Source of the DNA: Spirochaetia bacterium
GTDB lineage: Bacteria; Spirochaetota; Spirochaetia; SZUA-6; Bin103
NCBI GenBank assembly: GCA_965203055.1
Contig: OZ241863.1
Location: forward strand, 1,536,001-1,600,000
Length of the DNA stretch: 64,000 nt
Reading direction: 5' to 3'
Below, in pieces: positions 1 to 64,000 of the stretch. The notes below the pieces were generated by a model. That model was given only the letters and a program-made list of their open reading frames with translations. It was not told where the DNA came from and made no database searches. Each line of letters opens with the position of its first letter. Within the stretch, counting starts at the first letter, position 1. The position numbers were made by a program, and so were the translations under genes.

Positions 1-2
1 AG

Positions 3-407
3 CGCCTTCATCACCACCAGGTCGGTGGCGTGGGCGATGGGTACCTCGACGCCATCGATAGCCGTGCGCGTAGCGCGGCCCAGTGCGATCGCTTCGAATC
101 CCGATCCTGCGATTACCAGATCGACCTCCATTCCCGAGGCATGGGTCAGAGGAATGACCGCGCCGCGTGCACGGAGCTCATCCGCAATGTCGGGGAAGCG
201 GTGGCGCAGTCCCGCGGCCGCAAGGGCGTCGATCAACCCCTGCAGACCGGCGCTCCCACCCTCCACCTGCACCGTGATGTCGAGGTCCTGCGTAGCGCGG
301 GGAGCGCCGCGCACCGCAACCGCGTGCGCACCAAAGACGAACCAGCGGAGGCCGTGACCGTCGAGCACCCGGGCGACCGCGGCGAGTGCGTCAGCGAGCG
401 CCGACAT
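3..407 (-). CDS. Nucleotidyltransferase family protein (DUF6036/AbiEii-like), 3' end runs off the window
   Basis: Not in the ORF track; read manually on the minus strand from ATG at 407: MSALADALAAVARVLDGHGLRWFVFGAHAVAVRGAPRATQDLDITV...EVPIAHATDLVVMKA. The G-x-x-A...R-x-T-x-D-x-D motif and the distal DL-x-x-M-K motif fit this family. Confidence 0.75.
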   Translation of the reverse strand, partial: MSALADALAAVARVLDGHGLRWFVFGAHAVAVRGAPRATQDLDITVQVEGGSAGLQGLIDALAAAGLRHRFPDIADELRARGAVIPLTHASGMEVDLVIAGSGFEAIALGRATRTAIDGVEVPIAHATDLVVMKA

Positions 408-461
408 TCAGAGCTTCGGCCATCGTGTGACGACCCGTGTCGCCTTGCGTTATGACGCCGC

Positions 462-2261
462 CTACCACGCCCATACGGCGACGGCAGTGCACGCGAGCTC
501 CGTCGACCGCTGTTCGATGGCCGCAAAGTTCCACGGCCCGGCGCGATCGGCGATGTCGAGCGCCAGCCGGCTCGGAGATTCGCGCAGCAAGCGCTGTTTT
601 TCGGAAAACGGACGGCGCCCCATTTCCGAATTGCGTTCGCGTTTGCGCAGGCACAGATTGCCGATCGAATTGACGACCCTCGAATAGTCGTCGCGGTGCG
701 CGTCGTCTCCCATTTCGCGCTGCCAGTCGCCGCTGCTGCCGATGTCTTGCGGCGCGACGTGCTCCACGGTGTCGAGGGTGGAGTAGTCCGGCAACTCACC
801 ACCTCGCGCGGTCGCCAGATGGCGGTCCAGTTCTTCGAGAACGAGGCGGGTGAATCCGATCTCGCGCGGCCGGTAGACCGGAGACTTCACGAGGGCGTCT
901 CTGAACTCGTCGTCCCCGACCCATAGCCCCTCCTGCTTGATGACGTCACGCAGGGTTGCCGCCAAGTCCGTATCATCCCGTTCCTCGATCCGGTCCAGCA
1001 GGGATGGAAAGAACGAATCGTATCTCGTTACCGGCAGTTCGGCGACCTTGCGGCGGACCAGCAGCACGTACACCGTGCGGACCAGGCTCGCCGCTTCCTC
1101 GGTGGAGAGTGCGCCGGCGCGCTGCGTCTTCAGAACCGCCAGCAGAAAGGGCCGGCAGGACGACATGTTGGTTTCGCCGATCTTCTTCAGCACGGCATCC
1201 AAGGCGGCGGCGCCGTTTCTCGATTCGCCGAGTATTCTGCGGTACAGTGGCGCCGAGTCGGCGATTTCGTTCAGATGCCGGCGGGCGGCGCCGGCATCGA
1301 GCTGCTTGTTGTGCTGCTTGAAGAACACGTAGAGCCGGCGCCCCTTGCCGATGATCCTGCTGTGACCGATGGAGAACAGATGCCGCAGGTACTCTTCGAA
1401 GTCGAAGGAATCCGCCAGCGGCGACGAGCGGTCGATCCGCTGCACGTTGACCCAGTGCGAGCGGTGCAGCGACTCGTAATCGTCCTGGTTCGCAATGAGA
1501 GGCCGGAACAGGTAGTTGCACATCAATTCGGCCGCCGTGAGCGGTATTCCCTTGTCGTTCAGGCTCTCGAAGATCGCCTGCGGATCGTCCCGCCTGCCGA
1601 GTGGTATCCAGACGACTTTGAGGCACTCGGTCAAGGCTCTGATCCAGCGCCAGATGCCCTCGTCTCCCATATCGCCAAAGTGGCGTCCCATCCAACGCTC
1701 GAACTTATTGGATATGTTGCCGTTCGGCAGATAGAGGTACAGGTCTTCCTGCAGGGTCGGCGCCTCGGGGTTCCGGTTTCCGAATACGGAATAATAGGTG
1801 GCCAATCGGTCGCCCTTGACGCTGAACAGCTTGATCCGCCAGTAGTCATCGCGCGCCTGCCGCTCGTCCGTCCGATTGATCAGCCATTGTCCTGTCGCAT
1901 CGTAGTGCGCGCGCGCCTTCGGCGCCTTGGACAGCAGCGTTTCCAGTCGGCGCCGGAAGTAGGCGAGCATGAGATACACCGTCGTGAATCGTTGCTGGCC
2001 GTCGATGATGTCGAAGATCTTGAAGCGAGGATCCCCGGACTGCTCCGCCACCACGACCGGCCCGAAGAAATGTTCCTGCTCGGCGAGGTCGCCGTTCTGC
2101 GCGGGGTCGAGCACCTGTTCCTCGAGGTCCTGTTTGAGCTGATTCCAGTTCCTGGAGCCCCACACGTAGCCGCGCTGGAAGAACGGGATCACGTAGCGCA
2201 TCTCGCCCGAGAATATGTCGGCGAAATTGCGACTGATGATCTCTCCGTTGCTCTTGGGCAT
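462..2261 (-). CDS. GmrSD-like type IV restriction endonuclease (DUF262 + DUF1524/HNH)
   Basis: N-terminal FQRGYVW, DGQQRFTT and FESLNDKG motifs (DUF262); C-terminal TVEHVAPQ...IGNLCL...RNSEMG (DUF1524 His-Me finger); SD-like GAGGAG upstream. Confidence 0.9.
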   Translation of the reverse strand: MPKSNGEIISRNFADIFSGEMRYVIPFFQRGYVWGSRNWNQLKQDLEEQVLDPAQNGDLAEQEHFFGPVVVAEQSGDPRFKIFDIIDGQQRFTTVYLMLAYFRRRLETLLSKAPKARAHYDATGQWLINRTDERQARDDYWRIKLFSVKGDRLATYYSVFGNRNPEAPTLQEDLYLYLPNGNISNKFERWMGRHFGDMGDEGIWRWIRALTECLKVVWIPLGRRDDPQAIFESLNDKGIPLTAAELMCNYLFRPLIANQDDYESLHRSHWVNVQRIDRSSPLADSFDFEEYLRHLFSIGHSRIIGKGRRLYVFFKQHNKQLDAGAARRHLNEIADSAPLYRRILGESRNGAAALDAVLKKIGETNMSSCRPFLLAVLKTQRAGALSTEEAASLVRTVYVLLVRRKVAELPVTRYDSFFPSLLDRIEERDDTDLAATLRDVIKQEGLWVGDDEFRDALVKSPVYRPREIGFTRLVLEELDRHLATARGGELPDYSTLDTVEHVAPQDIGSSGDWQREMGDDAHRDDYSRVVNSIGNLCLRKRERNSEMGRRPFSEKQRLLRESPSRLALDIADRAGPWNFAAIEQRSTELACTAVAVWAW

Positions 2262-2336
2262 CGCTCTCCTCGATAGTCAATCTACGCCGCGTCAGACACG
2301 TTCCGATGCTTTTTTTCGCCGGCCTCGAGACGGCGG

Positions 2337-2386
2337 CCGAAAAGGTGACGGACGGGGACCGAGGTGTAACCGTTCCCCTTTTTCGG
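2337..2386. repeat. Imperfect inverted repeat/hairpin between the desaturase and GmrSD genes (terminator or REP-like)
   Basis: ccgaaaaggtgacgg ... ccgttcccctttttcgg are imperfect reverse complements; a T-run and second hairpin lie at ~2310-2344. Confidence 0.4.
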
Positions 2387-3439
2387 CTACTCGGCCGGCG
2401 CCGCGTCTACGGCAGTCGGAGCTCCGCGCTTGCCGAGCTTGCGCTTGCGTTCGCGCATCGTCCGGTGCGCCTCGGGCGAACCGTCGTGGAAGCTGCCGAA
2501 CCACTTGTCCAGGGGCACCCCTTCGTTGCCGTAGTTGCAGTCGAAGTAGCGGTGATGCAGGTAGTGGAAGTAGCCGCCGTTGCTCATCGCGTGCTTTTCT
2601 CCGAGCTCGAACTTGTAGAACCCGGCGTGCCCGGCCGCCGGACTGAGGCCGGTGTGCACCAGATGGAACACGGCGTGCAGCGGGTGCGAGGGGATGATCC
2701 AGTGCAGCAGCACCCCGGAGAAGTAGAGCAGGTGCTCGATAGGATGCATCGACAGCCCCGACCACGGCCCGATGTTCACGTTCTTGTGGTGCAGGTAATG
2801 GGCGGCCTTGTAGAGCGGCTTCCAGTGGGTGAGGCGATGGGTCCAGTAGAAGTGCGCCTGGCGCAGCAGCAGGATGAACACCAGCATGAGCACGCAATAG
2901 ACCGGACTCTCGGCCCAGTCCACGTAGGGGATGATGCGGTTGGAATAGGCCCACAGCGTTACCGCCTCGTAGGCGGTCCAGATGGTCACTCCGCTGGCGA
3001 AGTTCCAGAAGATGTTGTCGCGCGTCTGATTCCCGAACAGGAATGCCCGGCTGTTGGCCATCAACCAGCGCGGGTTGTACTTGTAGCGCTCGCCCTGGGC
3101 GCGTTGGACGTAGAGCCGCAGGTGCAGGCCGCCGGCGATTACCAGCAGCAGCGCGGCGTTGCGCAGATAGATCTCGGCGATCCAGCCCACCGCGAAGGTG
3201 CCGGTGCGCGACAGGTCCGGCGTCAGGAACAGCCAGGCGACGACGGCGATTCCGATGTAGATGGCGTTCTTCGGCCACAGCAGCCCGTCATGTCCAAACA
3301 GCATCTTCAGGACGGGACGCAGCTTGAGCGGCCAGGTAAAGAGCGGCGACGGCTTGGGCAGCGACTCCGGCTGCCACTCGCCGCGTGCTGCCGGGCTGCG
3401 CCCGGCCTGCCCGGTAAGGTCGGCTTCGGCCATGTTCAA
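2387..3439 (-). CDS. Sterol desaturase/fatty acid hydroxylase family protein
   Basis: His boxes HFYWTHRLTH, HYLHHK and HYLHHRYF; several hydrophobic transmembrane segments; NYG...LDKWFGSFH tail. Confidence 0.9.
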   Translation of the reverse strand: MNMAEADLTGQAGRSPAARGEWQPESLPKPSPLFTWPLKLRPVLKMLFGHDGLLWPKNAIYIGIAVVAWLFLTPDLSRTGTFAVGWIAEIYLRNAALLLVIAGGLHLRLYVQRAQGERYKYNPRWLMANSRAFLFGNQTRDNIFWNFASGVTIWTAYEAVTLWAYSNRIIPYVDWAESPVYCVLMLVFILLLRQAHFYWTHRLTHWKPLYKAAHYLHHKNVNIGPWSGLSMHPIEHLLYFSGVLLHWIIPSHPLHAVFHLVHTGLSPAAGHAGFYKFELGEKHAMSNGGYFHYLHHRYFDCNYGNEGVPLDKWFGSFHDGSPEAHRTMRERKRKLGKRGAPTAVDAAPAE

Positions 3440-3535
3440 AGATCCTCCCGCGTTCGGTAGGGGATTGCGGTTCGCAGCCTATCAAAGATGCTCCTGCGTG
3501 ACAACAGACCGGGCAGCGGGTAGATTGTTGCCGGC

Positions 3536-4144
3536 ATGGCCGCGCTCACCGAATCGCCGCCGGCCTCCGGCCGGCGCTGCAGCCGCAGGCTGTTCAGCAG
3601 ACGGGAGTACCACGCCATGGGACGCACCGGCATCCTGAAGCCGGCCGAACGCGTCGAGCTGCTGGTAGGCGAGGTTATCGTCATGTCGCCCATAGGACAT
3701 CGCCACGCCGCGTGCGTCGACCGCCTGAACAGCGCGTTCGCCGCACGGTCGGCTCGTCTGGCCGGGCGCGCGCTGGTGCGGGTTCAGAGTCCCCTGGCGG
3801 AGTCTGAAATCTCGGAGCCGCAGCCCGACCTGATGCTCCTGGCCCACCGCGATGACCGCTACGATTTCGGCCATCCCCAGCCGCAGGACGTGCTTCTGCT
3901 GGTGGAAGCCGCCGAGTCGTCCATCAATTACGATCGTCATACCAAGCTGCCGTTCTACCCGGCGGCCGGGATCCGCGAGGTGTGGATCGTCAACCTGCAG
4001 GCTGACCGGATCGAGTCATACACCGAGCCGGAAGCCGGCGGTTACCGCGTCACGCGGCGTTACGGACTCGGCGACCGGCTGGCGCCCGCCGCGCTCCCGG
4101 ACCTGCAGCTCGCCGTAGCGCAGATCATTCCCGCCCGCGCGTAG
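3536..4144 (+). CDS. Uma2 family (DUF820) putative endonuclease
   Basis: RVELLVGEVIVMSPIGHRH, EPQPDL, LLVEAAESS..YDRHTKLPFY..AGIREVWIVNL. Confidence 0.9.
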   Translation: MAALTESPPASGRRCSRRLFSRREYHAMGRTGILKPAERVELLVGEVIVMSPIGHRHAACVDRLNSAFAARSARLAGRALVRVQSPLAESEISEPQPDLMLLAHRDDRYDFGHPQPQDVLLLVEAAESSINYDRHTKLPFYPAAGIREVWIVNLQADRIESYTEPEAGGYRVTRRYGLGDRLAPAALPDLQLAVAQIIPARA

Positions 4145-4174
4145 CCGGGCGGCCGGCCGGACGGCCGGCGGCGG

Positions 4175-5143
4175 TCACCGGGGCGGCGCGGTGAGCTCCC
4201 GCAGCCGGCGCAACGCCGCTTCGCCGTCCGCCATGGCATTCAGGAGCTTGGCCAGCGCGGCGATTTCTTGCGGACTGGTCCACGCCCGCAGCGCGCCGGC
4301 CAGCTCGGACGGTTCCCAACCGGTTGCCGCCTGCCGGCGCGCTTCCTCCAGCACTTCCTGGGCCAGCGCGGCGTCCACCGCGCTGACGGCGGCGGCGAAA
4401 CCGACCAGTTCGGCGTCCTCGCCCTCGGTGCCGGCGCGGTGTCTGGTGACGTGCGCCACCACCGCCGCCACCACCGCCAACTTGTACGGCGGCGGCTCCC
4501 CGCCGCCGGCCGCGCGGACGCGCTCGATCAGGGCAGGGGAGGGCGCTTCCGCGCGCGCCGCCGCGCGCGCGGAAGCGCACGCCTCGGCGCCGAGCTCACC
4601 AAGGCGGATGCCGGCATCGGCCGGCGCCGCCGCGGAGGGGAGCGCGCCGCCGGCCGCGGGGCGTTCCTCGGGACCGGCCGCCGCTGCCGCCGCCCCGGCC
4701 GCTCCGCGCTGCGATTCGCGCCAACCGAGCCGGGTCCGCGCCTGGTTGAACAGGTGGGTCTCCGCCGGACTCGGCTCCCCGTCGCAGGCCAGCAGGTCAT
4801 GCAGGCGCTGCAGCGCGAACTGCAGCCGCGCCCGGCGGCGGGTGAATTCGCTCAACTGCGCCAACAGCTCCGTCCAGTGGCCGCGCGGCGCCGGCTCGGT
4901 CAGGTAGCGCTGCACGCGGCGCAGCTCGCGCGTGGTGAGGCGCGGGGACAACTCGTTGAGCAGGCGCTTGACGACGTTGACCTCGGTCTGGTTGATCGGC
5001 CCGTCGATCCACGCCGCGGCCGCCAACACCTTGGCCAAGGCGAGGTAGAACGACTGGCGGTAGTCGGGCCGCTGGCGCCGGTTGCCGCCTCCTCCCAGGA
5101 GGTCGGAGAGCGCCGAACCGAACAGCGACGGGTTGGGCAGCAC
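4175..5143 (-). CDS. TerB-like (tellurite resistance family) protein with a degenerate second helical domain
   Basis: AAAWIDGPINQTEV and LLACDGEPSPAE are the two TerB metal-site motifs. Start placed at GTG 5143, preceded by TACACT; the longer track ORF is antisense to the next gene. Confidence 0.7.
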   Translation of the reverse strand: MLPNPSLFGSALSDLLGGGGNRRQRPDYRQSFYLALAKVLAAAAWIDGPINQTEVNVVKRLLNELSPRLTTRELRRVQRYLTEPAPRGHWTELLAQLSEFTRRRARLQFALQRLHDLLACDGEPSPAETHLFNQARTRLGWRESQRGAAGAAAAAAGPEERPAAGGALPSAAAPADAGIRLGELGAEACASARAAARAEAPSPALIERVRAAGGGEPPPYKLAVVAAVVAHVTRHRAGTEGEDAELVGFAAAVSAVDAALAQEVLEEARRQAATGWEPSELAGALRAWTSPQEIAALAKLLNAMADGEAALRRLRELTAPPR

Positions 5144-5233
5144 GCCGGCCAAGTGTACCCCGGAACGGGCCGGAAGGGGCCGGAACGGACCGCGCCCGTA
5201 GCCGGCCCGCGCCGGGACGCGATAGGGTACGGC

Positions 5234-6223
5234 GTGGCTGATTCGACGACCGCCCGTCCCGCGGTCCTGATTACCGAGCCGATCGGCGCCGCCGGTCTGA
5301 GTATCCTGGAACGCTCCTGCAACTGCATCGCCCCCTGGCGCGGCGGCGCGCCGGCCGACCCGCGCCGCCTGCGCGCGCAGCTCGCCGCGGTGGACGCCGT
5401 CGTCGTACGGCTGTTCGAGGTGCGGGACGCGGACCTCGCCGCGGCGCCCCGCCTCAAGGTGGTAGCCAAGCATGGCGCCGGCCTCGACAACATCGACTGC
5501 GCGGCGGCGGCGCGGCGCGGCGTGCCGGTCATCTACACCCCGGGGGCCAATTCCAACGCCGTCGCCGAGCACGCGCTTGGCCTGCTGCTCGCCCTGGCGC
5601 GCAACACCGGCCGCGCCGACGCCGCGCTGCGCGACGCCCGGCCCTATCAGCGGGAGCAGTTCGCCGGTATCGAGCTGGCCGGCAAGACCCTGGGCGTGGT
5701 CGGCCTGGGGCGCATCGGCGCGCGGGTGGCGCGCAAGGCCCGCGGCCTGGAGCTGCGCGTGCTCGCCTACGACCCCTACGTCGACCGCGCCGCGTATCCG
5801 GGGCCGGCGCGCTTCGTCGATACCTTCGAGCAACTGCTCACCGGCGCCGACTTCGTGACCCTGCACGTCCCGCTTACCGGCGAAACGCGCGGCATGATCG
5901 ATGCCGGCGCGCTGGCGCGGCTCAAACCGGGCGCCCGCCTGGTCAACACCTCGCGCGGCGAAGTGATCGACGAGACCGCGCTGGCCGGCGCCCTGCGCGC
6001 CGGCACTCTGGCCGGAGCGGCGCTCGACGTGTTCGCCGAGGAACCCCTGGCGGCCGATCACCCGCTCACCCGGACGCCCAATACGCTGCTTACTCCCCAC
6101 TTGAGCGGCCTTACCGGCGAGGCGATGGCCGCGGTCTCGGAACAGGTTGCGCACGGCGTCATCGACGCGCTGCAGGGGCGGGTACCGCGCGAGCTGCTGG
6201 CGCCGCCGGCGCCGGGCGAGTGA
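5234..6223 (+). CDS. D-isomer-specific 2-hydroxyacid dehydrogenase (PGDH-like)
   Basis: KHGAGLDNID, NSNAVAEH, GLGRIG (Rossmann fold), LHVPLT, NTSRG, ALDVFAEEP, TPHLSG. Confidence 0.9.
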   Translation: MADSTTARPAVLITEPIGAAGLSILERSCNCIAPWRGGAPADPRRLRAQLAAVDAVVVRLFEVRDADLAAAPRLKVVAKHGAGLDNIDCAAAARRGVPVIYTPGANSNAVAEHALGLLLALARNTGRADAALRDARPYQREQFAGIELAGKTLGVVGLGRIGARVARKARGLELRVLAYDPYVDRAAYPGPARFVDTFEQLLTGADFVTLHVPLTGETRGMIDAGALARLKPGARLVNTSRGEVIDETALAGALRAGTLAGAALDVFAEEPLAADHPLTRTPNTLLTPHLSGLTGEAMAAVSEQVAHGVIDALQGRVPRELLAPPAPGE

Positions 6224-6302
6224 ACGAGCAAGCGCGCGCTACCTGATCCGAGCGCTCACTTTTCCGCTCAAGCCGGGCGCCCCGGCAGCCGACAAGCAAG
6301 TC

Positions 6303-6941
6303 ATGGAGAAGTCCCCGGCCCGCGTCCCAAGGCGCGAATATGCTTCCGCCCAACGCGAGCACATCCTCAACGCCGCCTCCCGCGTCTTTACCGAGCGCGG
6401 CTACGACCGCGCCACCACCAAGGCGATCGCCGCCGCCGCGGAGCTGTCGGAAGGCGCGCTCTACCATCACTTCTCGGGCAAGCGCGAGATGTTGCTCGGC
6501 GTCCTTGCCCGCGTGATCGGGGCGGTACAGGGGGAGCGCGGCGGCGGCGGCGCGGCCGATCTGTACGAGCGCTACCGGCGCGCCATCAACGTGCGGGTGC
6601 GCGGCGCGCACCCGCAGATGAGAACCTTCTTCGCCCTGCTTTCAGCCATTCTCGCCGACCGCGAACTGGCCGGCCACGTGCGCAGCGAATTGCTGCAGCC
6701 CGGCATCGACAAGGCGGAACGGGCATTGCAGGCGGCCGTCGCCGGCGGCGCCATGCGGCAGATGGACGTCCCGGCGGCGGCCCGGCTGGTGTACGCCATC
6801 TTCATGGGAATCGAGCTGCTGGCGCAGATCGGCGACCAGGAGACGCTGGCCCTGCTGGAGGATGGCGGGCGGCTCGGCGACGCCTTCGCCGGCCTGCTGC
6901 TGGACGGTCTGGCGGCGCGCAGCGGGACCGGGCAGGAGTAG
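6303..6941 (+). CDS. TetR/AcrR family transcriptional regulator
   Basis: ILNAASRVFTERGYDRATTKAIAAAAELSEGALYHHFSGK helix-turn-helix. Confidence 0.9.
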   Translation: MEKSPARVPRREYASAQREHILNAASRVFTERGYDRATTKAIAAAAELSEGALYHHFSGKREMLLGVLARVIGAVQGERGGGGAADLYERYRRAINVRVRGAHPQMRTFFALLSAILADRELAGHVRSELLQPGIDKAERALQAAVAGGAMRQMDVPAAARLVYAIFMGIELLAQIGDQETLALLEDGGRLGDAFAGLLLDGLAARSGTGQE

Positions 6942-6948
6942 CCTCGTT

Positions 6949-7662
6949 TCACATGGCGCCGAGCCGGGCCTTGGCGATCGCCAGCGCGGCGACGCACGCC
7001 GTTTCCACGCGCAGGATGCGCGCGCCGAGGGTGCACGGCAGGAAGCGGTGCCGGCGCAGCACGGCGCGGTCCGCCTCGCTCCAGCCGCGTTCGGGGCCCA
7101 CCGCCAGCACCAGGGGCAGGCGCAACGCGCAGGTTCCGAGGCGCGCCGCGCCCGCGGCGTGGTCCAGGGCGACGGCGGCCGCGCCGGCGGGAAGCTGCCG
7201 CGCCGCGCACTGCAGCGAAGCGCCGCAGGTCACCGCCGGCAGCGCGGTGGCCACTGCCTGCTGCAGCCCGTCCAGCAGGTGGCGGCGCCATTCGGAGGTG
7301 GTCCAGAGCCGGCTGCGGGCATAGTTGCGGTCGCTGGTTTCGGTATGCACGAAGCGCAGCTCGCGGCAGCCGAGCGCCGCCGCCTGATAGAGGATCTTGC
7401 GGGCGCTCGGCGGGCGCGGCAGGCCGACGATCAGCAGGATGTCGTCCGGCGGCGGCGCGGCGCCGTGCCAGTCGAAGGCCAGCTCCAGTTGGTCCGCGGC
7501 GGCCGCCAGCAGCGTGCCGGTGCCGGTTGGACCGTCGATTACGCCGGCTCGGAACCGGTCTCCGGGGCGGCAGCCGAGCACCTCCAACAGGTGGCGCGCG
7601 CGCTGATCGGCCCGCGCCAGGGTCTGCCGGCGCGCGCTGCCGGCGAACAGAATGACGTTCAC
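6949..7662 (-). CDS. rsmE: 16S rRNA m3U1498 methyltransferase RsmE family
   Basis: HLLEVL, LPRP, VGPERGWS..D, LGARILRVETA SPOUT motifs; GTG start at 7662. Confidence 0.85.
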   Translation of the reverse strand: MNVILFAGSARRQTLARADQRARHLLEVLGCRPGDRFRAGVIDGPTGTGTLLAAAADQLELAFDWHGAAPPPDDILLIVGLPRPPSARKILYQAAALGCRELRFVHTETSDRNYARSRLWTTSEWRRHLLDGLQQAVATALPAVTCGASLQCAARQLPAGAAAVALDHAAGAARLGTCALRLPLVLAVGPERGWSEADRAVLRRHRFLPCTLGARILRVETACVAALAIAKARLGAM

Positions 7663-7764
7663 CGAATGACGTTCCCGGCGGGCTCGCGACACCTCACGAC
7701 ACCTACGATACCGCGCGCTTGAGCCGCTCCGCCAGGATGGTCGATGATGGGCAACCGGAGAACC

Positions 7765-8694
7765 ATGCCACAACCGAGCGATCAACCCGCGTTGCACGGC
7801 GTCATCGTGCCGATTCTGACCCCGCTTACCCCCGGCGAAGCGGTGGACGTGCGCTCCTTGCGCCGCCTGGTGAACTACCTCGTGGACAACGGCGTCCATG
7901 GCCTGTGGGCCGCCGGAACCACCGGCGAGTTCGCCGCCCTGGACGAGGCATCGCGGCGGCTGGTCATCGAGACGGTGGCCGAGGAGGCGGGCGGGCGGGT
8001 GCCGGTGATCGGCAACGTCGCCGCCCCGGCGACGCGCGCCGCCGGCGCCGCCGCCGCCGCGCTGCAAGGCTGCCCGCTGGCCGGCGTCGCGGCCACGCCG
8101 CCGTTCTACCACCTCCATTCCCAGGATGAACTGATCGACCATTTTCACGCCGTCGAGGAGCGCAGCCGGCACCCGTTGTGGGTCTACAACATCCCCGGCA
8201 CGGTCGGGCTGACCGTGGAACCGGACACCATCGCCGCGCTGGCGGCCGACGGCACGGTGGCGGGCGTGAAGGACAGCTCCGGCGCCGGCGAGGCGTTCGC
8301 CCAGCTCGTCACGCTGTGCCGGCACCGCCGCCTCGACCTGTACCGCTTCATCGGCACCATCTGGCGCGTCGCCATGGCCGGCAGCGGCGCGCACGGCGTG
8401 ATTCCCGGAGTGGCCAACCTGGCCCCCGCCGGCGCCGCGGCGGCGTGGGAGGCGGGCGCCCGCGGCGACGAGGAGGCCGCTGACCGCCGCCTCGCCGAGG
8501 TGCTCACCGCGGCGCGCGTAATGCAGCTCGGCCGCGGCGGCGGGGCGAGCGTCGCCGGGCTCAAGTCGGCGCTGAAGCTGCTCGGCATCATCGAGCACGA
8601 TACCGCGTCCGCTCCGATGCGGCCCCTCAGCGACGAGGAAAAGTCCCGCCTGCCGCCGCTGCTGGCGCAACTGGGACTCGGCGATTACGGTTGA
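7765..8694 (+). CDS. Dihydrodipicolinate synthase/N-acetylneuraminate lyase family aldolase
   Basis: GTTGEF, YNIP and VKDSS (Schiff-base Lys) motifs; substrate not inferable. Confidence 0.85.
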   Translation: MPQPSDQPALHGVIVPILTPLTPGEAVDVRSLRRLVNYLVDNGVHGLWAAGTTGEFAALDEASRRLVIETVAEEAGGRVPVIGNVAAPATRAAGAAAAALQGCPLAGVAATPPFYHLHSQDELIDHFHAVEERSRHPLWVYNIPGTVGLTVEPDTIAALAADGTVAGVKDSSGAGEAFAQLVTLCRHRRLDLYRFIGTIWRVAMAGSGAHGVIPGVANLAPAGAAAAWEAGARGDEEAADRRLAEVLTAARVMQLGRGGGASVAGLKSALKLLGIIEHDTASAPMRPLSDEEKSRLPPLLAQLGLGDYG

Positions 8695-8790
8695 GGGGCA
8701 AGCGGTATCCGGCCGCGACCGCCCGCCCGCCCGGCGTGTTGCTCATTCCGCGTGGATGCGCTACCTTACCTGCGTCCCTTGGACGTATTC

Positions 8791-8863
8791 GCCAGAATAG
8801 CTCAGTTGGCAGAGCGGTTCACTCGTAATGAACAGGTCAGGGGTTCGAATCCCCTTTCTGGCT
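8791..8863 (+). tRNA. tRNA-Thr(CGT)
   Basis: GCCAGAA/TTCTGGC acceptor stem; D-arm TAGCTCAGTTGGCAGAGC; anticodon arm GTTCA-CTCGTAA-TGAAC; T-arm AGGGG-TTCGAAT-CCCCT. CCA not encoded. Confidence 0.95.
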
Positions 8864-8899
8864 TCGCGTAACGCGCCGGAGTGAACGGAGGTGGGCGGA

Positions 8900-9790
8900 A
8901 TGCTGGTCGCGGGGATCGACGTGGACGCGCTCATCGACGCCCGGGTGCTGGCCGAGTACCGCGAACGCGGCTACTGGCGCAGCCCGCGGCTGTTCGACGC
9001 GCAGACCACCGCGCGGCTGCGGCGCGCCCACCGGCGCCTCTGGGCGGGTGACTTCGACCATCCCATCGCTTCGCAGTACGGCCCGCCCGGGGAGGAATCG
9101 GATCGGGCGGCGGTGCGTCAGCAGTGCAACGCCTTCTGGCTCAACGACGACATCCGCGCGGTGACCACCAGCCCGCTGCTGGGCGCCATCGGCGCGCGGC
9201 TGATGGGCGTCGCCGAGGTGCGGTTGTGGCATGACCAGGCGGTGAAGAAGCCGGCCGCCGGCGCCGCCGGCGGCGCCGTGACGGCCGGCAACATCGGCTG
9301 GCATCAGGACTACGGCCACTGGCAGTGCTCCAGCTCGACTGACATGTGCACCGCCTGGGTGGCGCTGCAGGACACCGACCTCGGCAACGGCGCCATGCGC
9401 ACCATCGTCGGCTCGCACCGCTGGGGATTGCTGGAGGAGAGCGACAACTTCGGCAAGAAGGATCTGGAGGGCCTGCGGGCGCGTCTCTCGACGCAGCCGA
9501 TCAGCGGCGCCTGGATCGACGAGCCGTGCGTGCTGCGCGAGGGGGAGGTGAGCTTCCATCACTGCCTCACGCTGCACGGTTCCGGCCCCAACCTGAGCGG
9601 CGCCGCGCGCCTGTGCGTCATCTCCCACATGATGCCGGGGGATACCAGCTATCGGCCCAGCCCCCAGCATCACCCGAACCTGGTGTTCCTCGGCCCTGAC
9701 GCCCGCCCCGGACAGCGCTTCGCCGGGCCTTGGTGGCCGGTCATGTGGCCCCCGGTAGCTACGCCGGGTCAGCGCACGCAGCCGGGATAG
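8900..9790 (+). CDS. Phytanoyl-CoA dioxygenase (PhyH) family Fe(II)/2OG oxygenase
   Basis: WHQDYGHW, TAWVALQD...NGAM..IVGSH, TLHGSGPN...R. Confidence 0.9.
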   Translation: MLVAGIDVDALIDARVLAEYRERGYWRSPRLFDAQTTARLRRAHRRLWAGDFDHPIASQYGPPGEESDRAAVRQQCNAFWLNDDIRAVTTSPLLGAIGARLMGVAEVRLWHDQAVKKPAAGAAGGAVTAGNIGWHQDYGHWQCSSSTDMCTAWVALQDTDLGNGAMRTIVGSHRWGLLEESDNFGKKDLEGLRARLSTQPISGAWIDEPCVLREGEVSFHHCLTLHGSGPNLSGAARLCVISHMMPGDTSYRPSPQHHPNLVFLGPDARPGQRFAGPWWPVMWPPVATPGQRTQPG

Positions 9791-10569
9791 GTGGCGCCGG
9801 CGATCGGGAAGTACACGGGACCGCCGCCGGGGTCGGTGTGGGTGGAGCGGGCGCTCATGTAGGAGAGCGCTATGGCGCGCCGCCAGTGGGCGCTCCGGTT
9901 GGGCTCGGTGGCGTGCGGCAGCAGGGAGTGGAAGAACAGCCCCGCGCCGGCCGGCATCGGCACCAGCGTCCTGGCGGCCGCCGCGTAGTGCTGCGGCGCG
10001 ATCACGTAGTCGTCGGTGACGTGCACGTGGGGCAGCGCGCCGCCCCGATGGGCGCCGGCGATCACCCCCATGCAGCCGTTTTCGGTGGTGGCCTCGTCGA
10101 TGGCCAACCAGCAACTGCACAGCTCCATGGGCCGGATCGGCCAATAGGGGGAATCCTGATGCATCCCCTTGGCCGAGCCCACTTCCGGCGGCTTGAGCAA
10201 TACCGCGTTGCGGAACATCTTGAGGTCCGGCCCCAGGATGCGGGTGAGGACGCGGACCACGTTGGGGTGGCGGCCGAGCCCCTGAAACAGGTCGTCGGAC
10301 TCCACCAGACCGTCGATCTTGCGGATGCCGTCGCCGGGATGCGCCACGCTCAGTTCGCCGCGGGTGACGCGCGGCTCGGTCTGGACCCTGATGCGCTCCC
10401 GCGAGCGCCCGCCGTGCGTGTACTCGCGCAGCCGCTCTTGCAGGGCGCGCAATTCCGCCGCCGAGACCAGGTCATCGACCACGACGAAGCCGTCGCTGCG
10501 GTAATCGGCGAGCTGCCGGTCGGACAGCTCGATTGCGCCTGCGGCGCCGGTATCCGGTGCGGGTGCCAT
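9769..10569 (-). CDS. PhyH family dioxygenase
   Basis: MHQDSPYW, WLAIDEATTENGCM, FHSLLPHATEPNRS..WRRA. Confidence 0.9.
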   Translation of the reverse strand: MAPAPDTGAAGAIELSDRQLADYRSDGFVVVDDLVSAAELRALQERLREYTHGGRSRERIRVQTEPRVTRGELSVAHPGDGIRKIDGLVESDDLFQGLGRHPNVVRVLTRILGPDLKMFRNAVLLKPPEVGSAKGMHQDSPYWPIRPMELCSCWLAIDEATTENGCMGVIAGAHRGGALPHVHVTDDYVIAPQHYAAAARTLVPMPAGAGLFFHSLLPHATEPNRSAHWRRAIALSYMSARSTHTDPGGGPVYFPIAGATYPGCVR

Positions 10570-10715
10570 GGTGACGCAGGGTAGGGGCGGCGCCCCGGCG
10601 TGGCAAGCGGTCGCCGGCCGGCTTCGCACCGGGAAACCATTGCGCCGGTCCGTGCGCCACGCGCCGGCGTAAAGCCGCTATGGGCCGATTGCGGTAGAAT
10701 GGCGCGCACGTATCC

Positions 10716-12698
10716 ATGAGCACGATGCTCCCCGTCAACCTTGACGATCTCCTCTACTGTCGCAGCGTGGAGTCCGAACGAGTGGAGTTCAAGGCGTCGT
10801 GGGACCCGGCCACGACCGGCCCGCAGGTGCTGCGCACGATCGGCGCGTTCGCGAACGACTTTCACAACCTGAACGGCGGCTACGTAGTGATCGGGGTCGT
10901 GGAGCGGGACGGACGGGCAGCGCTGCCGCCGGCCGGCCTGTCCGCCGAAGAAGTCGAGGCCGCGCAGCAATGGATTCGCGGCAACTGCAATCGGATCGAT
11001 CCGCCGTACTTCCCCATCCTGTCGCCGGAATCGGTCGAGGGTCGGCTCATCCTGGTGGTCTGGGCGCCGGCAAGCGACACCAAGCCGCACCGCGCACCCG
11101 GCGGCAAGGGCGCAGCGCGCTACTGGGTCCGCCTCGGCTCCGAGACCGTCGACGCCGAGCGCCGCGGCAACCTGCTGCCCGCGCTTCTGCAGCAGACCGC
11201 GCGGGTGCCGTGGGACGATCGCCGCGCTCATGACGCGCGGGTCGAAGACGTGCGCGAAGCGAAGGTCCGCGAGTATCTGCGCGACGTCCGCAGTGGGCTC
11301 CCTGATGAGACCGACGAGCGCGACCTCTACCGGCGCCTGCGCCTCACGATGAAAGTCAACGATCATGAGGTGCCCCGGAACGCGGCGTTGTTGTTCTTCT
11401 CGAGCCGCCCTACACGGTGGTTTCGCGGCGCCCGGATCGAAGTGGTGCAGTTTGCCGCGGACCGCGGCGGAGACGTTCAGGAAGAGCGCATCTTCGAAGG
11501 CGGCCTCGTAGACCAGCTTCGTGACTGTCTGAACTACCTCGAAAACCTGTCCACCGTCCACCTGCAGAAGCAACCGCATCGGAGCCAGGTGCGCGGCTGG
11601 GTGAGCTATCCGATGCGGGCGCTGCGCGAGACGCTCGTCAACGCGGTGTATCACCGCGGCTACGACGTCGACCGGCCCGATCCCACCAAGGTCTATCTGT
11701 TTCCGAGCCGCATCGAGGTGATCAGCTACCCCGGACCGGTTCCCGGAATCGAGGCGCGTCATCTGCTGCCGAATGCCGAGGCGCGCGCGGCGCCGGCCCG
11801 CAACCGGCGAATCGGGGAGTTTCTGAAGGAACTGAAGCTGGCGGAGGGACGCCTCTCAGGGTTGCCGAAGGTGTTCCAGACGATGGAAGCCAATGGTTCG
11901 CCGGTGCCGCGCTTCGAGTTCGACGAGCAGCGCACCTGGTTTCAGGCCACGCTGCCGGCCCACCCGGAATACGGCGCCCTGTCCGCGCTGCGGGACGCGG
12001 CGCACCTGCGGGCGCTGGGCGAGCAGGCCGCAGCCCTGCGCCGCGTCGAGTCCGCGTGGGAGTATCACCGCGGTTCCGGGCTCCTCGCCGCGGAGTTGAT
12101 CGGCGTGTACGCGGCCCTCGGCGACCTCGCCCGCGCCGAAGGAATCCTGGACGACTTCAAGAGCGAGGGAGCGGAGACCGCGGTCCCGTACGTCGAAAAC
12201 AGGATGATCGAGGCGTTAGTGGACATGGGGGAGGGAGAAAAGGCGCGCCGCATGCTCATGCGGAGCCGCCCGTTGCTTTCCGGCAAGGACGCTATCGACG
12301 CCGCTATTCTGGCACGCCGCGCCAGGGACGAGCGAGGCGCCCACAGTTACTTCCAACGCGCCGGAGAAGCGGTCTATGCCGACGCTCGAGCGCTGCTCGA
12401 ATTCGCGCAGACCAAACTGTGGTTGGCGGTAGAGGCTCACCGCTACCGGCGCCGTGACTCGAATCGAAGATTGCTTGCCGAGGCCCGGACGCTCCTGGAG
12501 CGCGTGATCCAGCTCGATGCTTCTCCCGCCCGCCATGCCTGGGCGTGGCGCGAGCTCGCGCGCGCCTGCAACTGGCTGCGGCTGCCGGCTGGCGACGTCG
12601 AAGCCGCCTATCGCAAGGCGATCGAGTTGTTGCCGGACGAATCCCGGTTCGTCCGGGAATTGGCCAAAGTACGAGCAGCCCGGTCACCGCGGCGATAA
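10716..12698 (+). CDS. Schlafen/AlbA_2 + HATPase_c_4 protein with C-terminal TPR-like helical region
   Basis: ESERVEFKASW..IGAFAND..GGYVVIGV (AlbA_2); YPMRALRETLVNAVYHRGY..RNRRIGEFLKELKLAEG..SGL (HATPase_c_4); Ala/Leu/Arg-rich helical repeats ending AYRKAIELLPD. Confidence 0.8.
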   Translation: MSTMLPVNLDDLLYCRSVESERVEFKASWDPATTGPQVLRTIGAFANDFHNLNGGYVVIGVVERDGRAALPPAGLSAEEVEAAQQWIRGNCNRIDPPYFPILSPESVEGRLILVVWAPASDTKPHRAPGGKGAARYWVRLGSETVDAERRGNLLPALLQQTARVPWDDRRAHDARVEDVREAKVREYLRDVRSGLPDETDERDLYRRLRLTMKVNDHEVPRNAALLFFSSRPTRWFRGARIEVVQFAADRGGDVQEERIFEGGLVDQLRDCLNYLENLSTVHLQKQPHRSQVRGWVSYPMRALRETLVNAVYHRGYDVDRPDPTKVYLFPSRIEVISYPGPVPGIEARHLLPNAEARAAPARNRRIGEFLKELKLAEGRLSGLPKVFQTMEANGSPVPRFEFDEQRTWFQATLPAHPEYGALSALRDAAHLRALGEQAAALRRVESAWEYHRGSGLLAAELIGVYAALGDLARAEGILDDFKSEGAETAVPYVENRMIEALVDMGEGEKARRMLMRSRPLLSGKDAIDAAILARRARDERGAHSYFQRAGEAVYADARALLEFAQTKLWLAVEAHRYRRRDSNRRLLAEARTLLERVIQLDASPARHAWAWRELARACNWLRLPAGDVEAAYRKAIELLPDESRFVRELAKVRAARSPRR

Positions 12699-12717
12699 AC
12701 GCAGAGCAGTGGATGCA

Positions 12718-14314
12718 TCACTCTTCCACTACCTGAACCCGAAGCAGCTTGCCGTTCAGCGTTCGGCGCGCCCAATACAGGTTCTGGTACTGATCGAAGC
12801 CGCCCGCCGCCAGCTTCGCGGTGCCGGTAGCGGTAGTCCCGCTGGCCGGCGCTGAAAAGGTCACGGTCGGGGCCGACGGATAGCCGCGCCCCGGGTTCGT
12901 GATCGTCACTGACCGGACCCTGACCTGCAGCACCGCGGTGCCGGTAGCGGTGGTGGACGGGTGCAGCGATGCCGAAAAGGTCACGGTGGGGGGCGAACCC
13001 GCGGCGTAGCCAGCCCCCGGGTTCGTGATCGTCACTGACTCGACGCCGGATTGCAGCGCCGCGCTGCCGGTGGCCGTAGTCCCACTGGTCGGCGCCGAAA
13101 AGGTCACGGTCGGGGCGGACGTGTAGCCGCGCCCCGGGTTCGAAACAGATACTCTGAAGCGGCCACTCTGCAGCACTGCGGTGGCCGCTGCCCCGGTGCC
13201 GCCGCCGCCCGAAAAGGTGATGCTGGGGGCAGACGCGTAGTGGCCCCCGGCGTGACCCACCGACACTGAAGTGACGCTGCCGGAGCTGATCGTCGCGGTG
13301 CCGAGGGCCGGGATGCCGCCGCCGGACGGGGTGGAGAAGGTAACGGTGGGAGCGGACGTGTAGCCCGTCCCCCCGTTCGTGACCGTCACTGAAGTTACTC
13401 CGTTGTGCGACACCGACGTGCCGGTGGCGGTGACGCCGCCGGATGGCGGCGCGGAAATGGTAACGGTGGGGAGGGACGCGTAGCCGCTCCCGCGGTTGGT
13501 GACGGTCACTCCGCTGACGCCGCTCTGCAGCACCGCGGTGCCGGTCGCGGTGGTCCCGCTGGCCGGCGCCGAAAAGGTCACGGTCGGGGCGGACGTGTAG
13601 AGGGCCCCCGGGTTCGTGATCGTCACTGACGTAAGCCGGGTAATCAGGGTAGCGGTGCCGGTGGCCGTGACGCCGCCGGGCGGCGGATCGGAAAAGGTCA
13701 CGGTGGGGTCAGCCGTGTAGCCGCTCCCCGGCTCCGTGATCGTGACCGACTCGACCGAGTCCGACTCGCCCGACTGATCGGGCGCGGTGAGCGCGAGGAC
13801 CACCGCGCCTGCCTGGAGGTCCGGCGTTACCGTCCACTCCGCGCCGGATATATCGGACGGGAAGACCGGAGTGGTCGTCGTGCTGGTGAACGGCAGCTCG
13901 TGCCCGTCGATCGCAACGCGCACCTTGCCGGCGGCGATCCGACCCCAGAGATACGGCGCGGAACGGTTGCTGGTCTGGCTCAACACGTCGGCGTCATCGC
14001 CAAAGTGAGCCGCGCTGATCGTCCAGCTCTTGGCGTTGTCCTGCGGCGGCGTTGGCGGCGGCGCGCCGCTGCCTCCGGTCCCTCCGCCCGAACCGGCGTT
14101 GGCAGGAGTAGCAGCGGGCGGCCGAGCCGCCTCCGCGCACGCCAGCAAGGCGATGCCGGCGGCCGCCGCGAGCGCGAGCAGCGCTGCCTTACGAGCCGGA
14201 CCGGTTCTGTCGGGTGCGGCGCGGTATCCTCTTACCGACGGCTTCCGGGGGGGGGGGGGGGGTATCGTTAGTTAGGTTAGGGGGATCGTTCGGGTCGCGC
14301 GCCGGCATACGCAT
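12718..14314 (-). CDS. Predicted lipoprotein with 8 phage-structural-type beta repeats; 5' end out of frame at a G16/C16 tract (phase-variable or sequencing error)
   Basis: The main frame carries RKAALLALAAAAGIALLAC (lipobox) but has no start before the h-region. ATGs at 14314/14308 are one base out of frame across the C16 tract. Confidence 0.7.
12810..13755 (-). repeat. Eight tandem ~39-42 aa repeats, consensus V-x-SVTITNPG-x-GYTSAPTVTFSAP-x-SGTTATGTAVL
   Basis: Visible in protein and in DNA (recurring gaaaaggtcacggt and ccgggttcgtgatcgtcactgac). Confidence 0.95.
14247..14262. repeat. G16 homopolymer tract
   Basis: 16 consecutive G on the + strand; the only long homopolymer seen in the window. 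Confidence 0.95.
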
Positions 14315-14317
14315 CAA

Positions 14318-14689
14318 TCAATGCAGTATCGTCGGATCGGTGTCAACGGAGGCCGGAGGCTTCGCTCGCCGTTGGGTTCCTTCAATTCGGTGTCCTGCGC
14401 GGACCGCGCGCTTGATGAAGTAGCGTCCTTCCTCGCCGAGCATCCGGTCCAGCTCCGCAGGGGTATAGATCAGCAGGTCCGCCGGCCCGAGCTCCAGGCG
14501 AAGGTCCATGACTTCCCGTACCCGGTCGAAGAACGGTTGCGCCGTATCGCGTACCAGTACGACGTCGATGTCGCTGTGTTCGTCGGCGGTGCCGGCAGCG
14601 ACCGAGCCAAACACGTACGCCGCGATGAAGTCGCCCGCGTGCCGGGCGAAGATCGATCGGGCCGCCGCAAGGTCCACGGCGCCCAGCAT
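14318..14689 (-). CDS. Minimal nucleotidyltransferase (MNT/MntA-like), no intact HEPN partner
   Basis: YVFGSVAAGTADEHSDIDVVLV and DLLIYTPAEL motifs; start may instead be GTG 14677. Confidence 0.85.
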   Translation of the reverse strand: MLGAVDLAAARSIFARHAGDFIAAYVFGSVAAGTADEHSDIDVVLVRDTAQPFFDRVREVMDLRLELGPADLLIYTPAELDRMLGEEGRYFIKRAVRAGHRIEGTQRRAKPPASVDTDPTILH

Positions 14690-14710
14690 AGCACGGGGCC
14701 GGCGCACTCC

Positions 14711-16171
14711 TCACGCGCGGCGCGCGGCGGCGCGCTGTTCGAAGAACTCCACCAGCCGCGGCGGCGCCTCGATCTCCCGCAGCAGCTCCTCGAAGCGGGC
14801 TTGGCCGGCGGCGAGCGCCGAACTGCCGGCGCCGAGCGGGCGCTCGGCCAACGGGTCCGCCGCGAGATCGAAGAGCTGCGCGGTGCCGTCTTCCCCGATC
14901 GGGGCGTAGCCGTAGTCGCCGGTAATCAGGAACGGCGTGTTTATGCCGCGCGGCCAGTCGCCGCCCGGCGCGAGCTCGCCGGGGCACGATCCGGCGAGGG
15001 CGGCGCCGCGCGGGCCGCCGCCGCGCCCGCGCAGCGCCGCGGCCAGCGAGCGGCCGTGGAGCGGCTCCGGCGTCGCTACCGGGCCGCCGGCCGCCGCCCC
15101 GCTCAAGTCGAACAGCGTCGGCATCAGATCCACCGGCTGGGCGAACACCGGGTGCCGGATGCCCGCGGTAACCCCGGGCGCCGCCACCAGCAGCGGTATG
15201 TGCGACAGCTCCGGCGACAGCGTCCAGTAGCGGCGGTCGTCCGGGTCGCGGTTGATCTTGGAGGTGCGGCCATGCTCACCCAGGGAAGTGCCGTGGTCGG
15301 AGGCGAATACCACCACGCTGTCGTGCCACAGTTCCAGGTCCTCGATCTTCTCCAGGATGCGCCCCACGTGGCGGTCCACCAGCTCGGTCTCCGCCAGGTA
15401 GTGGGCGCGCAGGTTGGCCAGCTCGGCCGGGCGGTAGCGGCTGGCCAGTCCATAGTTGGGCATCAGCATCGGCGTCCCGGTGTAGTCGGGATCGTAGCGC
15501 CGCACCAGGTACTCCGGCGGGTCCCACGGCTCGTGCGGGTCGAAGAAGTCCACCCACAGGAAGAACGGTTGCGGGCTGCGGTAGTTTTCCTCCAGCCAGC
15601 GCACCGTAGTGCGCGCGGTGCGGTAGGAAAAGGTCTGTTCCTCCAGCTCGAAGTAGCGGTTGTGCCAGCGGTGGCGGTCGACCAGGGTAGGGCGCGCCCC
15701 CGGCGGAATGGGAAAGGTCTTGTCGTGCGGCACCACCGCCGGGATCGCGTCGTTGGCGTGCAGCAGCGGGGTATCGCCCTCCTGACCGCGCTCGCAGTAC
15801 CAGGCGTGGAAGCCGGGGAAGAGCGCCAGATTGGGCTGAATCAAGTGCGAGGAGTCGCAGATCAACTGGGTCAGGTAGCCGGCGTCCGCGAACAGCCGCG
15901 CCAGGTGGTTGGCGCTCGACTGCGCGACCGGCTGCCACGGAAACCGCGGCCAGCCGGCGCGCCCGGTCGCGACGTCGGTGCGGTTGGGGCCGGTGGGGAA
16001 GCTGCCGCAATAGTAGCGCTCCACCGACGCGGCGCGCTCGGCGAAGAACCGATCCAGATGCGGGGTGCGCGGCCCGCCTTGCGCTGGGGGCCGCAGATTG
16101 TCGCGCCGGAACGTGTCGGCGATGATCAGGATGACGTTGCGCCGATCCTGCCCGGTGCCAGGGTCTCTCAT
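14711..16171 (-). CDS. Sulfatase-like hydrolase (alkaline phosphatase superfamily) with T-x-P-x-R active-site motif
   Basis: NVILIIADTFR, SFPTGPNR, FFLWVDFFDPHEPWDPP, SDHG..LGEHG, HIPLLV, VDLMPT. Confidence 0.85.
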   Translation of the reverse strand: MRDPGTGQDRRNVILIIADTFRRDNLRPPAQGGPRTPHLDRFFAERAASVERYYCGSFPTGPNRTDVATGRAGWPRFPWQPVAQSSANHLARLFADAGYLTQLICDSSHLIQPNLALFPGFHAWYCERGQEGDTPLLHANDAIPAVVPHDKTFPIPPGARPTLVDRHRWHNRYFELEEQTFSYRTARTTVRWLEENYRSPQPFFLWVDFFDPHEPWDPPEYLVRRYDPDYTGTPMLMPNYGLASRYRPAELANLRAHYLAETELVDRHVGRILEKIEDLELWHDSVVVFASDHGTSLGEHGRTSKINRDPDDRRYWTLSPELSHIPLLVAAPGVTAGIRHPVFAQPVDLMPTLFDLSGAAAGGPVATPEPLHGRSLAAALRGRGGGPRGAALAGSCPGELAPGGDWPRGINTPFLITGDYGYAPIGEDGTAQLFDLAADPLAERPLGAGSSALAAGQARFEELLREIEAPPRLVEFFEQRAAARRA

Positions 16172-16228
16172 GGGTGAAGGTCCGCCCGCCAGCATAGCAC
16201 GCGGCGCGGCCGCGCGCTTGCCGCCGGT

Positions 16229-16996
<768 letters not shown>

Positions 16997-17015
16997 CTTC
17001 GCTTCGCTCCCGCAT

Positions 17016-18170
17016 TTACAGCCGCCGGCGGATGAACGAGTTCAACACCGCCGCGCCGACGATCGTGAGACCGACGATCGTCAGAAAATTGTCGGACGAG
17101 GTCAATCGCACCAGATAGATCCCCAACCCCGGAATCTCGCCGATGAACGAGTTTTGCAGCGGGTTGGAGAGCAGCACCACGCCGCTGCGCAGGGTGGAGA
17201 TGGTCAACACCCCCACCAAGCCGCCCAGCACGCTGCCATAGCCGCCGGTCAGCAGGCAGCCGCCCACCACGGCCGCGGCGATGGCGAGCAGCTCCTGCTG
17301 CTGCCCGGAGTTGCCCTGCACCCGGCCGAACTGGCTGAACAACACCACGCCGGCGATCCCGGCGAACAACCCGGTCAGGGCGAACCCCGAGATCTTGACC
17401 CGGCGCACGTTGATGCCCTGCGCGCGCGCCGCCTGCTCGTTGCCGCCCACCGCGAACACCCGGTTGCCGTAGCGGGTGCGGGTCAGCACGAACTGCATCA
17501 GCAGCGCCAACCCGATCATCCAGAACACGGAAACCCGCAGATTGCCCAACGGCCCGGCGATGCCGGCGTTGAAGTCGCGCAGGCGGCCGCTGAACACCTG
17601 AAACAGGGCGACTTCCTGCGCCGCCTCGCGGCTGGCTTCGAACGACTGATTGCCGGAGTACACCGACACCAGCCACAGGAAGATGAACAGGGTGCCCAGG
17701 GTGGCGATGAAGGAGGGGATGCGGGTGGTGGTCACGATCAACCCGTTGACCGCGCCCAGCGCGGCGCAGCCGAGCAGGGCCAGCAGCAAGGCGGCCAGCG
17801 GCGGCAGCGGCGCGCCCACCGGGAGCAGCCCGCCCAGCAGGGTGGTGCCGCCGATCGACAGGGTGCCGAACAGGTACCCGCCCAGCGCCAGGATCGGCCC
17901 CACCGACAGATCGAACTCGCCGTTGATCATCAGCATGACCACGGCGAGCACGATGATGCCGGTGAGCACCGAGCCATTCAGGATGCTCACCAGGGTGCGC
18001 AGGGTGAGCGCCCCCCGGGCATCGAACAGAAAGTAGAATCCGTTGACCACGCCCGGGACCGACAGCACGCAGAACAGCGCCAGCAGCAGCCCCAGGATCG
18101 CGGCCGGGATGCCCGCCGGCGTGCCGAGCACGATATGCAAGATACCGCGCCGGCGCGCCGGGGAGGGCAT
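17016..18170 (-). CDS. Sugar ABC transporter permease (RbsC-type)
   Basis: GEFDLSVG, IPSFIATLG, GNRVFAVGGNEQAARAQGIN, IAAAVVGG. Confidence 0.95.
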   Translation of the reverse strand: MPSPARRRGILHIVLGTPAGIPAAILGLLLALFCVLSVPGVVNGFYFLFDARGALTLRTLVSILNGSVLTGIIVLAVVMLMINGEFDLSVGPILALGGYLFGTLSIGGTTLLGGLLPVGAPLPPLAALLLALLGCAALGAVNGLIVTTTRIPSFIATLGTLFIFLWLVSVYSGNQSFEASREAAQEVALFQVFSGRLRDFNAGIAGPLGNLRVSVFWMIGLALLMQFVLTRTRYGNRVFAVGGNEQAARAQGINVRRVKISGFALTGLFAGIAGVVLFSQFGRVQGNSGQQQELLAIAAAVVGGCLLTGGYGSVLGGLVGVLTISTLRSGVVLLSNPLQNSFIGEIPGLGIYLVRLTSSDNFLTIVGLTIVGAAVLNSFIRRRL

Positions 18171-18171
18171 C

Positions 18172-20127
18172 CTAATTGAGCCCCTCGCTCTCCAGGAAGT
18201 CGTAGAACGGCGTGGCGCTGTTGGGCCCCAGCGTGAAGAAGATGTTGGTGTCCGGGTTGCCGGCGTAGAAGTCGCTGATCACCTGCGCCGACGCGGCGAC
18301 GTCGTCGCTGATGCTCAGCACCCCGTTGCTGCCGGCCAGGGCGATGCCGGCCTCGCGCATGGCGTCGGCGAAGCCGCTGCAGCGCGCGTCCAGGCCGATG
18401 TGCCCCACCTGATGGTTCACGCAGACCCCCTTCGAGCCGGCCGGCGCCGCCTGCGCCAGGAACTTGCCGCCGGCGTAGCCGCCGTCATACTCCCGCTGGC
18501 CGATGTAGGTGCCGTAGGGAATCCGGTCGGAGTCGGGGCCGTCGCCGGCGTTGAACCCGACCACCGGGATGCCGTCGGCCAGCACCCGCTTCACCGAGTC
18601 ACGCAGAATGTCGGCGTTGGTGATGGTAATCGCCATCCCGTCCGGCTGATCCGCGCGCGCCTGGTCCACCAGCCGCGCCACTTCGTTCACGTCGAACGCG
18701 TCGGGCGCCAGGATCTGCAGGTTCACCCCCAGGTTGGCGGCCGCCATGGTCATGGTGTCGCGCATGGTGCACCACCACGAATCCCAGTCGCAGCGCGCAT
18801 GTTGCACCGCGATCAGGTCCACGCTCCGGTTGCGCTGCGCGCCGTATTGATCGACGCTGGTAGGCAGCACGTCGATGTTGGCGCGGGTCACGAAACCGGG
18901 GCCGGTCGGCGTCACCGAGGTGGGCGGCACCGCGCGGAAGCGGTGGTTCAGGTAGAGGATGGTGACTGCGCCGTAGCCTTGCAGGAACGGCTGCTGATCG
19001 ATCCCGAACTCGGTGCGCCCGGAACGGATGTTGCGGGCGATCTCCTGGTTCAGGTCGAAGGTGCCGTGCACGTAGTCGGCGTCCATCATACCCTCCTGCT
19101 CCACGAAGCCGTAGAACGGCGTGGCGCCGTTGGGGCCCAGGGTCAGGAAGATGTCCACCGCCGGGTTGGCGGCGTAGAAGTCGCTGATGGTCTGCTGCGA
19201 GGAAGCGGCGTCGTCGCTCACCGCCAGTACTCCGCTGCTGCCCGCGACTCCGATGCCGGCTTCGCTCAGGGCGTCCACGAACCCCTGGCAGCGCGCGTCC
19301 AGGCCGACGTGCCCCACCGCCTGGTTGATGCACACGCCCAGATGCGATCCGCCGCCGGCGGCCGCGACCAGGCGCCGGCCACCCTCGTAGCCGCCCAGGT
19401 ACTCGTCCTGGCCGAGATAGGTCAGGTAGCCCACCTCGTCCAGCTCCGGGCCCCGCCCGGCGTTGTAGGCGACCACCGGAATGCCGGCGTCCAGCGCGCG
19501 CTGCACCGGCGCCTTGAAGCGCGAGTCGGTGTAGGTGAGCAGGATGCCGTCCGGCTGCGCCGCCACCGCCTGGTCGATCAGCTCGGCCACGCGGTTCAGG
19601 TCGAACGAGTCGGGCCCCAGCACCGTCACCTCGACGCCGGTGTCGGCGGCGGCCTGGGCAATGCCTTCCTCCACCGTGCACCAGAACGAATCCCACGCGC
19701 AGCGCGCGTGCTGCACCGCAATGAACGTCAGCTCCCGATCCGGGTCCACGATGAAGCGGGTAGGCGCCGTGTCGAGGTTGGCGGCGGTGAGGAACGCCGG
19801 CCCGGTGCTGGTCACCTTGGAGGCCGGGCTGATGCCGTAGCGCGCCTCCAGGGTGAGCGCGACGACGGAATTGTAGCCCTGCAGCGCCTGCTGCTGATTC
19901 ACCCCGAACAGCGTCACCCCGGATCTGATGTTGGCGCCGATCTCCTCACTGAAGTCGAACGTGCCATGCAGAATCCCGGACGCCATCTCCATGCCGGCCA
20001 TTTCCATGCCGGCGTCCGCGGCGGCGTCGCCATCTTCCGCGGACGGGCTGGCCATCAGTACGGCCATCCCCCCGAGCAGTCCTGCGGTGACCAGAAGCCA
20101 CCGTATCGATCCGGACCAAACGCGCAT
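18172..20127 (-). CDS. Sugar ABC substrate-binding protein, duplicated and circularly permuted
   Basis: Signal peptide, then HGTFD..QQ..LQGY..TGP (a C-terminal lobe segment), a complete periplasmic binding domain, and a second domain lacking that segment. Confidence 0.85.
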   Translation of the reverse strand: MRVWSGSIRWLLVTAGLLGGMAVLMASPSAEDGDAAADAGMEMAGMEMASGILHGTFDFSEEIGANIRSGVTLFGVNQQQALQGYNSVVALTLEARYGISPASKVTSTGPAFLTAANLDTAPTRFIVDPDRELTFIAVQHARCAWDSFWCTVEEGIAQAAADTGVEVTVLGPDSFDLNRVAELIDQAVAAQPDGILLTYTDSRFKAPVQRALDAGIPVVAYNAGRGPELDEVGYLTYLGQDEYLGGYEGGRRLVAAAGGGSHLGVCINQAVGHVGLDARCQGFVDALSEAGIGVAGSSGVLAVSDDAASSQQTISDFYAANPAVDIFLTLGPNGATPFYGFVEQEGMMDADYVHGTFDLNQEIARNIRSGRTEFGIDQQPFLQGYGAVTILYLNHRFRAVPPTSVTPTGPGFVTRANIDVLPTSVDQYGAQRNRSVDLIAVQHARCDWDSWWCTMRDTMTMAAANLGVNLQILAPDAFDVNEVARLVDQARADQPDGMAITITNADILRDSVKRVLADGIPVVGFNAGDGPDSDRIPYGTYIGQREYDGGYAGGKFLAQAAPAGSKGVCVNHQVGHIGLDARCSGFADAMREAGIALAGSNGVLSISDDVAASAQVISDFYAGNPDTNIFFTLGPNSATPFYDFLESEGLN

Positions 20128-20201
20128 ATCTCGTTACCTCCTCGATTCGCGTTTCTCGCACTCAATATAGGGCCTCTCCGGCCCGGCGTCTCGCTACTGC
20201 C

Positions 20202-21224
20202 TCAGTCGTCCCCCGCCGCCCGCCCCAGATATTGATTGAGCGCGGCGATGGCGATCAACAGAAATCCGAATACCGCCTGAAAGGTCTCGATCGACAACCC
20301 CACCAGTACCAGCCCCTGGCGCAGCAAGGAGATCATCACGATCCCCAGGCAGGCGCCGGCAACGGTGCCGAATCCGCCGCGCAGCCGCAACCCGCCGATG
20401 ACGCACGCGGCCACCGCGAACAGCTCCCACAGGTTGCCGGCCAGCGGATCGATGGAGGTGCGTTCGGCGAAGTTGATGACCGAGGCGATGGCCACCAGCG
20501 CGCCGACCAGCACGAACGCGATCAGCTTGACGCGGGCGGTCGGCACCCCCTGCGCCTGGGCGGCGTCGCGGTTGCCGCCGGCGGCGAACACCCAGTTGCC
20601 GAAGCGGGTGCGGTGCAGGATGAAGGCGAACACCAGCGCCAGCACCGCGAACCAGATGATGGAGGTGCGGAAGTTGCCGGCCGGCGCCGACAGTTCGTTG
20701 AGGCCGGTAATGCCGGAGTTCAACATGCCGAACAGGAACGGCGGTTCGTCGCTCGCATAGGTCACCACCCGCCCGCCGCCGATGGCGCGGGCCACGCCGC
20801 GGTAGGCCAGCAGCATTCCCAGGGTGATGATGAAGGAGGGGTTGCCCGACTTGACGACCACGGTCCCGTTGAACAGCCCCAGCAACGCGCCGGCGCCCAC
20901 CGCGATGAGCGCCGCCAGCCATACGTTCATGCCGCCCTGGCTGATCATCACTCCGTAGGTGAAGCCCACCACGGCGAAGGTGGAGCCGACCGACAGGTCG
21001 AACTCCCCGGCCACCATGAGGATCGCGACGCCGATTACGATGATCCCGAGGATGACGCTGAAGGTGATGACGTTGGAGATGGAAACGCCGGTCAGCAGCG
21101 TGTCCGGGGTGAGGATGGAGAACATCACCGCCAGGGCGGCGACGCTGATCAGCGCCACCAGCGCCGAGCGCCGCACCAGCAGCGTCTCGACCCGGGCCAA
21201 GGTCCTGCCGACCGGGTGCCGCAT
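20202..21224 (-). CDS. Sugar ABC transporter permease (second)
   Basis: GEFDLSVG, PSFIITLG, FGNWVFAAGGN..AAQAQGV, ACVIGG. Confidence 0.95.
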   Translation of the reverse strand: MRHPVGRTLARVETLLVRRSALVALISVAALAVMFSILTPDTLLTGVSISNVITFSVILGIIVIGVAILMVAGEFDLSVGSTFAVVGFTYGVMISQGGMNVWLAALIAVGAGALLGLFNGTVVVKSGNPSFIITLGMLLAYRGVARAIGGGRVVTYASDEPPFLFGMLNSGITGLNELSAPAGNFRTSIIWFAVLALVFAFILHRTRFGNWVFAAGGNRDAAQAQGVPTARVKLIAFVLVGALVAIASVINFAERTSIDPLAGNLWELFAVAACVIGGLRLRGGFGTVAGACLGIVMISLLRQGLVLVGLSIETFQAVFGFLLIAIAALNQYLGRAAGDD

Positions 21225-21379
21225 CCCGCAATCCTTCTAGCATGAAACGCCGCTCCGCGCCAACCCGCCCGCGGGCGGGGCGGGCCGGCCCGTCCGTGTC
21301 CTCCGTGCCCGTGGCTCCGTTGACGAGGATCACCGGCTCCCGTATACTCCGTGTCGCCATTGCGATTACGGTGGTGTCC

Positions 21380-21613
21380 ATGCACTTTGCAGTGCTCAGC
21401 GCCATCGAGAGCGTCGAAACAATTGCAATTGGCGGACGGATACGAGAGATCATGAGGCTCCAAAAACAGTACGGTCGCGGACGCTGGCGAAAGCTGAAGG
21501 GCGTTGCGGCCGTCCGGCTTCCCGGTGGCAGCATTCGCAACGCAGAACTGCATTGGTACGAGGCGCATGGAATCGGTAGAGTGAAGATGAAGATCAAGCG
21601 ATTTCTGGACTGA
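21380..21613 (+). CDS. Small basic conserved hypothetical protein (putative toxin)
   Basis: 77 aa, RLQKQYGRGRWRKLKG..AELHWYEAHGIGRVKMKIK; ATG preceded by TACGGT at 7 nt. Confidence 0.7.
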   Translation: MHFAVLSAIESVETIAIGGRIREIMRLQKQYGRGRWRKLKGVAAVRLPGGSIRNAELHWYEAHGIGRVKMKIKRFLD

Positions 21614-21617
21614 TAAC

Positions 21618-21830
21618 GTGGCAGATCAGTACGCTTTGTGTATCGAGAATCGAGAGTGCGATGATCTTGAGAAACGGAAGCTCTACCAAGTAATTCCTGA
21701 CGAAGAAGCAGCGAAAGAGGGATACTTGCGCGTCATAGACGAATCACGGGAAGACTACTTGTACCCACAGTCGTACTTTGTGTTCGTCCAAGTACCGCAT
21801 CACGTGCACGCGCTGCTGCGCATGCCATAA
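21618..21830 (+). CDS. Small acidic conserved hypothetical protein (putative antitoxin/immunity)
   Basis: 70 aa, LEKRKLYQV..GYLRVIDESREDYLYP; starts 4 nt after the upstream stop. Confidence 0.7.
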   Translation: MADQYALCIENRECDDLEKRKLYQVIPDEEAAKEGYLRVIDESREDYLYPQSYFVFVQVPHHVHALLRMP

Positions 21831-21869
21831 CTGCAGCGTCTACCCAACGTATTCGACGCGCGCGTCCTT

Positions 21870-24800
21870 ATGTTGCCTCCTCCTGATTCACCCGCCGGCA
21901 ACCTCGAACGGCTGACGGCGTTGCTACGGGAGATGTTCCAGCTCGACCGCGGCGACCTCGACTTCGGCCTCTACCGGATCATCAAGCTGCAGGCGGGGGA
22001 GATCACGGCGTTTCTCGACCGCGACCTGCTACCGCAGGTCAAGACCGAGATGGACCTGAGCGGCGCCGGCGAGCTTGCCGCTCTGCAAGCGCAACTGGAG
22101 TCGGCCCGGGAGTCGGCGAGCAGGCTGGGCATCGACCCCGACGCCAACGCTCCGCCGGCGGTCGTCGAGTTGCAGCGCCGCGTTGCCGAGCTGCGCCAGG
22201 ACGCAGCCGCGGAAGCCGACGTCTACAACCACTTGGCCAACTTCTTCGCCCGATACTACGCGGAGGGGGACTTCGTGGCGCAGCGCCGCTACATGAGCGG
22301 CGGGCGCTCCGCATACCTGATTCCCTACGATGGCGAGGAGGTGAAGTTGCACTGGGCCAACGCCGGCCAGTACTACGTCAAGACCACCGAGAATTACGCC
22401 GGCTACGCGTTCACGGCCGGCGCGGGGGAGGCGGCGCGGCGGGTACGCTTCGAGATTGCCGCGGCCGACAGCGCCCGGGACGCCGTCGGGGAGGCCGCCG
22501 GCCGGCAGCGGCGCTTCGTCCTTGCCGGCCGGTCCGGCGGCCGGCCGGCGGTGGAGGAGGGCGAGCTGGTGGTGCGATTCGAGCACCGCCCGCTGACCGA
22601 CCGCGAAAAGAGGCGCTGGCCGGGCAACGGCAACGGCCAGCAGGAACGGATCAACGCCGCGGCCGGCGACCGGATTCTGAGCGCGGTCACCCAGGATTGG
22701 CGGTTCCTGCTGGCGGCGCCGGCGCCTGGGGAGGCCAACGCCGACCGTACCCTGCTGGCCCGTCACCTCGCGCGCTACACCGCCGGCAACAGCTTCGACT
22801 ACTTCATCCACAAGGACCTGGGCGGTTTCCTGCGCCGCGAGCTGGACCTGTACCTGAACCGCGAGGTGCTGAACCCGGATGATCTGGACCGGGGCGGCGC
22901 GCCGCGGCTGGACCGGGCGCTGGCGCGGGTCCGGGCGGTGCGCCGCGTCGGGCGCAAGATCATCGACTTCCTGGCCCGCCTGGAGGACTTTCAGAAGCAG
23001 CTCTGGCTCAAGAAGAAGCTGGTGCTGGAGACGCACTGGTGCGTCACCCTGGATCGCGTCCCGGATTCTTTCCTGCCGGAGATCGCGGCCAACGCGGGGC
23101 AGTGCGACGAGTGGGTGCGCTTGTTCGCGGTGGACCGGATCGAGGGCGACCTGATGAACGGCGGCGCCTGGAAGCAACCGCCGAGCGTCGAGTTGCTCAA
23201 GGCGAACCCCTGCCTCGTGGTGGACACGCGCCACTTCGACCGCGGCTTCACCGACCGCCTGCTGGCGGCGCTGGGGGAGGCCGGCCCGCTGGACGAACAG
23301 ACCGACGGGGTGCTGGTGCAGGGCGAGAACTTCCAGGCGCTGAACCTGCTGCAGGCGCGGTATCGGGGACAGGTGCGGTGCATCTACATCGACCCGCCCT
23401 ACAACACCGATGCGTCCGCGATCCTCTACAAGAACGACTACAAGGACTCCTCCTGGCTGTCGCTGATGGCGGAGGGGCTGCGGCTGGCGCGCGCCTGGCT
23501 GACCGAAGACGGCGTGCTGTGCGCGGCGATCGATGACGAAGAGGTGTCCCTGTTGCGGTTGCTCATGCGCGGTCTGCTGCCGCGCGAGCTGGGAATCGTT
23601 GCGGTCCGCTCCAACCCGGCGGGCAGGAAGTCGCGCGGACAGTTCTCTCCGGCGCACGAATACGCGCTGTTCTTCGGCAATCCGGCGGCCGTGCCGGGCA
23701 CGCTGGACAAGACAGCGCGGGAACTTGCTCGCTACCCGCTGACCGATGACCAGGGCCGGTACGCATGGAACAACCTGATCCGCCATGGATCCGGAGACAG
23801 AAGACATGATCGCCCCACGATGTTCTTTCCGATATACGTCAGCCATGACGACACGATTCGCGTTCCTGAAATGGAGTGGGATTCGGACAAGCAGGAGTAT
23901 GACCTGTCGGAGGAGCCGCGAGACGATGAAGTCGCCGTGTGGCCCATCGTCGTAGCGGACGGCGGCGTAATCGAGAAGCGCTGGCATCGCGGCCCGGAGC
24001 GGGTGAGGGCGGCGCTGCACGACTATCGCGTCCGCCGGAACGGCAAGGAAGGCCCTGCCCGCGGAATAGAGATCGACTTCAAGATTCGTCCCGACCTGGG
24101 CTCGATGCCGAAGACGTGGTGGGACGACGCCAGGTACGCGTCCGCGAATCTCGGCGCCAAGATGCTCAAGGACCTGTTCGGAGACAAGGAGTTCGACTTC
24201 GCCAAGGCCACCGGTCTGGTGGAGGACTGCCTGCGCGCCTCCCGCTGCGGCGCCGGCGCCGTCGTGCTCGACTACTTCGCCGGTTCCGGCACCACCGGCC
24301 ACGCGGTAATCAATCTCAATCGGATCGATGGCGGCGGCCGCCGCTACGTGCTGGTCGAGGTCGGTCGCCACTTCGACACCGTATTGCTGCCGCGTCTGAA
24401 GAAGGCGATCCATTCCCCGGATTGGAAGGAGGGCCGACCGGTCTCCCGCCGCGGTCTCTCGCAACTGTTCAAGTACCTCCGCCTGGAGGCCTACGAAGAT
24501 ACGCTGGAGAGTCTGGAAGCGACCCCGCCGTCGCCCGCACGGCGCGCATTGCTCGCCGCAGCCCCCGACCTGGCGGAGGACTACCGGTTGCGCTACGCGT
24601 TGGGTAGGGAAACCGCCGGCCGCGCCGGCCTGCTTGGCGGGGTGTTCACCGACCCCTTTTCCTACACGGTTGCCGTGATGCGCGGCGGCGCGCGGCGTGA
24701 GGTGCCGGTCGACCTGCCGGAGACCTTCAATTACCTGCTCGGCCTGCGCGTAGCGTCCCGCCGGCGCATCGACGGCGTGTTGGCGATCGCCGGCACCGAC

Positions 24801-25031
24801 CCCGAGGGCCGGCGCTGCCTGATCCTGTGGCGCAGTCTGCGCGCCACGGGCTACGCCGAGCTGGAAGCCTGGTTCATCCGCCATCGCGAGCGGTTTCCGC
24901 GCCCGCTGCACCTCATCTACGTCAATGGCGACCACACCTTGAACGCCCTGCTGCCGCCCGACGAGGCCTGGACCGCGGAACTGATCGAACCGATCTTCCG
25001 CGAACTGATGTTCAAGGAAGAACAACAGTAG
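21870..25031 (+). CDS. mod: Type III-like R-M DNA methyltransferase (Mod), long form
   Basis: IYIDPPYNT (motif IV) precedes VLDYFAGSGTTGHA (motif I), the beta-class order, with a target-recognition region between; long N-terminal extension beginning DLDFGLYRI. Confidence 0.9.
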   Translation: MLPPPDSPAGNLERLTALLREMFQLDRGDLDFGLYRIIKLQAGEITAFLDRDLLPQVKTEMDLSGAGELAALQAQLESARESASRLGIDPDANAPPAVVELQRRVAELRQDAAAEADVYNHLANFFARYYAEGDFVAQRRYMSGGRSAYLIPYDGEEVKLHWANAGQYYVKTTENYAGYAFTAGAGEAARRVRFEIAAADSARDAVGEAAGRQRRFVLAGRSGGRPAVEEGELVVRFEHRPLTDREKRRWPGNGNGQQERINAAAGDRILSAVTQDWRFLLAAPAPGEANADRTLLARHLARYTAGNSFDYFIHKDLGGFLRRELDLYLNREVLNPDDLDRGGAPRLDRALARVRAVRRVGRKIIDFLARLEDFQKQLWLKKKLVLETHWCVTLDRVPDSFLPEIAANAGQCDEWVRLFAVDRIEGDLMNGGAWKQPPSVELLKANPCLVVDTRHFDRGFTDRLLAALGEAGPLDEQTDGVLVQGENFQALNLLQARYRGQVRCIYIDPPYNTDASAILYKNDYKDSSWLSLMAEGLRLARAWLTEDGVLCAAIDDEEVSLLRLLMRGLLPRELGIVAVRSNPAGRKSRGQFSPAHEYALFFGNPAAVPGTLDKTARELARYPLTDDQGRYAWNNLIRHGSGDRRHDRPTMFFPIYVSHDDTIRVPEMEWDSDKQEYDLSEEPRDDEVAVWPIVVADGGVIEKRWHRGPERVRAALHDYRVRRNGKEGPARGIEIDFKIRPDLGSMPKTWWDDARYASANLGAKMLKDLFGDKEFDFAKATGLVEDCLRASRCGAGAVVLDYFAGSGTTGHAVINLNRIDGGGRRYVLVEVGRHFDTVLLPRLKKAIHSPDWKEGRPVSRRGLSQLFKYLRLEAYEDTLESLEATPPSPARRALLAAAPDLAEDYRLRYALGRETAGRAGLLGGVFTDPFSYTVAVMRGGARREVPVDLPETFNYLLGLRVASRRRIDGVLAIAGTDPEGRRCLILWRSLRATGYAELEAWFIRHRERFPRPLHLIYVNGDHTLNALLPPDEAWTAELIEPIFRELMFKEEQQ

Positions 25032-28000
25032 TGCCGCCTCCCGGACCGCGCCGCCGGGACCTGCTGCAGAACCGGCTGGTGTTGCACCGGTTCGTCTGCC
25101 GGGAGTTCGGGTTCGACGACCTGGGAACGATGCTCGGGCGGTTGCGCGACGCGCCGGTCGATCCCGCCGGCGGGGCAAGTGACTATGCCGCAGTACTCGC
25201 CGTGTACCTCACCGGCGCGACGCGCGTAACCTCCGATCTGCTGGCCGAGTACGCTGCCAACATCGCGCTCCACAGCGAGCGGTTGCGGATGTCCGGCGAG
25301 CATGACCGCACCTGGAAGCCGCATCAGTACGCCGCCCTGCTGTTCGCCGAACATTACCTGCGCCGCTACTTCGAGGACCCCGCGGCGCTGTGCGCCGACC
25401 TCGACCGCCACCGGCAACGTGACCGCCTGACCGCCTCCCTGCCGGAGTACCGGCCTGAAGAGCTGCGCACGGTCGCCTTCCAGAGCGCTACCGGCTCCGG
25501 CAAGACCCTGCTGATGCACGCCAACCTGCTGCAATACCGCCATTACCTGAGCCGGGCCGGCGGGCGGCTGAACAACGTGGTGCTGGTGACCCCGAACGAG
25601 CAATTGTCGTTGCAGCACCAACGGGAGCTGCTCGCGAGCGGCCTGCCGGCCCGGTTGTTCTCGCGCGGCGCCGGCTCCGAACTGTTCGACCCGGTGGAGA
25701 TCATCGACCTGAACAAGCTGGCCGAGCGGCCGGGCGTGAAGCGCGTCGCGGTGGGCGACTTCGGCGGCGACAACCTGGTGCTGGTCGACGAGGGCCACCT
25801 GGGCGCTACCGGTCGGGTGTGGCGCGAGCGCCGGCGCGAACTGTCGCACGGCGGCTTTACCTTCGAGTACTCCGCCACGTTCAACCAGGTGACGAGCGGC
25901 CGCGACCCTGAGCTGCTGAACGCCTACGGCAAGTGCCTCCTGTTCGACTACTCCTACCGCCGCTTCCACGCCGAGGGCTACGGCAAGGACTACGCCATCC
26001 TCAACTTGCCGGGCGGGGCGCAGGATGAAGGCAGCGACATGTACCTGCTGGGATGCCTGCTCACCTTCTACCAGCAATGCCGGATCTGGCGGGAGCAGGG
26101 CGAGCAATACGCGGCGTTCAACCCGGCCAAGCCGCTGTGGGTGTTCCTCGGCAAGACCGTGGCCGGATCGAGCCGCGCCGACCGGGAGACCCGCTCCGAC
26201 GTGGTCCGCATCCTGCGCTTTCTCGGTTGGGTACTGGGGCATGGCGAAGTGGCGCAGGTGATGATCGAGCACCTGCTGGCCGGCGCCTCGGGGCTGCTCG
26301 ACGACGCCGGCACCGACTACTTCGCGGGCCGCTTCCACCACCTGCCGCGCAACGGCGCCGCGGTGTACGCCGACCTGTGCGAGACCGTGTTCCACGGACC
26401 GGGGCGGCTGCGCGTCGTGTACCTGACCGCGGGCGAGGGAGAACTGCACCTCCGCACCGCCGACAACGAACCTTTCGGAGTCGTCAACGTCGGCGACTCC
26501 GCGGCGCTCTACAAGTTGCTCACCGATACCGATACGGCGTCCCGGGACTTCGCCGTCGATCGGGAGCTGGGCTTCGCCGGGCGGCTGTTCGGCAGCGTGG
26601 ACCGGCCCGACTCGACGGTGAACGTGGTGGTCGGAGCACGGCGCTTCATCGCCGGTTGGAACTCCTGGCGCGTCAGCACGTTGGGGCTGATGCACGTCGG
26701 CGTTGGCGAAGGACCGGAGATCATCCAGATGTTCGGCCGCGGCGTGCGGCTGAAGGGCTGGAATCTGAGCCTGAAGCGGCACCGCGCGAGCGGCGCCCCG
26801 CCGCCGGCGGACAGCGCCGGCCTGATGGAGCTGGAGCGGCTGTACATCTTCGGGTTGCGCGCCAACTACATGCAGACCTTCCGCGACCTGCTGCAGCAGG
26901 AGGGGATCCGCACCGAGCCGCAGACGGTGCGCCTCCCGGTGACCTGGAACTTCGCCCGCACCACCGACTTGAAGCTGATCCGGCTGCGCGAGGACCGGCA
27001 GTACCAATACTCCGGCGAACGGCCCGTGCTGCCGGAGCCCGCCGCCGCCGGCCTGCCGCTGGTCACTCTGGACCGATACTCGCGCCTGCAATCGATCGCC
27101 TCCGGCGCTGCCGCGGCGGGCGCCGGGGCGGGCCGGAACGCCGTCAGCCTCAAGCCCCGCGCCGTTCTGTTCGACGCCGATCGGCTATACCAGCGGCTGC
27201 TGCTGCGCAAGCGGCGCCGGGGCTGGCATAACCTGATCATCGAGCGGCGTACCGTAGAACGACTGCTGGGGAGCGACGACTGGTACCAGCTCACGCTGCC
27301 GGCCGAGCGCCTGGACTTGGCCGGGTTTCGGGAGGTGGGCGGCCTTGAGGAGATCGCCCTCGATCTGCTCACCGAGTACGCCGACCGGTTCTGGCGCGCG
27401 AGCCGCCGCCGCTGGGAGCACGCCAGAATCGAGGTGGTCCCGCTGACCCGGGACGATCCCAACAGCGTCGGCGCCTACGAGATGACGCTGGACGCCGCCC
27501 GCGAGCAGTTGGTCAAGGAAGCCGGCGAACTGGCGCGCGCCCTCCGGGAGGGCCGCTTCGACGCCCTGAAGCCGTGGTACGACGGCCTGCAGATCGGGAC
27601 CATGAGCTTTGCCGCGCACGCCTACCGCCCGCTGCTCTACGCGCGCGGCGAACGCGCCGTCACCGTGCAACCGACGCCCCTGGACCTCCACGAGAAGCGC
27701 GTCGTCGAGCAGTTGGCGGGGCTCGCCATGCGCGGCGACCCGGCCCTGCAGGGCCGGGAGCTGTTCCTGATTCGCAACCAGGCGCGCGGGCGCGGCGTCT
27801 CCTTCTTCGACGACTTCGGCTACTACCCCGACTTCATCGCCTGGCTGAAGGACGCTGCCAGCCAGCACGTGCTGTTCCTGGATCCGAAGGGGCTGAGCCG
27901 GTTCGGCGGCCGGGAACGCCGCAAGGTGCGGTTGCACCGTGCGATCGGCGAAGTGGAGCGGCACGCGCGCCGCACCGACCCGAATCTGCGGCTGCATGCC

Positions 28001-28165
28001 TATGTCCTGTCGGTCACCCCGGCCGCGCAGATCGACGCCGGCGCCCGCTCCGCCGCCGACTGGAAGCGAGACGGCGTCTACTTCCTGAACGAACGCGACT
28101 GTCTGCAGGAAGTGATCGCGCACGCCCTGCGCCGCTCCCGGGCGTCCACCGCGCTCTCCGAGTGA
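25031..28165 (+). CDS. res: Type III-like R-M restriction subunit (Res; SF2 helicase + PD-(D/E)XK nuclease)
   Basis: ATGSGKT, LVDEGH, EYSATF, IQMFGRGVRL, YYPDFI..FLDPKG; GTG start overlaps the mod stop (TAGTG). Confidence 0.9.
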   Translation: MPPPGPRRRDLLQNRLVLHRFVCREFGFDDLGTMLGRLRDAPVDPAGGASDYAAVLAVYLTGATRVTSDLLAEYAANIALHSERLRMSGEHDRTWKPHQYAALLFAEHYLRRYFEDPAALCADLDRHRQRDRLTASLPEYRPEELRTVAFQSATGSGKTLLMHANLLQYRHYLSRAGGRLNNVVLVTPNEQLSLQHQRELLASGLPARLFSRGAGSELFDPVEIIDLNKLAERPGVKRVAVGDFGGDNLVLVDEGHLGATGRVWRERRRELSHGGFTFEYSATFNQVTSGRDPELLNAYGKCLLFDYSYRRFHAEGYGKDYAILNLPGGAQDEGSDMYLLGCLLTFYQQCRIWREQGEQYAAFNPAKPLWVFLGKTVAGSSRADRETRSDVVRILRFLGWVLGHGEVAQVMIEHLLAGASGLLDDAGTDYFAGRFHHLPRNGAAVYADLCETVFHGPGRLRVVYLTAGEGELHLRTADNEPFGVVNVGDSAALYKLLTDTDTASRDFAVDRELGFAGRLFGSVDRPDSTVNVVVGARRFIAGWNSWRVSTLGLMHVGVGEGPEIIQMFGRGVRLKGWNLSLKRHRASGAPPPADSAGLMELERLYIFGLRANYMQTFRDLLQQEGIRTEPQTVRLPVTWNFARTTDLKLIRLREDRQYQYSGERPVLPEPAAAGLPLVTLDRYSRLQSIASGAAAAGAGAGRNAVSLKPRAVLFDADRLYQRLLLRKRRRGWHNLIIERRTVERLLGSDDWYQLTLPAERLDLAGFREVGGLEEIALDLLTEYADRFWRASRRRWEHARIEVVPLTRDDPNSVGAYEMTLDAAREQLVKEAGELARALREGRFDALKPWYDGLQIGTMSFAAHAYRPLLYARGERAVTVQPTPLDLHEKRVVEQLAGLAMRGDPALQGRELFLIRNQARGRGVSFFDDFGYYPDFIAWLKDAASQHVLFLDPKGLSRFGGRERRKVRLHRAIGEVERHARRTDPNLRLHAYVLSVTPAAQIDAGARSAADWKRDGVYFLNERDCLQEVIAHALRRSRASTALSE

Positions 28166-28167
28166 AC

Positions 28168-28240
28168 CGCGCGTGAGCGGGCGGTCCGCAATCACGCGAG
28201 TCCTGCCGCCGCGGTAAGCCCGCCCGCCGCTCACGCGCGC
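28168..28240. terminator. Long GC-rich inverted repeat downstream of res
   Basis: cgcgcgtgagcgg ... ccgctcacgcgcg; no clear U-tail. Confidence 0.45.
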
Positions 28241-28325
28241 GGAGACACTGGCGCCGATTCACAGGCAGCGGCGCGAGACAACGAGCGAGCCGGCGCGGCG
28301 CCCGGCAGTCTGGTAGGATGCCGGC

Positions 28326-29214
28326 ATGTCGGCGTCCGAAGCGCCGCTCCGCGCGGCGCCGCCATTTCCGGCCATCCCCTACGGCCTTGCCTACTTCAAG
28401 GGCATCCGCCGGGAGGGGTTGCCTGTACGTGGACAAGACCCGCTTCCTGCGCGCCCTGGAACAGGAGCGGTTCGTGTTCTTCATCCGCCCGCGGCGCTTT
28501 GGCAAGACCTGCTGGCTGTCGCTGCTGGAGAGCTATTACTCCCGCACCGAGGCCGGCGACTTCGAGGCGGTGTTCGCCGGCACCGACATCGGCCGCGTTC
28601 CCACTCCCAACCGCAGCCGCTACGTGGTGCTGCGGTTCAACTTCTCCGCCTTCAACGACGCCCCGGAGACGCTGGAGCGGAACTTCGAGAATTACTGCCA
28701 CCTCCAGCTCCTCTACACGCTGGAAGCCTGCCCGGAGTCGTTCCCGGAATCGGTGGTCCACCGAATCTGCTCGCAGGCGACCATCAACGACAAGCTCAAC
28801 GCCCTGTTCCTGCACTCCGGGCGCGCGCAGATACCGCTCTACGTGCTGATCGACGAGTACGACAACTTCGCCAACACCATCCTGGCGCATCAGGGGGCGG
28901 ACGCCTACCACGCCTTCACCCACGGCGGCGAGATGCTCGGCTTCACCGAAGCCGAAGTGCGGGACCTGCTTTCGACCTACCGCGACCTCGGCGTCTTCGA
29001 CCAGGACCCCGACGCCGCCCTCGACACGATGCGCGAGTGGTACGACGGCTACCGCTTCGCCAAGACCGCCCCCAACGTCGTCTACAACACCGACATGGTG
29101 CTCTACTACCTGTCGTACTCACTTCCCAACAAGCCCGGCCCCGACAAGCCGCCGGCGCAGCACCGTCGACCGGGCGCAGGAGCACCACGTAGCCGGTGCG
29201 CAGCGAGGAAGTGA
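28326..29214 (+). pseudogene. Decayed AAA-ATPase-like/PD-(D/E)XK nuclease gene
   Basis: IPYG..F..IRREG lies in one frame and YVDKT..RPRRFGKT..LIDEYD in another (extra G at 28415-28418). THGG is joined directly to EMLGFT, lacking the usual FITGV segment, and the protein ends shortly after WYDGY..YN without a nuclease domain. Confidence 0.8.
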
Positions 29215-29283
29215 CGGTTGCCGGCAATAGACCGGGTACTCCCGGTTGACCGTGCTTCGGGTGGCGGCATAGCATGTCGGCAA

Positions 29284-29403
29284 GAGACCGGGGAGCTTGG
29301 TGTTGCCAAGCTGAGAGGAGAGCCGTGGGACGGGCCGTTGCGCGCCGACCCCAGAGCTTTCGACTCGTACACCTGATCCGGGTAATGCCGGCGGAGGGAG
29401 CTC
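29284..29403 (+). ncRNA. TPP riboswitch
   Basis: CGGGGAGC..CTGAGAG..GACTCGTACACCTGATCCGGGTAATGCCGGCGGAGGGA consensus directly upstream of the thiamine ABC operon; a CTCCC/GGGAG hairpin at 29440-29453 covers the SD. Confidence 0.92.
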
Positions 29404-29461
29404 ATCGCCCACCTGCAGCCTGATTCCCCGTCAGATTCACTCCCCGGCGGGAGGATATGTA

Positions 29462-30520
29462 ATGCGTTATCTGTCCGTCTGGGTGCCGGCGCTGCTGGCA
29501 CTTGCCGGCGCCGCCTACCTTGGCGCCGAGCCGCAAGCCGAAGCCGAGCCGGGGGCGCTCACTGTCATGGGGCACGACTCGACGGTGATCCCCGAGCCGG
29601 TGCTGGCCGAGTTCGAGGAGCGCTACGGCGCCCGCGTCAGCATCCTGTTGGCCGGCGACGCGGGATCGGCGCTCAACCGCGCCATCCTGGCGAAGGGCAG
29701 GCCGCTGGCCGACGTCCTCTACGGCGTCGACAACGCGTTCCTGAGCCGGGCACTCGACGAAGGCGTCTTCGAACGGTACGAGCCGCCGGCCCTGGCCGGA
29801 ATCGCCCCCGAGCTGCGCCTCGACGCCAGCGGCCACGCCACCCCGATCGACTTCGGGGACGTGTGCGTCAACTATGACGCCGCCTACTTCGACGCCGCCG
29901 GAGTGGCGCCGCCGCAACGGCTGGAGGAGCTGACCGACCCGGCCTATGCCGATCTCCTGGTGGTCCAGAATCCGGCGTCCTCATCGCCGGGCCTCGCCTT
30001 TCTGCTGGCCACGATCGGCCGCTTCGGCGAACCCGGCTATCTCGACTACTGGCGTGAACTGCGCGCCAATGGCGTGCGCGTCGCCCCCGATTGGGAGAGC
30101 GCGTACTTCGCCGAGTTCAGCGGCGGCACCAGTACCGGCGACCGGCCGCTGGTGGTGTCCTACGGCTCCAGCCCTCCGTTCGAGGTGATCTACGCCGAGA
30201 CTCCGATCGAGGCCCCTACCACCGGCGTGATGGTCGGGGGGGAAAGCTGCTTCCGGCAGATCGAGTTCGCCGGCATCCTGGCGGGCACGCCGCGCCGCGA
30301 GTTGGCCGAGCGCTGGATCGACTTCATGCTCAGCCCCACCTTCCAGGCGGAGCTGCCGCTCAACATGTTCGTATTCCCGGTGCTGGCTGACGTTCCGCTG
30401 GCGCCGGAGTTCGAGCGGTTCCTGTCGCTTCCCGAGCGCACCGCGCAAGTCGCTCCCGCGGCCATCGCCGCGCACCGCGAACGGTGGATTCGGGAGTGGC
30501 GCGAGGTCATGGCGCGCTGA
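29462..30520 (+). CDS. thiB: Thiamine ABC transporter substrate-binding protein
   Basis: HDS, ADVLYGVDN, QNPASSSPGLAFL, VVSYGSSP, CFRQIEFAGIL; lies behind a TPP riboswitch. Confidence 0.9.
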   Translation: MRYLSVWVPALLALAGAAYLGAEPQAEAEPGALTVMGHDSTVIPEPVLAEFEERYGARVSILLAGDAGSALNRAILAKGRPLADVLYGVDNAFLSRALDEGVFERYEPPALAGIAPELRLDASGHATPIDFGDVCVNYDAAYFDAAGVAPPQRLEELTDPAYADLLVVQNPASSSPGLAFLLATIGRFGEPGYLDYWRELRANGVRVAPDWESAYFAEFSGGTSTGDRPLVVSYGSSPPFEVIYAETPIEAPTTGVMVGGESCFRQIEFAGILAGTPRRELAERWIDFMLSPTFQAELPLNMFVFPVLADVPLAPEFERFLSLPERTAQVAPAAIAAHRERWIREWREVMAR

Positions 30521-32220
30521 GCGGAGCGGTCACGCGCGCCGGCGGCGGCTCCGGCCGCCGCCGGCCGGCGGCGCGCCTCGGGCTGTGGCTGCTGCCGCTG
30601 GCGTTCCTGGCGCTGTTCTACCTCTATCCGCTCGGCGCCATCATGCAGCGCGGGCTGAGCAGTGGGGGGGCTGCCGGAGCAGATATCTGGCAGCTCCTGA
30701 CCGCGGCCACCACCCGGCGGGCGCTCTGGTTCAGCACCTGGCAGGCGGTGGTATCGACGCTGGGCACGCTGGCGGTCGGGTTGCCGGCGGCCTACGTGTT
30801 CGCCCGCTACCGCTTTCCGGGGAAGCGGTTGTTGCGCACCATCACGCTGGTGCCGTTCGTGCTGCCCACCCTGGTGGTGGCCGCCGCCTGGCAGGCGCTC
30901 CTGGGGCCGCGCGGCTTCCTGAACCAGCTCCTGCCGGCGCTCGCGCTGCCGCCGTTGCGCGCCGGCGGCAGCGCGGGGGCGATCATCGCCGCCCACGTGT
31001 TCTTCAACACCGCGCTGGTGGTGCGGCTGGTCGGGGACAGTTGGGCGCAGCTTCATCCGCGCGTCATCGAGACCGCGGCGGTGCTCGGGGCGGGGCCGAT
31101 GCGGCGCTGGCGCGCGGTAACCATGCCGCTGTTGAGCCGGCCCATCTTCGCCGCGGCGCTGCTGGTGTTTCTGTTCGACTTCACCTCGTTCGGGGTGGTG
31201 CTGCTGCTCGGCGCCGGCCGCTACGCCACCCTCGAAGTCGAGATCTATCTGCAGACGGTCACCCTGTTCGACCTGCGCGCGGCGGCGGTTCTGTCGCTGC
31301 TGCAGCTCCTGCTGACGGCGCTGGTTACCGCCGCCTACAGCAACGCGGCCGCCCGCTACCGCGCTACGCCGCGGCTGGGGCGGGCCGCCGCGTACGAGCG
31401 GGCGCCGGCGGCAGCGCGCGAGCGGTGGCTGGTGGCGGTCACGGTCGGCGCGCTGCTGGTGTGGCTGGTGGTGCCCCTGGCGGCGCTGGCGCTGCGCGCG
31501 CTGTTCTCGCTGGAGGATGGCCGCCTCACGCTGGCCCTGTTTACCCGGCTCGGCAGCCGGCCGCGCGGGGCGGCGCTGGCGGTGCCGCCGTTGCTCGCGC
31601 TGCGCAACTCGCTCCTGTTCGCGGTGCTGACCGCGCTGCTCAGCCTGGCGGTAGGGTTGCCCGCGGCGCTGGCGGCGGTGGGGGTGCGGCGGGCGTGGCT
31701 GCGGCGGCTGGTCGACATCGCGGTGATGCTCCCGCTTGGCACCTCGCCGGTCACCATTGGCTTCGGCTTCATCCTCGCGCTGGGGCTGCCCGGCTTCGAC
31801 CTGCGCGCGTCGCCGGTGCTGCTGCCGGTGGCGCATACCCTGGTGGCGCTGCCGCTGGTGTTCCGCGCGTTGGTCGGGGGGCTGCAGGCGGTCCCGGCGC
31901 GCCTGCGCGAGGCCGCCGCGGTGTTGGGCGCAGCCCCGGCGCGGCGCTTCATATACGTGGAGTTGCCGGTGCTTGGGCGAGCCGCGGCCAGCGCGGCGCT
32001 GTTCGCGGCTGCCATCTCGCTCGGCGAGTTTGGCGCCAGCGCGCTGATCGCGCGTCCCGAGCTGCCCACCATCACGACCGCGATCTTCCGTTCGCTGTCG
32101 CGTCCGGGGGCCAGCAACTACGGCCAGGGTATGGCGCTGGCAACCATCCTGATGGTCACGACCGCGGCCAGCGTCGCAGCCATCGAACGGCTGCGCACCG
32201 CCGCGGCGCGCGACTTCTGA
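30517..32220 (+). CDS. thiP: Thiamine ABC transporter permease (start uncertain)
   Basis: Duplicated permease with EAA loops (ETAAVLGA, EAAAVLGA), AHVFFN, FTSFG, SLGEFGA. Confidence 0.88.
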   Translation: MSGAVTRAGGGSGRRRPAARLGLWLLPLAFLALFYLYPLGAIMQRGLSSGGAAGADIWQLLTAATTRRALWFSTWQAVVSTLGTLAVGLPAAYVFARYRFPGKRLLRTITLVPFVLPTLVVAAAWQALLGPRGFLNQLLPALALPPLRAGGSAGAIIAAHVFFNTALVVRLVGDSWAQLHPRVIETAAVLGAGPMRRWRAVTMPLLSRPIFAAALLVFLFDFTSFGVVLLLGAGRYATLEVEIYLQTVTLFDLRAAAVLSLLQLLLTALVTAAYSNAAARYRATPRLGRAAAYERAPAAARERWLVAVTVGALLVWLVVPLAALALRALFSLEDGRLTLALFTRLGSRPRGAALAVPPLLALRNSLLFAVLTALLSLAVGLPAALAAVGVRRAWLRRLVDIAVMLPLGTSPVTIGFGFILALGLPGFDLRASPVLLPVAHTLVALPLVFRALVGGLQAVPARLREAAAVLGAAPARRFIYVELPVLGRAAASAALFAAAISLGEFGASALIARPELPTITTAIFRSLSRPGASNYGQGMALATILMVTTAASVAAIERLRTAAARDF

Positions 32221-32225
32221 CGGCG

Positions 32226-33413
32226 ATGACCGACGTGGACCACTCCGACGCCGACCGTAACCGGCAAGCGCCGCCGTCCAGCTCCGCGGGAGCCCCGGAG
32301 CAGGCCGCGGCGCGAGCGGCCCGGCAACCGGCCGGCGCGGCGCTGGAGGTGCGGCGGGTCAGCGTCCAACTCGGCGGCGGCGCCGTGCTGGCGGACGTGT
32401 CGCTGGCGGCCCGGGCCGGTGAGATCGTGGCCCTGCTCGGCCCCAGCGGGTGCGGCAAGACCACCCTGCTGCGGGTGATCGCCGGGCTGCAGCCGCATGC
32501 CGGCGAGGTGCGCTGGCAGGGTCGGTCGGTGGCGGCCGTGCCCGCCCACCGGCGCGGCTTCGGACTGGTGTTTCAGGACCAAGCGTTGTTCCCGCATCTG
32601 GACGTGGCGCGCAACGTCGCCTTCGGCCTGCGCATGCGGGCCTGGGGCGCCGCCGAGCGCGCGCGGCGGGTAGGGGAGCTGCTGGAACTGGTGGGGCTGA
32701 GCGGCTTCAGCCGGCGGCCGGTCGACGCTCTCTCCGGCGGCGAGGCGCAACGCGTGGCGCTGGCGCGCGCGCTGGCGCCGCGCCCGCGGCTGCTGATGCT
32801 GGATGAACCGCTGGCCGGTCTCGACCGGCCATTGCGGGAACAGCTTCTGGCCGACCTGCCGCGCATCCTGCGCTCGCTCCGGCAGACCGCGCTGTTCGTG
32901 ACCCACGATCTGGAAGAGGCGCTCGCCGTCGCCGACCGGGTAGCGGTGATGCGCGCCGGCCGGATCGCGCAGGTGGCCGCGCCGCGCGCGCTTTACGAGC
33001 GTCCCGCCAGCGTGTTCGTCGCCCGCTTCCTCGGCCGCGCCAACATCCTGCACGGCACCGTGCGCGGCACCGTGCGCGGCGGCCCGGCCGAGCGCTCACT
33101 CGAAACCGACCTCGGCCTCCTGCCGTACGACCGTTCCACCCCGCCCGGCGCGCGCGGCGCAGTGTTGATCCGGCCCGAACAGATCAACCTGGTCGAACGC
33201 GAGCCGCCTGCCGGCGCCCCCGCCGGAGCCGTGTCCTTGCGCGGCACGCTGCAGGCCACCTCATTCCGCGGCACTGCCGCGCTCGCCACCGTACTGGTCC
33301 GCGCCACCACCCTGCAGGTCCTGGTCACCGGCCGGCGCACGCTCCCCGCCGCCGGCGCTGCCGTAACCATCAGCTTCCACCCTCACGCCGCCGTAGTCCC
33401 CCTCACCGCTTAA
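32226..33413 (+). CDS. thiQ: Thiamine ABC transporter ATP-binding protein
   Basis: GPSGCGKTT, LSGGEAQRVALARAL, LDEP, TOBE-like C-terminus; operon context. Confidence 0.85.
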   Translation: MTDVDHSDADRNRQAPPSSSAGAPEQAAARAARQPAGAALEVRRVSVQLGGGAVLADVSLAARAGEIVALLGPSGCGKTTLLRVIAGLQPHAGEVRWQGRSVAAVPAHRRGFGLVFQDQALFPHLDVARNVAFGLRMRAWGAAERARRVGELLELVGLSGFSRRPVDALSGGEAQRVALARALAPRPRLLMLDEPLAGLDRPLREQLLADLPRILRSLRQTALFVTHDLEEALAVADRVAVMRAGRIAQVAAPRALYERPASVFVARFLGRANILHGTVRGTVRGGPAERSLETDLGLLPYDRSTPPGARGAVLIRPEQINLVEREPPAGAPAGAVSLRGTLQATSFRGTAALATVLVRATTLQVLVTGRRTLPAAGAAVTISFHPHAAVVPLTA

Positions 33414-33477
33414 CCTACAGCGGGCCGCCCGAGTCGTCCGCGGCGATCGTCGCGGTCGCCCAGTGCGGGCGTGCTCC

Positions 33478-33506
33478 TTGCTCGCCTTGCTAGAGGGCGA
33501 TATGAT
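33478..33506 (+). promoter_or_regulatory. Putative sigma70 promoter of the SNF2 gene (near-leaderless)
   Basis: TTGCTC - 17 nt - TATGAT, 8 nt before ATG 33515. Confidence 0.5.
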
Positions 33507-33514
33507 GTCCTGTA

Positions 33515-36500
33515 ATGAGCGGAAATGATCTGGTCGTCGGAGCTCTGGTCCAATGGACCGAAGGACAGGGATACGGCGAGGTCACCGGTATCGACGCAAG
33601 ACGGATCAGCGTCCGTTGGGATCATGAAGGTAACCCCCCGCAATTCGCTGCCACGAATCCACCGCTATCGAGGGTCGAATTTTCAGCCGGTCACGTTGTC
33701 CAACTGAGATCGACCAACGAAACCGCCGCCGTCCTCAGTATTGTGACTACTGAGCCTCCGGTTTGGAGTTTGCTCGTTACCGGGCAGCCACCGCGGACTC
33801 TGAACGTGCCGGAAGCAGGCTTGCGCCCGCAATCGATCACAGATCCTGTCGAGCGATTCAAGAGCGGGCACATCGGTTCACTTCAAAAATACCGGCTTCA
33901 GGAAGTAACGAGATGGTATTGGGAGCGGCATCATTACGACGACCTCGTTTCGCTAGGACAGGTTGGTGTAGACCTGAAACCGCATCAGGTTTCGGTGGTT
34001 CACAAGGTAGTCTCCGAGTATCCTCACCGTTTTCTGCTGTGCGACGAAGTCGGTCTGGGAAAGACAATCGAGGCAGGGATGGCACTCAAAGAGCTCCGGT
34101 CCCGCGGAGTAGCTAGACGAGTCCTCGCCATTGTGCCACCTAACCTGATTTTTCAATGGCAATTCGAGATGAAGACCAAGTTCAACGAAATATTCGCTAT
34201 ATTGAATACCGATGTTGTTCGTTTCCTGCAAAATGATAGCGGTTTCAATGACAACCCGTTCACGTACCGAGACAGCGTTTTGTGTTCTGCGGCCTGGGTG
34301 GTTAACGAACCCTGGGCGAGCCAGTGCGCTGCCGCGGATTGGGATCTTGTCATTATCGACGAAGCGCACCATGCGCGAAGCCGCCGTAGCGGAAACAGGA
34401 TAGAGCGTACGCGTCTATACCATTTGGTAAACAAACTTGCGACGATGGAACACTTGACAAGAGGATTGTTGTTCCTCACTGCGACGCCGATGCAGCTCGA
34501 CACTCACGAACTCTACTCCCTCGTAGAACTTCTTGACCCCGCGCTGTTCCCTTCGGAACAACACTTCGACCGCCATCGTACGACAGTTCCTGGTCTCTCT
34601 TATCTCGTCGAACGCCTGTCTCGTCATGGATTTCCATTGCCCGATGAGACAAGGGAGGTAACCGCCCGACAGGTTGGCGAATGGCTTGACATCGACTGCA
34701 ATGAAGCGCATCGACGACTCAACGATTCAAAAGAGCTCAGGAAGCTGACTGAAGATCTGTCGGAACGCCACCTCCTTAGCAAGGTGTTGATTCGCAACCG
34801 AAAAGCCGTAGTGGGCGATTTCGTAACGCGTATCGCCGTGCGCTGGGAGGTCGATCTGACGCCAAAAGAACTCGCTGCACTGAGTGCCGTAAAAGAGTAT
34901 GTGCAGTATGGTTACCAGCTTGCCGAACAACGCAATAACAATGCGGTTGGATTCGCAATGGTTGTATTCCAAAAGTTGATGGCATCCAGCATCGCCGCAA
35001 TTCAGGTTGCATTGAGCAAACGTCGAGAAAAAATAGGTGCCGATTTCGCAGAAGGGCAGTCATATGTTGATCTTCAAGAAAGGCTGGAAGAAGACGACGA
35101 CGCAGCAGATGTCGTCGGAGCCTATGGCCTTGTAGATGAGCAGGCGTTGCTGGATCAGGCTCTCGCAGCACTTGGTGCGGTAGAACGTGACTCCAAGGCT
35201 TGCGTACTTGTTGAGCAAATCAATACGCTGTTCACGCGCCATGAAGCGGGGTCGCATCGGCGTGCTAGCGACCAAGACGACGGCAAGATAATTATCTTCA
35301 CGGAGTTCCGAGAGACTCAGCGCTATCTTCAGCGCCTTCTGGTTGCTCAAGGGTGGGGAGTCAACGTATTTCACGGGCAGCTTGACGCTGTTAGCAAAGA
35401 CCGCGCCGTGGCTCGATTCAGGGACAATGTCGGGCCGCAGGTTCTGATTAGCACCGAAGCGGGAGGAGAGGGGAGAAATTTTCAGTTCTGCCATATGCTT
35501 GTGAATTATGACCTGCCCTGGAACCCGATGCGAATTGAGCAGAGAATCGGACGGGTGGACCGAATTGGTCAGGAACATGTTGTTAAGATTTTCAACTTCG
35601 CGGTAAGGGATACCATCGATATTCGTATTCTCGACGTGTTGGAGCATCGCATTCATGTCTTCCAGGAAACGGTGGGAGGGCTCGATCCTATCCTTGGCGC
35701 GGCCGAGCGAGACCTCAGGAAGATCATGCGTCAGGCCGAGGCACAGAGGGACGCCGCCTTTACCGAGTTTGGTCAACGCGTAGCGGAGCGGATCAGTAGA
35801 GCCCGAGAAGCACGGGAACAACTTGGCAATTTTATCATGGACACCAAGTCATTCCGCAGAGAGATTGTTGAGCGTATTACCGGGCAGCCGTCACCGATCG
35901 ATAACGACCGTATTGAGCGGTTCATCGGAAAACTGCTTGCTAGCGTAGGGACTTACATCAAACGTATGGGCAGCGGCTACCGTCTTACCTTCCACGGCGA
36001 ATTCTATGATACCCACCGGAAGCTGATCCTGGCAGGTGGGAAAAAAATGAACGCAGTGTTTCGGCGTGACCGTCGGCCTGATGAAGAGAGTGTTGAATTC
36101 ATGGCCTTTGGGCATCCGATCGTTGATACGATTGTTCAGCGTATCCTGGAAGAAGGCTATGAGGGAGTGACCGGTACGCGTCGCATCCGTGCGAATGATG
36201 AACTTTCACCTGCCAAAGGATGGCTTTTCAGTTTCCAGTTTACTGTTCCCGGTGTGCAGTCCACTGAACACATAGTACCGGTATTCGTGAACGACGACGG
36301 CCGTGTGGACGACGATGCGGGCCAAGTCATTCTGGATCGTGCATGCGAGTTCGACGATCACGAACAGGAGATACCGTTGCCGAAAATTCCCGATAATCTC
36401 GATAGACTCGAGCCATTGGCGAAAGACGTTGTCAACACCATTCAGCAAAGACTGCAGCGGGATGCCGAGATTAAAGCGGCCGGTCGAATAGATCATGAGG

Positions 36501-36976
36501 TTGCTCGACTCAACACTTGGTTCGACTATCGGGAGCGGGTAGCCAGAGACCGCTTGACCGCTACTCGAGCTACGTTAGATCGTCTTCAGTCGAGCGACGA
36601 CGACTCAGTGCGCCGAATTATTCCTGTTTGGGAGGCAAATCTTCGGCGCGACGAGGCGCTTCCCGATAGGCTCGCGCAGGAGCGCAGGCGCCGGATCGCT
36701 GATATAGAGAGACACCGCCACCCGCAGGTTGCTTGGGCTCTGAAATCGCTAGGCCGCATCGAGATAGTTGCTCCGGCTGAAGGCGAGCGAGGACGTATCA
36801 GTGCGCGGAGGGGCGACGATGGCAGGATTGCGCGGTTGGAACGTGCAGGGACAATAGTACGCCGTTCTTCCGGGAGTCCGCTTGATGTGTTGGGGCAGCC
36901 GGTACGGACGGACGCGAATATCCTGAGCGCGCTGCTGGAGGAGCGCTCCGAAGAATACGAAGAAGGTCATCGGTGA
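33515..36976 (+). CDS. SNF2/RapA-like (DrmD-like) helicase with a C-terminal Phd-antitoxin-like tail
   Basis: LCDEVGLGKT, IIDEAHH, LTATPMQ, TEAGGEGRNFQ, YDLPWNPMRIEQRIGRVDRIGQ; tail RIARLERAG..ILSALLEER; visibly lower GC. Confidence 0.88.
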   Translation: MSGNDLVVGALVQWTEGQGYGEVTGIDARRISVRWDHEGNPPQFAATNPPLSRVEFSAGHVVQLRSTNETAAVLSIVTTEPPVWSLLVTGQPPRTLNVPEAGLRPQSITDPVERFKSGHIGSLQKYRLQEVTRWYWERHHYDDLVSLGQVGVDLKPHQVSVVHKVVSEYPHRFLLCDEVGLGKTIEAGMALKELRSRGVARRVLAIVPPNLIFQWQFEMKTKFNEIFAILNTDVVRFLQNDSGFNDNPFTYRDSVLCSAAWVVNEPWASQCAAADWDLVIIDEAHHARSRRSGNRIERTRLYHLVNKLATMEHLTRGLLFLTATPMQLDTHELYSLVELLDPALFPSEQHFDRHRTTVPGLSYLVERLSRHGFPLPDETREVTARQVGEWLDIDCNEAHRRLNDSKELRKLTEDLSERHLLSKVLIRNRKAVVGDFVTRIAVRWEVDLTPKELAALSAVKEYVQYGYQLAEQRNNNAVGFAMVVFQKLMASSIAAIQVALSKRREKIGADFAEGQSYVDLQERLEEDDDAADVVGAYGLVDEQALLDQALAALGAVERDSKACVLVEQINTLFTRHEAGSHRRASDQDDGKIIIFTEFRETQRYLQRLLVAQGWGVNVFHGQLDAVSKDRAVARFRDNVGPQVLISTEAGGEGRNFQFCHMLVNYDLPWNPMRIEQRIGRVDRIGQEHVVKIFNFAVRDTIDIRILDVLEHRIHVFQETVGGLDPILGAAERDLRKIMRQAEAQRDAAFTEFGQRVAERISRAREAREQLGNFIMDTKSFRREIVERITGQPSPIDNDRIERFIGKLLASVGTYIKRMGSGYRLTFHGEFYDTHRKLILAGGKKMNAVFRRDRRPDEESVEFMAFGHPIVDTIVQRILEEGYEGVTGTRRIRANDELSPAKGWLFSFQFTVPGVQSTEHIVPVFVNDDGRVDDDAGQVILDRACEFDDHEQEIPLPKIPDNLDRLEPLAKDVVNTIQQRLQRDAEIKAAGRIDHEVARLNTWFDYRERVARDRLTATRATLDRLQSSDDDSVRRIIPVWEANLRRDEALPDRLAQERRRRIADIERHRHPQVAWALKSLGRIEIVAPAEGERGRISARRGDDGRIARLERAGTIVRRSSGSPLDVLGQPVRTDANILSALLEERSEEYEEGHR

Positions 36977-37412
36977 ATTTCTGGACACTTCTGGGATCGT
37001 GGCGCTTGTGGTCGATGAGCCACACCAGCCGTTTGCTCGGAGCACTCTCGAAAACGATGACAGGATGGCGGTGTGGTGGGGAGCCTCTGTCGAATACGTT
37101 TCAGCGGTGTCCCGGCGGGTGCGTGAAGGCACCCTGACTGCAGACCAAATCGACCAGCTTGTTCATTACCTCGAGGAACTATCGAGAGAATGGTACGAGA
37201 TTCAGCCCGATTCGAAGATCAGAAAGACAGCTCAGACACTGGTTCGTCGTTATCCGTTGAGAGCCGCGGACGGTCTGCAATTAGCGGCGGCACTCGCCAT
37301 TGCTGAAAGCAATCCGGGGAGTATTGGATTCGTATCCTTCGATAGACGACTGAAAAATGCCGCTGTCCAAGAAGGGTTCGCCGTTCTTGACGGCGAACCG
37401 CCGTCCGAGTGA
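36973..37412 (+). pseudogene. vapC: VapC/PIN toxin with a -1 frameshift after codon 4
   Basis: GTG overlaps the helicase stop (GTGA). GTG AAT TTC TGG [G]AC ACT TCT gives the canonical (M)NFWDTS only if one G is restored at 36983-36984. Downstream VEYVSA..LRAADGLQLAAA..FVSFDRRL are PIN motifs. Confidence 0.8.
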
Positions 37413-37506
37413 CGGACCGATCAAACTCTATGGTAGTATTCTGCCTTCCGTCCGGTCAAGCAGCCAGTTCGACGAAGATGGCGCCCGTCTCGCCGCTGGA
37501 ATCTGC

Positions 37507-38286
37507 CTATTGGTTATTTCGCACGACGCCGGGCTGGTGCTGGTTGGCGCCCATCAGTTGGCGTACCAGTTCCGACGGGTTGTCCAGGTCCGCCAGTTGG
37601 GCGCGCATATCTTCCTGGGTGACGTAGATCGGTCGGGTATACATCCCCAGCAGGGCGCTGCGCGCCGCGTTCGACGTGTTGGGACGGGCGGTATGCCAAG
37701 TGGCCCCATGCATCACCATCACGCTGCCGCGAACGGCCGTCAGTATCTCTCCGTCGGGATGCCAGTCGGAGGCTATCTCCGGCGGTGGACGATGCCCCTT
37801 GCGATGGCTGCAGGGGATGATCCCGGTACCGCCGTTCTCCGCTGAAAAGTCATTCAGCAGCCACATGGTCTGCCCGCTGATGCGGTCGGTCGGCCAGGGT
37901 TGATTGAGCCGCTGATACGGCCAGTCAGGATGCCAGCCGTATCGGGAATAGCCGGGATAGGTGGTATTGGCCGTCCAGGTGGAGCAGATCATGTCTTCGT
38001 CGAGATACCGTCTCCAGATGGCCACGATCAGGGGATGGGACATCAATTCGACGAAGATCGGGTGCTTGACGGCTATCCGCGCAACCCGCTGAGTCTTCTT
38101 CTCGCGGCTGATTTCGCTCTCCTCGTCGGCCAGAAAACGCTCCAGGATGGCGCGCACCCGATCCGCTTTCTCTACCGATATCACCGACGGGATAACGCAG
38201 TAACCGCGTTCATCGAGTTCGGCAATGATTTCCGATACGTCAGACGGACGAACCGACCCCTCATCTGCGATCAAGCTCTGCTCCAT
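37507..38286 (-). CDS. PhyH family dioxygenase
   Basis: WHPDWPY, WLLNDFSAENGGT..IPCSH, TWHTARPN..R. Confidence 0.88.
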   Translation of the reverse strand: MEQSLIADEGSVRPSDVSEIIAELDERGYCVIPSVISVEKADRVRAILERFLADEESEISREKKTQRVARIAVKHPIFVELMSHPLIVAIWRRYLDEDMICSTWTANTTYPGYSRYGWHPDWPYQRLNQPWPTDRISGQTMWLLNDFSAENGGTGIIPCSHRKGHRPPPEIASDWHPDGEILTAVRGSVMVMHGATWHTARPNTSNAARSALLGMYTRPIYVTQEDMRAQLADLDNPSELVRQLMGANQHQPGVVRNNQ

Positions 38287-39407
38287 TCTCGTTCTCCGAC
38301 GCCGGTGGTATCGGCTACCGGTCTGAATTCTCCACGTTTGCCCAGCGAGCGCTGGATTTCGCGGTCGTAGAGGGACGTGAAGGCTTCGGCAATTGGGCTG
38401 TGTCGGAGCTCGAAGGGCTGTGACGCGGACTCGCAGCTCACTTCGCCGGTCGAGTCCCGGTATAGTGCGTGGAAGCGTACTTCGTCGCCCTCCTCTATGA
38501 GCAGCTCCAACTCCTTCAAGACCGCGTAGTCATGGGTAGCTATCAGGATCTGGACACCCGAGCGTTGCAACTGCAGCAGAATATCGACGACGACGGTCAG
38601 GAGGCCGGGATTGAGATTCGCCTCCGGCTCGTCCCAGAACAGGACCGAGCCGCTCGGCAGTGAGCCGTTGCGAACCAGCAGCCAAAGAAGACCGAGCTTG
38701 CGCAGACCCTCAGCGAGCAACATGAACTCAATCTTGCTGTTGCCGTTCTCGACGAATAATTCCTCTCCTTCATCCGTCACCCTGCCTCCTATCGCGGCCT
38801 CAAGACGCTTCTCGATCCGCCTGACGGCATTCGTCCTCTTACGCAACGGCGGTAGATAGGCGCGGTCTATGATGTCGGAGTAGATCTCCTCTACGTGGAT
38901 CTCATGCTGTTTGTAAAGTGAACGGAATCCTGGTGCATTAGAGAGTATTTCCTTGGCCGGAATGAACGTGCTTTTGACAACCTCTTCGGGCCAATTAAGT
39001 TTCGCAAAGGAGCCCATTCGTCTGGCCTCGTCGGATACGGGAAAACGTAATCTGAGGCTGCCGCGCCACACTTCAACGATTGCTTGACGATCTTCACTTG
39101 GATGTCTTACCAAACGTTGAATACTGTTTCGAGACGGCAAGAAAACTCGAACGAGCTTGTGATAGAAGGGTCCTTCCGGACCCATCACGTAATCGATATT
39201 GGTTGTCTTGAATTCACATGCCGCGTAGGCAACCTTGAGGAGATGCGTCTTACCGGTTCCGTTGGCGCCAATGAATACGTTTATGCCTGGGCCGAGCTTC
39301 AGATCGAGTTGCTCGAACGCCGTGAACCGTTCAAGGACGATGCGCGTCAACGGAGGAGCGTGCTTTGAGCTTGGCAAGCGAGGGGCATTCTTGACTTCAT
39401 TTTGCAT
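38271..39407 (-). CDS. ABC-type AAA ATPase (AAA_15/AAA_21; defence-associated class)
   Basis: GANGTGKT, LAEGLRKL, FWDEPEANLNP, ATHD; lower GC. Confidence 0.85.
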   Translation of the reverse strand: MQNEVKNAPRLPSSKHAPPLTRIVLERFTAFEQLDLKLGPGINVFIGANGTGKTHLLKVAYAACEFKTTNIDYVMGPEGPFYHKLVRVFLPSRNSIQRLVRHPSEDRQAIVEVWRGSLRLRFPVSDEARRMGSFAKLNWPEEVVKSTFIPAKEILSNAPGFRSLYKQHEIHVEEIYSDIIDRAYLPPLRKRTNAVRRIEKRLEAAIGGRVTDEGEELFVENGNSKIEFMLLAEGLRKLGLLWLLVRNGSLPSGSVLFWDEPEANLNPGLLTVVVDILLQLQRSGVQILIATHDYAVLKELELLIEEGDEVRFHALYRDSTGEVSCESASQPFELRHSPIAEAFTSLYDREIQRSLGKRGEFRPVADTTGVGEREWSRA

Positions 39408-39561
39408 ATTTTCTCTCCGGGATCAGCGTAAGATCGGAAGCGCATCGCCTCGGCGAAGATCTCCAGGGCGGCGCCGTGATCGCCTGCTCCCAGGGCGACA
39501 ACGCCACCGCCACCCTGGGCGGAGAAGCGCATGTGGTTGGCGGTTTCACCGGGTGTGTCCG

Positions 39562-40983
39562 TCAGGCGTAGATGTCATTGCGCCACGCCGGATCGATCTC
39601 GGAGTGGGCCGCCAGCCGCGCGCGGAACAGGGATCGGATCTCGCGCAGCCGCGCTTCGGTCCCGGCTTCGAAGATGAGCACCAGCTCCGGCAGGTTGGAG
39701 GAGGCGCGCACCAAGCCCCAGCCATCCCCGAAGTCGACCCGGGCGCCGTTGATGTCGTTCACCCGAGCGCCGAACTCGCGCTTGAAGTCGGCCACCAGCG
39801 CGTCCACCACGCGGTACTTGTGGTCGTCGGCGCAGGGCGCGGCAATCTCGGGGGAGGTGAGGTAGGGCGGGGTGCCGGCCACCAGCGCCGACAGGGTCTC
39901 TCCGCTCGCCGCCAGCACCTCCAGCAGGCGCGCGCCGGCATAGAGGGCGTCGTCGAAGCCGTAGTATCCCTCCCGGTAGAAGATGTGGCCGCTGCGTTCG
40001 CCGGCCAGCGCGGCCCCGGTCTCGTGCAGCTTGGCCTTGATGTGGGAGTGGCCGGTCTTCCACATCACCGGGCGCCCGCCGCGGGCGGTGATCTCCTCCT
40101 CCAGGCCGCGCGTGCACTTGACGTCGTACACGACCGCGGCGCCCGCCCGGCGCTGCAGTACCTGCCGCGCCAGCAGGATCAGCACCCGGTCGCTCCACAC
40201 GTCCTCGCCGCGCTCATCCATCACCCCGATGCGGTCGCCGTCGCCGTCGAAGGCCAACCCCACGTCGGCGCGGATGTAGGGGTGGGTCACGATCTGCCGC
40301 AGGCGCGCGCGCGCCTTCAGGTCGGACGGGTTGGGGAAGTAGTGGGGGTAGCGGTCGTCGGGGTCGCAGTAGAGCTGAAAGGTGAGGCAGCCCAGGCGCT
40401 GCAGCGCCTCGTAGGCGAACACGCCGGCGCCGCCGTTGCCGCAGTCCACGGCCACCCGCAACGGGCGCTCCAGGCGGGTGCCCGCGGTGACCCGCTCCAG
40501 GTAGGCGTCGCGGGTGTCCGCGCGGCGGCGGCGGCCGTTGCTTCCGCCGCTCTCGCCGGCCGCCGCCAGGCGGTACAACTCGCGCATCTCGGCCGGGCCG
40601 AGCGTGCGCGAATAGCCGTGCGCCAGCTTCATGCCACACCAGTCGCTGGGGTTGTGGCTGGCGGTGATCATCAACCCGGCCGGGCTCTCCAGGTGGTACT
40701 GACTGAAGTAGAGCGCCGGGCTGATGGTCAGGCCGATGTCCACCACCTCCAGGCCCGCGGCCAGCAGGCCGCTGACGGCCGCGTCCTTGAACCCCGGCGA
40801 GGCCGGCCGGTTGTCGTAGCCGACCACGACGCGGTCGTTGCCGCGCGCCAGCAGCAGGCGTCCGAAGGCGTTGGCGATCAGCCGCACCGAGTCGTCCGTG
40901 AGCTCGCCCTCGGCGACGCGGCCGCGCAGGTCGTACTCCCGGAACATGGCCCGGAAGGCGGAATGGTGAACGTCTACCATCAT
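39562..40983 (-). CDS. Phosphomannomutase/phosphoglucomutase
   Basis: FREYDLRG, ITASHNP, FDGDGDR, GERSGH, WGLVRASSN. Confidence 0.95.
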   Translation of the reverse strand: MMVDVHHSAFRAMFREYDLRGRVAEGELTDDSVRLIANAFGRLLLARGNDRVVVGYDNRPASPGFKDAAVSGLLAAGLEVVDIGLTISPALYFSQYHLESPAGLMITASHNPSDWCGMKLAHGYSRTLGPAEMRELYRLAAAGESGGSNGRRRRADTRDAYLERVTAGTRLERPLRVAVDCGNGGAGVFAYEALQRLGCLTFQLYCDPDDRYPHYFPNPSDLKARARLRQIVTHPYIRADVGLAFDGDGDRIGVMDERGEDVWSDRVLILLARQVLQRRAGAAVVYDVKCTRGLEEEITARGGRPVMWKTGHSHIKAKLHETGAALAGERSGHIFYREGYYGFDDALYAGARLLEVLAASGETLSALVAGTPPYLTSPEIAAPCADDHKYRVVDALVADFKREFGARVNDINGARVDFGDGWGLVRASSNLPELVLIFEAGTEARLREIRSLFRARLAAHSEIDPAWRNDIYA

Positions 40984-41019
40984 TGCAGGCGGTTGGGCGC
41001 GGCGGGCCGCGCCGCGGGT

Positions 41020-41511
41020 TCAGCGGCCGGTGGCGGAGCCAAGGCCCATGGCCCGCCGCCAGGCCGCCAACTGGCCCAGATGGTTGGCCTCGTGCGAGGT
41101 CATCAACGGCACGACGTAGTCGCCGACGGTAGGGAACCGCTGCCGCGCCTTCGGGTTGGGGTGCGGCTGCGCGAGCTGCTCCTCGTCAGCCGCGGCCACC
41201 GCCGCCGCCACCCGCTCGTGCTGCGCGGTGAGCTGATCCACAAGCTGCTGCCTGGAGGGATAGTCGGCGGCGTTGCCGCTGGGGGTGCCGCCGGGCCGGC
41301 TGGCCTCGCGCCACGCCTCGGGAAAGGTGGACTCCTGACCTAGCACCTGGGCCAGGTTGTCGGCCACCGCCGCCAGATGGCCCAACGTCCAGGCCGGGTG
41401 ATTGATCACTCCGCCGGGCTGTTGAACCATCTGCTCGTCGCTGAGGTCCTGCACCTGCAGCCCCGCGACCTTGAGGTTCATCGCGTAGGTGCGCAGCACG
41501 TATTGCAACAT
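41020..41511 (-). CDS. DinB family protein
   Basis: NHPAWTLGHL and HEANHLGQL His triad; SD GGAG before ATG 41511. Confidence 0.85.
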   Translation of the reverse strand: MLQYVLRTYAMNLKVAGLQVQDLSDEQMVQQPGGVINHPAWTLGHLAAVADNLAQVLGQESTFPEAWREASRPGGTPSGNAADYPSRQQLVDQLTAQHERVAAAVAAADEEQLAQPHPNPKARQRFPTVGDYVVPLMTSHEANHLGQLAAWRRAMGLGSATGR

Positions 41512-41616
41512 GAGGTCTCCTTGTATCGAGTATCGAGAGTAGAGAACGTTGCGGACAATATACCGCGATTCCGCGCGAGCTTGCACGGAGCGTCATGCCG
41601 GTGCATGCTGCCGGCC

Positions 41617-42747
41617 ATGGCACTACTTCGGGCCGCGGTCATTGGACTGGGGCGGATCGGCAGCACCTTCGACGACGAGATCACCCGCGGCGGCACGTTC
41701 TTCCTTCCCTACTGTCACGCGCCGGCGTACGCGGAGTCGCCGCTGGTGGAACTGGTCGCGGGCGCGGATCTCAATGCGCAGCAACGCGCGTGGTTCGCGG
41801 AGCGCTGGGGACTGGGCGAGGAGCACGTCTACGCCGATTACCGGGAGATGCTGCAACGCGAGCAGCCGGACTTGGTCAGCGTGTGCACCAGCGCGCGGCC
41901 GCGCGCCGCCATCATCGAGGCGGTGGCGCGGGCCGGCGTGCGCGGCATCTGGGCGGAAAAGCCGATCGCGGTGAGCCTGGCGGAGGCGGATTCCCTGCTG
42001 CAGGTGTGCCGGGAACACGGCACCAAGGTAGCGGTCAACTGCCACCGGCGCTGGAACGCACTGTTCAGGGAGCTCAAGCGCATGCTCGACGCCGGCGAGT
42101 TCGGCCGGCTGCAACAGATCACCGTGCACGGCACCTTCGGCTTGTCCAGCAACGGCAGCCACATGCTCGACACGATGAATTTCCTGGCCGGGAGCCACGT
42201 CGAGTGGGTGTTCGGCGAAATGGAGTCGGATGCCGCCGCCGCCGGCGACGACGATCTGCAGGGCAACGGCTACCTGGCGTACGCCAACGGAGTGCGCGGG
42301 TTCGTACGCAGCATGCCCAGCGGCGCCGCGTTCACCTCATTCGACGTCATTGGCGAGCAGGCGCGCGCCTCAACCGGCGACGACGGGATGAGCTGGCGGC
42401 TGGTACGGCGCGTACCGGGCGACGTCGAGCGGCCCAGCATGCGGCCGCTCTCCAACCGCTTCAGGGGCGCGTTGCCGGTGGAGTATCCGTTTCCGCTGCC
42501 CAACCGCCTCCAGGCCAGCGGGCTGGCCATCGTCGAAGATCTGGCGGCGTGCATCGCCGGCGGCGGTACCCCGCAGTGCTCCGCCGAAGATGCCCGGGCC
42601 GCGCTGGAGATCGCGCTGGCGCTGCGCGAATCGCACCGCCGCGCCGGCCAGCGGGTGAGCCTGCCGCTCGCCGACCGCCGGTTGCGGCTGGTCTCCGGCG
42701 ACACCTTCCAGGACCACACCCCGGCCCGCCTGCGCCCCCGCAAGTAG
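41617..42747 (+). CDS. Gfo/Idh/MocA oxidoreductase
   Basis: AAVIGLGRIG, EKP, NGSHMLD. Confidence 0.9.
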   Translation: MALLRAAVIGLGRIGSTFDDEITRGGTFFLPYCHAPAYAESPLVELVAGADLNAQQRAWFAERWGLGEEHVYADYREMLQREQPDLVSVCTSARPRAAIIEAVARAGVRGIWAEKPIAVSLAEADSLLQVCREHGTKVAVNCHRRWNALFRELKRMLDAGEFGRLQQITVHGTFGLSSNGSHMLDTMNFLAGSHVEWVFGEMESDAAAAGDDDLQGNGYLAYANGVRGFVRSMPSGAAFTSFDVIGEQARASTGDDGMSWRLVRRVPGDVERPSMRPLSNRFRGALPVEYPFPLPNRLQASGLAIVEDLAACIAGGGTPQCSAEDARAALEIALALRESHRRAGQRVSLPLADRRLRLVSGDTFQDHTPARLRPRK

Positions 42748-42775
42748 GCAAGCAGGCAAGCAGGCCGCGGGGGCG

Positions 42776-43777
42776 TTACGCCGGGGGTGGCAGCGATTGC
42801 AACCCGGCCGCGGCCAGGATGGTTTCCTGCACCGCCAGCTCGTGGGCAAAGCTGCGGTCCGGCGGCTGCTCGCCGCGAATCGTGGCCAGGAACGCGCGCA
42901 GGCTCTCGACGTAGCGCGGACGGTTGGTCACCGCCACCTCCTGCCAACCCGCGCCGTAGCCGTCGCGGGCGCGGTCGAGGCACAAGCGCAGCCGGGGCGG
43001 CTCCAGCGGCTCCAGAATGGCGCTGCCGCGGGTGCCGTACACCTCCAGCCGGCGCGCTGCCAGCGGGTCCACCTCGGCGGCCACCGACTCGACTACCGCC
43101 AGCGCCGCAGGATATTCCAGCACCGCCGCGGTGTTGTCGCGGTACCACCGATACTCGGCGCTGTGCTGCCGGGCAAACGGCGTCACCCGGTGCGGGCGCC
43201 CCAGCAACGCCACCACGATGTCGATCACGTGACCGGCCAGAATGAACATGATGCCGCCGGCGCGTTCGCCGCGCGAGTCCCAGCGCTGCCAGTTGTCGGG
43301 ACTCGACGGACGGGTCGAAATACGCGCCCGCACCGAAAGAATCGCGCCCAGCTTGCCGGCGGCCGCCCAATCGATGATGAACTGGAAGCCCGCGTTGTAG
43401 CGAAACATGTAGCCGAGCTGCAGGTGGAGCTTGCGCTCCGCGGCCAGATCGAGCAGCGCGGCGAACGCCTCCAGGTCGTCGCCGGCGGGCTTGTCCAGCC
43501 ACACGTGCTTGCCATGCTCCAGGCAGGCGCGGGCGAACGCCAGGTTCTCCGCCACCCGTCCCTCCACCGCAACCGCCTCGATCGTGGGGTCCTCGAGCAT
43601 CTCTTCGGGGGTGGCGTACCAGTGGGCGCCGGCGTAGGGGGGAGCCGCGCCGAGCGTGGTCCGCAACTGCTCTGACGGTTCGCATACGCCGGCCAACTCC
43701 ACCGCGTCACTCGCGCGCATCACGCGCGCCTTGCCGGCGGCATGATCGTGGCCGATGCCGTACTGTGCCATTCGCAT
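42776..43777 (-). CDS. Gfo/Idh/MocA oxidoreductase
   Basis: YGIGHDHA, GKHVWLDKP, GYMFRYN, GHVIDIV, EVYGTRG. Confidence 0.9.
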   Translation of the reverse strand: MRMAQYGIGHDHAAGKARVMRASDAVELAGVCEPSEQLRTTLGAAPPYAGAHWYATPEEMLEDPTIEAVAVEGRVAENLAFARACLEHGKHVWLDKPAGDDLEAFAALLDLAAERKLHLQLGYMFRYNAGFQFIIDWAAAGKLGAILSVRARISTRPSSPDNWQRWDSRGERAGGIMFILAGHVIDIVVALLGRPHRVTPFARQHSAEYRWYRDNTAAVLEYPAALAVVESVAAEVDPLAARRLEVYGTRGSAILEPLEPPRLRLCLDRARDGYGAGWQEVAVTNRPRYVESLRAFLATIRGEQPPDRSFAHELAVQETILAAAGLQSLPPPA

Positions 43778-43783
43778 CTCTTG

Positions 43784-43789
43784 ATTATA
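43784..43789 (-). promoter_or_regulatory. -10 box TATAAT 6 nt upstream of ATG 43777 (leaderless)
   Basis: Minus strand reads TATAAT CAAGAG ATG. Confidence 0.6.
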
Positions 43790-43846
43790 AACCATGCGCG
43801 GGTAAGATGGCGTACACCGAAACCGCTCCCAAGCGAGGAGGTCGCC

Positions 43847-44797
43847 ATGCCCAAGACCAGCGGTCAAGCTCCCTTCGCGTTCTCGCTGTGCGAGGACCTG
43901 TACACCCTGCCGGAAGCGGCCCGGGCCTGCGAGGTGAACCTCCACGGCGGCTTTGCCGTGGACCCGAACCCCGGCGGGCGCATCTACTACGGGATGCCGG
44001 GCTGCGGTCTGATGTCCATTGCGCACGACCTGCGCAGCCAGGAGATCATCGAGCTGCCCTCCGATCTGAAGCCGGTCAACTTCCACGCCACCACCATGAT
44101 GGAGTTCGACGGCAAGCGGCGGCTGGTGCTGCCGGCCAACAACGACGCCAAGGTGGTGGTGATCGGCCTGGACGGTACCGTGGATTACGTGCTCGCGCGG
44201 CCCGAGTTCGACGAATACCGGGACTCCGAGACGCCGTTCAACCCCACCGACGCCGCCTACGCCGCCGGGACCCTCTACGTAGCCGACGGTTACGGCGCCA
44301 ACTACATCTCCACCGCCGACCCGCGGCGCCGCACGTGGCAGGAGCTGTTCGGAGGCAAGACCGACGACCCCTCGGCCAAGGGATTGTTCGGCACCGCCCA
44401 CGGCTTGGCGGCCCACCCGGACGGCCATCATCTGACGATCGCCGACCGCCCGCATGCCCGCTTCCAGCACTTCAATCACGGCGGCCACTTCCATTCGGCG
44501 CATCCCATTCCGCACGGTTCCAAGCCGTGCGGCATCGACTTTCTGCGTAGCGGCGAGCGCTGGTACGCCCTGGTCGGCAGCCTCGACGATCCGCAGGAGG
44601 GGAGGGCGGCGCCGATCTACGTCCTGGACGCCATCACCTACCAGGTGGTGTCTACCGTGCGCCCCAAGGAGGAACTGGGCGTGGAGCTGGCCGATCACAT
44701 TCACAACGCGGTGTGGTACCGGAACGCCGGCCATCTCTATCTGATCTGCCAGGCGTGGAATCCCGGCCACTACTTCGTGCTGGTTCAGGAAGGGTAG
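43847..44797 (+). CDS. NHL-repeat/beta-propeller protein
   Basis: PTDAA..LYVADGYG.NYI, FGTAHGL, LTIADR..R repeats; SD GAGGAG. Confidence 0.75.
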   Translation: MPKTSGQAPFAFSLCEDLYTLPEAARACEVNLHGGFAVDPNPGGRIYYGMPGCGLMSIAHDLRSQEIIELPSDLKPVNFHATTMMEFDGKRRLVLPANNDAKVVVIGLDGTVDYVLARPEFDEYRDSETPFNPTDAAYAAGTLYVADGYGANYISTADPRRRTWQELFGGKTDDPSAKGLFGTAHGLAAHPDGHHLTIADRPHARFQHFNHGGHFHSAHPIPHGSKPCGIDFLRSGERWYALVGSLDDPQEGRAAPIYVLDAITYQVVSTVRPKEELGVELADHIHNAVWYRNAGHLYLICQAWNPGHYFVLVQEG

Positions 44798-44827
44798 CGC
44801 TTGGCGGCCGGAATTGCCCTCCCGGCT

Positions 44828-45535
44828 TCACCACTCCGCGCTCAACCTGCCTCCGCCGGCCGGCGCCGCCGCGGGCGTAACGGCGTCGGCCTCGTCGTAG
44901 GCATGATGGTTGACGCGCGGCGTCACCCGATATCTGCGCAGCGGCGCCTGGCTCGGGCGCAGCAGGGCGCGCAACGCTTCCGGCGGCGTAGCCGCGTCGA
45001 GCCACGGCTCCCACTCGGCGGCGGACAGCAGGGCCGGCATCCGCTCGTGGAGCTCGGCCACCGGCGCGCGCGCCGGCACCGTAATGATGGTGCAACTCGG
45101 TATCGGAGGGTGAGCATCTCGCTGCCACCGGTCGTGCAGTCCGGCGAAGGCCATCGGGCCGTCCGCGTCGAGGGTGAAGTAACAGGGTTGGCGCAGGCTC
45201 CCCTCGCGTTGCCATTCGAAGAAGCCGCTGGCCGGTACCAGGCAGCGGCTGCGCGCAAACGGGCGCCGAAACACGGGCCGCGCCGCCACGCTCTCCGCGC
45301 GCGCGTTGATGAGCGGCGCGCGGCGTTCGTCGGGCGCGGACCACGCGGCCGGCACCAGGCCCCAACGCACCAGCCGCAGGCGCCGCGCGCCGCCTTCGGC
45401 GACGATTATCGGAACCTCCTGGGTAGGCGCGATGTTGTAGCGCGGCACCGGCGGCGGGGAGGCGGCGTCACGCTCGACGCCGTAGGCGGCGAGCAACTCG
45501 TCGGCGTCAGCAGCCAGTGCGTAGCGGCCGCACAT
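44828..45535 (-). CDS. SOS response-associated peptidase (SRAP/YedK/HMCES), abasic-site protection
   Basis: N-terminal MCGRY, YNIAPTQ, INARAES, RCLVPASGFFEW, HERMP. Confidence 0.93.
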   Translation of the reverse strand: MCGRYALAADADELLAAYGVERDAASPPPVPRYNIAPTQEVPIIVAEGGARRLRLVRWGLVPAAWSAPDERRAPLINARAESVAARPVFRRPFARSRCLVPASGFFEWQREGSLRQPCYFTLDADGPMAFAGLHDRWQRDAHPPIPSCTIITVPARAPVAELHERMPALLSAAEWEPWLDAATPPEALRALLRPSQAPLRRYRVTPRVNHHAYDEADAVTPAAAPAGGGRLSAEW

Positions 45536-45664
45536 GGCGCCAGTGTGGCGCAGGCCGCGCCGGGCGGTCAAACTTCACCGCCCGGCGCCGCGGACCGATA
45601 AACAGAGGGTGAGGCCCAGCATGCGAGGTACGCCGGCGCGCGCCGCTCCCGCGGTGGTTCGCCG

Positions 45665-46645
45665 GTGAACGCCAAGCGCACCGCGGCCCAGGTACCTCAG
45701 GCCCGCCTGGTGGTGTTCCTGGTGACGATGATCGTGGTGCTCACCGGAATCCTCGTCGGTCTCCTGCTGCGGCCGCCGCAATCCGGCGCCGGCGAAGGCG
45801 CTGCGGCGGCGCGGCGGCCGGCCGCGCCGAGCCGCGCGGCCCTGCCAATGGGGCCGGAGTTCGAGCCGCCGGCGCCGCGTTCCGAACCATCCCCCGCGCC
45901 CCCGCGGTCACCTGCCAAGGGGCCGCAGTTGGCTATCGTGATCGACGACGCCGGCAACAACTTGCAGGAACTGGACCCGTTTCTGCGCTTCCCGGCGCCC
46001 CTGACCTTCGCCGTTCTCCCGCAACTCCGCCACTCCGCGGGAGCGGCCGAGCTGGTGCGTTCCCACGGTCACGAAGTGATTCTGCACCTGCCGATGGCCG
46101 CGGTCAGCGGCCTCTATCCCGGCCCCGGAACCATCTCCGCGGAACTCTCCGACGCCGAGATTCGGTACCTTCTGGAGCGCAACTTCGCCTCCATTGCCGG
46201 AGCGGAGGGCACCAACAACCACATGGGCTCGGCCGGCACTTCGGATCCGCGCGTCATGGATACGGTGATGGCGCACCTTGCGGCGCTGGACAAGTTCTTC
46301 GTCGACAGCCGGACCACGCCCACCAGCGTGGCCGCTCCCTATGCCGCCAAGTACGGCGTCCCGTTCATGCAGCGCGACGTGTTTCTGGACCATGACCGCG
46401 ACCCGCAGGCGATCCGCGCGGCGCTGCAGGACGGACTCGAGGTCGCCCGGACGCAGGGCCACGCGGTGTTGATCGGCCACGCCTCGGTGGCCGCGGTGGC
46501 CGAGGCGCTGTTCGAGGTGGTTCCCTACCTCGAACGCCACGGCTACGAGGTGGTGCCGTTGTCCGCGCTGTTCCCTCCCGGCGGCGCCGACCGGCTCGCC
46601 AACCGGGCCGGCGGCGGGCTGCGCGGCGCCGCTGCCGGCCCGTGA
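45665..46645 (+). CDS. Divergent polysaccharide deacetylase (YibQ-like)
   Basis: N-terminal transmembrane segment, IVIDDAG, HLPM, NNHMGS, DSRT, RDVFLD, IGH. Confidence 0.9.
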   Translation: MNAKRTAAQVPQARLVVFLVTMIVVLTGILVGLLLRPPQSGAGEGAAAARRPAAPSRAALPMGPEFEPPAPRSEPSPAPPRSPAKGPQLAIVIDDAGNNLQELDPFLRFPAPLTFAVLPQLRHSAGAAELVRSHGHEVILHLPMAAVSGLYPGPGTISAELSDAEIRYLLERNFASIAGAEGTNNHMGSAGTSDPRVMDTVMAHLAALDKFFVDSRTTPTSVAAPYAAKYGVPFMQRDVFLDHDRDPQAIRAALQDGLEVARTQGHAVLIGHASVAAVAEALFEVVPYLERHGYEVVPLSALFPPGGADRLANRAGGGLRGAAAGP

Positions 46646-47652
46646 CCGTTCTCGGCATCGAGACCTCCTGCGACGAGTGCGCCGCGGCGGTGGTGGTCGA
46701 CGGCGTCGAGCTGCGCAGCAACGTAGTCTACTCCCAGATCGAGGAACATCGCCGCTATCAGGGCGTGGTCCCCGAAATCGCCAGCCGCAAGCACGTGGAG
46801 TGGATCGATGGGGTAGTCGCGCACGCGCTGCGCGCCGCCGCCGTCGACCTGGATAAGATAGACGCGGTGGCGGTGACCACCCGTCCGGGTCTGATCGGCT
46901 CGCTGCTGGTAGGACTCTCGTATGCCAAGGGGCTGGCGTTGGCGCGCGAGCTGCCGTTGATCGCGGTGGATCACGTCCAGGCCCATCTCTACGCCCCGCA
47001 CATGGAGCGCGATCTCTCCTATCCCTATATCGGGCTGCTGTTGTCGGGCGGGCACACGCTGATCGCCGAAGTGCGCGCCTTCGACCGCATCGAGGTGCTC
47101 GGAGCTACCATCGACGACGCCTGCGGCGAGGCGTTCGACAAGGTGGCCAAGTACTTCGCCATGGGCTATCCCGGCGGCGTCGCCATCCAGCGGCTGGCCG
47201 CCGGCGGCGAGGCCGCGGCGTACCGCTTTCCCCGCCCGTCGCTGCGCAAGGGAGATCACCGCTTCGACGTCTCTTATTCGGGACTCAAGACCGCGGTGAT
47301 CCATCAGCGGGAGCAGTTTCGCGATCCCGCGTATCCGGCCACGCCGGCCAACCTGGCGGCCGCCTTTCAGCAGACCGCGGTCGACATCGTGGTGGACAAG
47401 GCGCTCCTGGCCAGCCGCGAGACCGGCATCGACTGCGTGGTCGCCGCCGGCGGGGTGGCCGCCAACACCTACCTGCGCCGGCGCCTGGACCGGGAACCGG
47501 TGCGTACCGTGTACCCCAGCCTGGCGCTGTGCACCGACAACGCGGCGATGATCGCCGGTCTCGGCTACCATCTGCTCGCCCGCGGCGAGCGCAGCACGCT
47601 TGAGGTCAGCGCCCGCGCGCGGGTAGGGGAGTTCCGCGCCCGCTACCCCTGA
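46642..47652 (+). CDS. tsaD: tRNA t6A biosynthesis protein TsaD
   Basis: LGIETSCDE, HVQAH, SGGHT, DDACGEAFDK, CTDNAAMI. Confidence 0.97.
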   Translation: MTVLGIETSCDECAAAVVVDGVELRSNVVYSQIEEHRRYQGVVPEIASRKHVEWIDGVVAHALRAAAVDLDKIDAVAVTTRPGLIGSLLVGLSYAKGLALARELPLIAVDHVQAHLYAPHMERDLSYPYIGLLLSGGHTLIAEVRAFDRIEVLGATIDDACGEAFDKVAKYFAMGYPGGVAIQRLAAGGEAAAYRFPRPSLRKGDHRFDVSYSGLKTAVIHQREQFRDPAYPATPANLAAAFQQTAVDIVVDKALLASRETGIDCVVAAGGVAANTYLRRRLDREPVRTVYPSLALCTDNAAMIAGLGYHLLARGERSTLEVSARARVGEFRARYP

Positions 47653-47689
47653 CCGGTCGGCCGGCGGCGGCGCGCGCAACCGCGCCCCC

Positions 47690-48619
47690 TCAGTGCTCCC
47701 GCGCCGCCTCCCGCGCCCACGCCAGGTGCTGCACCGAGATGTCGTTGGGCACCGTGCAGCCGGCGCCGATCATGAACCCGGCGTCGCCCATCTCAGCCAG
47801 CGCAGCGCCCACCTCGGCGGCGATCGCGTCCCGCGGCCCGTCCACGATGGGGCCGCGCTCGTCGAGGCCGCCGATGATCGGCCGCTGGAACAAAGCGCGG
47901 CCCTCGCTCAGGCTCGGGTTGTCGTTCTGCGGCGCCCAGTTGACCGTGTGGCCGGGATAGTCGCGGAAGTCCTCCAGGCGCAGCCCGCGCCCGCACACGT
48001 GCAGGACGTTGCAGGTCGCGCCGGCCGCGGTCGCCGCCTCCAGCACCGTCAGGTCGTGCGGCTTGAGGTAGGCGGCGTGCTCCTCGGCGGTGAAGCGGTC
48101 GCCGTCGCCGCCTTGCGCCGAGAAGTAGATGCCGGCGGCGCCCGCTTCGATGCAGGCCGCGGCGAACCCGGCCAGGCTCGCGGCGATGGCCGCCAGCCCG
48201 GCCGACACCGCCTCCGGGTCCGCCTTGAGGTGCTCGGTGACCCTGTTGCCGCTGATCTTGTTGCCGGTGGCATAGGGGTTGAAGATGGTGCTGGCCATCA
48301 GCACCTCGCCGCCCAGCGTGTCCACCAGCTCGCGCAGGCCGCTGAGCTGCGCCTGATACGCGGCCGATGACTGCGGCGCCGGCTCCAGCCGGCGCCAATC
48401 CGCTGGCGATTCGATAGCGTCGACGCCGACCGGCTCGTAGCCGTTGTCGTTCATCACCTTCAACAGATCCGGGTCGGCGGCGCGGTAGTAGTCGAGGTGC
48501 GCCTGGGCCATCGCGTGCCCGGCGGCGTTGGCGGCAGGGAAGTGAAACCAGAATCCGGCCGGCACCCGGTCCGGGCGTTCACCTCGCAGCATCGCCTGCA
48601 TGCGTTCGATCTTGTTCAT
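47690..48619 (-). CDS. Uroporphyrinogen decarboxylase (URO-D/MtaA-CmuA) family protein
   Basis: DRVPAGFWFHF, LHVCG, IGAGCTVP; exact function uncertain. Confidence 0.8.
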   Translation of the reverse strand: MNKIERMQAMLRGERPDRVPAGFWFHFPAANAAGHAMAQAHLDYYRAADPDLLKVMNDNGYEPVGVDAIESPADWRRLEPAPQSSAAYQAQLSGLRELVDTLGGEVLMASTIFNPYATGNKISGNRVTEHLKADPEAVSAGLAAIAASLAGFAAACIEAGAAGIYFSAQGGDGDRFTAEEHAAYLKPHDLTVLEAATAAGATCNVLHVCGRGLRLEDFRDYPGHTVNWAPQNDNPSLSEGRALFQRPIIGGLDERGPIVDGPRDAIAAEVGAALAEMGDAGFMIGAGCTVPNDISVQHLAWAREAAREH

Positions 48620-48676
48620 CGCCGGCCAGCATAGCACAAGCCCCGCGAGCGGCGTAACTCCGGCCGAGTACTCGCC

Positions 48677-48970
48677 ATGCCTCGGCGCCCGCAAGTAGAC
48701 AGAATATACATTATCGGAAGTCGTGTGAACGGAGAGGTCGCCTCACATCGCCAGTTCGCCGCCCGCCGCGGTCTGCCGTTTCCGCTGGTCAGCGACGCCG
48801 GAAACGCGGTGCGGCGGCGCTACGGCGCGGTCGCCGGGTTGCTGCCGACCGGACGGGTCACCTATCTGATAGATGAGGATGGCGTGGTACGCGATATCTT
48901 CTCGTCGCTGTTCCAGCCGCTGGAGCATGTCCGCCGCGCCCGCGCCTGGGCCGCCGCGGTCACTCGTTGA
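48677..48970 (+). pseudogene. C-terminal half of a BCP/PrxQ peroxiredoxin lacking the peroxidatic Cys region
   Basis: SHRQFAARRGLPFPLVSD..RVTYLIDEDGVVR; no Cys, and an in-frame stop lies upstream at 48632. Confidence 0.65.
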
Positions 48971-49229
48971 GACGCGCCAGGATCCAGATCAGCGCGATTG
49001 CGCAGAATCCCGCGGCAAACAGGTTGACGCTGTTGAAGCGCGCCAGCCGTTCGATCACCCCGGTGAGCAACTGATCCAGCACCCCGCCGAGCACGGCGCC
49101 GATCAGGCCGACGATGAGCGCCCCCCAGAAGTCGCCGGGCACGCGCCGCCGCAGGATGACGTGCCAGAAGACGGCTGCCGCCAGTCCGACGGTAAGGTAG
49201 GTCAGGCCAACGTCGAGGTACTGGAACAC
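48960..49229 (-). CDS. Small membrane protein (GlsB/YeaQ/YmgE-like)
   Basis: Three hydrophobic segments, including LIVGLIGAVLGG. Confidence 0.65.
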   Translation of the reverse strand: MFQYLDVGLTYLTVGLAAAVFWHVILRRRVPGDFWGALIVGLIGAVLGGVLDQLLTGVIERLARFNSVNLFAAGFCAIALIWILARLNE

Positions 49230-49237
49230 GCGCGCGG

Positions 49238-49894
49238 CTACGGAAACTCGACGTCGATCGAGCCCAGGTAGAGCGGCTCGCTGAACTGTTCCCGGCTGAC
49301 GTCGCGGCTGTAGGAGAGCACGTAGAGCTGCAGTTGGAACCGCCCCCCCGGGCAGCCGCCGGCAAGCGCCGGCGCCGCCGCCACGTCGGCGTGCCCCTTC
49401 TGAAACCGGTCGCAGGTGAATGGCTCATAGGTGCCGTCGCTGCCCACCACGCCGCGGCGCAGAACGATCCTGGGGCCTCCGTTCACGGCAGCATGCGGGC
49501 CGTTGACTTCGCCGATACCGGCGAAGTCAACGGTAACACGCGCCGCGCGCGTTACCTCGAGCAGCGGCCGGTCGGCCACGTCGATCGCATCCCGGTCGCC
49601 TTCCTTTGCCAGCCGCACGAACCGCCTGGCGCGTAGCTGAGCGCGGTCCCGGAGGTTGATATCGGTCTCGGGTCCTGGCGCGGAGAATCGGTAGTGGATC
49701 TCGTAGCCGAATGCCGCCGTCCCGCCCTCGGGTTTCGTACCGGAGAAGCTGAACCTGTCAGAAGCGTCGGAGGCGGAGGGGTCAGTTGGCTTCGGCGGCG
49801 GCACCGACGGGCCGTCGGGCAGGCCGCAGCCGGCGAGAGCGCCGGCCAGCAGCGCCGCGAGCAACAAGCCGGACCGCCCCCGGAAGTGCCCCAA
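49238..49894 (-). CDS. Hypothetical lipoprotein
   Basis: LLLAALLAGALAGC lipobox; co-oriented with the rpsA operon. Confidence 0.65.
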   Translation of the reverse strand: MGHFRGRSGLLLAALLAGALAGCGLPDGPSVPPPKPTDPSASDASDRFSFSGTKPEGGTAAFGYEIHYRFSAPGPETDINLRDRAQLRARRFVRLAKEGDRDAIDVADRPLLEVTRAARVTVDFAGIGEVNGPHAAVNGGPRIVLRRGVVGSDGTYEPFTCDRFQKGHADVAAAPALAGGCPGGRFQLQLYVLSYSRDVSREQFSEPLYLGSIDVEFP

Positions 49895-49900
49895 GCTCCC

Positions 49901-50602
49901 CTACTCTGCCGCCAGTTGGCCCTGGGTCTCCAATGTAATGAGGCGGTTGCGCGCCGCCGCGGCCCAGCGGCTGCCGCCATGCTCCCCGGTCAAGCGATCG
50001 TAGGTGGCTTCCGCGGCAGCATAATCGCCGCGCTGCTCAGCCATGCGGGCGAGCGAGAACAGGGCGCGCGGGACCAGCAGGGTGCCGCCCCACTGCTCCA
50101 CCACACGTTGCAGGTGCTCCTGCGCTGCCTCCGGTTGGCCCGCCTCCTCGCGTGCCACTGCGGCGTTGAAGATGCTCAGCGGCGCCAGATAGCTGTCCGG
50201 CCAGCGCGCGGCCACTTCCTGCCAGTCGGCCACCGCGGCATCCCATTGCTGCAGCTCGAACCGGTACCGGGCGCGCACGTACAATGCTCGCTGGGCGGCA
50301 TAGCGCCGCGGGAACTGCCGCAGGATCTGTTCCACGTCGTCCAGCAGCTCCTCGGCCAGGTTGGTCTTGCGGGTCCCCTCCGCCACCCCCTGCCAGGTCT
50401 CGTACCGTTCCTGCAGGCGTTCGGCGCGCAACGCCGAGCTCTCCTCCACCCGGCGTTCCCGTTCCGCCCAGGCCAGCCAGATGATCAGCGCCGCCAGCAC
50501 CACGCCGGCGGCCACCAGCAGCGCCACCCGGTAACGTTCGACGAACGCGGAAACTACGGCCGCCGGTCCCGGCGCGCCGCCGGAGGACAGGGCGCTACTC
50601 AT
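49901..50602 (-). CDS. Membrane-anchored TPR protein (YfgM-like)
   Basis: N-terminal transmembrane segment followed by TPR helices; directly after rpsA. Confidence 0.75.
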   Translation of the reverse strand: MSSALSSGGAPGPAAVVSAFVERYRVALLVAAGVVLAALIIWLAWAERERRVEESSALRAERLQERYETWQGVAEGTRKTNLAEELLDDVEQILRQFPRRYAAQRALYVRARYRFELQQWDAAVADWQEVAARWPDSYLAPLSIFNAAVAREEAGQPEAAQEHLQRVVEQWGGTLLVPRALFSLARMAEQRGDYAAAEATYDRLTGEHGGSRWAAAARNRLITLETQGQLAAE

Positions 50603-50614
50603 CGGCGTTACCCA

Positions 50615-52318
50615 TCAACCGGACGATCGGTCCTTCAGAAACTCACCCAGGGACACGCGGTCCGGCTGCTCGTCGTCGTGGATGTACTTCACCAGCTCCT
50701 GGCGCTCCTCGCGCCGCTGAAGCTCACGCAGTGACAAGGACAGGCGTTGCTTTTCGGCGCTTATCTCGGTGACCACCGCCTTGAGCTGGACGCCCGGCTC
50801 CAGTTCCTCGCGCGCCTTATCGATACTGCCGCCGCCCGAATCGGCGAGCTGGTTGTTGGCGATCAGCCCTTCGATGCCGCCCTGCACCCGGACGAACACC
50901 CCGAAGTCGGTCTTGCTGGTTACCTGTCCCTCGATGACGCTGCCACGCCGGAAGGCACGGGTCAGCGCTACCCACGGGTCGTCGGAGAGCTGCTTCAGGC
51001 CGAGCCGAATGCGCCGCGCCTTCTTGTCCAGATCCACTACCGCGACCTCGAGCTCCTGCTCGGTCTGGACGACCGACGCCGGATTGCGGACCTTCTTGGT
51101 CCACGACATGTCATCGACGTGCAACAAGCCGTCGATCCCCTCCTCCAATTGGACGAAGGCGCCGTAGCTGGTGATGTTGCGCACGATGCCCTTCACCACC
51201 TTGCCCGGCGGATAGCGCTCCTCGGCGCTGTCCCACGGGTTGGGCAGCACGTGCTTGAGCCCCAACGACAGTTTGCCGCGCTCCAGGTCGTAGCCGAGGA
51301 TCTTCACCTGCACCTCGTCGCCGTTGCCGAGGATCTCGCGCGGATGGCCGATCTTCTTGACCCACGACATGTCGGAGATGTGCAACAACCCCTCGATGCC
51401 CGGTTCGATTTCGATGAAGGCCCCGAAGTCCGTGATCTTGGTGACCTTGCCGGTCACCAGATCGTCGAGACCGTACCGCTCCTCGAACGTCGTCCACGGG
51501 TCAGGCGTAAAGTGCTTGAGGCTGAGATTGACCTTCTGCGAGTCGCGGTCGATGCGAATGACCTTGACGTTGACCTCTTCGCCGATGATCACCGCGTCCT
51601 TGGGCGAGGCGACGTGACCCCAGCGCATGTCATTGACGTGCAGCAGGCCGTCGAAGCCACCGAGGTCGACGAACGCCCCGAAGGAAGTGAAGGTCTTGAC
51701 GGTGCCGCGGTACACGTCGCCGATGGCCGCAGTCTCGTAGAACTGGTCGCGCTTCTTCTTGGCCTCGCGCTCCAGCCACGCCTTGCGGTTCAGGACGATG
51801 TTCACCTTGCCGCGGTTGTAGAGCTGTTCGACGAAGAAACGGGTGTCCAGTCCGATGTAGGCGTCTTCGTCGCGGACCCGCATCACGTCTACCTTGGAAA
51901 AGGGCACGAAGGCCCGCAGCGCAGCGCCGAGGTCGACCTCGTAGCCGCCCTTGATCTTGCGCGTGATGCGGCCGGTCACCGGCTCACCGGTCTCTCCCGA
52001 CTCCTTGAGGGAGCGCCAGACCACCTGCTCGTCGGCCTTGCGCTTGGACACCACCACCTCGCCGTGGCGGCCTTCCTTGCGCAGCAGGACCACGTTCACC
52101 TCGTCGTCCACGTGCGGCGGTTCGACGAACTCGTCAATCGGAATACGGCCTTCGGACTTGAGACCTACGTCGACGAACACGGTTTCGGGGCCAACCTCTA
52201 TCACCCGGCCGGTGATCAGTTGACCCTCTTCCACCCGGTCGAGCCGGGTGATGTATTGCTCTTGAAGCTGAGATTCAAAGGACTGGGGCTGAGACACGCC
52301 CGTTTCCGAGTCGCTCAT
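50615..52318 (-). CDS. rpsA: 30S ribosomal protein S1
   Basis: Six S1 domains (FGAFV..GIEGLLHISDMSW). Confidence 0.97.
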   Translation of the reverse strand: MSDSETGVSQPQSFESQLQEQYITRLDRVEEGQLITGRVIEVGPETVFVDVGLKSEGRIPIDEFVEPPHVDDEVNVVLLRKEGRHGEVVVSKRKADEQVVWRSLKESGETGEPVTGRITRKIKGGYEVDLGAALRAFVPFSKVDVMRVRDEDAYIGLDTRFFVEQLYNRGKVNIVLNRKAWLEREAKKKRDQFYETAAIGDVYRGTVKTFTSFGAFVDLGGFDGLLHVNDMRWGHVASPKDAVIIGEEVNVKVIRIDRDSQKVNLSLKHFTPDPWTTFEERYGLDDLVTGKVTKITDFGAFIEIEPGIEGLLHISDMSWVKKIGHPREILGNGDEVQVKILGYDLERGKLSLGLKHVLPNPWDSAEERYPPGKVVKGIVRNITSYGAFVQLEEGIDGLLHVDDMSWTKKVRNPASVVQTEQELEVAVVDLDKKARRIRLGLKQLSDDPWVALTRAFRRGSVIEGQVTSKTDFGVFVRVQGGIEGLIANNQLADSGGGSIDKAREELEPGVQLKAVVTEISAEKQRLSLSLRELQRREERQELVKYIHDDEQPDRVSLGEFLKDRSSG

Positions 52319-52331
52319 AGTGCGAACAGGA

Positions 52332-52988
52332 TTACTCCTGGAGGAAGTTGCTGGGGACAATGCGGCGCAGCTTGGCACAAACTTCAGCGACCGTCAAGCG
52401 CGAGGCGTCAATCCGTTGGGCGTCTCGCGCCGGGCGCAATGCCCCCACCGGTTTGCGCCGGTCGCGCCGGTCGCGTTCGGCCAGCGACGCGGCAACCTGC
52501 GCCACCGGCGGCACGCGGTCGGGGCGGCGCTGCCGGGCGCGCCGCGCCGCGCGAACCTCGGGCGCGGCATCGAGGAACACCTTCAACACGGCGTCGGGGA
52601 ACACCTCGGTGCCGATGTCGCGGCCTTCGACCACCCAGCGTTCGGTCCCTACCGTCGCCCGCAGGATCTGGTTGATCGCGTCACGCACGCCCGGAATGGC
52701 GGATACCTGCGCCACGCGGCGGTCGACCGCGGCGCTGTGCAGCGCCGCGGTGAGCTCGCGGCGGCCGGCGCGTACCGCGGCGCCGGACACCTCCCAGCGG
52801 ACCGACCGTACCATGGCGACCACCGACGCGACCGGGGCGCCCGCCCCCAGGCGGTCCAGCAGCAGGCGGGTCGCGGCGCGGTACAATGCGCCGGAACTGA
52901 GCCACCGCACGCCGAGCTGCCGCGCCAGGCAGGCCGCCACCGTGGTCTTGCCCGACCCTGACGGCCCGTCGATGGCGATCACCGGCAC
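52332..52988 (-). CDS. cmk: Cytidylate kinase
   Basis: IAIDGPSGSGKTT, SGALYRA, EGRDIGTEVFPDA, ERDRRD. Confidence 0.95.
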   Translation of the reverse strand: MPVIAIDGPSGSGKTTVAACLARQLGVRWLSSGALYRAATRLLLDRLGAGAPVASVVAMVRSVRWEVSGAAVRAGRRELTAALHSAAVDRRVAQVSAIPGVRDAINQILRATVGTERWVVEGRDIGTEVFPDAVLKVFLDAAPEVRAARRARQRRPDRVPPVAQVAASLAERDRRDRRKPVGALRPARDAQRIDASRLTVAEVCAKLRRIVPSNFLQE

Positions 52989-53758
52989 CGGCCGGTTCCA
53001 CCCAAGTGAGCGCTCACCGGGACCGGCTGCCGGTCCAGGAACCATGCCACCTCGCGCCCCGTCAACGGCCGCCACGCGCCGGGCGCCAGCCCGCGCAAGG
53101 TCACCGGCCCTACCCGTACCCGGGTGAGGCGCCGCACCTCCAGGCCGGCGTTGCCCAGTACGCGGCGGATCTCGCGATTGCGGCCCTCGGCCAGGATCAG
53201 CGCCACCCGCGTAGCGGGACACCGCCGGTAGCCGGCCAGCCGATAGGTGACGCCGGCGATGCGGCACCCCGCGCGATACTCCTCCAGCACCGAGAGCGGC
53301 ACGCGGCGGTCGGTGACCACGTCGTACTCCTTTTCCACTCCGAAGCGCGGGTGAGCGGCGCGCACCGCGAGTTGGCCGTCGTTGGTAAACAGGATCAGTC
53401 CCGCGGACGCCAGATCCAGCCGGCCGACGTGGAACAGGCGCCCCGCGGCCGGCGGCAGCAGGGCGCGCGCCAGCGGCCGCCGGCCCGGATCGTGGTTGGA
53501 GCACAGGTAGCCTGACGGCTTGTGCAATGCGAGATAGCGCGGCGTAACGGCAGCGGCGACCTCCCGGCCATCGACCATGACCCGATCGGCAGGCCCCACC
53601 CTGCTTCCCGGCGCGACCACCGGCTTGCCGTTCACCGTCACGCGGCCGGCGCCGATCAGGCGCTCGCCGGCGCGCCGCGAGGCCACTCCGGCGCGCGCCA
53701 GGAACACCTGCAGGCGCTCGCGCCGGCGGCTGCCGGCTGCCGCTGCGTCAGGAGTCAT
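52979..53758 (-). CDS. rluB: 23S rRNA pseudouridine synthase (RluB/RsuA family)
   Basis: S4 domain RLQVFLARAGVASRR, GRLD, EGRNREIRR; scpAB-rluB-cmk context. Confidence 0.9.
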   Translation of the reverse strand: MTPDAAAAGSRRRERLQVFLARAGVASRRAGERLIGAGRVTVNGKPVVAPGSRVGPADRVMVDGREVAAAVTPRYLALHKPSGYLCSNHDPGRRPLARALLPPAAGRLFHVGRLDLASAGLILFTNDGQLAVRAAHPRFGVEKEYDVVTDRRVPLSVLEEYRAGCRIAGVTYRLAGYRRCPATRVALILAEGRNREIRRVLGNAGLEVRRLTRVRVGPVTLRGLAPGAWRPLTGREVAWFLDRQPVPVSAHLGGTGRCR

Positions 53759-54341
53759 CGGCGGCCCTGAACCTGGCCTGGTCGGCATCGGTCAGCTTGG
53801 GCAGGTCGGCGATGGACGTCAGGCCGAAGACCCGCAGAAACTCCGCCGAGGTACCATATTGTATCGGCCGCCCCGGCACCGCCTTGCGCCCCACTTCACG
53901 TATCAGGTCCCGCTCGCCCAGGATGCGGATCATGGCATCCGGCGACACCCCGCGGATACTCTCGATTTCGCTGCGGGTCACCGGCTGCGAATAGGCGATG
54001 ATGGCCAGCGTCTCGAGCGCGGCGCGCGACATCCGGTCCTGTGACAGGCGCCCATAGTGAGGCTGCAGCGAGCGCCACAGATCAGGTTTCGGGACCAACG
54101 TATAGCCGCCGGCGACCTCCAGCACCTGTACGCCGTGATCGGCGCCGGCAAAGCGGCGCCGCACCTCGCCGACCGCGGCCCGCACCGCGGCCGCCGCCAG
54201 TCCCGTGAGCCGCGCCAACCGCGCTACGCTCTGCGGCTCCGGTTCCAGGAACAGAATCGCTTCCACGAGCCGGCTCTGCTGCGCTGCCGGGCCGGACGCG
54301 GCCCCTGCTCCGTCAGGGCCGGCGCTCCCCTCGTTGGTCAC
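53748..54341 (-). CDS. scpB: SMC-Scp complex subunit ScpB
   Basis: AALETLAIIAYSQPVTRSEIESIRGV, PGRPIQYGT..FL..FGL. Confidence 0.96.
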   Translation of the reverse strand: MTNEGSAGPDGAGAASGPAAQQSRLVEAILFLEPEPQSVARLARLTGLAAAAVRAAVGEVRRRFAGADHGVQVLEVAGGYTLVPKPDLWRSLQPHYGRLSQDRMSRAALETLAIIAYSQPVTRSEIESIRGVSPDAMIRILGERDLIREVGRKAVPGRPIQYGTSAEFLRVFGLTSIADLPKLTDADQARFRAADDS

Positions 54342-55207
54342 CCGCCCCCGCCCGCAGCCCCCGGCGGGCCGGAGGCATGACGCCCGCGGCGTACGGTGAT
54401 GGCCGCGAACGGACGGCGCTGAATCACGGCGACAGCCTGGGTCTTGGCCAGTTCGAGGATTGCCCAGAATGCGCAGATGAGCTCGCCGGCGGTACCTCCG
54501 CGTACCAGGTCCAGGAAGGAAAACGCCGCGCTCAGAGCCAGCCGCTCGTGCACCAGGGCGATCTTTTCCTTGACGGTAAACTCCTCGTACAGGCTGGTGA
54601 GGCGCTCCCCGCCGAGCGCCGCCGCGATCTCCTTGAACGCCGCCAGCAAGTCGTCCGGCGAGAGCCGCGCCTCGTCAGGCTCCCGGTTCACCATCGAATC
54701 CGGCAGCAGCCGCGCCTCGGAGCGGGTGATGATCCAGTGCGCCTGCCGTTGCCGCTCGGCCAGCGCCTCGCTCAGGCGCTTGAAGCGCTGATACTCGAGC
54801 AGTCGCTCTACCAGCTCGCGGCGCGGGTCTTCATACGGTTCCTCGGAGGCGTACGGCAGCGGCAGCAGCATACGCGACTTGACGTGCAGCAGGGTGGCGG
54901 CCATCACCTGGAAGCGGGTCAGCTCTTCGAGCCGGCGCGGCGCCGATTCGCCGCCATCCGCCGCGGCGGCTGCCAGGTAGTGCAGGTACTGGTCGGTGAT
55001 GGCGGCAATAGGAATGTCGTAGATGTTGACTTCGGCGCGCTGGATCAGTTGCAGCAGCAGGTCGAGCGGGCCTTCGAAGTCGTCCAGCCGGAAGCTGACC
55101 CGCGCGCCGGGCGGCGCCGCCGGCGCCGCGCCGCCCGGCGCCGGCGGGGCGGCGCCGCCGTTGACCTCGGCAGGCGGAGCTGCCGGTTCGGCTCCCTGGT
55201 CGGTCAT
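54338..55207 (-). CDS. scpA: Segregation and condensation protein ScpA
   Basis: FEGPLDLLLQLI, ITDQYL, KSRMLLP, FWAILEL. Confidence 0.95.
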   Translation of the reverse strand: MTDQGAEPAAPPAEVNGGAAPPAPGGAAPAAPPGARVSFRLDDFEGPLDLLLQLIQRAEVNIYDIPIAAITDQYLHYLAAAAADGGESAPRRLEELTRFQVMAATLLHVKSRMLLPLPYASEEPYEDPRRELVERLLEYQRFKRLSEALAERQRQAHWIITRSEARLLPDSMVNREPDEARLSPDDLLAAFKEIAAALGGERLTSLYEEFTVKEKIALVHERLALSAAFSFLDLVRGGTAGELICAFWAILELAKTQAVAVIQRRPFAAITVRRGRHASGPPGAAGGGG

Positions 55208-55241
55208 CCGGGCGTCAACCACTGCACGGCCGCCCGGGTTC

Positions 55242-56327
<1,086 letters not shown>

Positions 56328-56505
56328 TCATTACTCCCCCTGGGCTGTCACCGAGCCACTCATGCTGGTTGCGCGCGGTGGCAGCCGGACTGTGATGGTA
56401 TTGATAACGGTGCGTGGTGGCTGGCGCTTCAAAGCAGTGTCGGCTGCGGCGGGCCGCGACCGTCGAACTGCATGGTAAGCCAGCCTCGCTCCCGCGGTCA
56501 ATTGC

Positions 56506-56958
56506 TTAGAACGTGCGCGCGGAGTCGAGCAGAATCGTAACCGGACCGTCGTTGACCGCCGCCACCAGCATGTGAGCCTGAAATCTGCCGCCGCTCACGC
56601 GCAGCCCGCACCCCCGCAAGCGCACGATGAACTCCTCATAGAGGGCCTTGGCCAGGTCCGGCGCGGCGGCGCGGCTGAACGACGGCCGCCGTCCGCGCCG
56701 CGCATCGCCGTAGAGCGTGAACTGCGGCACCACCAGCACCTCACCGCCACACTCCAGTACCGAGCGGTTCATCCGCCCGGCGCTGTCGGGGAAGAGCCGC
56801 AGGCCGCTTACCTTGTCCACCAAGTAGCCCAGGCCCCCCTCGTCATCGCCGGCAGCCACGCCCAGGTATACCAGCAGCCCCGCGCCAATGCTGCGGCGAA
56901 ACTCCGCGGCCGCGACGCTCACCTCAGCGCGGCTGACGCGCTGCACCACGGCGCGCAT
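56506..56958 (-). CDS. dtd: D-aminoacyl-tRNA deacylase
   Basis: [18 protein letters not shown]. Confidence 0.96.
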
Positions 56959-57671
56959 CAGCCGCCCTCGGCGGCGGCGAGAGACCGCAGCGCGGCCGCC
57001 GGGTCCGCGGCTCCGTAGAAGGCCGTCCCGACCACCATCACGTCGGCGCCGGCGCGCCGCGCCCGCGCCGCGGTCGCAGCGTTGATGCCGCCATCCACCT
57101 GAATCAGGAACGAGGCCGCGGCCGCCTGCCGCAAGGCCGCCACCTCACCGGCCTTGTCCAGACAGCGGGGAATGAGACCCTGGCCGCCGTACCCGGGATT
57201 CACCGTCATGACGAGCACCAGATCCAGGAGCTCGAGCACCTCGCCGATCATCGCCGCCGGCGTCGAGGGTACCAGCGCCAACCCGGCGCCGACTCCCGCC
57301 GCGCGGATCGCCTGCAAGGCGCGGTGAACGTGGACGCCGGCCTCCAGGTGGAACGTGATGAGGTCGGCGCCGGCGTCCGCAAACGCCGCCACGTGGCGCT
57401 CCGGGTGGCTCGTCATCAGGTGGACGTCGAGCAGCAACTCGGTGCGCCGGCGGAGGGCCGCCACCGTCTGCGCGCCGAAGGTGATGGGCGGGACGAACAC
57501 ACCATCCATCACGTCGAGGTGCAGCCACCGGGCCCCGGCCCGCGCCGCCAGAGCGGCGGCTCCGGCCAGATCGGCGCTGTCCGCCGCCAGAATCGAGGGC
57601 GCCACGACCGGGCGGCGCGGCAGGCGGGCCGGCGGCAGGAAGGGGCGCAGGCGCTGGGCGCGGCTCATCAC
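56958..57671 (-). CDS. rpe: Ribulose-phosphate 3-epimerase
   Basis: [28 protein letters not shown]. Confidence 0.96.
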
Positions 57672-57817
57672 TTGAGGCCATCGTAGGAGGTCGCCGCCGC
57701 ATTGGACAACCGGCCCGGACCGGACCCGCGCGGCCGCCGCCTCATTTGATTGACCAGGCTCATTTGACCATCGCCGCCGGCACGGTGTAGGCTGCGGTCA
57801 TAAGCATACAACCCCAC

Positions 57818-58840
57818 ATGACCGATCGGCAGCTCACGTTCGACGAGAATGACATTGCGCACATGGTCAATGGCGCGTACGACAAGTTGCGGTCCGGGGA
57901 ATTTGGGGACGCCGCCAAGCTGTTGGAGCGCACCCTCGAACTCGACGTAGAGTATGAGGGCGTGGGCGCGGCGCTCAAGTGCGTGCGCTTCTGGGATGAA
58001 CGCCAACAGCGGCTGGATGAGATCGAAACGAGCGCCGACCGAGCCGGTTTTCTGCTGGACCAGTGGACTTCGTTCCGCGGCTTTGCGGCGCGCATTGAGG
58101 AGCTGCCGGAGCGATGCTACCAGGACATCAAGTACCACGTGCACGCCACTGCCGTCGCCTGCCTGCTGCAAACCTCAGCCCCGGATATTGCGCCGTCAGC
58201 CGCTGCGCAATACCTGCGACCGAGCGCTCAGACGCGCCGGCTGTTGCTCATCGGCCATTCCTTCAAGGCAATGGGCGACTTCGCCAACGCCATCCGCTGC
58301 CTGGAGCGCGCGCGGCGCCTGGAACGCGATTGGGCGCCGCTGTTGGCGGAGCTCGCCGACTGCTACTCATTGATCGACGAGACCCGCGCCGCCAAGATAT
58401 TCTTTCGCGAAGCCTTCTTTCTCGGCGCCGCGGACATACCGGTCGAGGATCTCGAGTCGCCGCTGATTCAAGATCTCTTGAATGCCGTGGAACGCGCCGG
58501 ATTGACCCGCGACGTACGCGACTGGGTGCCGGTTTACGGCACCCTCTTGGGAGTGTTCGGGGTAACGCGCGAGCTGACTGCGCTGGAGTACGGGAAGTTG
58601 CGGCAGTCGATCTTCGAACTGGAGCAGAGACTCGGTGTGAAGACCACGCCGGACCGGCTCGCGGCGGTGGCCGCCGCCCGGGACGACGCCGGTACCGCGC
58701 TGGTACCGCGGCTGCTCAACCGCTACTTCTGGTTGATCCAACACTATCTGGCGAACGATGAGGACAACGCCAAGGTGGAAGATATATTACGCCGTATCAA
58801 GGCACTCGACATGGACGTGTATCAACGCTACACTGGATGA
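57818..58840 (+). CDS. TPR-containing conserved protein (spirochaete greA-associated)
   Basis: TPR helices; LADCY..FFREAFF and PRLLNRYFWLI motifs; located immediately upstream of the long greA. Confidence 0.7.
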   Translation: MTDRQLTFDENDIAHMVNGAYDKLRSGEFGDAAKLLERTLELDVEYEGVGAALKCVRFWDERQQRLDEIETSADRAGFLLDQWTSFRGFAARIEELPERCYQDIKYHVHATAVACLLQTSAPDIAPSAAAQYLRPSAQTRRLLLIGHSFKAMGDFANAIRCLERARRLERDWAPLLAELADCYSLIDETRAAKIFFREAFFLGAADIPVEDLESPLIQDLLNAVERAGLTRDVRDWVPVYGTLLGVFGVTRELTALEYGKLRQSIFELEQRLGVKTTPDRLAAVAAARDDAGTALVPRLLNRYFWLIQHYLANDEDNAKVEDILRRIKALDMDVYQRYTG

Positions 58841-58876
58841 CGAACGGGTTCCAATACTAGAGAATCGGAGCAACAG

Positions 58877-61702
58877 ATGACAGAGATACTTTCCGGTAGG
58901 ATCAGTGAGCTGATAAATGAAGAGAAATGGACCAGGGCGGATCTTTCCGGGTATTCGATCTCGAGTTTCCATACGTTCGACGAGCTGTTGAGAGAGACCC
59001 TCGCGGATGAAACTCAGGATGAGGTTCAGGAGCTCTGCGAGGAACACCTGCAGAGTTCCCGAGACAGTGTGATCGGTCTGTACCTGTCCGGTATCATTGC
59101 TCTCAAGAAGCGAATCGTTGACGACTCCAATCTGGTGGTACTGACCAACATGTTCGTCGACAGCGAAAAATGGAATATCGTAGAGTATCTTTGTGAACGG
59201 ATTCTGGAATATGGCGAGAACAAGTTTGCATTGCGCACGTTGGCCGATACGTACGCCAAGAAGAATGATAACGAGCGCCAATATGAAATCCTGGAACGGC
59301 TCATCAAAGTGGACTATGAGGAAGCTGATACGGTGCGCCATCTGGCCGACAAGAGGGAACAGGAAGGAGACCTCGATGGCGCCCTTACCTACTACAAGAA
59401 GGCGCTCCATCGTTACATCAACCGCCGGCAGTTCTCCCAGATCAAGCAAACGTGGGAGAAGATCATCGAATTCCAATCCGAAGACCTGGAAGGCTTATTG
59501 CAGATCGAGAGCAAGGTGGTGAGGAATCTGGGCGGTGACCGCGCCATCACCCTGCTGGAGATGCTCTATCCCTATTACCGGGAGAAGGAAGATTGGGATG
59601 CGTCAGTTGACATATTGAAGCGCATCCTCAATCACGATCCGAAGAAGAGCGGCACGCGCTCCGAACTGGTGTCGGTATATGCCAGTCGTTACGCCGGACA
59701 CAGTCATCTTCAGGAATATATCAAGGTTTCCAACCTGAACCAGGCGTGGCGCAACGTACATGAAGCAATCACCGATTTCGAAAAGCACATCAGCTTCGAT
59801 GAAGGCAACTACGTGTACCACAGAACGTGGGGATTGGGGCGTATCAAGGAAATCAGGGACGATCGCTTCACCATCGATTTTCTGAAGAAGCGCGGACACC
59901 GGATGTCGTTGAAGATGGCGGTAAGCGCGCTCAATATACTTTCCAGTGAACATATCTGGGTGCTGCGCGCGACGGTGCCGCGGGAGCGCCTCAAGGTGCG
60001 CGTCAAGGACGATCCGAGGTGGGCGCTGCGGGCCGTCATCAAGAGCTTTGGCAACGCCGCGGACATGAAGCGGGTCAAGACGGAGCTGGTGCCGCGGATC
60101 CTGAGTCCCGCCGAATGGACCAAATGGAGTACCGAGGCCCGCAACATACTGAAGACCGATTCCTCATTCGACGCGGTCGCCGGCAAGCTCAATCACTACT
60201 CGGTGCGGGAGCGGCCGCTGCCCTTCGACGAGAAGATCTACAATAAGTTCCGTACTGACAAGAACTTCTTCAGCCGGGTCAAGACCCTGCACGAGTTTCT
60301 CAACCACACCGAAGGCGAAGCGGCCAAAGCCAGGGCCAAGCTGCAGCAGGACGTGGAGCAAGGCAAGATCGATGATGAACGCGCCGCGGAAGAGCGCAAG
60401 ACCATCGACGAGGAACTGGAGCGGACTCTCAGGTCCGAGTACTTCGGCGAGATGTTCGAATACTTCGCCGGGTTCCTGAAGGCGCCCTCGGGGCAGCTCG
60501 ATAACAACATCGCCAGTTTCTTGATCGTCGACAAGCTGATCGCCGAGCACCCCCATCTCAATCCTGACATCCGCGTTCACTTTCGCGATTTGTTCATGGA
60601 GATCAATGATCTCGAAGAGGTGTTCAAGGCGCTCGACGACGGCGGTGTCGCCAAGGAGTTTCTCGCTCACGTCCGAAGTGACGTCGAGATCTGGCCGCAC
60701 GTCTATGCGAGCATCTTCCTGTTCTACCCCACCCGCCAGATCATCGACGATATCAAGAAAGCCGGCCACCTCGAAGTCGTAGCCGGCCTTGTCACCGACA
60801 TCGTCGACGACTATCGCGAACACCGTCTTCCGTTCGTCTGGCTGGTGCGCAACGAAGGCGATTCGGACTGGTTTCAGAAGCAGGGCATCAAGCGCGAGAA
60901 GGTAATGATCGGCATGATCCATCTCCTGGATCTGACCTATCGCGATATCGGCAATCGTCGGGAGGTTCCTGCGAACCGCAGGTTGAACCGCCAAATTTCC
61001 GATTACCTCTTCAAGGAAGGTAAGCTCAGCGACTACATTGGTTCGGCAGGTGAGGAATCGATCACCCGCATCTACACTCTGGTGGAGGACGTCAAGGAGC
61101 TCGATCCGTCAGTCAAGATACGGGTTCGCCAGCGTATCAAGGACACGGTCCCGGAATACAAGTTCGACGACGAAGCGGCAAAAGATACCGTGCGGATGGG
61201 TCTTCTGGTCACCCGCTTTGGTTACGAAGGCAGGCAGCGTGAGTTACGCCAGATTCTGGAGGTTGAAATACCGGAAAACTCGAAGGAGATAGGAGTTGCT
61301 CTGCAGAAGGGAGACCTGCGCGAGAATGCCGAATACAAGGCCGCACTGGAGAAGCAGGAACACCTCAAGAACGCCGTGTCCCGGCTGCAGGAGGATCTGC
61401 AGAACGCGCAAATCTTCGACCTCGCTGAAATTGACGATTCAGTGATCTCGTTCGGCACCGAGGTGCAGCTTACCAATCTCGACAGCCACGCTACCGAGCG
61501 TTACGTCATCCTCGGCCCGTGGGAGTCTGACCCGGACCACAACATAATCTCATATCTGTCTCCTCTCGGCGCCGCACTGTGGCAGCATCGCGCCGCCGAG
61601 GAGCTGCAGTTCACCATCAATGAGAAAGATTTTCATTATCGTATCGAGCGTATCGACCGGGTGAGCGGCAACAGCTTGCGGCGGCGCGGGGATAGCGGCT
61701 AG
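58877..61702 (+). CDS. greA: Transcription elongation factor GreA, long spirochaete-type
   Basis: C-terminal GDLRENAEYKAA..ILGPWESDP..ISYLSPLG; ~780-aa N-terminal extension. Confidence 0.93.
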   Translation: MTEILSGRISELINEEKWTRADLSGYSISSFHTFDELLRETLADETQDEVQELCEEHLQSSRDSVIGLYLSGIIALKKRIVDDSNLVVLTNMFVDSEKWNIVEYLCERILEYGENKFALRTLADTYAKKNDNERQYEILERLIKVDYEEADTVRHLADKREQEGDLDGALTYYKKALHRYINRRQFSQIKQTWEKIIEFQSEDLEGLLQIESKVVRNLGGDRAITLLEMLYPYYREKEDWDASVDILKRILNHDPKKSGTRSELVSVYASRYAGHSHLQEYIKVSNLNQAWRNVHEAITDFEKHISFDEGNYVYHRTWGLGRIKEIRDDRFTIDFLKKRGHRMSLKMAVSALNILSSEHIWVLRATVPRERLKVRVKDDPRWALRAVIKSFGNAADMKRVKTELVPRILSPAEWTKWSTEARNILKTDSSFDAVAGKLNHYSVRERPLPFDEKIYNKFRTDKNFFSRVKTLHEFLNHTEGEAAKARAKLQQDVEQGKIDDERAAEERKTIDEELERTLRSEYFGEMFEYFAGFLKAPSGQLDNNIASFLIVDKLIAEHPHLNPDIRVHFRDLFMEINDLEEVFKALDDGGVAKEFLAHVRSDVEIWPHVYASIFLFYPTRQIIDDIKKAGHLEVVAGLVTDIVDDYREHRLPFVWLVRNEGDSDWFQKQGIKREKVMIGMIHLLDLTYRDIGNRREVPANRRLNRQISDYLFKEGKLSDYIGSAGEESITRIYTLVEDVKELDPSVKIRVRQRIKDTVPEYKFDDEAAKDTVRMGLLVTRFGYEGRQRELRQILEVEIPENSKEIGVALQKGDLRENAEYKAALEKQEHLKNAVSRLQEDLQNAQIFDLAEIDDSVISFGTEVQLTNLDSHATERYVILGPWESDPDHNIISYLSPLGAALWQHRAAEELQFTINEKDFHYRIERIDRVSGNSLRRRGDSG

Positions 61703-63246
61703 CGCTGCCACCAGGCCAGTTTCAGCAGCCGATAGAGAATCAACGTAACGCCGACCGCGCCGCCGCCCACGATGCTCAGCAATAACGCGTTGCGCCAGGT
61801 GCTTCCGGGCTGCCACCACTGGCGGGTGAAGTCCGCGGCAGCCCACAACAGCGCCGCCAACAGCGCGTTCGCCGCCAGCGCGCGCGTGGTGTGAGACAGC
61901 AGGCGGGCACTCTTCAGGGCCGGCATCCGGCGCAGTGCCATGACCAGCAGGGTCGCCGCGCCGGCGGAGAAGGCGATGGAATTGGCGACCGCCAGACCCG
62001 CCACCCGCAGCGAGGTCTCCTTCAACCACAACGCCAGCGGAATGTCTATCGCGGCGACCAGCAAGGCGGCCAGCAGCGGGCTGCGATAGTCGCGCGCAGC
62101 GAAGAAATAGCGCTGGGCGAAGTTGAACACGCCGACGCTGACCAGTCCGACGGCGTAGCCGGCCAGGACGCGCGCCGCCAGCGCCGTACCGGCCGGCGTG
62201 AAGGTCATGCGTTCGAGGGCGGCACGAATGACCGCTTCGCCGAAGAACAGGTAGAACAGGGCGGGCGGCAGCAACAGGTCGACGATCATCGTCAAGCCGC
62301 CGGCAAAGGTACGCGCCAGCGCCGCGCGGTCACCCGCGGCGGCGTAGCGGCTCATGCGCGGGAAGTGGGCGGTAACGACTGACACCGAGAAGATGCCGAA
62401 GGGAAGTTGCCAGAACACCACCGCGTTCGCCAGGGCCGAGGTGCTGCCATCCTCCAGGCCGGAGGCGAATACGATCGCTACCTGCTGGGCGATTACGAAC
62501 ACCGAGGCGGACGCCACTACGGGAACCCACTGCCGCGCGATGCGCCGCACCCGCGCGTCGCGCCATTGGAAGTCGGGCCGCAGGTCGTAACCGCGCCGCA
62601 GGAATGCCGGGAGCTGCCCCACTACCCCGCCGATCCCCCCGGCCAGGATTCCAACCCCCGCGGCCATCAGCCCCCACTGGCGGTGGAACAGCAAGATGGC
62701 GCCGATGACGTTGACCGAGAACAGCAACGGCGCCAGCGCCGGCACCACGAACACCTCGTGGCAGTTGAGGGCAGCCATCAATACCGCGCTGATGCTCACC
62801 AGCAGGAGATAGGGAAACACCAGCCGGAAGAATTTCACTGCCAGCTCCATCTTCCACGGCTCCGGGAACTCCAACCCCAGGCGTACCACCGGCTGCGCCA
62901 GCGCCACCGCGGCGACTACCAGGATCGTCACCGCCGCGACCAGCAAGGTCAGCAGGCGGCGTACGAGGGAGCGCGGGTCGGCCGGCCTGCCCGCCTCCTG
63001 CCGCGCCACCGCCTGCGCCAGTTCCGGAATCAGCGCCGATGACAGCGCGCCTTCAGCCAACAACTTGCGCAGGTTGTTGGGGATCATGAAGACCGCGTTG
63101 AGAACGTCCGCCACGCCGGTGGCGCCAAACACCGCGCCGATCACGGCCACGCGGACGAAGCCCAGCACGCGGGACAGGCCGGTGCAGATCACCAGCGCGA
63201 GGACTGCCCGGCGCGGACCGGCGCGGTTATCGCTTTGGGACGGCAT
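61699..63246 (-). CDS. murJ: Lipid II flippase MurJ
   Basis: SRVLGFVR, IPNNLRKLLAEGALS, QLPFGIF; multiple transmembrane segments. Confidence 0.95.
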   Translation of the reverse strand: MPSQSDNRAGPRRAVLALVICTGLSRVLGFVRVAVIGAVFGATGVADVLNAVFMIPNNLRKLLAEGALSSALIPELAQAVARQEAGRPADPRSLVRRLLTLLVAAVTILVVAAVALAQPVVRLGLEFPEPWKMELAVKFFRLVFPYLLLVSISAVLMAALNCHEVFVVPALAPLLFSVNVIGAILLFHRQWGLMAAGVGILAGGIGGVVGQLPAFLRRGYDLRPDFQWRDARVRRIARQWVPVVASASVFVIAQQVAIVFASGLEDGSTSALANAVVFWQLPFGIFSVSVVTAHFPRMSRYAAAGDRAALARTFAGGLTMIVDLLLPPALFYLFFGEAVIRAALERMTFTPAGTALAARVLAGYAVGLVSVGVFNFAQRYFFAARDYRSPLLAALLVAAIDIPLALWLKETSLRVAGLAVANSIAFSAGAATLLVMALRRMPALKSARLLSHTTRALAANALLAALLWAAADFTRQWWQPGSTWRNALLLSIVGGGAVGVTLILYRLLKLAWWQR

Positions 63247-64000
63247 CGAGATAGTCGCTCAGGAAGCGGCGGCGAAAGGCGGCGAACGTGCCGTTGCGGA
63301 TGGCGCCGCGGGCCTCTTCCAGCAGCCGCGCCATGAAGGCGAGGTTGTGAAAGGTGGTGAGTACCGGGGCCATGATCTCCCGCTGGTTGAACAGATGGCG
63401 CAGGTAGCCGCGGCTGAAGCGAGTACACACTTGGCAGGCGCAGGTGGGATCCACCGGGTCATCGCTGGCGGCGGCTTCCGCGCCGCGCAGCGACAACGGC
63501 CCGTATCGGGTAAGGGCCCGGGCATTGCGCGCCACCCGGGTCGGATACACGCAGTCGAACATGTCCGCGCCGGCCGCGACCGCCTCCACCGCGTAATCGG
63601 GGCTCCCCACTCCCATCACGTAGCGCGGGCGGTCCGCGGGCAGCAGTTCCAGCGAGAGGGCGAGGAACTCCAGAAAGCGGCTGCGGCTTTCGCCTACCGA
63701 CAGTCCGCCCACCGCATAGCCGGGCAGCTCCAGGCTGCGCAGTTGATCGGCGGAACGGACGCGCAGGTCGCGGTGGAAGTGGCCTTGGACGATGCCGAAC
63801 AACGCCCCTGCCCGAGCGCCGCCGGCAGCTCGTCGAGCGGCAACCCAGGCGCGCTTGCTCGCGGCCGCCCAACGGTAGGTCAACTCCGCGGCGCGCAGCG
63901 CCTCGCCGCGTTCGGCCGCGGCCGCGGTGCACACGTCCAGCGGCATCAGGACGTCGCTGCCCAGCGCCACCTGGCTGGCGACGACGCCCGTCGGGGTGAA
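63227..64000 (-). CDS. tgt: Queuine tRNA-ribosyltransferase (5' part outside the window)
   Basis: FGIVQG, GGLSVGE, PRYVMGVG, DMFDCVYPTR, CACQVC..YLRHL..HNL. Confidence 0.96.
   Translation of the reverse strand, partial: FTPTGVVASQVALGSDVLMPLDVCTAAAAERGEALRAAELTYRWAAASKRAWVAARRAAGGARAGALFGIVQGHFHRDLRVRSADQLRSLELPGYAVGGLSVGESRSRFLEFLALSLELLPADRPRYVMGVGSPDYAVEAVAAGADMFDCVYPTRVARNARALTRYGPLSLRGAEAAASDDPVDPTCACQVCTRFSRGYLRHLFNQREIMAPVLTTFHNLAFMARLLEEARGAIRNGTFAAFRRRFLSDYLDAVPKR

Follow-up and report, generated by a model that had tools for sequence, protein, structure and literature searches.

We analyzed a window of 64,000 nucleotides (1.536 to 1.600 Mb of the genome) from a Spirochaetia bacterium. 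The window carries an inserted low-GC island of four genes (33414 to 39450; 52 to 62% GC in 500-base bins, compared with 67 to 76% in the flanks), bordered by genes for an ABC-transporter ATPase and for a phosphohexomutase. A rearranged version of this island occupies the same chromosomal site in a congener, G010. On the plus strand, the island contains a single open reading frame (ORF) of 1,153 codons (33515 to 36976), whose product ends in WALKSLGRIEIVAPAEGERGRISARRGDDGRIARLERAGTIVRRSSGSPLDVLGQPVRTDANILSALLEERSEEYEEGHR, followed by a pseudogene for VapC, a PIN-domain toxin (36973 to 37412). The other two genes form a minus-strand pair with a 16-base overlap. One encodes an ABC-type ATPase of 378 amino acids (38271 to 39407; AAA_21, E = 2.8e-18), and the second encodes a PhyH-family 2OG-Fe(II) dioxygenase of 259 amino acids (37507 to 38286; PF05721, E = 1.2e-21). 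The ATPase matched the PADLOC model HEC-02A (PDLC04213) at 1.9e-111 over profile positions 3 to 335 of 337. HEC-02 is described in a passage of its source as the ABC ATPase HEC-02A together with the NERD-domain protein HEC-02B (10.1101/2024.01.29.577857); here, the operon partner is the PhyH dioxygenase and not a NERD protein. The dioxygenase gene has no PADLOC match and is 85% identical in DNA to its counterpart at the G010 locus, and its membership in the module described below is only putative.

The first 1,085 residues of the long ORF (33515 to 36769, ending in GRIEIV) constitute a Swi2/Snf2 (SNF2) helicase, as judged from Pfam, NCBIfam, and PADLOC. A Tudor-like N terminus is followed by a core with GLGKT and DEAH motifs and by a RapA_C-like C-terminal region. 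Pfam matches were strong for the core (SNF2-rel_dom, 1.7e-17; Helicase_C, 1.5e-20) and weak for RapA_C and Tudor_1_RapA. The best PADLOC matches were to BrxHI|BrxHII (2.7e-107), DrmD (2.3e-73), and HmaA (4.7e-73), which assigns the protein by similarity to a defense-type, RapA/BrxHII-like group of SNF2 helicases and bears out the relationship to RapA- and DrmD-like proteins proposed in a preliminary description of this DNA. In the NCBIfam scan, it fell below every curated cutoff. Identity with RapA itself (NF003426) was rejected at 369.8 bits against a cutoff of 576, with residues 18 to 451 alone aligned; true RapA genes of Gammaproteobacteria are 28 to 32% identical to the helicase. DISARM DrmD was likewise rejected, at 324.4 bits against a cutoff of 610 and with no DISARM partner, such as DrmA, DrmB, or a methylase, among the four genes of the island.

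The same layout of Tudor-like N terminus, Swi2/Snf2 core, and RapA_C-like region is found in RapA, in BrxHII of type 3 BREX, and in the helicases of DUF499-centered "BR" (Hma) systems, according to passages of PMC12839542. Despite the resemblance to BrxHII and HmaA, we rejected membership in type 3 BREX or BR (Hma), whose loci combine the helicase with an N6-methyltransferase and with either a DUF499 or a BrxC ATPase. The island contains no DUF499 ATPase, methyltransferase, or PglZ gene, and the four DUF499 matches of the genome lie at 1.11, 1.23, 2.35, and 4.43 Mb, all beyond the window. A scan of 47 ORFs from 13 loci identified no recurring defense partner near the helicase; its neighbors were heterogeneous and often housekeeping genes.

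To locate the natural end of the helicase, we searched residues 701 to 1153 against 1.84 billion representative proteins. Full-length relatives (P0031, P0033, P0034, P0037, P0046, P0054, P0068, and others) aligned with query positions 2 to 384 or 388 and stopped there, at approximately residues 1084 to 1088. The natural end is thus GRIEIV at base 36769, where the preliminary description had placed it (~36770), and the relatives themselves extend only 0 to 20 residues beyond GRIE(V/I)V. What follows in our ORF is a linker, APAEGERGRISARRG (residues 1086 to 1100; 36770 to 36814), and then a segment of 53 residues, DDGRIARLERAGTIVRR..ILSALLEERSEEYEEGHR (residues 1101 to 1153; 36815 to 36973), both delimited in alignment A3. 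Contigs that encode stand-alone forms of this segment, 74 amino acids long, match the window from 36815 onwards only, and the fusion junction lies within or beside the linker.

The final ~53 residues share homology with the C-terminal halves of Phd/YefM-type antitoxins that are 97 to 108 amino acids long. In a search with the tail, 16 of 22 candidate proteins of 40 to 130 amino acids matched at E ≤ 0.01. Full-length relatives (P0004 to P0016; 97 to 123 amino acids) aligned through their C-terminal halves only, and one relative carries the NCBI name prevent-host-death family antitoxin. Where PF02604 was detected on relatives, it covered the N-terminal half; that domain (MIRATISEVK..ARIVPV) is absent from our protein, and the helicase stands in its place. 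The tail by itself matched nothing in Pfam or NCBIfam, and its family profile gave weak matches to VapB46 and VapB5 of Mycobacterium tuberculosis. By homology, then, the tail is the toxin-binding, neutralizing half of a Phd/YefM-type VapB antitoxin, in line with the earlier identification of a Phd/VapB C-terminal half. Lacking the N-terminal dimerization and DNA-binding domain, it should be incapable of operator binding and autoregulation.

The helicase stop codon (TGA, 36974 to 36976) overlaps the vapC start codon (GTG, 36973 to 36975) in the sequence GTGA (36973 to 36976), as noted before, and AAGG lies 6 bases upstream. Stand-alone antitoxin relatives have the same arrangement (L008 to L015), which is the usual layout for translational coupling, so that coupling may be inferred here as well. 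All 10 of the stand-alone relatives that were fetched (L006 to L015) have a downstream VapC starting with (V/M)(N/T)F(W/R)DTS, placed at the antitoxin stop in 8 of them. The gene behind our tail is accordingly assigned by homology to the cognate type of VapC. Its PIN frame (36975 to 37412) is open apart from the start region (PF01850, E = 4.9e-07) and encodes all four acidic positions, of which D5, E41, and D124 were invariant and D100 nearly invariant across 38 VapC relatives; 92 relatives matched at E ≤ 1e-10.

However, as an intact, translatable toxin gene, vapC fails in the window. Relatives begin VNFWDTS.., and the window reads GTG AAT TTC TGG ACA, one G short: a run of three G's in relatives is reduced to GG (36983 to 36984), which shifts the frame after codon 4. 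Because this 1-base deletion falls at codon 5, any vapC product would lose the first catalytic aspartate. Intact VapC proteins that are 90 to 98% identical (P0178, P0271, and P0272) begin MNFWDTSGIV, and the extra G behind 36982 was present in contigs from all three nonidentical sequencing runs (X1, X2, and X9) and absent from run X7. The frameshift is private to the window genome, and the toxin appears to have been recently inactivated; here, vapC is dead, with the module presumably disarmed and the tail a relic.

A mis-assembly or sequencing error could in principle have joined two ORFs, with the frameshift a homopolymer error. The deletion does lie in a short G run, the assembly is a single contig of metagenome type, and run X7 was inspected as contigs and not as raw reads. 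Yet the independently built X7 contig (depth, 155.6), which possibly comes from the source of the assembly, has the same GG and no differences over 1,101 bases, and five other proteins in the database share this fused ORF. One of these (P0017) is identical to ours at 1,113 of 1,153 positions without gaps, and four more members of its cluster (P0020 to P0023) carry the tail in frame. Contigs of X1 (9,498 bases), X2, and X9, from three other studies, span the helicase end, tail, and vapC, and the junction is preserved in the G010 remnant. We regard an artifact as extremely unlikely, and the recurrence argues that the fusion did not arise by chance. Substitutions between the window and X1 were mostly synonymous in the tail (5 synonymous, 1 nonsynonymous) and in vapC (5 and 2; against X9, 7 and 2), indicating that relatives keep the fusion and an intact vapC under purifying selection. 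The fusion is therefore not unique to this assembly, which leaves standing, on that ground, the earlier suggestion that the helicase carries the antitoxin and releases the RNase; the frameshift is what sets this genome apart.

Complex modeling, which had been suggested in the preliminary description, placed the tail over the VapC active site. The tail-VapC model reached an ipSAE of 0.78, compared with 0.00 for the best of three controls, with agreement between runs in at least 94% of contacts and a partner pLDDT of at least 68. Of 157 solved complexes, 116 attained the mark that it passed, as did 2 of 215 mismatched pairs. Contacts involved tail-query residues 22 to 65 (protein residues 1101 to 1144) and VapC residues 6 to 7, 99 to 100, and 123 to 124, beside the catalytic acids. 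This predicted placement may reflect likeness to the solved VapBC-5 complex (3dbo).

The peptide might instead be made separately, from an internal start within the 3′-terminal part of the helicase frame or by cleavage, in which case the apparent fusion would be a frame overlap with no tether. Such a start could be the in-frame TTG that encodes the L of ARLERAG, which has AGGA 8 bases before it, and stand-alone forms of 53 to 74 amino acids exist (P0001, P0003, and P0012). Against this, neither the VapC-type tail nor the ParE-type tail described below has a conserved in-frame ATG. No plus-strand promoter-like site was found in the ORF, although the scan was weak (four sites compared with 2.7 expected, all on the minus strand). 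The linker stays in frame across variants that are 92 to 97% identical and in 11 ParE-type genomes. Even with an internal start, moreover, the full-length protein would still bear the peptide. We consider separate production of the antitoxin very unlikely.

Helicase orthologs in Dehalococcoidia end in another antitoxin-like tail, one that is linked to a ParE toxin. There, the helicase ends in ..GRIEVV and continues into a tail of ~50 amino acids (DPDxGLELR..LGLSW), whose stop overlaps the ParE gene (PF05016, 1.8e-10); stand-alone antitoxins with the same C-terminal end were identified (L105, L106, L127, and L128). In a sample of 301 genomes from the order, the helicase clade was present in 21 genomes, 11 of which had both tail and ParE. 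Estimates of dN/dS were 0.07 to 0.29 for the tail (6 of 10 pairs with computable dS) and 0.09 to 0.33 for ParE (9 of 10 pairs); synonymous sites were saturated in this comparison. The helicase clade carries two independent fusions that share neither tail nor toxin type, and the second lends further support to the earlier suggestion of a helicase that gates its toxin. Tail-less helicases are also common: 6 of the 21 in the order sample, 4 of another subclade, and further examples elsewhere (L019, L021 to L023, L025, L026, L030, and G003).

Tail and toxin also survive without the helicase. In G012, the helicase start region is joined in frame to RLERAG, so that the tail stays translated; ParE-type counterparts (L101 and L122) have lost the helicase and kept the tail in frame; and the 74-amino-acid VapC-type forms (P0001, P0003, and P0024) have a start codon of their own. 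Continued translation of the tail in such derivatives is expected if it is a working antitoxin. In other genomes the module has decayed: the vapC genes of G010 and G012 are dead remnants, and in L100/L119 there is a stop within ParE and the helicase is cut.

Could these loci be remnants of selfish addiction, with no role in sensing or defense? A Phd-VapC cassette (elsewhere, ParD-like/ParE) would have landed behind a helicase gene and the front half of the antitoxin would have been deleted. Since other outcomes free the toxin, the only survivors would be those joined in frame to an ORF that lies upstream and is expressed; the helicase would be merely the nearest expressed gene, and the pair would decay once the toxin mutates, as it has here. 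The frameshift in the window, the decayed remnants in G010, G012, and L100, and the many tail-less helicases of the clade all fit this account. So does the presence of the tail on other upstream frames, start codons, or partners (the 74-amino-acid forms, L101, L122, and L126), which implies that tail and toxin can do without the helicase. A chromosomal pair kept by addiction alone, however, should quickly lose its toxin, whereas VapC-type toxins are intact in three studies, and the ParE type persists in 11 of 21 helicase-bearing genomes with saturation at synonymous sites and dN/dS well below 1 for tail and toxin. Nor would addiction readily explain two independent fusions within a single helicase clade. 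On this evidence, we judge selfish addiction to be somewhat unlikely. The preliminary description had raised a related idea, an accidental fusion followed by selection for toxin inactivation; it suits the window genome, with its dead vapC, and the G010 and G012 remnants, but as a general account it sits poorly with the conservation of fused modules over the long term.

We think it probable that this is a chimeric module of the type II toxin-antitoxin class, with its neutralizing peptide tethered to a RapA/BrxHII-like helicase, functional in relatives and recently inactivated here, with a guard or abortive-infection role favored. Under this tethering model, a Phd/YefM-type antitoxin would have lost its N-terminal domain, promoter, and start codon, and its C-terminal peptide would have been grafted in frame onto the helicase. 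Ribosomes that have just finished the tail would translate the toxin by way of the GTGA overlap, and the tail would capture VapC and cover the PIN active site, so that each toxin molecule is held tethered and silent on a helicase molecule. If supply of the full-length protein stopped, if that protein were degraded, or if the tail were pulled off, the RNase would be freed and the cell arrested; this could be set off by a nonsense mutation, by loss of the island, by phage shutoff of host expression, by a phage inhibitor, or by engagement of the motor. The favored guard or abortive-infection role would rest on this dependence of the toxin on the helicase-tail protein. The premises of the model as first put forward, namely, tail homology, a missing N-terminal domain, and a defense-type helicase, have held, and release upon sensing of invading DNA is at present a proposal. 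More tentatively, helicases of this clade might sense infection or damage, having captured unrelated antitoxin peptides (Phd-type with VapC, ParD-like with ParE) on repeated occasions, and might release the toxin upon engagement, inhibition, or destruction of the motor, an extension that we view as possible but short of probable.

Like canonical type II VapBC modules (VapBC-5, PDB 3dbo; VapB46, 6jqy), the locus encodes a PIN toxin with four acidic positions and, just upstream, a homologous antitoxin C-terminal peptide that overlaps the toxin start and, in the model, lies over the active site. Unlike them, it has no small stand-alone antitoxin with an N-terminal Phd/YefM domain: the final 53 residues of a 1,153-residue helicase supply the peptide, which needs the promoter and start codon of the helicase gene. 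Other nucleases are reportedly held silent by motor or ATPase proteins, including PrrC on EcoprrI, HamA on the HamB helicase (Hachiman), and AriB on AriA (PARIS). Our locus resembles these in the proposed inactivity of an RNase through association with a DNA motor, but the proposed holder is a borrowed type II antitoxin peptide and not a dedicated interface, and release upon infection is only proposed. CapRel SJ46 is said to be a single-chain fused toxin-antitoxin. As in that protein and in EzeT, the antitoxin element lies covalently within a larger protein, but there toxin and antitoxin are joined to each other, whereas at our locus a third protein bears the antitoxin and the toxin remains separate. 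EzeT is described in passages of PMC4826407 as a single-chain toxin-antitoxin fusion. In Pez-Ham, passages of PMC13064477 describe toxin-antitoxin genes that are separate and act through repression of expression, a route closed to a tail without a DNA-binding domain. Passages of PMC12839542 on BREX and BR describe "embedded" PIN, HEPN, and RelE genes that serve as separate backup effectors and do not describe an antitoxin peptide on the helicase. We found no description of a helicase-tethered antitoxin tail in print. Together with the separate ParE-type acquisition in the same helicase family, the locus suggests a so-far-undescribed way of wiring a toxin to a motor protein.

The usual picture of a type II antitoxin is that of a small, labile protein that regulates itself. 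In our locus, the neutralizing half alone sits on a DNA motor of 1,100 residues, and grafting of this kind has occurred two times within the helicase clade, each time with a different toxin; one form has been kept across many species. Because tails like this one are invisible to Pfam and NCBIfam, the toxins of such loci are annotated as orphans. Deletions that removed the helicase in frame but spared the tail form a natural record of addiction in action. A functional tether would offer a simple model for wiring a toxin-antitoxin pair to a sensor, one in which toxin supply can hang on the integrity of a neighboring gene. The locus is also a natural system for asking what orphan RapA/BrxHII-like defense helicases detect. 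Should these helicases indeed act as sensors that capture antitoxin peptides, they would open a modular, plug-in path from ordinary toxin-antitoxin cassettes to abortive-infection systems gated by a helicase.

The helicase gene opens a 6-kb island (~33.4 to 39.45 kb) whose GC content is 52 to 62%, compared with ~67 to 76% in the genome. The first of its four genes, on the forward strand at 33515 to 36976, is a 1153-aa ORF comprising an SNF2 helicase and a C-terminal tail, and it is followed directly by a PIN-domain gene (vapC; PF01850) on the same strand, with the PIN frame at 36975 to 37412. The two other genes lie on the reverse strand and overlap by 16 bases: a PhyH-family dioxygenase gene (37507 to 38286) and an ABC-type ATPase gene (38271 to 39407) whose product fits HEC-02A, a candidate-defense model of PADLOC, from end to end (1.9e-111). 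As HEC-02 is described (10.1101/2024.01.29.577857), the ATPase is paired with a NERD nuclease, whereas the partner here is a PhyH-family 2OG-Fe(II) dioxygenase. The pair at 37507 to 39407 may be a variant two-gene module; its PhyH gene is kept at the same site in a congeneric genome, G010, with 85% DNA identity. A scan of the island for promoters and terminators returned nothing informative.

Judged by its domains, the 1153-aa ORF is a Swi2/Snf2 helicase, with Pfam matches to SNF2-rel_dom (1.7e-17) and Helicase_C (1.5e-20) and weak matches to RapA_C and the RapA Tudor domain. NCBIfam ranked RapA, DrmD, and DpdE highest, with every score under the curated cut-off, while the top PADLOC ranks were BrxHI/BrxHII (2.7e-107), DrmD, and HmaA. 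We mapped the end of the helicase by searching residues 701 to 1153 against 1.84 billion representative proteins, which yielded 306 C-region relatives at E ≤ 0.001. Among the best 150 of the 306, full-length relatives (1063 to 1113 aa) aligned to query positions 2 to 384/388 and then stopped; their natural end is ..GRIE(I/V)V plus 0 to 20 residues. Therefore, the helicase proper ends at about residue 1085 (base 36769), where the preliminary description had also placed it, and the 68 further residues are extra. The nearest relatives (38 to 63% identity) come mostly from metagenome genomes of Dehalococcoidia and other Chloroflexota, and matches at 28 to 32% identity are true RapA proteins of Gammaproteobacteria. 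An apparent alignment of the database protein P0048 through the tail was rejected. Its extension is a different conserved C-terminal domain of 125 to 140 aa, not an antitoxin, that is common to P0048, P0055, P0056, P0063, P0070, and P0145 in another branch of the helicase family (pattern ..QR..LRGA.DYF....D...DL....GF.DD..VV..VL.AI..) and has no match in Pfam.

Related helicases occur in other settings. A copy in G003, of the same genus (L108), is 64% identical, carries an internal TAG, and ends in ..GRIEVVAPVAAAGTRAPGTRFR; it has neither an antitoxin tail nor a toxin gene downstream. In a distant subclade (L024, L027, L028, and L160 to L163; 36 to 46% identity), a second helicase-like protein of 1140 to 1244 aa always follows with overlapping stop and start; it bears Helicase_C or, in L024, AAA_30/UvrD_C_2. 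This pair looks like a two-helicase module, and genes of the restriction type, such as an AspBHI-like one and a C5 methylase with Vsr, are among its neighbors. At least a dozen SNF2-type helicase loci lie outside the window in the organism's own genome. Its four DUF499 ATPase genes (1.11, 1.23, 2.35, and 4.43 Mb) each lie 6 to 23 kb from such a locus, and several Hma/BR-like systems are therefore likely elsewhere in this genome.

The extra C-terminal residues had been read as the neutralizing half of an antitoxin, a reading that the database searches bore out. When the last 74 residues were used as a query, 16 of the 22 candidate proteins were found at E ≤ 0.01. Full-length relatives of the tail (P0004 to P0016; 97 to 123 aa) begin with MIRATISEVK..GESVLV..RTPIARIVPV, and this N-terminal half, which matches Pfam PhdYeFM_antitox weakly, is absent from the window protein. 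Four of them carry a precomputed PhdYeFM_antitox label, and one is named "prevent-host-death family antitoxin" by NCBI. Their C-terminal halves (..ARLERAG.VVRRGSGSPLDVLGQP.R....L.ALLEER..) align with residues 1101 to 1153 of the window protein. Pfam and NCBIfam returned no match for the tail alone; a profile of the family gave weak matches to the solved structures of Mycobacterium tuberculosis VapB46 and VapB5. At the level of sequence, these comparisons show that the helicase reads in frame into the C-half of an antitoxin. Species genomes supplied 10 stand-alone loci (L006 to L015), and all have a VapC starting (V/M)(N/T)F(W/R)DTS behind the antitoxin, and in 8 of the 10 the VapC starts at the antitoxin stop codon.

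We also modeled the 74-residue tail (alignment of 20 relatives) together with an intact natural VapC, P0272 (alignment of 38). The complex reached an ipSAE of 0.78 (0.76, 0.78, and 0.80 in three runs), compared with 0.00 for the best control. When the method was calibrated, 116 of 157 solved complexes attained this mark, as did 2 of 215 mismatched pairs. Contact agreement between runs was ≥94%, and the partner pLDDT was ≥68. In the model, tail residues 22 to 65 (protein residues 1101 to 1144) contact VapC residues adjoining the catalytic acids. Because a similar complex, VapBC-5, has already been solved, the model shows a likeness to a known mode of neutralization rather than binding by this copy.

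The toxin gene overlaps the stop of the helicase-tail ORF: the TGA at 36974 to 36976 shares bases with a GTG at 36973 to 36975. Reading on from this GTG, the window has GTG AAT TTC TGG ACA.., one G fewer than the GTG AAT TTC TGG GAC of its relatives. The PIN frame (36975 to 37412), which is not the frame of the GTG, matches PF01850, and none of the four conserved acidic positions is missing from it. The closest database VapCs (P0178, P0271, and P0272) are 90 to 98% identical, start with MNFWDTSGIV, and are intact. Were translation to reinitiate at the in-frame GTG (36999), the resulting VapC would lack the invariant D5. Rescue from a non-canonical ATC start at 36969, possible in principle, was rejected, as the start codon of the relatives is the GTG, which the window has in the wrong frame. 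The toxin is disarmed in this genome.

A search for longer tail-bearing proteins recovered the 1153-aa P0017, which is identical to the window ORF at 1113 of 1153 positions without gaps, and its 90% cluster has four more members, all with the tail in frame. We compared Logan contigs of four sequencing runs over 36400 to 37500. The near-identical run X7, possibly from the source sample, has a contig with no differences and so has the same GG; that this is a consensus error is unlikely, judging from contigs, at its depth of 155.6. Contigs from three other studies (X1, X2, and X9) span the helicase end, tail, and vapC, with those of X2 leaving 37177 to 37500 uncovered, and all three carry an additional G after 36982 that leaves vapC intact. 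Therefore, the fusion extends beyond this lineage, to which the frameshift is confined. The preliminary description had set a fusion unique to this assembly and a real vapC frameshift as grounds against its model of a helicase that releases the RNase; the fusion is not unique, and relatives have an intact vapC. We infer the pairing of P0021 with P0178 and of P0017 with P0272 from equal-sized contigs (22965 and 9498) and an X1 contig of 9498 b. Between the window and X1, there are five synonymous and one nonsynonymous changes in the tail and five and two in vapC; against X9, vapC differs by seven and two. Until recently, then, purifying selection acted on the tail and the toxin alike.

A second type of fusion involves ParE. 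In L018 and L020, the helicase runs ~50 residues beyond ..GRIEVV (..DPDAGLELREEFSAELQASLEA..VAQRLGLSW), and the gene for an 89-aa ParE toxin (PF05016, 1.8e-10) starts within its stop codon overlap. The same architecture was present among fetched ParE relatives in L099, L102, and L103 and decayed in L100. Stand-alone 70-aa antitoxins upstream of ParE (L105 and L106) share the ending ..DPDYGLELRPDVEAALKKSL..VEKVAAELGLKW, so the ParE-type tail also exists as the C-terminal portion of an antitoxin that stands free and is unrelated to the Phd type. Pfam matched neither the L105 antitoxin nor the L018 and L020 tails. We sampled 301 genomes of the order around the one that carries L018, and 21 of them had the helicase clade: 11 with tail and ParE (1 decayed), 6 tail-less, and 4 of the distant subclade, these 4 with a second large helicase-like gene behind the helicase. 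Several sampled genomes are those of the L098 to L104 loci, so the two sets together amount to 12 distinct genomes. Synonymous sites are saturated among five ParE-type genomes; dN/dS could be computed for the tail in 6 of 10 pairs (0.07 to 0.29), for ParE in 9 of 10 (0.09 to 0.33), and for the helicase C-region in 5 of 10 (0.07 to 0.12). In a tree of 31 helicase C-regions (L108, L022, and L026 were left out as too short), VapC-type helicases formed their own clade (100/100), and ParE-type and tail-less ones were intermixed on a backbone without resolution that makes ParE-tail gains and losses uncountable.

Derivatives without the helicase were also found. At the same chromosomal site in G010, flanked by the same ABC-transporter genes (82 to 87% DNA identity) and PhyH gene (85%), a remnant consists of a few helicase-end codons, a junction of equal length, the tail (75% DNA identity), and an inactivated vapC, with a methyltransferase-like gene behind it. 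The ~1.9 kb between this remnant and the PhyH gene (L113, G010:C1:810000-824000, ~6600 to 8500) encode a methyltransferase-like protein (..ILEPSCGDGAFL..) absent from the window, and the locus resembles a hot spot where defense-type genes are exchanged. In G012, of another genus, the helicase start region and about nine codons lead in frame into the tail at RLERAG, and the vapC behind is decayed. Forms of 74 aa, on up to 16 contigs and including P0001, P0003, and P0024, start with MMIFMNG.ED.., recalling the MMSPVMNGTDL start of the helicase P0022, and are 81 to 85% identical in the tail part. Their contigs match the window only over 36815 to 36955, and a metagenome contig scan with P0024 found no relative. 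Three loci (L101, L122, and L126) keep the ParE-type tail, which is ParD-like, and ParE behind other upstream frames, of 332 aa in L122 (G324) and 186 aa in L126 (G243). L122 retains a piece of the helicase-type linker (ELVEDPDELELRE), which suggests that its tail-toxin unit moved from a helicase to another gene. Helicase loss through joins that keep the tail translated would be expected under an active toxin.

The module has the toxin, neutralizing segment, and gene order of a VapBC pair, but it lacks the small autoregulating antitoxin and, in this genome, an intact toxin. As described in PMC12839542, the RapA/BrxHII helicase architecture is that of type 3 BREX and DUF499-centered BR (Hma) systems. 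Neither a DUF499 ATPase nor a methylase lies in the island, the genome's four DUF499 matches being elsewhere, and membership in DISARM, BREX/BR, or Hma was rejected on absent partners and scores under cut-offs. Hma and BREX loci also have "embedded" PIN and RelE genes, which are presented as effectors in their own right (PMC12839542; 10.1101/2024.01.29.577857), and a toxin-antitoxin pair adjoining Hachiman acts as a repressor (PMC13064477). Searches of full-text literature turned up no antitoxin peptide fused to a helicase; the supplementary neighborhood tables of PMC12839542 might list such loci.

We propose that coupled translation would produce the toxin and that the tail would then capture it, keeping it inactive on the helicase. 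Because the antitoxin DNA-binding domain is absent, there would be no autoregulation, and antitoxin supply would be tied to the expression and integrity of the entire helicase ORF. Loss, shut-off, degradation, or displacement of the helicase-tail protein would then free the toxin. PrrC-EcoprrI, HamAB, and AriAB offer analogies for this logic. The helicase-antitoxin tail with VapC that the preliminary description noted is confirmed, and its interpretation is supported in part: the fusion is genuine, occurs in relatives as well, and was functional in the past. The sensor role that it assigned to the helicase stays a proposal, and the full sensor model is one we put forward tentatively. A guard or abortive-infection role is favored, although a purely addictive remnant is judged almost as probable as the full sensor model. 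The independent ParE-type fusion adds interest to the finding of a helicase joined to an antitoxin.
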